From assembly GCA_039680575.1 (NCBI GenBank), contig JBDKSP010000070.1, positions 1-22,246 of the forward strand: DNA of 22,246 nt, in the 5' to 3' direction. This DNA comes from Armatimonadota bacterium. Lineage in GTDB: Bacteria > Armatimonadota > UBA5829 > DTLH01. The position numbers were made by a program, and so were the translations under genes. Shown here in pieces: positions 1-22,246 of the stretch. Numbering within the stretch: the stretch's first letter is position 1; each line of letters starts with the position of its first letter. The notes below the pieces were generated by a model. That model was not told the DNA's origin. It made no database searches and worked only from the letters and a program-made list of their open reading frames with translations.

Positions 1-49
1 TATATAAACAGTTCTCTGATATAGCTTTATCTGTTGATTTTACACTTAC

Positions 50-127
50 ACCTGAAACTCTTCCGGAAGATTTTCGGCAACAGCCAACATATGATTGGCC
101 GTTAATTAATCAGCCGAAAATCTATAG
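50..127. repeat. Palindromic repeat element (family B), partial copy with an extra hairpin in its loop
   Basis: ACCTGAAACTCTTCCGGAAGATTTTCGGC (50-78) and AGCCGAAAATCTATAG (112-127) match 22153-22182 and 22186-22201. Stem AGATTTTCGGC/GCCGAAAATCT encloses a 34-nt loop containing hairpin AACAGCCAA-CATATGA-TTGGCCGTT. Confidence 0.85.
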
Positions 128-236
128 TGCCAAGTGTGCTTTGGGATGAAAAGAATCCCGAAACATAGGTAAAGGGCATGGATGCCCTGGAGAATGGGGG
201 CCGGGGCATGGATCCCCCGGTCCATCAGAGTGCGAG

Positions 237-273
237 GTCTTTACTGATAGCTGACGGCTGAAAGCTGATAGCT
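237..273 (+). repeat. Heptamer tandem repeat tract (RCTGAnR)n
   Basis: ACTGATA GCTGACG GCTGAAA GCTGATA GCT. 237-261 is a 24/25 inverted match to 1800-1824, and a related tract lies at 18568-18622. Confidence 0.8.
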
Positions 274-285
274 ATCTGGAAAACT

Positions 286-2037
286 ATGTTTATTCGAGAC
301 AACATACTATCCATACTGATCTTTCTGCCGGTGGCGGCGAGCATAATCGTGCTCCTTATACCGAGACGGTTCGACGCGCTCATCCGCTGGTTCTCGCTTG
401 CAGCAGCCATGGCTGCGTTCGCTTTATCTGTTCCACTTTTCTTCTGGTTCGACCTAAAAACATCGGGGATGCAGTTTCAGCAGTCCGTCCCGTGGGTCGA
501 GACAACCCGGTTTGCCATCAACTACCATGTCGGGATAGATGGGATCAGCCTGTTCCTGGTGCTACTTACTGCATTTCTGGTGCCTGTCGCCATGCTCGCA
601 TCCTGGAGGAGCATCACTGAACGCGCGAGGGAGTTCTATTTCTCGCTTTTGATTCTTCTTGGTGCAATGACCGGCGTATTCGTTTCGCTAGACCTGATAC
701 TCTTCTACGTTTTCTGGGATGCTATGCTGATTCCGATGTATTTCATAATCGGGGTCTGGGGGTACCAGAACCGGATTTATGCCTCGATCAAATTCTTTAT
801 CTACACTCTGGTCGGAAGCCTTTTAATGCTTGTGGCAATCATCTATCTGGGGTTTCGAAACCCCACCGGCGTGACTTTCGACCTTTTGGAGCTGACAGCC
901 GCCGGGCCGATAGCGAAAAGTGTCCAATTCTGGCTTTTCGGGGCATTCGGCCTTGCATTTACGATCAAAATACCGATATTTCCGTTTCATACGTGGCTTC
1001 CTGATGCCCACACGGAGGCTCCAACCGCCGGAAGTGTCATTCTGGCCGGAATTCTTCTCAAAATGGGGGCTTACGGGTTCCTCAGGTTCTGCCTGCCGCT
1101 CTTCCCGGCTGCAGCGGTATACTTTGCGCCGCTCCTTATCGCACTTGGGATAATCGGGATCATCTACGGAGCGCTCGTCGCCTTTGCACAGCCGGATGTA
1201 AAGCGGCTTGTGGCCTATTCGAGCGTAAGCCACCTGGGGTTTGTCGTGCTGGGGATATTCGCGTTCAACATTCAGGGGATTCAAGGTGCATTACTGCTCA
1301 TGATTGCCCACGGGCTTGCGACTGGCGCGATGTTTCTCATTGCCGGCATACTCTACGACCGGCGGCACAGCCGGTTGATGGCCGATTTCGGCGGTGTCTG
1401 GCGGGTGATGCCCGTATTTGGTGGATTTTTTATGATTGCCGCGCTCGCGTCGCTCGGGCTTCCGGGGCTGTCGAATTTTTCAGGCGAGTTTCTGGTGGTA
1501 GTCGGCACGTTCCTCGCCAGAAACTGGATATATGCCGCGCTTGCTGCAAGCGGAGCTGTGCTGTCCGCGATTTACATACTGTGGCTTTACGGAAATGTGA
1601 TGCAGGGGCCGACCGAGAAGCCCGCGGTACGCAGTATGCGCGACCTCACTGTTCGTGAAGTTTTTGTACTCACGCCGGTGGTAATCTTCATCATCCTGCT
1701 CGGCGTCTTCCCCGGTCCTTTTCTTTCGAGAACTGAAGCATCAGCAGTGAGGGTGATGGAAGCTGTGAAAAACAGGGAACAGGAAAGAACAGTCAGTAGT
1801 CAGCCGTCAGCTGTCAGTAAAGACGTCACCCTGAATAGCAAAGACGTCATCCTGAACAATCACTGCGTCACCCTGAACTTGATTCAGGGTCCATTTTCTT
1901 CCTGGATTCCGAGTCAAGCTCGGAATGACGTTGTGATAGTCCAGCATTCAGTTGCAACAACCTGCTGGCATCTTGCATCCCAACCAACCTCTAGCCCCCG
2001 AACCTCATCCTCTGAGGAAAGAGGTGAAAAGCGATGA
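286..2037 (+). CDS. nuoM: NADH-quinone oxidoreductase subunit M with repeat-derived C-terminal extension
   Basis: Multi-TM antiporter-like subunit with motifs GIDGISL, KFFIYT, KIPIFPFHTWLPDAHTEAPT, LLKMGAYG, KRLVAYSSVSHLG, LGLPGLSNFSGEF. Followed by nuoN with an ATGA overlap. Confidence 0.97.
   Translation: MFIRDNILSILIFLPVAASIIVLLIPRRFDALIRWFSLAAAMAAFALSVPLFFWFDLKTSGMQFQQSVPWVETTRFAINYHVGIDGISLFLVLLTAFLVPVAMLASWRSITERAREFYFSLLILLGAMTGVFVSLDLILFYVFWDAMLIPMYFIIGVWGYQNRIYASIKFFIYTLVGSLLMLVAIIYLGFRNPTGVTFDLLELTAAGPIAKSVQFWLFGAFGLAFTIKIPIFPFHTWLPDAHTEAPTAGSVILAGILLKMGAYGFLRFCLPLFPAAAVYFAPLLIALGIIGIIYGALVAFAQPDVKRLVAYSSVSHLGFVVLGIFAFNIQGIQGALLLMIAHGLATGAMFLIAGILYDRRHSRLMADFGGVWRVMPVFGGFFMIAALASLGLPGLSNFSGEFLVVVGTFLARNWIYAALAASGAVLSAIYILWLYGNVMQGPTEKPAVRSMRDLTVREVFVLTPVVIFIILLGVFPGPFLSRTEASAVRVMEAVKNREQERTVSSQPSAVSKDVTLNSKDVILNNHCVTLNLIQGPFSSWIPSQARNDVVIVQHSVATTCWHLASQPTSSPRTSSSEERGEKR
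1816..1878 (+). repeat. 3 x 21-bp tandem repeat within the nuoM extension
   Basis: AGTAAAGACGTCACCCTGAAT / AGCAAAGACGTCATCCTGAAC / AATCACTGCGTCACCCTGAAC, encoding SKDVTLN-SKDVILN-NHCVTLN. Confidence 0.9.
1866..1930. repeat. CGTC-tagged palindromic (REP-like) cloverleaf element (family A), in-frame in nuoM
   Basis: CGTCA-CCCTGAA-CTTGA-TTCAGGG-TCCA-N9-TGGA-TTCCGAG-TCAAG-CTCGGAA-TGACG. A second copy lies at 22122-22246. Confidence 0.9.
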
Positions 2038-3485
2038 GGATTCCGGTCAGCGCGGCGGATTGGCTTGTTGTAATCCCTGAAATTATCCTCATCGTTACGG
2101 CTGCGGTTGTTTTAATGCTGGATGCTTTTACTAAGCGCACATCAGATAAGGCTTCTCCGTGGATTGCGCTCATTGGGTGTTTCGCCGGATTGGTGGCAGT
2201 CGGTCTTATGTGGGGGCGGCATCTTTCCGGGTTCGGCGGAATGGTCATAGCGGACAATTTCTCTGAGCTTGTGAAAATGGTGATACTTACTGCTGCCGCG
2301 CTAAGCATTCTGCTCTCTGTCGATTATGCGAGGCGGGAAGAATTCCAGCAGGGCGAATACTACTCGCTTATGCTCCTCTCCACTGTAGGAATGCTCCTTC
2401 TGGCATCGAGCGCCAACCTGATTATGGTGTTTCTCAGCCTAGAAATGCTTTCAATTGCGCTTTACGTTATGACAGGATTTGCTATCGGCAGGCAGAGGTC
2501 TCAGGAAGCGGGGATGAAATACTTCCTGTTAGGCTCGTTTTCGGCTGCAATCCTGATCTACGGCGTTGCACTCATCTACGGAGCGACCGGCACTGTCGAT
2601 ATGCGGGCTGTAGCGTCTGCGATTGCTTCACGAGGAATGGCCGGTAATCCAATTCTCCTTGCAGGAGCAGGATTAGTGCTGGTAGGACTTGCTTTCAAGG
2701 TGGCGGCGGTCCCGTTTCAGATGTGGGTTCCGGATGTCTACGAAGGTGCGCCGTCACCGGTCACGGCATATATGTCTGTCGCAACAAAAGCGGCGGCGTT
2801 CGCTGCGCTCACGCGGATTCTTGTTTTTACATTCAGCGACCTAAGCAGTATCTGGCTTGCAGCCATCTGGATGTTGGCTGCGCTGACGATGATCGTGGGA
2901 AATGTCGTCGCGATCGCGCAGGATAACATCAAAAGGATGCTTGCATATTCGAGCATTGCTCATGCGGGCTACATATTGGTTGCGGTTGCATCGGCCAATC
3001 AACTCGGTATCCAAAGCATCCCGTTCTACCTTAGCGCCTATGCGTTTATGAACCTCGGCGCGTGGGCGGTGGTAACGGTTGTCACGAAAAAAGGCGAAGA
3101 AGCCACAGGGCTTCATGACTACAGCGGGCTTTTCTGGAGAAACCCACTTCTTGCAAGCTCAATGGCGGTTTTCCTGTTCGGGCTTGCAGGGCTGCCGCCG
3201 ACATCCGGCTTTACAGCAAAAATTTATATTTTTATGGCTGCGGTTAATGCAAATTTAATCGGACTATTGATTGTTGCCATAATAACAACTATAATTTCAG
3301 TCTATTTTTACCTGCGGATAACGGTCATAATGTTTATAGAGAGACGTGAGAGCGAACCCGCAGTCAACGTACCTGTGCCGGTTGCGATAGTTATCGGTAT
3401 TGCAGTAATAGCAACAATCTGGCTTTTTCTATTTCCGAACAGCACTCAGGCTTTCACCGATGCCGTCTGGAGACTAATGCTATGA
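2034..3485 (+). CDS. nuoN: NADH-quinone oxidoreductase subunit N
   Basis: Motifs GEYYSL, EAGMKYFLLGS, FKVAAVPFQMWVPDVYEGAPSPVT, NIKRMLAYSSIAHAGY, GLPPTSGFTAK. RBS-like GAGGTG upstream. Confidence 0.97.
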   Translation: MRIPVSAADWLVVIPEIILIVTAAVVLMLDAFTKRTSDKASPWIALIGCFAGLVAVGLMWGRHLSGFGGMVIADNFSELVKMVILTAAALSILLSVDYARREEFQQGEYYSLMLLSTVGMLLLASSANLIMVFLSLEMLSIALYVMTGFAIGRQRSQEAGMKYFLLGSFSAAILIYGVALIYGATGTVDMRAVASAIASRGMAGNPILLAGAGLVLVGLAFKVAAVPFQMWVPDVYEGAPSPVTAYMSVATKAAAFAALTRILVFTFSDLSSIWLAAIWMLAALTMIVGNVVAIAQDNIKRMLAYSSIAHAGYILVAVASANQLGIQSIPFYLSAYAFMNLGAWAVVTVVTKKGEEATGLHDYSGLFWRNPLLASSMAVFLFGLAGLPPTSGFTAKIYIFMAAVNANLIGLLIVAIITTIISVYFYLRITVIMFIERRESEPAVNVPVPVAIVIGIAVIATIWLFLFPNSTQAFTDAVWRLML

Positions 3486-4048
3486 TTATTCGCAACTTGG
3501 ACGCTGACGAATGCCATCGTTTGGCTGAGATCGACCCGTCATTCGTGACAAACAAGACCTACAGGATCGACAGCGAGAATCCTTTCGAGCCGCGTTTAGT
3601 GGCTGTTGATGCCAATCCCCCGATAGAGGTCATGCCTCCAATCTTTGGCAGCACATCACCCAATGCAGCTATGAGATACTTCGACGAGTATGACCGCTAC
3701 GACCTGTTCCTTGCTGCCGAGGAAGATAACCGGATAGTCGGAGCCGCTTGCTGTATGCCGCTTGTCAGGGATATACCTTTTTGCATGGCAAAGCCGGGCG
3801 AATATATGCTCGCAACGATAGCTGTAGACAGAGAGGAACGTGGAAAAGGTATCGGCCGGCAGTTGCTTGAAACTGTAAAACGCTATTGCGTGGATTCAGG
3901 GAAATCCATGGTCAGTCTTTGGACCGGGTTCGATTACTATCCGGCTGTGAAGTTCTATCTATCTCAGGGTTTTGCTATCTCAGGTTGGATGGTGCATCCG
4001 GGCTGTTATTATGATGAATGCATGATTTATCTTACCTGGAAACCCTAG
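3482..4048 (+). CDS. GNAT family N-acetyltransferase (streptothricin acetyltransferase-like N-terminus)
   Basis: Acetyl-CoA motif A IAVDREERGKGIGRQLL and motif B PAVKFYLSQGF. ATGA overlap with the nuoN stop. Confidence 0.9.
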   Translation: MIIRNLDADECHRLAEIDPSFVTNKTYRIDSENPFEPRLVAVDANPPIEVMPPIFGSTSPNAAMRYFDEYDRYDLFLAAEEDNRIVGAACCMPLVRDIPFCMAKPGEYMLATIAVDREERGKGIGRQLLETVKRYCVDSGKSMVSLWTGFDYYPAVKFYLSQGFAISGWMVHPGCYYDECMIYLTWKP

Positions 4049-4164
4049 CTTTCTTTCCGACTGTGTGACGTGTTGATTGTTCAGGTGATGTATGATTTCA
4101 TTAAGAGTGGATTGTTGCCAATCAGATTGTCAATAATCACTTATGCGGAAGAAAGAAGGGTCTT

Positions 4165-4701
4165 GTGAGCGTGTTGTCTGCACCACGGTATGTCGATGTT
4201 GAAGTAAGCCACCGGTTTCTATTGGAAGTCCAGCAAAAGATAAAGGAATCCGGCTCGCCGGGTGAAGTCGTGCTCGTCGTGCCTCGACCGGGTGGGGGAA
4301 TATTGCTTCACACGAAGTCATTCTATCCGCCCGAGACCTACCGGCTGCCTACCGGTAAGCTGCTGCCTGAAGAGGACTCTCTTGATGCGTTCCACCGGGA
4401 ATTTACCGAGGAACTTGGAACCGAAGGTCGCGTGGACTGCAGCCTCGGCGTGGTTGTACACAGGCTGAAATCCGGAAATGAAGAGCCGGTCGAGTTTGTT
4501 TCACATGTCTATCTGGCGCATGAGATGACCGAAGAACCTGTACCTCAGGACGACGGCGAGCAGATTACCGGGTTTATCGAGGTTTCAGCCAGTGAACTTA
4601 CGAGTGTTGCCGACCGGCTCGAAAATCTCCCTGGACATTGGCTCGACTGGGGACGCTTCCGGGCTATCGCCCATAGGTTTGTGGCTGAAAGCCTTTTGTA
4701 G
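4165..4701 (+). CDS. Nudix hydrolase
   Basis: Nudix box G-x5-E-x7-RE-F-x-EE-x-G (GKLLPEEDSLDAFHREFTEELG). The GTG start is uncertain. Confidence 0.9.
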   Translation: MSVLSAPRYVDVEVSHRFLLEVQQKIKESGSPGEVVLVVPRPGGGILLHTKSFYPPETYRLPTGKLLPEEDSLDAFHREFTEELGTEGRVDCSLGVVVHRLKSGNEEPVEFVSHVYLAHEMTEEPVPQDDGEQITGFIEVSASELTSVADRLENLPGHWLDWGRFRAIAHRFVAESLL

Positions 4702-4778
4702 AGAAGCCGAAACTGCAGGTGTAGAGAATCTTTGTCCAGAAACCTGCCTTTCAGTGTGTCAAAATAGTATGTCGATAG

Positions 4779-4811
4779 AAAAGCGGAAGCTAATGCTTCC
4801 GCACTCCAAAG
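4779..4811 (-). repeat. GGAG-tagged REP-like hairpin, possibly terminating the minus-strand gene pair
   Basis: Minus strand reads TTTGGAGT-GCGGAAGC-ATTA-GCTTCCGC-TTTT, a perfect 8-bp stem followed by a T run. Confidence 0.55.
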
Positions 4812-4814
4812 AGA

Positions 4815-4871
4815 TTGGTGGAAAGTGTGCTTCGGGACGAACTGCAGTCCCGAAGCATGAGTCTCCACTAA
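4815..4871. repeat. Long stem-loop between convergent genes
   Basis: TGCTTCGGGAC-GAACTGCA-GTCCCGAAGCA (perfect 11-bp stem) enclosed by TTGGTGGA/TCCACTAA. Confidence 0.6.
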
Positions 4872-4891
4872 CCCTATTCCTGAGTCTTTTC

Positions 4892-5551
4892 TTACTTCTT
4901 GACCGGAGCTTTTGGAGCCGGAGCAGTTTTCTTTGCAGGTGATACAGTGCTTGATGGTTGTTTCTGCTCAGGTTTGGGTTTTACTGTCTGCTGTGTTTCC
5001 GCTATCTGGGAATACACCTTGATTGCATTCCCGAACCATGCTGCAAGTTTGGGCACATCTACAAATCCGACTGTCCTTGCGACATACAGCCTGCTCTTGT
5101 TAGTGTCAACCCCGACGGCGAGAAAGTCCTGCCCGCCATGCGTATAAACAGCCCCTGCTTTTGCCGGCGCCATCGAGATGTCATAGATGATCCTTGACCA
5201 GCCATCATCGGCAGTGAACTTCGCCTGGTAAAAATCGAGCATTTTGGTTATGTTGGCGGTTTTAGGAATATCGAACTGCAGGACGCGTACCTGGCGCACT
5301 CCCTCGATGGCGGCGGAGAAGCTGTCGATATCGAGCTGCTTTATCAAATCGCCGACTTCTCCCGGCGTACCGGCAGCAGCTTGTGCAAACGCAGGGAGGG
5401 CTTGCTTAATCATCCCGAGTATGTCCGTATCGCTCAGGTTGATCTCTGTAACCAGTGTTGCTCCAACTGGAGCTGGGATTTCGGGCTGCTGGGCATATGA
5501 CGCCGCTGCAAGCAGTGCGAAAGCAATCGTGATCAATACCGTCTTTTTCAT
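4892..5551 (-). CDS. Exported protein, DUF4252-like
   Basis: Signal peptide MKKTVLITIAFALLAAASYA, AGGAG RBS and a Lys/Pro-rich tail. The pattern VTEINLS...VRVLQF...GWSRII...VARTVGFVDVPKL resembles DUF4252. Confidence 0.7.
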   Translation of the reverse strand: MKKTVLITIAFALLAAASYAQQPEIPAPVGATLVTEINLSDTDILGMIKQALPAFAQAAAGTPGEVGDLIKQLDIDSFSAAIEGVRQVRVLQFDIPKTANITKMLDFYQAKFTADDGWSRIIYDISMAPAKAGAVYTHGGQDFLAVGVDTNKSRLYVARTVGFVDVPKLAAWFGNAIKVYSQIAETQQTVKPKPEQKQPSSTVSPAKKTAPAPKAPVKK

Positions 5552-5585
5552 CTTATTTATCTTTCTCCTCGGAAATAATAATGGT

Positions 5586-6179
5586 CTATTTCAACGATCC
5601 GCAGGCGAAATCCACGAAACCTTTACCCATGATCTGCGGAATTGCCGGTGCGATCAGTTCCACGACATTAGCGATGTTCGGACAGCCGGATATCCTTATC
5701 GCTTTTATTTCCGCGCCGGTGGTATTATTGCTTTTGTTCTTCTCGGCTTTTATCGCAACGGCGAAATAACCGCTGTTCTGCGGCAGCGCCAGGATCAGCA
5801 TCCCGGATTCAGGTGTATCTTTGCCGCAGTTGTAAATAACACGATTGCCGTCGACTTTTTTCTCGAAAAGCGCGAGCGTATCGGCGGCCGTATACTTCCC
5901 ATTCAGCTTCATCTCGGCAAACTGCACGCACTCGACCGTACCAAGCGCCTTATCCAGCTTTTCGGAGTCTATCTGCAGGTCGGGGTAGGACTGGCTGAGA
6001 TACATGGGGAGAAGATCCATTATCTGGTCCCTTGTGACGCTCATTTCCGTCGTAACGGCAGCTCCAGCCGGCGTAGGAATCTCAAGAGGAGACTTGGATT
6101 TCTCAGCTTGATCCTGTCCCATAACCGGAACCGCTGCGACGATCATGATGACTGCCATCATAGCGAATAATCTTTTCAT
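5586..6179 (-). CDS. Exported protein, DUF4252-like, paralogue of the adjacent gene
   Basis: Signal peptide MKRLFAMMAVIMIVAAVPVMG. EIPTPAGAAVTTEMSVT aligns with EIPAPVGATLVTEINLS of 4892-5551. GAGGG RBS. Confidence 0.7.
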   Translation of the reverse strand: MKRLFAMMAVIMIVAAVPVMGQDQAEKSKSPLEIPTPAGAAVTTEMSVTRDQIMDLLPMYLSQSYPDLQIDSEKLDKALGTVECVQFAEMKLNGKYTAADTLALFEKKVDGNRVIYNCGKDTPESGMLILALPQNSGYFAVAIKAEKNKSNNTTGAEIKAIRISGCPNIANVVELIAPAIPQIMGKGFVDFACGSLK

Positions 6180-6348
6180 ATCTATCCCTCTGGTAATAAA
6201 TTATTGAATGGCTGCGTAAAACACCCAGTATTCATGAGTCGCACTGCTGCAGTCCACATTGCCGTTGACAAGAGATGGAAAGGTATGAGTGGTGGGGATT
6301 CCACACCCGCATTCCATAACATTCCACGAAATTTCACCGTCCGCTTGC

Positions 6349-6377
6349 TTGACAGTGTAGTTCACCTCTACTATAAT
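6349..6377 (+). promoter_or_regulatory. Consensus sigma70/sigmaA promoter
   Basis: TTGACA (6349-6354), 17-nt spacer, TATAAT (6372-6377), upstream of the six-gene operon. Confidence 0.9.
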
Positions 6378-6443
6378 GTCCGCAATGCCTGCATGAGTGG
6401 ATAGCTCGTGTCCGGCCATCATTTTGAGTGTTGTTTTTACTAC

Positions 6444-6890
6444 GTGAATGCATCTTTGACCGATTCTATCGGCACAAATAATGATGTTGTTCTCCGCTGG
6501 CAGGTTCACCTGGCAAAAGAGCAGCCGCGGAAGCTGATAGTAGTCATCGCCGCAATAATCGCGATGACTGCAATGGCATGCGTCTGGTTCCGCAGCCCTA
6601 TTGCCGTCATCGTAACAGTGCTGGCGCTTATCGGCGCTCTTTCCGATTTCCTCTTGCCCATGACTTTTGTCATAACCACCAAAAATGTCTCCGCTTATAC
6701 ACTGGCAGGTAAGCGTATGATGGCATGGGAGGATGTACGCAAGTGCTACATCGACGAAAGCGGTGTGAAGATCAGCCCGCTTCCGAGGGCATCCCGGCTC
6801 GAAGCATATCGTGGGGTTTACCTGCGCTTCGGGGACCGGAAGGAAGAGGTTATAGCTGCCGTAACCAGGTTGAAACCAAAAGATGGATAA
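6444..6890 (+). CDS. Membrane protein with two TM helices and a bacterial PH-like C-terminal domain
   Basis: Two hydrophobic segments, then FVITTKNV...MAWEDVRK...GVYLRF, a pattern typical of bPH-type domains. Start could be GTG 6444 or GTG 6408. Confidence 0.7.
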   Translation: MNASLTDSIGTNNDVVLRWQVHLAKEQPRKLIVVIAAIIAMTAMACVWFRSPIAVIVTVLALIGALSDFLLPMTFVITTKNVSAYTLAGKRMMAWEDVRKCYIDESGVKISPLPRASRLEAYRGVYLRFGDRKEEVIAAVTRLKPKDG

Positions 6891-7197
6891 TATTGACGAG
6901 CCGTTAGGTGAAGAAGAAGCGCGGAAACTGGCCGAAGAAGTCGCTTCGATGATTGTGAAAAGACGGCTCGAAACGCCGGCAGTGCTATTTTTGGAAATGC
7001 ACAAACCATTGAGCTTCATTGCCAGCCAGGGCATGATAGTAGCGATGCCGTTTCTGGCTCCGCTCCTGGGGCCCGAAAAGGTTTCGAAGTTCAGCCGTTT
7101 CTTGAGAGAACGTGAAAATATAGAGCGCTTGATCCAACGTATAGAGGAATTATCCGAGGAGCGCGATCTGGCGAAGAAGGAGGACGCGCAGAAGTAA
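6883..7197 (+). CDS. Small hypothetical protein
   Basis: 104 aa, overlapping the upstream gene by 8 nt. Motif LETPAVLFLEMHKPLSFIASQ with amphipathic helices. Confidence 0.85.
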   Translation: MDNIDEPLGEEEARKLAEEVASMIVKRRLETPAVLFLEMHKPLSFIASQGMIVAMPFLAPLLGPEKVSKFSRFLRERENIERLIQRIEELSEERDLAKKEDAQK

Positions 7198-7198
7198 C

Positions 7199-7993
7199 AT
7201 GTCACATGCTAATTGGACCGTATATCTGCTTGAGGGAATTGTCGTTTCCCTCATACTGTACAAAATCCTGTCCGCGCGGGCTGGGAAAAAGCTTTTCATC
7301 CGGCGAATACCAGGACTTTCGGCGATAGATGAAGCTGTCGGCCGCGCTACGGAAATGGGGCGACCCATGCTTTACTCGACCGGGCTCGGGGGGCTGGATA
7401 TCGTTTCGCTGCAGTCATTATCGATTCTGTCTCACATTATCAAGGTTGCAGCCAAGTATCGCGCGAGGATTATCGTTCCTACAGCCGATGCACTGCTTTA
7501 TACTATTGCAGAAGAAACCGCGAAGGACGCTTATGAGTCGGAAGGTGCCGGTGAGGCGTTTAACCCGGATGATGTCCAGTATCTTTCCGGTGACCAGTTT
7601 GCCTATGCATCAGGCGTCGTCGGAATCCTGAATAGAGAGAGAGTATCCGCTGCTTTCTACTTCGGTAACTTTTTTGCCGAGTCCCTGATTCTGGCGGAAA
7701 ACGGCCAGCAAGTCGGTGCGATTCAGGTCGCAGGGACACCATGTATCACACAAATCCCGTTCTTCATTGCTTCATGTGACTACACGATTATCGGCGATGA
7801 GTATTATGCGGCAAGCGCATATCTGTCAAGAGAACCCACATTGCTCGGGAGTCTTGTCGGGCAGGACTACGCTAAAGCAATAATCATTATAGTCATTCTG
7901 CTCGGTATCATTTCAGTCTCAACCATAGCCGTATCCACAGTACCGTTTCTTGAAACAATCCTACTCCGCTTTATTGGAGCGTTCAAAGGATAA
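7199..7993 (+). CDS. DUF6754 domain membrane protein
   Basis: N-terminal TM, IRRIPGLSAIDEAVGRATEMGRP, ESLILAE, QIPFFIASCDYTIIGDEYYAASAYLS, GSLVGQD, C-terminal TM. AGGAGG RBS. Confidence 0.88.
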   Translation: MSHANWTVYLLEGIVVSLILYKILSARAGKKLFIRRIPGLSAIDEAVGRATEMGRPMLYSTGLGGLDIVSLQSLSILSHIIKVAAKYRARIIVPTADALLYTIAEETAKDAYESEGAGEAFNPDDVQYLSGDQFAYASGVVGILNRERVSAAFYFGNFFAESLILAENGQQVGAIQVAGTPCITQIPFFIASCDYTIIGDEYYAASAYLSREPTLLGSLVGQDYAKAIIIIVILLGIISVSTIAVSTVPFLETILLRFIGAFKG

Positions 7994-7998
7994 AACTT

Positions 7999-9381
7999 AT
8001 GATAGGAATTACCAACTGCTTATCTACACTTTTTGTCCCGATTCTAGGCTCGCTGGAATATGTATATATCGCAGCATCGATCCTCGTCGGGATAGCCTTC
8101 CTGTTTTTGCTCACCAGAGTGCCGAACCGATGGCGCAGGCCCATAATTATCGGAGTCACATTCGTAGCAGGATGGTTCTACTTCATCGAGTTTATCATCC
8201 CGTCAAGCAGCGAGATGGCGGTTGTTCGCAAGGAGACTCTTGTTGCCGAACGATTGATCCGCCGGGCTGCAAACGATGTTAGCGTGATTGAGAGGCAAGT
8301 AGCAGCGCACAAAGATGTCAGCCCCACCGCCAGTTCCCAGCGAACTGCCAGTGCTGATAAAGACCTGAGCGCCGCGCTTGTTCATTTGAGTAAGATAAAA
8401 TCGGAGCTTGAAAGGGCTAAACCGCGATTCGACAGCAGGATAGAGTCCGAGCTGAAAAAGACCGATGCGTTCGCAAAAAACAACCATCTGACGGATGCAA
8501 TGGTTGTTCGAGATGAATATAACGGTAAGTCCGTAATCGTCAACGGAAAAGTAAAATCGTTGATGAAACGATCGAATGATATAAACAATGCTTACGACAG
8601 CATTACCAAGCCGTTTCCTCCTAAGGGCGAGAAATGGGCAGCCGGAGCTATTGCTCTTGTCGAGAGTGCGAAATCAAAGTTGGGAGGCATAACCCAACCA
8701 GAAAGCAACCTTGCAGGCAGCCTCAATAGTGCCGCCGAACAGACAGCGGCGGCAAGGACGTCTGCGATTGCGGACAACTTCCTGTCTCCCTACAAATTGC
8801 CGCTGGCCACTGTTAACCAGGTTGTCGGGTCTTTCGCATTCGCGATGGGGCTTTTTGGACTGTTCTCTATCCATGGTAAGGCTATCACCAAGAAGAAGAA
8901 GGGTTGGTACAACAGTCTGGCATTTTTCATCGCTATAGCGACAATGACGGTCCTGGGGCTCATGAAGACATATATCACAGGCGGATCGTTAGTCGGTCAG
9001 TTTTCTCGCTCGGCATACAGAATGTTGTTCGAGGGCGGGTTGACTGCGCTGCAGTCGACTATGTTCTCTCTCGTCGCATTCTATATAGTATCAGCAGCCT
9101 ACAGAGCATTCAGGATCAGGTCGGTGGATGCAGTGATTATGCTGGCATCGGCGTTTTTGGTTATGCTGTCGGTTGTTCCAGTCGGAATGTATTTGACGCA
9201 TGGATTGGGCGGCAACTTGGCGTTTCTCAGGTTGGAGAATATAGGCGACTGGATTATGACGATTCCGAATATGGCCGCACAGCGCGGAATGCAGTTCGGT
9301 ATAACCGTCGGCGGACTGGCGATGGCTCTGCGAATATGGTTGAGCCTTGAGCGCGGCAGCTATTTCGATAAGCAGTTGTAA
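7999..9381 (+). CDS. Multi-pass membrane protein with a large soluble helical insert (DUF6754-cluster subunit)
   Basis: Two N-terminal TMs, a soluble region of about 190 aa, then several TMs. Motifs GWYNS, STMFSLVAFYIVSAAYRAFRIRS, PNMAAQRGMQFG, LRIWLSLER. Confidence 0.88.
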   Translation: MIGITNCLSTLFVPILGSLEYVYIAASILVGIAFLFLLTRVPNRWRRPIIIGVTFVAGWFYFIEFIIPSSSEMAVVRKETLVAERLIRRAANDVSVIERQVAAHKDVSPTASSQRTASADKDLSAALVHLSKIKSELERAKPRFDSRIESELKKTDAFAKNNHLTDAMVVRDEYNGKSVIVNGKVKSLMKRSNDINNAYDSITKPFPPKGEKWAAGAIALVESAKSKLGGITQPESNLAGSLNSAAEQTAAARTSAIADNFLSPYKLPLATVNQVVGSFAFAMGLFGLFSIHGKAITKKKKGWYNSLAFFIAIATMTVLGLMKTYITGGSLVGQFSRSAYRMLFEGGLTALQSTMFSLVAFYIVSAAYRAFRIRSVDAVIMLASAFLVMLSVVPVGMYLTHGLGGNLAFLRLENIGDWIMTIPNMAAQRGMQFGITVGGLAMALRIWLSLERGSYFDKQL

Positions 9382-9391
9382 GGAGTTTGGA

Positions 9392-10270
9392 ATGAAATTC
9401 TTGATGAATCTCCAGAATATAGACCGTAGAATAATGTATATCCTGCTTATTGTGGTGGTTGCTATTCCGCTCTATCTGAAATGGAACCAGCCGATAGCTG
9501 TAACGCCCGAAGTAAAATCGCTGTACAACACGGTAGAGAAGATAAAAAACGACAGGATAGAAAAAGGCGAGTACAAGGTAGGTATTATCTCCGTATCATG
9601 GGGAGCCGGAACACTTGCAGAGAACAAGTCCCAGACGGAAGCTGCCGCCAGGCACATGTTCAAAGACGGGATTCCGATAATCCTTCTTCCCTGGGACCAG
9701 CAGGGCAATACGATTGCAACAGAGTCTATTAAGCGGATTGCTGAGGAAATGGGGAAGGAATACGGGAAAGACTGGGTTAGTACCGGCTGGCGGCCATTTG
9801 GTCAAATGGCGCAGATTATACAGAGCCTGCCGCGCGGAGTGTCCGATACGCTCGGTAAGGACATGTACGGTACACCGCTTAAAGATATACCGATGATGAA
9901 AGATGTGAAGGACTATAAAAATATAGGTATCGTGATGGAAGCCACAGGATCAGGCACTGTGGGGTTATGGATCAACTACTTTGGTCAAACTACAGGAGTG
10001 CCTGTTGCATACTTGCCGACTGCTGTGAATGGACCGGAAGGATACAACATGCTGGACGCAGGTCAGATCTGCGGTATGATGCCCGGTCTGATAGGCGCAG
10101 CAAAATATGAGACGCAATTGGCAAAGGATAATCGTGATCTCAAAACAACGGACACCTTTGCGCTTCGCGGCGCGAATGCACTCTCGACTTCACATCTGTT
10201 GATTATCCTGCTTATTATACTCGGCAATATCGGTTATTTTATGTCGCAGTCGCGACGGCAGTTGATGTAG
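9392..10270 (+). CDS. Membrane-anchored alpha/beta protein (DUF6754-cluster subunit)
   Basis: ATG 9392 follows AGGAG (9381-9385). IDRRIMY + TM, YGKDWVSTGW, AGQICGMMPGLIGAAKYE, C-terminal TM HLLIILLIILGNI. Confidence 0.88.
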   Translation: MKFLMNLQNIDRRIMYILLIVVVAIPLYLKWNQPIAVTPEVKSLYNTVEKIKNDRIEKGEYKVGIISVSWGAGTLAENKSQTEAAARHMFKDGIPIILLPWDQQGNTIATESIKRIAEEMGKEYGKDWVSTGWRPFGQMAQIIQSLPRGVSDTLGKDMYGTPLKDIPMMKDVKDYKNIGIVMEATGSGTVGLWINYFGQTTGVPVAYLPTAVNGPEGYNMLDAGQICGMMPGLIGAAKYETQLAKDNRDLKTTDTFALRGANALSTSHLLIILLIILGNIGYFMSQSRRQLM

Positions 10271-10282
10271 GAGGCGATGGCA

Positions 10283-11083
10283 ATGAGTGGGATCATAAGT
10301 TATATGTCAAATCATGTGGTCGGTATCTCTACCGCACTAGGTGTGATCTGTACGCTGGCCATTTTCTCCATACTTTACAAGGAGAACCCTTATTACAGGC
10401 TTTTCGAGCACATATTTATCGGGCTAGCCTGCGGACAGGGTGTATACATGACTTGGACCGACATGCTCAAACCCAAGTGGTGGGATGTTATGTTCGTTCA
10501 AGGACAGTGGTGGTGGGCTCTTGCGCTTCCTGCCGGACTGATGTTTTATTTTGTCTTCAGTAAGAAGAATGCATGGATAAGCAAACTCATGTTTGGGTTC
10601 CTTATGGGACTCGGTGCAGGAATGGCGTTCCAGGACTTCGCCAATACGACGATCCCGCAGGTGCGAGGATCGTTCAAGCCTGTAATACCCGCGCCAGGTA
10701 TCCCGACAACTGAAGCGATAAACAACTTCGTATTCGTGTTTATCCTGATCACCATTATGTCTTATTTCTTCTTCTCGATAGACCATAAGACAAAGACCAT
10801 GCGGGGGTCAGCAAAGCTCGGTAGATGGTTCCTGATGTTCGCGTTCGGCGCAATGTTCGGATCGACCGTTATGGCGAGGATGGCTCTCTTCATAGGGAGA
10901 TTGGATTACCTGATCAGTTGGGGGACATCGGTCTCTTTACTGGGATGGATTATAACGATTGGAATAATTGCCCTCATATTGATCTTATACTTCCTCTTCA
11001 GACCGCAGCCGCCTAAGAAGATGGAAGGGGTTTATGCCGGAGAGCCGGCTAAGGAATTGCCCGCTGAGGCTACTGAATCATAA
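10283..11083 (+). CDS. Multi-pass membrane protein (DUF6754-cluster subunit)
   Basis: AGGAGG RBS favours ATG 10283 (alternative 10277). Motifs TLAIFSILYKENPYYRLFEHIFIG, SYFFFS, GRWFLMFAFGAMFGSTVMARM. Confidence 0.88.
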   Translation: MSGIISYMSNHVVGISTALGVICTLAIFSILYKENPYYRLFEHIFIGLACGQGVYMTWTDMLKPKWWDVMFVQGQWWWALALPAGLMFYFVFSKKNAWISKLMFGFLMGLGAGMAFQDFANTTIPQVRGSFKPVIPAPGIPTTEAINNFVFVFILITIMSYFFFSIDHKTKTMRGSAKLGRWFLMFAFGAMFGSTVMARMALFIGRLDYLISWGTSVSLLGWIITIGIIALILILYFLFRPQPPKKMEGVYAGEPAKELPAEATES

Positions 11084-11102
11084 GCTATCATAGATCTGCT
11101 GT

Positions 11103-11137
11103 AAAAGGACGGAGTCGAAAAATTCCGTCCTTTTTTT
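11103..11137 (+). terminator. Rho-independent terminator
   Basis: AAAA-GGACGGAGT-CGAAAA-ATTCCGTCC-TTTTTTT, about 20 nt after the last operon gene. Confidence 0.9.
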
Positions 11138-11216
11138 ATGTACATCCGTTTCACTGCCGGGCTTGAGGGGTAGCATCAAAAGCGAATGGACAAATAAAGA
11201 ATCACCAAGCTGAGGG

Positions 11217-11576
11217 ATGCATATGGACGAAATGGATATGCTGCTCGCGGAGGCTGCATCGTTTGCCGATGATGTGATAGCGGATCTTGACCGGGTTTCG
11301 GAAACTGACTCGCCCGATGATGCGAAGGAGGCCGTGCATGAGGCACTGCGTTTGGGCGAAGGGATGATGAACAGGCTGGAAGATGCTCTGGACCTTGTGG
11401 AGTCTGAAGAGGACCAGTCACGCATCGAAATGGCTATCGTGAATATGGAAGACGCCTTGGACTCGGGACATCTGGCGCTGACATCGGACAACCCCGTAAA
11501 AGACCTGGAAAATATGCGGTCAAAGGTGGAAGAAGCTGTTGTACAGTTATCAGCTTACGAGGAGATCTATGAATAG
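11217..11576 (+). CDS. Highly acidic helical hypothetical protein
   Basis: D/E-rich ORF of about 119 aa. The GAGGG RBS may favour ATG 11223. Converges on the phosphorylase gene. Confidence 0.75.
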   Translation: MHMDEMDMLLAEAASFADDVIADLDRVSETDSPDDAKEAVHEALRLGEGMMNRLEDALDLVESEEDQSRIEMAIVNMEDALDSGHLALTSDNPVKDLENMRSKVEEAVVQLSAYEEIYE

Positions 11577-11586
11577 CAGCGAACCT

Positions 11587-12354
11587 CTACCTGTTCCTTT
11601 CACAGCGACAGCCTTTATTCACTGGTAAGGATCGGGCGGATTCCAGCAGTGCTCTGGAGAGATGGTCTCCCATGGACGCCATCATCGCCATTACCTCAGA
11701 GTGTGAGAGCGGCATGGGGGATATGCCCGCGGCGTAATTAGTGATGATTGCAATCGCTCCGTAGCAGATGCCCATCTCTCTTGCGAGTATTGCCTCAGGA
11801 ACGGTCGTCATCCCGACGACATCTGCTCCCCACGATCGAAACATAGCGATTTCAGCGGGGGTTTCGTATCTGGGACCATCCGAACGCAGGTAAACGCATG
11901 GGGTTGTCACTTCGAATCCCGATTTTTGTGCCGTAACAAGGAGAGAGTCCGATACTTCAGGGCAGAATGGCTCACTGAAATCGGTATGGACGACTCCATC
12001 AGGCGAATCGAAGAAAGTGACCACACCCTGCCTGGAAAAGTCTATAAAATCAGTCAAAACAGCGGCAGTGCCGGGTGAAAGATCGACGAGAAGCGACCCT
12101 ACAGCCGCCGTACCGATGATCCGTTCCACGCCAAGTTTGCCAAGCGCCGACATTAATGCCTTGTAGTTGATTCGGTGAGGAGGGACGGTGTGACCTCTGC
12201 CATGCCGTGGTGTAAAGAACACCGTCGATCCGTCTATTTCGCCTCTTTGTAATTCTACCGTTCCGTAATCTGTTTCAACTGAATGAGTCTTCCAGGAGCA
12301 AAAGGGTTCAAGCTGTCCCACACCTGATCCTGCAATGATAGCTGCTGTGCTCAT
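11587..12354 (-). CDS. MTAP/purine nucleoside phosphorylase family protein (probably 6-oxopurine or methylthioinosine specific)
   Basis: Motifs IIAGSG, PRHGRGHTVPPHRINY, AVGSL, GPRYETPAE, DVVGMTTVPEAILARE, ITNYAAG. Confidence 0.92.
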   Translation of the reverse strand: MSTAAIIAGSGVGQLEPFCSWKTHSVETDYGTVELQRGEIDGSTVFFTPRHGRGHTVPPHRINYKALMSALGKLGVERIIGTAAVGSLLVDLSPGTAAVLTDFIDFSRQGVVTFFDSPDGVVHTDFSEPFCPEVSDSLLVTAQKSGFEVTTPCVYLRSDGPRYETPAEIAMFRSWGADVVGMTTVPEAILAREMGICYGAIAIITNYAAGISPMPLSHSEVMAMMASMGDHLSRALLESARSLPVNKGCRCERNR

Positions 12355-12474
12355 AGCAATAAAATCGCATGAATCGATGTGTATGTCAACTGTTTCTTCT
12401 TTTTATTAATCCGTTTGGCTTGTCGCCTGGTTGGGAATCAACTGAACAGCCAGGATTTTGGGAGGTAACACCGG

Positions 12475-13356
12475 ATGATTGCAGTTTTTGGAGCAACAGG
12501 AAAAGTCGGAGGCAAAGTAGCTGCTATGCTGCTCGAATCGGGGATCCCGGTTCGGGTAATGGCACGCTCGCCGGAAAAAGCCGCCCCGCTCAAGACTGGA
12601 GGAGCGGAAGTAGTTATCGGTTTACTCCAAAACGGGGATGATATAAAGACCACTCTCGATGGGTGCGACAGCGCATTCCTGATGACTCCCCTGAACAGAG
12701 CCAGTGATAATTACATCGAAGAGGAACTTGCCATCGGCAGGAACTACGGAGCCGCGCTTAAGGACATGGATGTCGGGCATGTGGTTTATCTGTCCGTGAT
12801 CAACGCACGCGATAACACCGGAATCCCCTTCTTCGATTCCAAGGCCGAAGTTGAGGATTCAATCGCCAGGTCGGGTGTAGACACGACATTTCTAAGGCCG
12901 ACCTACTTTATGGAGAACATGTATCAGCAGGTTCCGATTATCCAGCAGTTCGATATGGTCTCATTGCCGCTCCCGGGTGATGTACCGGTCCCTATGGTCG
13001 CAACTGAGGATGTCGCTTATGCCGCTGTTCAGTCACTGATTCGAGGCGGAAGAGGCAGCGAGGCATACGACCTGCTCGCACCGAAAGACTATACCATGCT
13101 TGAAGTTACGGATATTTTCAGCGGAATCATAGGGAGAAAGCTGCGATACAGCGTAGCGACACGCGAGCAGGGCGAGCAGATGGCGATACAGTCGGGGATG
13201 ACGTCCATAGCTGCGCGAGACTATATGAAAATGTTCGATGCCATACTGGACGGAAGGATAGGCGGCGACAGAAACCGCGTGTATGAAGAGTTCAATTTCG
13301 ATCCGACGCCGCTCGAAACAGTTATCGGCACAATGACGGGAATGCTGGCGGTGTAA
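12475..13356 (+). CDS. NmrA-like / atypical SDR NAD(P)-binding protein
   Basis: Rossmann motif VFGATGKVG, plus VVYLS, FLRPTYFMEN and VATEDVA. GGGAGG RBS. Confidence 0.9.
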   Translation: MIAVFGATGKVGGKVAAMLLESGIPVRVMARSPEKAAPLKTGGAEVVIGLLQNGDDIKTTLDGCDSAFLMTPLNRASDNYIEEELAIGRNYGAALKDMDVGHVVYLSVINARDNTGIPFFDSKAEVEDSIARSGVDTTFLRPTYFMENMYQQVPIIQQFDMVSLPLPGDVPVPMVATEDVAYAAVQSLIRGGRGSEAYDLLAPKDYTMLEVTDIFSGIIGRKLRYSVATREQGEQMAIQSGMTSIAARDYMKMFDAILDGRIGGDRNRVYEEFNFDPTPLETVIGTMTGMLAV

Positions 13357-13359
13357 TGC

Positions 13360-13938
13360 CTATTCCTCCGTTATCCGTCTTGCTGCAGCGAGTTTTGCCC
13401 GAACGAGCAGCCTGCCCGATTCTGAACCGAAAAACGGGCGGCCTGTACAGGTTATCAGTGTAAGTGTCGGACTCCGGGTGTCTGCGAGCGCCTGTATATC
13501 GTTCGGGCTTACTACCTCCTGTCCCGTTACTCTGTAGGTATAACTCATTTTCTCGGACTCAAGATTCACTATATCCCCGCTGGATAACCGCGCAAGCCCG
13601 CGAAACCACTTTTCTTTGTGCGCCGCTATACAGCAGTTACCGGGATGACCGGGGTCGGGCGTTCCGGCCATGTGCATCGGTCCCTTATCCAGATCAGACT
13701 CACTGACTTCTTCGACTACCACCGCATCCAGGTCCAACTTCGGTATTATCAATCTGTACCGCTGAGGCTGAAGTGACTGCGTCCCTCTTTTTTGATTATT
13801 GTCCCATATTTTTCGCTCACTCGACTGGAGATTTCCCGCTCGCAGAGACCAAATGATAGGTGTAAACAGGCATATCAACCCTGCAACTATAAGAAATTCC
13901 GCAAAAACCGGTAATTTTGTCAGGCGTAACCCTTGCAT
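13360..13938 (-). CDS. Sortase (class D/E-like)
   Basis: N-terminal TM, LIIPKL, and catalytic His/Cys/Arg in GNCCIAAH, TLTLITC and GRLLVRA. Confidence 0.92.
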   Translation of the reverse strand: MQGLRLTKLPVFAEFLIVAGLICLFTPIIWSLRAGNLQSSERKIWDNNQKRGTQSLQPQRYRLIIPKLDLDAVVVEEVSESDLDKGPMHMAGTPDPGHPGNCCIAAHKEKWFRGLARLSSGDIVNLESEKMSYTYRVTGQEVVSPNDIQALADTRSPTLTLITCTGRPFFGSESGRLLVRAKLAAARRITEE

Positions 13939-13961
13939 ATTGACTGTACCTCATGTATAAT
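13933..13961 (+). promoter_or_regulatory. Putative sigma70 promoter of the C39 peptidase gene
   Basis: TTGCAT (13933-13938), 17-nt spacer, TATAAT (13956-13961). The -35 box overlaps the sortase start codon on the other strand. Confidence 0.65.
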
Positions 13962-14005
13962 GAAAACAGGCGCTGCTTTTTAAGGAACCGCAGTACCGTA
14001 GTAGT

Positions 14006-14779
14006 ATGAAACAATCAAGACCCCTCCTGGTATTATCAATCGCCCTGTCAATGCTTCTGATTGGGGTATTACCCACATTCAGCGAGAAGATTCCTTCGCG
14101 TTGCCTGCTTTCAGGTGTACCGTATGTCAAGCAATTGACCAATTATTGCGGCCCGGCGACTCTTACCACCGTGCTGAAATACTGGCAGGCGGATGCCAAC
14201 CAGGAATCAATCGGTGAGGAAGTATATGACAGCAGCATAAAAGCTACCAATGGCGCTGATATGATGCTGTACGCCCGGAAAAGGGGTTTTTCCGCTTATT
14301 CCTGGAACAGCAGCCTCCCGGACCTCAAAGAAAAACTCACGCTCGGCATCCCTGTAATCGTGCTTCAGGACACGAGTGTTACGGATAGATCAGGGCATTA
14401 TCGCGTTGCTACCGGGTACGATGAGACAGCAGGAGTCGTATATGTGAGCGATCCGTATGAACCGGATAAAAAGCAGATCGACTACGATATGTTCCTGACG
14501 CTTTGGCAGCGGCACGGAAACTGGAGCCTTCTCGTATGTCCGGCTAAACGGGACGTATTCAAGCAGGATCTGGACGAGAAGAACCCTGTAGTCCATATAG
14601 ATCTCGCGTACATCTACTACAAACGCGGTGACAATAAGGCTGCAGAAAGAGAGAGCCGTCTCGCGCTTGCGCTTGAACCTCAGAACTACAGCGCGCAGTT
14701 GCTTTTATCAAAAGCGATAAGCGCTGCCGGAACTCGCAACATGGTAGATAAGTCTGCCGGAAAACAGAAAAATCACTGA
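14006..14779 (+). CDS. Exported C39-like cysteine peptidase with C-terminal TPR
   Basis: Signal peptide, VPYVKQLTNYCGPA (Gln/Cys), GHYRVATGYD (His), VSDP (Asp), and TPR-like LAYIYYKRGDNKAAERESRLALALEP. Confidence 0.88.
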   Translation: MKQSRPLLVLSIALSMLLIGVLPTFSEKIPSRCLLSGVPYVKQLTNYCGPATLTTVLKYWQADANQESIGEEVYDSSIKATNGADMMLYARKRGFSAYSWNSSLPDLKEKLTLGIPVIVLQDTSVTDRSGHYRVATGYDETAGVVYVSDPYEPDKKQIDYDMFLTLWQRHGNWSLLVCPAKRDVFKQDLDEKNPVVHIDLAYIYYKRGDNKAAERESRLALALEPQNYSAQLLLSKAISAAGTRNMVDKSAGKQKNH

Positions 14780-14790
14780 CGTTCGTCTAT

Positions 14791-15312
14791 TCAGATCATC
14801 GTATTTCTTCTCCTCATCGCAATTCCGGCTGCTATCATGGCTCCACCCAGCAATGAAATCCAGCCAAGTTCAATCCCCGCGCGTGGGATCAGTGCACCGT
14901 CCGCTTTTGTGACAGATGAGACCTCTTCTGTGAAGCCGCCTGCAGGAACCAAACTGGAAGAGCCCGGACCGGCTCCGACTCCGGCGGGTGTGGATTGGGT
15001 GGTTGGTTCAGTCATATCGATCTTCGGCACTGTCCGGTTATCAGTTGGGGTCGTTGGTTCAACCACTGTCGGAGGAGCAACTTCCCCGGGTTGTTCCGGC
15101 ACGGGTGTTACTTGTGGTTCTTCAGGTTCTGTCACCGGAGCAGCCGGCGCTTGGACTCCACCGGGTGTGATGGTAGTCGTTCCTCCAACATTTGGCGTCG
15201 GGCCTCCAACATCGGGCGTAGAAACCTGTGCCTGTATTGCTCGCGTGAATACAGGGCTGGTCAAGGATAAAAGAATTACTATTATAACCAGTATATAGAG
15301 TGGATTTCGCAT
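14791..15312 (-). CDS. Pro/Thr-rich surface protein with a sortase-type sorting signal (IPRAG-TM-RRR)
   Basis: N-terminal signal peptide, low-complexity P/T/V/E body, C-terminal IPRAG + hydrophobic helix + RRRN. AGGAGG RBS. Confidence 0.8.
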   Translation of the reverse strand: MRNPLYILVIIVILLSLTSPVFTRAIQAQVSTPDVGGPTPNVGGTTTITPGGVQAPAAPVTEPEEPQVTPVPEQPGEVAPPTVVEPTTPTDNRTVPKIDMTEPTTQSTPAGVGAGPGSSSLVPAGGFTEEVSSVTKADGALIPRAGIELGWISLLGGAMIAAGIAMRRRNTMI

Positions 15313-15696
15313 ATATTCCCTCCTTCGGGAGAATTTCGGCTATAATTGCATCATAGATGAACGGTAATCCTGTACCCGGCAAGGTTTGAGTGTTAAACTA
15401 GGTAATAAACGTCGACAAGGCAGGCTTGTAGATACCAGGCAAGCTATAGAATGTGCAGATGTAGGTAATAATAGGAAAATAATATTAAAAGGGTGAGTGT
15501 TGCCCATGGATAGTGTGAGAAGGTTGTCGTTCTGCCCCGTATTTTCCGCGAACAATACGGGTTTGAGCTGTAGGAGAAGGATCAATACGCGGGATTCCTC
15601 GCTTTACTCAGCTGCTACGTGTTTAGTGGCGGTACATAAAAATGTGTGTAAGTGATAGTATACGGGTAATAACCCAGCCGTAAGGGTGTCATCTAT

Positions 15697-16533
15697 ATGA
15701 GATATATAATCCGGCGAAAAAATGTATTCCTGAATGGGCTGATGCTGTTTGCCATTGTGCTTGCATCACCGTCTGTATTCGCCCATTCGGACAGCATCAC
15801 ATATCAGAAAAGATGGGCTGCAGGGATACCGGTGCATCTGGTAACAGTAAACCTGAACGACGTGGATGTCCGCATGTCGCCTGTCCTTCCACGCTATGGG
15901 GTGGGGCATTCGGAGTTATGGAGCACGATGATCGGGCGCGCGAGGCCGACTGCGGCTATCACCGGCACATATTTCGATACCCGTTCGCTTTACCCGACTG
16001 GAGATATAATGGTTGACGGCGATTTTGCCTGCCGGGGTGTTGTGGGGACAGCCATAGGGTTCGGGTGGAACAATGAAGTCCTGTTTGTGCCGACCAAAAG
16101 GGGAAGGATCAGCGATTGGTCAGCATTTCAGCACATATTGGTCGGTGGACCTGTGCTGGTATGGAACGGTAAGCTGTCCGTAAACCCGCGAGCCCAGGGG
16201 TTCAGAGACTCATCTCTTTTCGCCAAACGTCAAAGGACGGCAATAGGCGTTAATAAGCGCGGTAAACTTTTGTTGGCGGCGGTAACCAGGCCGGTGTACC
16301 TCCGCAAGATTGCAAGGGCTATGCGTGAACTTGGTGCGATAAATGCGGCAGCTCTGGACGGAGGCAGTTCGACAGCGTTATACTATAGAGGCAGGTCTAT
16401 TGTAAAGCCGAGCCGGCGGCTGACTAACCTCCTCGCGGCATACGATGATCCTGTCAGACACAGCGAAGTCAGATATTTACTTGCTCCGGCAACAAACCGT
16501 TATATAGAGCAGCCTGAGTCCACGGAACGTTAG
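15697..16533 (+). CDS. Phosphodiester glycosidase (NAGPA-like) family exported protein
   Basis: Signal peptide and motifs AAITGTYF, GGPVLV, RTAIG, AAALDGGSST. Confidence 0.88.
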   Translation: MRYIIRRKNVFLNGLMLFAIVLASPSVFAHSDSITYQKRWAAGIPVHLVTVNLNDVDVRMSPVLPRYGVGHSELWSTMIGRARPTAAITGTYFDTRSLYPTGDIMVDGDFACRGVVGTAIGFGWNNEVLFVPTKRGRISDWSAFQHILVGGPVLVWNGKLSVNPRAQGFRDSSLFAKRQRTAIGVNKRGKLLLAAVTRPVYLRKIARAMRELGAINAAALDGGSSTALYYRGRSIVKPSRRLTNLLAAYDDPVRHSEVRYLLAPATNRYIEQPESTER

Positions 16534-16670
16534 GGCTTGGTTTGCGTCAATATATATGGTGCATATAGCAGGCGGGCTGTAATTGTTTGCCTGCTGTACC
16601 GACAACAGCTAATGATTTTTGTCTCTGTGCCTAAAACATATTAAAGGATCGCAATTTTGTTAGTAGGTTT

Positions 16671-17084
16671 GTGAGTGGTAATTCAATGGAAGATATTCTG
16701 CACAGTATACCTGTAGAGCAACCTTCCAGGCGTAAGGTTGTGATAGTCGTATCGAGCGACAGGTCGCTCGCTGAATCTTTGAGAAGTAGCCTGGCGAAGG
16801 AGTTCGACGTTCTTTTGGCGAGGGACGGAGGCGAGGCTGCAGCGAAGTCCCAGGCGGTAAAAGTGGATCTCGCGCTTGTGGATCTCGGAGCACCGGTTTT
16901 GGGTGTATCTGCCCTTGGGAGGATGAAAAGCCACGTTTCTTCTCCCATCATATGCGCGCTCGTGAAACCGGAAGCAGCTCAGGCTCAGACTCAGTTCGAT
17001 TTCGATTATGTGCTGGCACGCCCGGCGAACGGCGCTGACCTTCCTGAACGGGTGCGATTCATCCTCGCAAAAGCGGCGAAGTAA
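16671..17084 (+). CDS. Stand-alone atypical receiver-domain protein
   Basis: Receiver-fold pattern VVIVVSSD...ARDGGEA...DLALVDLGAP...DYVLARP. Start may be ATG 16686. Confidence 0.7.
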   Translation: MSGNSMEDILHSIPVEQPSRRKVVIVVSSDRSLAESLRSSLAKEFDVLLARDGGEAAAKSQAVKVDLALVDLGAPVLGVSALGRMKSHVSSPIICALVKPEAAQAQTQFDFDYVLARPANGADLPERVRFILAKAAK

Positions 17085-17086
17085 TG

Positions 17087-17608
17087 TCAGTCCTCCCAGA
17101 TAAACTGCCAATCCTTATCGAGGCTGATCGTATACCAGAGGTTGAAGTTTTTCGCGCCTGCTGGTGTCGTTTTGGCAAATCCATCGAACTCACATTCACA
17201 CGAAGGATATAAACCCAGGCTAAATGCTCCTGATCGATGCTCTATCGGTTGCAAATGGAAAAGTCCGACGCGAACCGGGTCTTTGACTGGCTCTCCTTTT
17301 TCTGCTCGTGCAGCGAGCGAATTGAGAGTGGGCCTGATCATAGCAAAATGGAGTCTCAGTGGCCAATCGATCAGCCCTATTGACACCAGTATGAGGACAG
17401 CCAGTGGAATAGAAACATAACTGCGAAGAAGCCAGTGGTTACGCTTCCAACCAACGGGGGTGAAAGATGAGAGCAGCACTACGATCGGAAGAATCACGAT
17501 GGTTCCAAGGACGGCCATGAGTCGTGGTTCATCGCCAAATGCAGCAAACCCAATTGCTGTAACAACAAAGGCATAAACTAAGTATGGACTCCAGGTAAAG
17601 TTCTTCAT
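17087..17608 (-). CDS. Hypothetical membrane protein
   Basis: GGAGG RBS, three hydrophobic segments and a soluble C-terminus ending LDKDWQFIWED. Confidence 0.75.
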   Translation of the reverse strand: MKNFTWSPYLVYAFVVTAIGFAAFGDEPRLMAVLGTIVILPIVVLLSSFTPVGWKRNHWLLRSYVSIPLAVLILVSIGLIDWPLRLHFAMIRPTLNSLAARAEKGEPVKDPVRVGLFHLQPIEHRSGAFSLGLYPSCECEFDGFAKTTPAGAKNFNLWYTISLDKDWQFIWED

Positions 17609-17668
17609 AACCGATCCTCCATATCAACAATACGAAATATCTACTGCGTAGGTCTTGCCACTGCCAAA

Positions 17669-18559
17669 CTACATTGTTCTCAGCCTGCGGATGCGTTCTT
17701 CCACGGGCGGGTGCGTGCTGAAAAGGTTGTTTATCGTACCGCCGATGTCTTTCAACGGGTTATAGATATAAAGATGCGCCGTAGCCTTGTTTGCGACTTC
17801 GAGCGGCTCCTGGTCTGCGGCGATTTTCTCCAAAGCGCTTGCGAGTCCTTCCGGGTAACGTGTCAGAAGCGCGCCGGAGGCATCCGCCAGAAACTCTCTT
17901 TTTCTGGAAAGCGCAGCCTGCATAAATGCTGCTGTGAGTGGCGCGAGTATGGCAACCACAATCGCAATAACAAGCCATATCAGCTGAGCACCGCCTTCAT
18001 TGCTCGAACTGCGCCGTCTGCTTCGACCGCCCCAGTAGGTGCTCCTGAGCATCCAGTCCGAGAGCAGTGCTACGATTCCGACCATCACAGCCACGAGCGT
18101 CGAAAACCGGATGTCGTAGTTCTTGATGTGGCTCATCTCGTGCGCGATGACGCCTTCCAGTTCGACCCTATCCATCTTCTGGACAAGCCCGGTTGTGACG
18201 CAGATGACGCCGTGTTCGGGGTCGCGGCCTGTTGCAAACGCGTTCGGCGCGGTATCATCGATGACATAGACCTTCGGTGCAGGTAATCCTGCCGCCAGCG
18301 CCAGACCTTCGACACTGTTAATGAGGTGTGCGTACTCTGGCTTCTCGGCAGGACGAGCCTGAGACATCGCAAGGACAATCCTGTCGCTGTAATAATAACT
18401 GCTGAATGTCATTGCGATTGCCACTATGACTGCAACCGGCATTACCCATGGGCTCTTGGTATACTGCGAAAAGACAAACCCAACCGCGAGGATTATCAAC
18501 ATGAAAACGAAGATAAGCCCCCACGATTTCCATTTATTACTTGATATTTGGTCGTACAT
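17669..18559 (-). CDS. htpX: Zinc metalloprotease HtpX (M48)
   Basis: PNAFATG, HEMSH zinc motif, SRKREFLAD and FSTHPPVEERI. Lies downstream of lemA. Confidence 0.93.
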   Translation of the reverse strand: MYDQISSNKWKSWGLIFVFMLIILAVGFVFSQYTKSPWVMPVAVIVAIAMTFSSYYYSDRIVLAMSQARPAEKPEYAHLINSVEGLALAAGLPAPKVYVIDDTAPNAFATGRDPEHGVICVTTGLVQKMDRVELEGVIAHEMSHIKNYDIRFSTLVAVMVGIVALLSDWMLRSTYWGGRSRRRSSSNEGGAQLIWLVIAIVVAILAPLTAAFMQAALSRKREFLADASGALLTRYPEGLASALEKIAADQEPLEVANKATAHLYIYNPLKDIGGTINNLFSTHPPVEERIRRLRTM

Positions 18560-18567
18560 AGCTAAAA

Positions 18568-18622
18568 AGCCGTCAGCTTTCAGCCATCAGTAGAGAATGG
18601 AGACTAACGGCTGACCGCTGAT
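18568..18622. repeat. Inverted heptamer tracts in the lemA-htpX spacer
   Basis: AGCCGTC AGCTTTC AGCCATC AGT ... ACTAACG GCTGACC GCTGAT, the same family as 237-273 and 1790-1824. Confidence 0.75.
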
Positions 18623-18624
18623 TA

Positions 18625-19179
18625 CTAAAATTGCACCTTTATCGGTTCGCGGGCGACGTCTTCCATCGGGAAGTATTCTTTCGTCTGGAAACCGAACGAC
18701 CCTGCGATGATATTGGCAGGGAACTGCTGGATCATCGCGCTGAATGCCATTACGGTATCATTGTAAAACTGCCGGGCGTAAGCGATTTTCGATTCCGTTC
18801 CAGAAAGCTCTTCCTGAAGCAAGAGAAAATTCTGGTTTGCCTTCAGGTCAGGATATGCCTCGGCTACCGCAAACAGGCTTTTCAGCGCCTGGCTGATCAT
18901 ATTTTGTGCCTGTCCCTGCTGCTCAACGCCCTGCGCGTTTGTCATAGCGGAACGTGCTTCGGTGACTTTCTCGAAAACTTCGCGTTCGTGAGACGCATAA
19001 CCCTTTACTGTCTCCACCAGGTTCGGGATAAGGTCGTAACGGCGCCGGAGTTGCACATCTATCTGTGACCATGCGTTTTCGATCCTGTTGCGCAGCACGA
19101 CAAGCCTGTTGTAAGTCAGAATTGCCCACAAAAGCAGCAGTCCGACCAGTGCGAGAACAATTATCAGTCCGGTTGGCAT
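18625..19179 (-). CDS. lemA: LemA family protein
   Basis: N-terminal TM, YNRLV, AWSQIDVQLRRRYDLIPNLVETVKGYA, EAYPDLKANQNF, ARQFYN. AGGAGG RBS. Confidence 0.96.
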   Translation of the reverse strand: MPTGLIIVLALVGLLLLWAILTYNRLVVLRNRIENAWSQIDVQLRRRYDLIPNLVETVKGYASHEREVFEKVTEARSAMTNAQGVEQQGQAQNMISQALKSLFAVAEAYPDLKANQNFLLLQEELSGTESKIAYARQFYNDTVMAFSAMIQQFPANIIAGSFGFQTKEYFPMEDVAREPIKVQF

Positions 19180-19211
19180 AGGTTATACCTCCTACTATAT
19201 CAGTGATGAAT

Positions 19212-19240
19212 ATTGTGCTGCATATGAACCGGAATGTCAA
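19212..19240 (-). promoter_or_regulatory. Putative promoter of lemA-htpX
   Basis: Minus strand TTGACA (19240-19235), 17-nt spacer, CACAAT (19217-19212). Confidence 0.55.
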
Positions 19241-19270
19241 GAATCGTGAAGTTCAAACCTGCTTTTCACG

Positions 19271-19299
19271 TTGACATTCTCACATAGGTGTGTTACGTT
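19271..19299 (+). promoter_or_regulatory. Putative promoter of the GH130 gene
   Basis: TTGACA (19271-19276), 17-nt spacer, TACGTT (19294-19299) preceded by TGn (extended -10). Confidence 0.6.
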
Positions 19300-19335
19300 T
19301 GCAGATAATAGCAACTATAAGGACTGCTCAATAAA

Positions 19336-20298
19336 ATGAACGACAAAGGCAAACGATTCCGAGCCAACATGCTGGCGGACCATCTCTTCACCCGCTATAA
19401 AAACAATCCCGTCATCACAAATGGGGACATGCCTTACATCTGCGGCGCTGTATTTAACGCCGGCGCGACTATATTCGAGGGAGAGACCCTGCTGCTCTTA
19501 CGGGTCGAGGACTTGGAAGGTATTTCACATCTCACCGTAGCGAAGAGCCATGATGGATTCACCAAATGGAGGATCGAAAAAGACCCGCTGATGTTTCCGT
19601 GCATGGATAATGGACCCTATGAGATCTACGGCTGCGAGGATCCCCGCTTAACCTATCTCGACGATCTCAAGAAGTGGGTCATCGCATATACGGCGTACTC
19701 GCCGTTCGGAGCCGGAGTCGCGCTGGCGCTTACGGACGATTTTAAACGGGTAGACCGGCTGGGACTAGTCCTTGCACCGAATAACAAAGATGCTGCCGTT
19801 TTCCCCCGGAAGATCGGCGGCCGTTATTGGATGGTTCACAGGCCTGCCGCGGGTGATATCGAGCACATTTGGCTGACGGAGTCGGACGACCTTGTCCACT
19901 GGGGACACCCGTGGTGTGTCATAATGGAAAGAGACGGACCCAGATGGGATGCCTGTAAAATCGGCGCTAATACTGTGCCGATAGAGACACCGGAAGGTTG
20001 GCTGATACTCTACCACGGGGTCAAGATGTTCGCAGCCGGTCCTACCTACAGGATGGGCATGGCGCTCCTGGACCTTGAAGACCCGCGCAGACTGATCGCA
20101 CGGCTTCCATTCTGGGTGCTAGGTCCATCGGAGTACTATGAGACTTCCGGCGCAGTGCCGAACATAGTCTTTTCCTGCGGGCACACTCAGGTCGGCAGCA
20201 GGATAAACCTGTACTACGGAGCTGCAGACTGCAGGCTTTGTGTGGCGACTGCGTCGGTGGACGAGCTGATCGACGAACTTAAGAAATACCGGGTCTGA
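19336..20298 (+). CDS. Glycoside hydrolase family 130 protein (beta-mannoside phosphorylase-like)
   Basis: Motifs VFNAGA, LLRVE, YGCEDPR, NKDAAVFP, MVHRP, GWLILYHGV, VPNIVFSCG, LYYGAAD. Confidence 0.92.
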   Translation: MNDKGKRFRANMLADHLFTRYKNNPVITNGDMPYICGAVFNAGATIFEGETLLLLRVEDLEGISHLTVAKSHDGFTKWRIEKDPLMFPCMDNGPYEIYGCEDPRLTYLDDLKKWVIAYTAYSPFGAGVALALTDDFKRVDRLGLVLAPNNKDAAVFPRKIGGRYWMVHRPAAGDIEHIWLTESDDLVHWGHPWCVIMERDGPRWDACKIGANTVPIETPEGWLILYHGVKMFAAGPTYRMGMALLDLEDPRRLIARLPFWVLGPSEYYETSGAVPNIVFSCGHTQVGSRINLYYGAADCRLCVATASVDELIDELKKYRV

Positions 20299-20332
20299 AC
20301 AGGGTATTTAGGTTCAGAAGTAACGGAATATT

Positions 20333-20362
20333 CAGGCCGGAGGTATTAGCTCATCCGGCCTG
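20333..20362. terminator. Stem-loop between convergent genes
   Basis: CAGGCCGGA-N12-TCCGGCCTG perfect 9-bp stem without a long U tract. Confidence 0.5.
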
Positions 20363-20388
20363 TATCTAAACGCTGCATTGAACGTAAC

Positions 20389-20928
20389 TTACCTGACCGG
20401 CACTATCGGATATACGACCGCGCTGAAACCCTGATCGGCAAGTGATATATGCACCCTGATGCTTGTCGCCCCTTCCGGGACACGGGCTATTATTTCATAC
20501 GGCGGGCTGGTCACTGTGCCGGTTTCAAGCACGTCTCCATTGAATGCCAGGACGTCGACGGTCAACTGTACTACCGTTCCGGGTCGCGATGGAGCAGCCA
20601 CCTTTACTTCGTTACCACCAATCCACTTGACCCTTGGTTTGACCATAGGCATTGCAAGATCCGGCCTGTCTAAAAGCGTCTGCTGTCCCCGTTGTCCACC
20701 GTAGATATAAGGTCCGTAGCCCATGCCCATATGTCCCGTTCCGTATCCGTAGACCTCCCAGCTTTGCGATGGATAGTAGTTGTAAAAATACCTCGCCGAG
20801 CCATAGTCGGGATAACCGGGCCCCGGTCCGAAGTATCGCGGTAAATCAGCATTCCCCGCCAAAGCCGGCAGGGTAAGCAGTACCGCCAACACCAGTGTTA
20901 AGATTGCTACCGCAGTACGGATACTCAT
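20389..20928 (-). CDS. Exported hypothetical protein with a Tyr/Gly-rich N-terminal region
   Basis: AGGAGG RBS before ATG 20928, signal peptide MSIRTAVAILTLVLAVLLTLPALA, a Y/G/P-rich segment, then a beta-rich C-terminal domain. Confidence 0.8.
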   Translation of the reverse strand: MSIRTAVAILTLVLAVLLTLPALAGNADLPRYFGPGPGYPDYGSARYFYNYYPSQSWEVYGYGTGHMGMGYGPYIYGGQRGQQTLLDRPDLAMPMVKPRVKWIGGNEVKVAAPSRPGTVVQLTVDVLAFNGDVLETGTVTSPPYEIIARVPEGATSIRVHISLADQGFSAVVYPIVPVR

Positions 20929-21172
20929 CTTGAGTGGCCTCCTCACCCGTAGGTCCGAGTAGAAACCTGCAATATTATATGTAACCAAGTACCCCCATAT
21001 AGTATATTTCACACTTGCAGGGATCTTATACTTGTGCTGGGAACAATCCAACTCAGGTTATCGTCGTAATAGAGGCAGCTTTTCAATACTGCCATTGCCA
21101 TAACACTCCTTAAGTGCCTGTTGAGGTAAAGGATTGAGAGAAATAACAAAGAACGCCAATAAAGGCGTCGCA

Positions 21173-22048
21173 ATGACGGTAAGAGGAATAGATGTCTCAA
21201 GCCGTTTCTTCTGGGAAATCGCTCTGCCTGTTTTCGAGTCCGAATTTCCCTCATATATAGATCAGATAGCTGTCGGTCTTGTTGCCGCAGGTTCAGACTG
21301 CGCCGGTAACGACGACGAGGTTTCGCGTGACTTCGACTGGGGCCCCAGGTTTCAAGTGTTTTTGACCGAACATGACTTCAAAAAGATCGGCTCCGATATG
21401 CAATCCCTTCTCGACGAACTCCCATCTGATTTCCACGGGATAGAATGTCATCCTTCCGGCTTACATGCAAGCTGTGTTTACTCTATCGATGGTTTTTTTA
21501 CTCTGAACTCTGGTTTCGCTTGTGCTCCAGAGTTACCGGAGGACTGGCTTTGCATACCCGAATCCGGCCTGTTTGATATAACGCACGGACAGGTGTTTTA
21601 TGACCCGCTTGGCGAGTTTACCGAGCGCCGCAAGAGGTTCATGGCCTATTATCCTGACGATGCGTGGAAGAGACTTATCTTTGCATCACTTAGAGACTGC
21701 GGTGAGTATGGCGAACGGTTGTTGCCGAGATCTATCGCCCACGATGATTACTATACAGCACAGATTGCCTGGTGGAATTTCGTCGAGGCCGCAATGAAGC
21801 TTGGATTCCTTCTGGACCGCCGTTATGCGCCGAGAAAGCAGTGGTTATACCGGGAGTTTTGCAAGCTGTCTGTCGACTCGGCTGATGTAGTTAATCTGCT
21901 GTGGAATGCGCAAAGCGATATTGTTCCAAGGATCGAGCTTGTCGATAAGATAGCCCGAATCTATGGTGGTAAGCTGCACAATCTTGGCCTTATTAGTGGT
22001 TCTTCGGGTTCGTTTGATTTGTGGGCTGGCGATATTCAATACGCTTAG
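21173..22048 (+). CDS. DUF4037 domain protein (nucleotidyltransferase-like fold)
   Basis: Motifs AVGLVAAGSDCAGNDDEVSRDFDWGP, GQVFYDPLGEFT, YYPDD and RYAPRKQWL. Start is ATG 21173 or TTG 21134. Confidence 0.85.
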   Translation: MTVRGIDVSSRFFWEIALPVFESEFPSYIDQIAVGLVAAGSDCAGNDDEVSRDFDWGPRFQVFLTEHDFKKIGSDMQSLLDELPSDFHGIECHPSGLHASCVYSIDGFFTLNSGFACAPELPEDWLCIPESGLFDITHGQVFYDPLGEFTERRKRFMAYYPDDAWKRLIFASLRDCGEYGERLLPRSIAHDDYYTAQIAWWNFVEAAMKLGFLLDRRYAPRKQWLYREFCKLSVDSADVVNLLWNAQSDIVPRIELVDKIARIYGGKLHNLGLISGSSGSFDLWAGDIQYA

Positions 22049-22121
22049 GGATAAACCTCATTACTATACCCGTAACAGTTCACTCTTAATGAGAATTATA
22101 TATCAACCTGAACAACGATCA

Positions 22122-22246
22122 CGTCACCCTGAACTAAGGAGTTTCAGGTATTACCTGAAACTCTCCCCGGAAGATTTTCGGCTATAGCCGAAAATCCATA
22201 GATTCAGGGTCCATTTTTTTCCTGGATGCTGAGTCAAGCTCAGCAT
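22122..22246. repeat. CGTC-tagged element (family A) carrying a nested family-B element, truncated by the window end
   Basis: CGTCACCCTGAACT (22122-22135) and 22201-22246 match 1866-1879 and 1881-1926 (41/46 identical). The intervening segment holds hairpin GAGTTTCAGGTA-T-TACCTGAAACTC and the perfect palindrome GATTTTCGGCTATAGCCGAAAATC. Confidence 0.9.

Follow-up and report, generated by a model that had tools for sequence, protein, structure and literature searches.

A DUF6754 membrane operon of Armatimonadota and its remotely encoded actin-fold ATPase as parts of a putative ATP-driven transporter

Introduction

Which machine is built from the six genes (g1 to g6) grouped around a DUF6754 gene in the window, the 22,246-nucleotide stretch of Armatimonadota DNA analyzed here, and do these genes suffice for it? 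The original prediction saw in them a complete operon for an uncharacterised membrane complex, for example an ATP-independent transporter or ion-coupled translocase, with a core of four subunits (g3 to g6) and two accessory proteins (g1 and g2). In Pfam, g3 is a full member of DUF6754 (PF20539), an entry without function that covers one of the eight genes which we assign below to the system. A literature search to which most subscription papers and supplements were closed returned nothing naming DUF6754, PF20539, NF040745, TIGR01319 or NF040744; a second one, again with most subscription papers outside its reach, returned nothing on glutamate mutase, mutL and reactivase together. Two passages of PMC5167688 are silent on the DUF6754 system.

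Results

A compact operon with a single annotated product

The six reading frames follow each other with an 8-nt overlap and subsequent gaps of 1, 5, 10 and 6 nt (Table 1). Given these spacings of at most 10 nt, the promoter matching the consensus at 12 of 12 positions and the 13-pair terminator hairpin, the predicted co-directional operon stands. Its promoter is the best among 16 promoter-like sites between positions 4000 and 14000, a region for which shuffled sequence yielded a mean of 11.0 sites scoring at least 9/12; perfect sites number 30 across the 2.97 Mb genome, with about one expected under even base use. In relatives, 23 of 29 loci have a promoter matching at least 10/12 no more than 200 nt ahead of g1, a raw count without shuffle control. 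The order g1 to g6 is kept across Armatimonadota, and the synteny expected from a neighbourhood search thus held throughout the phylum. An Rfam scan of the window matched no RNA family, and a plasmid search matched no g3 homologue.

Table 1. Features of the DUF6754 operon in the window
Feature	Position	Strand	Basis
Sigma-70-type promoter, TTGACA-17-TATAAT	6349..6377	+	consensus match 12/12
g1, 145-160 aa, small beta-rich domain preceded by two hydrophobic helices	6408..6890	+	ORF
g2, 104 aa, small helical protein	6883..7197	+	ORF; occurrence and gene orders
g3 (DUF6754), 264 aa, one TM segment on either side of a six-stranded Rossmann-like domain predicted to be cytoplasmic	7199..7993	+	PF20539; model; topology
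g4, 460 aa, core of six TM segments, N-terminus predicted inside	7999..9381	+	topology from alignment hydropathy
g5, 292 aa, one TM segment on either side of an alpha/beta domain predicted to lie outside the cytoplasm	9392..10270	+	topology from alignment hydropathy
g6, 268 aa, core of six TM segments, N-terminus predicted outside; close relatives have a seventh	10277..11083	+	topology from alignment hydropathy
Intrinsic terminator	11103..11137	+	13-pair hairpin 11103-11134, then T run

Profile searches assign none of the six products to a characterised transporter; g3 alone passes a Pfam or NCBIfam cut-off (322.3 bits against PF20539, curated cut-off 27), and g1, g2, g4, g5 and g6 stay below every one. 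The six products are correctly described as lacking an ATPase motif, and their mostly membrane-embedded nature agrees with alignment hydropathy, which yields two TM segments for g3, six for g4, two for g5 and six to seven for g6; the two helices of g1 were read by eye only. Translation of g1 might start at GTG 6444 or TTG 6456 rather than at 6408. For g5, we favour ATG 9392 over TTG 9347, with AAGGAG upstream and M1 kept in at least 90% of 98 rows. The beta-rich domain of g1 may be bPH-like; a Pfam search gave no match.

A weaker third hydropathy peak of g3, at residues 63-81, falls on a helix that our model (pLDDT 93.9) places within the soluble domain. Three hhalign profile alignments of g3 with g5 share the same register and are suggestive of homology, with a probability of 2-4.7% and P 0.0085-0.025; the reversed control reached P 0.11. 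The g4 family is large (2913 clusters at 50% identity) and has a median length of 272 aa; members of at least 400 aa are found in 10 of 125 cases, and in the protein studied here the first outer loop contains about 190 aa of inserted sequence specific to the lineage. Six natural proteins carry the g5 domain within the outer TM3-TM4 loop of g4; a search for longer g5 forms, weak evidence in itself, found none. An apparent g5-g6 fusion at one locus (L072) reflects a frameshift in that record. Comparison of the g4 and g6 profiles showed no significant similarity, and the model of a g4-type protein (pTM 0.53) gave a best fold-search Z of 5.7, on single helices.

A remote ATPase and its partner co-occur with the operon

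Two further genes, located on another contig of this genome (C92), encode an ATPase and a partner protein. The ATPase is a long actin-fold (ASKHA) member of the GlmL/MutL family that matches PF13941 over all 450 positions with 423 bits, and its closest named families, GlmL and Or-4, are accessory proteins of B12 mutases. Its motifs D11-C-G-S-T-T-x-K18, D286-I-G-G-A-T-T-D293 and S421-G-G, which we take to be phosphate-1, phosphate-2 and adenosine, show little or no variation across 60 rows. The protein hence carries intact ASKHA motifs, and its ATP hydrolysis is putative. The partner is a barrel-sandwich protein with an RnfC/NqrA-like domain match (E 1.8e-4, under the cut-off). Neither these two proteins nor the six operon products match an ABC family in Pfam or NCBIfam.

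Among 151 genomes of the phylum, DUF6754 and the ATPase are both present in 131 and both absent from 18; the ATPase occurs alone in two and DUF6754 alone in none. The 18 negative genomes fall in four families, in one of which the whole system is missing from all 14 genomes. In Planctomycetota, from most of whose genomes the system is missing, 32 of 121 genomes possess DUF6754, and all 30 with a full-length ATPase are among them. The partner gene follows the same pattern of presence and absence. Since the genomes are kin and not independent, these counts overstate the number of events. Evidence against coupling comes from the two planctomycetal genomes with DUF6754 but without the ATPase (G237 and G240) and from 3 of 10 genomes from other phyla, reached through their loci and of completeness not given, in which no ATPase was matched.

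Both genes lie on one contig within about 7 kb, judged by eye, in 19 of the 131 and 17 of the 30 genomes; the joined loci show two gene orders, and in many genomes across several phyla all eight genes form one operon. Collectively, the six operon genes, the remote ATPase and its partner are eight genes gained and lost together. The check by profiles and neighbourhoods supports a conserved operon whose membrane proteins are uncharacterised. Its completeness is not supported, with the ATPase and partner encoded elsewhere here, co-operonic in many genomes and co-lost with the remaining genes; nor is independence of ATP, as none of the 131 DUF6754-positive genomes of the phylum lacks the ATPase.

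Genuine operon membership of g1 and g2 is evident from their co-occurrence with DUF6754: g1 matched strongly in 10/10 positive against 0/20 negative genomes (where two marginal short matches reached E about 7e-4), and g2 was found in 20/20 against 0/20. All five second copies of g3-g6 are without both genes, so that g1 and g2 appear to belong to a shared ATPase module and not to serve as accessories of the four-gene core; g2 adjoins the ATPase on its upstream side in eight-gene operons. The system is present in single copy in this genome, and all nine genomes of one genus (g39) have two to three DUF6754 matches and one ATPase.

Complex prediction for the ATPase with g3(24-232) and g2 scored 0.47, compared with 0.00 for the best of three controls, one of which had g3 alone replaced; the runs share at least 89% of contacts, with a partner pLDDT of at least 78. 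In our calibration, 116 of 157 solved pairs attained the mark, as did 2 of 215 mismatched ones; 18 of the 157 solved pairs and both mismatches did so with scores at or below 0.60, and the ATPase prediction is unlike the calibration set. The prediction lends weak support to an ATPase-g3 contact, and the modeled Rossmann-like domain of g3 is the likely docking site.

Discussion

Our data suggest that the six operon genes likely supply the membrane half of a hitherto unstudied and undescribed type of uptake machine, probably powered by ATP. We tentatively favour, at slightly less than an even chance, an ATP-driven membrane transporter formed by all eight genes, with the remote actin-fold ATPase as motor; import is its most likely task. 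The gene order, the joint operons, the co-occurrence and the ATPase motifs are observations; the architecture is predicted, and the movement of a cargo is our own deduction from it. The six-helix proteins g4 and g6, of opposite predicted orientation, would provide the membrane core, with the Rossmann-like domain of g3 in the cytoplasm and the similar-looking domain of g5 outside. A cargo might be caught at the outer face by g5 and by variable outer domains on g3, one cluster of which carries an FN3 domain, and on g4. The ATPase, predicted to dock on the g3 domain, would close and open its cleft with ATP binding and hydrolysis, pull on g3 and thereby move the cargo. ATPase, partner, g1 and g2 may constitute one shared motor module for one or more exchangeable g3-g6 modules. 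That the direction is import is a guess. A more specific version, which we hold with somewhat greater reserve, envisions a new class of primary active transporters in which this actin/Hsp70-fold module drives exchangeable four-subunit modules. Each of the latter would consist of an ancient inverted pair, (g3,g4) and (g5,g6), and each membrane face would bear one Rossmann-like domain.

Several considerations weigh against the transporter. We know of no transporter class with an ASKHA ATPase as its motor; to our knowledge, the motors of ATP-driven solute transporters are of the ABC, P-type or rotary kind. Relatives of the ATPase either reactivate other proteins as chaperones or phosphorylate substrates as enzymes. 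The 67 flanking genes surveyed (of 83 picked) include one family-5 binding protein and one M24 peptidase; neither a recurring substrate-binding protein nor a catabolic pathway was among them, and, lineage neighbours like RecO aside, no family recurred.

The same ancestry permits an ATP-driven remodelling or translocation machine in which the reactivase/Hsp70-like ATPase, working at the membrane, pulls on or releases a protein or polymer for export, envelope assembly or membrane-protein quality control, without solute import. This fits GlmL and Or-4 as nearest named families, the weak resemblance of the partner's middle domain to RraA (E 0.049), a swivel fold as in diol dehydratase reactivase, and the near-universal, mostly single-copy occurrence with a strong conserved promoter in the class, reminiscent of a housekeeping function. 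The complete absence of the system from one family and its absence from most Planctomycetota, the several membrane modules per ATPase with variable outer domains, which suit the capture of different cargoes, and the want of a recurring secreted substrate among the flanking genes make such a machine rather unlikely. Far less room is left for the idea that the ATPase simply reactivates a B12 mutase, as GlmL does, and that the membrane genes support the pathway of this mutase. Despite the strong Pfam MutL match, the ATPase falls below the NCBIfam equivalog cut-offs (GlmL NF040745, 227.1 < 475; Or-4 NF040744, 215.4 < 600) and is longer by about 130 aa; the E subunit of glutamate mutase (PF06368), the enzyme that GlmL is known to serve, was matched weakly and partially in 1 of 151 genomes and not in ours, which is 96.8% complete. 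We consider this idea largely refuted and scarcely credible. A search of this genome for ornithine/lysine aminomutase (PF09043) gave no match, but its controls were equally silent.

The ATPase could also act chemically, phosphorylating or hydrolysing a substrate that arrives via g3-g6, in the manner of hydantoinase/oxoprolinase-type enzymes or sugar kinases. It passes the Hydantoinase_A cut-off (25.5 versus 22.9 bits), and its invariant H241, H380, H427, C12 and C480 could be catalytic or metal ligands; Cys193 of g3 is conserved at 98%. However, the match spans a 50-residue stretch covering only the shared phosphate-2 motif, and the 67 flanking genes include neither a recurrent hydantoinase B-type subunit nor a recurrent gene of such a pathway; we regard coupled chemistry as improbable. 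To a similar degree we doubt a transmembrane sensor or gated channel, with g5 and the outer domains sensing and the g3 domain gating or signalling to the ATPase like RCK/KTN domains. Such domains are indeed among the fold matches of g3 (KtrC, Z 9.8, rmsd 2.7, 114 aligned; GsuK, Z 9.8; MthK, Z 9.6), but they tie with many unrelated Rossmann folds of up to Z 10.6 at no more than 14% identity, and no regulator or kinase is fixed in the gene set. The self-sufficient transporter of the original prediction, ATP-independent or ion-coupled, draws on an operon with its own promoter and terminator but no ATPase gene, and on the two genomes that possess DUF6754 alone. The strict accompaniment by the ATPase within the phylum, the joint operons in several phyla and conserved charged residues that, by eye on the consensus lines, gather near the ends of helices and not in the middle of the membrane render it very unlikely.

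Compared with known systems, the putative transporter resembles several in part. Like GlmL/MutL and Or-4, the ATPase covers the entire PF13941 profile; it differs by its longer C-terminus, by genomes devoid of glutamate mutase and by its tie to a membrane module. As in the proposed machine, ECF transporters of group II have one energising module, often encoded apart, that serves one or several exchangeable membrane modules; they rely on ABC ATPases with T and S components, families that none of the eight proteins matches in Pfam or NCBIfam. Nqr/Rnf recalls the partner's RnfC/NqrA-like barrel-sandwich domain and the six-helix g4 and g6, since NqrD and NqrE are six-helix proteins of opposite orientation. 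In contrast to Nqr/Rnf, neither the 128 rows of g4 nor the 93 rows of g6 have a cysteine column conserved at 50% or more, and the gene set includes neither an Fe-S nor a flavin subunit. The diol dehydratase reactivase DdrAB also combines an ASKHA ATPase with a swivel-type domain and has a Rossmann-like subunit as its target; it is soluble and acts on a B12 enzyme. The ATPase and partner profiles gave no sequence match to DdrAB, and a cobalamin-binding-type domain was absent from the top 50 fold matches of g3. Sequence searches of the PDB with g3, g4, g5, g6, the ATPase and the partner returned nothing significant, Foldseek with two models gave no match at E <= 0.001, and the ESM Atlas yielded only unnamed clusters or DUF6754 itself.

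The system is large, as judged from its g4 clusters, is present in most genomes of the phylum and extends into several others. The parts list, the predicted contact between the ATPase and DUF6754 and the single copy in this genome make the proposal directly testable. If it is true, an actin-fold motor acting on an unrecognised membrane core would represent a new kind of transporter.

The operon and its conservation

The promoter, six co-directional genes and terminator of the original prediction all withstood closer reading (see the table of features). The six ORFs, designated g1 to g6, follow one another with an overlap of 8 nt and then gaps of 1, 5, 10 and 6 nt, and each occurs once in the genome. 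Perfect promoter sites number 30 genome-wide, this one included, and a site matching at least 10 of 12 positions precedes g1 in 23 of 29 relatives' loci. Only g3 belongs to a named family, DUF6754 (PF20539); NCBIfam yielded no further family names for the six proteins, and Rfam none in the window.

Features of the window
Feature	Position	Strand	Description
NuoM/NuoN-like genes	286-4701	+	two, by eye; then GNAT and NUDIX genes
Divergent gene pair	4892-6179	-	exported-looking products of 219 and 197 aa, mutually similar by eye; no Pfam match, no significant NCBIfam match
Promoter	6349-6377	+	12/12 consensus match
g1 to g6	6408-11083	+	six ORFs, read from the window
Terminator	11103-11134	+	13-pair hairpin
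Acidic protein gene	11217-11576	+	very acidic, 119 aa; beside the operon in only three loci, same family
Sortase-like gene and neighbours	13360-15312		by eye; close to a Pro/Thr-rich exported protein (terminal IPRAG motif, hydrophobic tail) and a C39-like peptidase

PF20539 is present in 40 of 41 close genomes and in 131 of 151 genomes of the phylum, Armatimonadota to judge from the names of homologues. Synteny, the check originally proposed, holds in other genomes: g1-g2-g3-g4-g5-g6 is the commonest order (72 fetched loci, a non-random sample in which some genomes count twice), and the g3-g6 order is kept in records whose titles name Planctomycetota, WOR-3, Poribacteria, Latescibacterota and Stahlbacteria. 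Where g3-g6 is present a second time, g1 and g2 are missing from that copy (five of five cases). Since g4-g6 are absent after g1-g2-g3 in three loci and after g2-g3 in two (L065, L070, L094, L095, L098), the operon can split. Tandem duplication of g3 alone within the operon was seen in loci L036, L038, L046, L068, L072 and L073. In L072 (9726-11297), g6 and most of g5 are linked by a frameshifted stretch into one ORF of 523 aa, which probably reflects an error in the deposited sequence.

A remote ATPase accompanies the operon

We consider it very likely that g1-g6 work with an ATPase encoded on another contig, C92. It is the product of the only PF13941 gene in the genome, a long actin-fold protein of the GlmL/MutL family whose nucleotide-binding motifs are retained in an alignment of 60 rows; the next gene encodes a partner of 373 aa, in which a barrel-sandwich domain resembling that of RnfC/NqrA was matched under the cut-off. 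The ATPase is present in 133 of the same 151 phylum genomes: 131 hold both it and DUF6754, 18 neither, two the ATPase only, and none DUF6754 only. The 18 double absences are confined to four families (14 in one) and hence represent few events. In a second phylum, DUF6754 occurs in 32 of 121 genomes and the full-length ATPase in 30, all within those 32; the exceptions there are two genomes with DUF6754 only, one with only a shorter, different MutL, and two matches under the cut-off. Among genomes of other phyla reached via loci, seven of ten hold the ATPase.

The membership of g1 and g2 in the operon, as originally predicted, is corroborated by their distribution: g2 was found in 20/20 DUF6754-positive versus 0/20 negative genomes, and g1 in 10/10 positives, with strong matches in 0/20 negatives. 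The partner occurs in 10/10 positives and, among negatives, only in the two holding the ATPase. All nine genomes of one genus list two to three DUF6754 matches and one ATPase, and the multi-copy genomes G053 and G084 have one g2 match each; several DUF6754 copies per single ATPase support the shared-motor part of the mechanism proposed below. Four second-phylum genomes (G210, G234, G270 and G179) carry two to three long ATPase copies, one of them more divergent (E about 1e-105 to 1e-109).

Among loci picked for linkage, 12 have the order g1-g2-ATPase-partner-g3-g4-g5-g6 and further ones vary on it; in eight, and in one variant, the ATPase comes after g1-g6. By eye, genome listings show the ATPase and DUF6754 genes no more than about 7 kb apart in 19/131 and 17/30 genomes. 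The window's gene order equals the eight-gene order minus the ATPase-partner pair. This pair may form its own unit, because a 10/12 promoter-like site lies immediately upstream of the ATPase gene (L152:9564, minus strand of C92).

Topology, folds and a predicted contact

Hydropathy and the positive-inside rule across alignments predict g3 as N-out with its domain inside, g5 as N-in with its domain outside, g4 as N-in with six helices, and g6 as N-out with six or seven. In the g3 model (pLDDT 93.9, pTM 0.86), two membrane helices flank an alpha/beta domain of six strands. As modeled, this domain is a generic Rossmann-like fold: Foldseek returned no match at E <= 0.001, and the best fold match, phosphoglycerate kinase (Z 10.6, rmsd 3.4, 147 aligned), is tied with dehydrogenases, sirtuins, GT-B enzymes and RCK domains, at no more than 14% identity.

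Within the g4 family (2913 clusters), six natural proteins (P0205, P0271-P0274, P0330; one labelled Zixibacteria) carry a g5 domain in the TM3-TM4 loop, which is predicted outside; this would place the g5 domain beside g4, on the outer side. In P0205 it looks circularly permuted by eye. The 446-residue P0205 model (pLDDT 70.1, pTM 0.53) has confident membrane helices and an unreliable second half of the g5 domain, the first half showing the helix-strand-helix-strand-helix run of g3; two fold searches found it no relative. Profile comparison set g3 and g5 in register without significance and gave nothing significant for g4 against g6, so that an ancient inverted pair, (g3,g4) and (g5,g6), stays hypothetical. 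Outer parts vary: some g3 proteins bear an FN3 domain, and the g4 encoded in the window has an inserted helical segment. Large added domains (ankyrin-, propeller-, SLBB-, PDZ-like or helical, by eye) were noted in P0137, P0149, P0160, P0168, P0196, P0250, P0300 and P0307 of the g4 family.

Complex prediction with the ATPase, g3 residues 24-232 and g2 scored 0.47, against 0.00 for the best of three controls and 0.00 when g3 alone was swapped; at least 89% of contacts agreed between runs, with a partner pLDDT of at least 78. The score mark was reached by 116/157 solved and 2/215 mismatched pairs. Scores of at most 0.60 comprise 18/157 solved pairs and both mismatches, so the prediction hints weakly at an ATPase-g3 contact, the odds of which are raised modestly because the guess came from genomics and preceded the prediction.

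A tentative mechanism and its alternatives

Confidence in the function of the machine is much lower than in its pairing with the ATPase. Our leading, still tentative reading is an ATP-driven importer. The ATPase, its partner, g1 and g2 would form a shared motor that docks on g3 and drives the g3-g6 membrane module, whose outer face would select the cargo; flanking genes offered no cargo clues. Transport, as originally suggested, is thus retained, but the proposed independence from ATP is not: an ATP-independent carrier is improbable, with the ATPase present in all 131 DUF6754-positive phylum genomes. A remodelling or translocation machine seems rather unlikely, and transport coupled to chemistry, or sensing or gating, more unlikely still. 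Support of B12 mutases, the role of GlmL and Or-4, is the least credible, since the ATPase scores below both the GlmL and the Or-4 cut-offs and glutamate mutase, GlmL's known client, was matched in 1/151 phylum genomes, weakly.

In the tests run, nothing here was recognised as a member of a studied system, and PDB sequence searches with g3-g6, the ATPase and the partner found no solved relatives; nor was the system described in the literature searched, most subscription papers lying outside its reach. The present analysis adds that g1, g2 and the partner are lost jointly with the other genes, as well as a predicted ATPase contact that depends on g3, the recurrent fusion of g4 with the g5 domain, and a conserved promoter.
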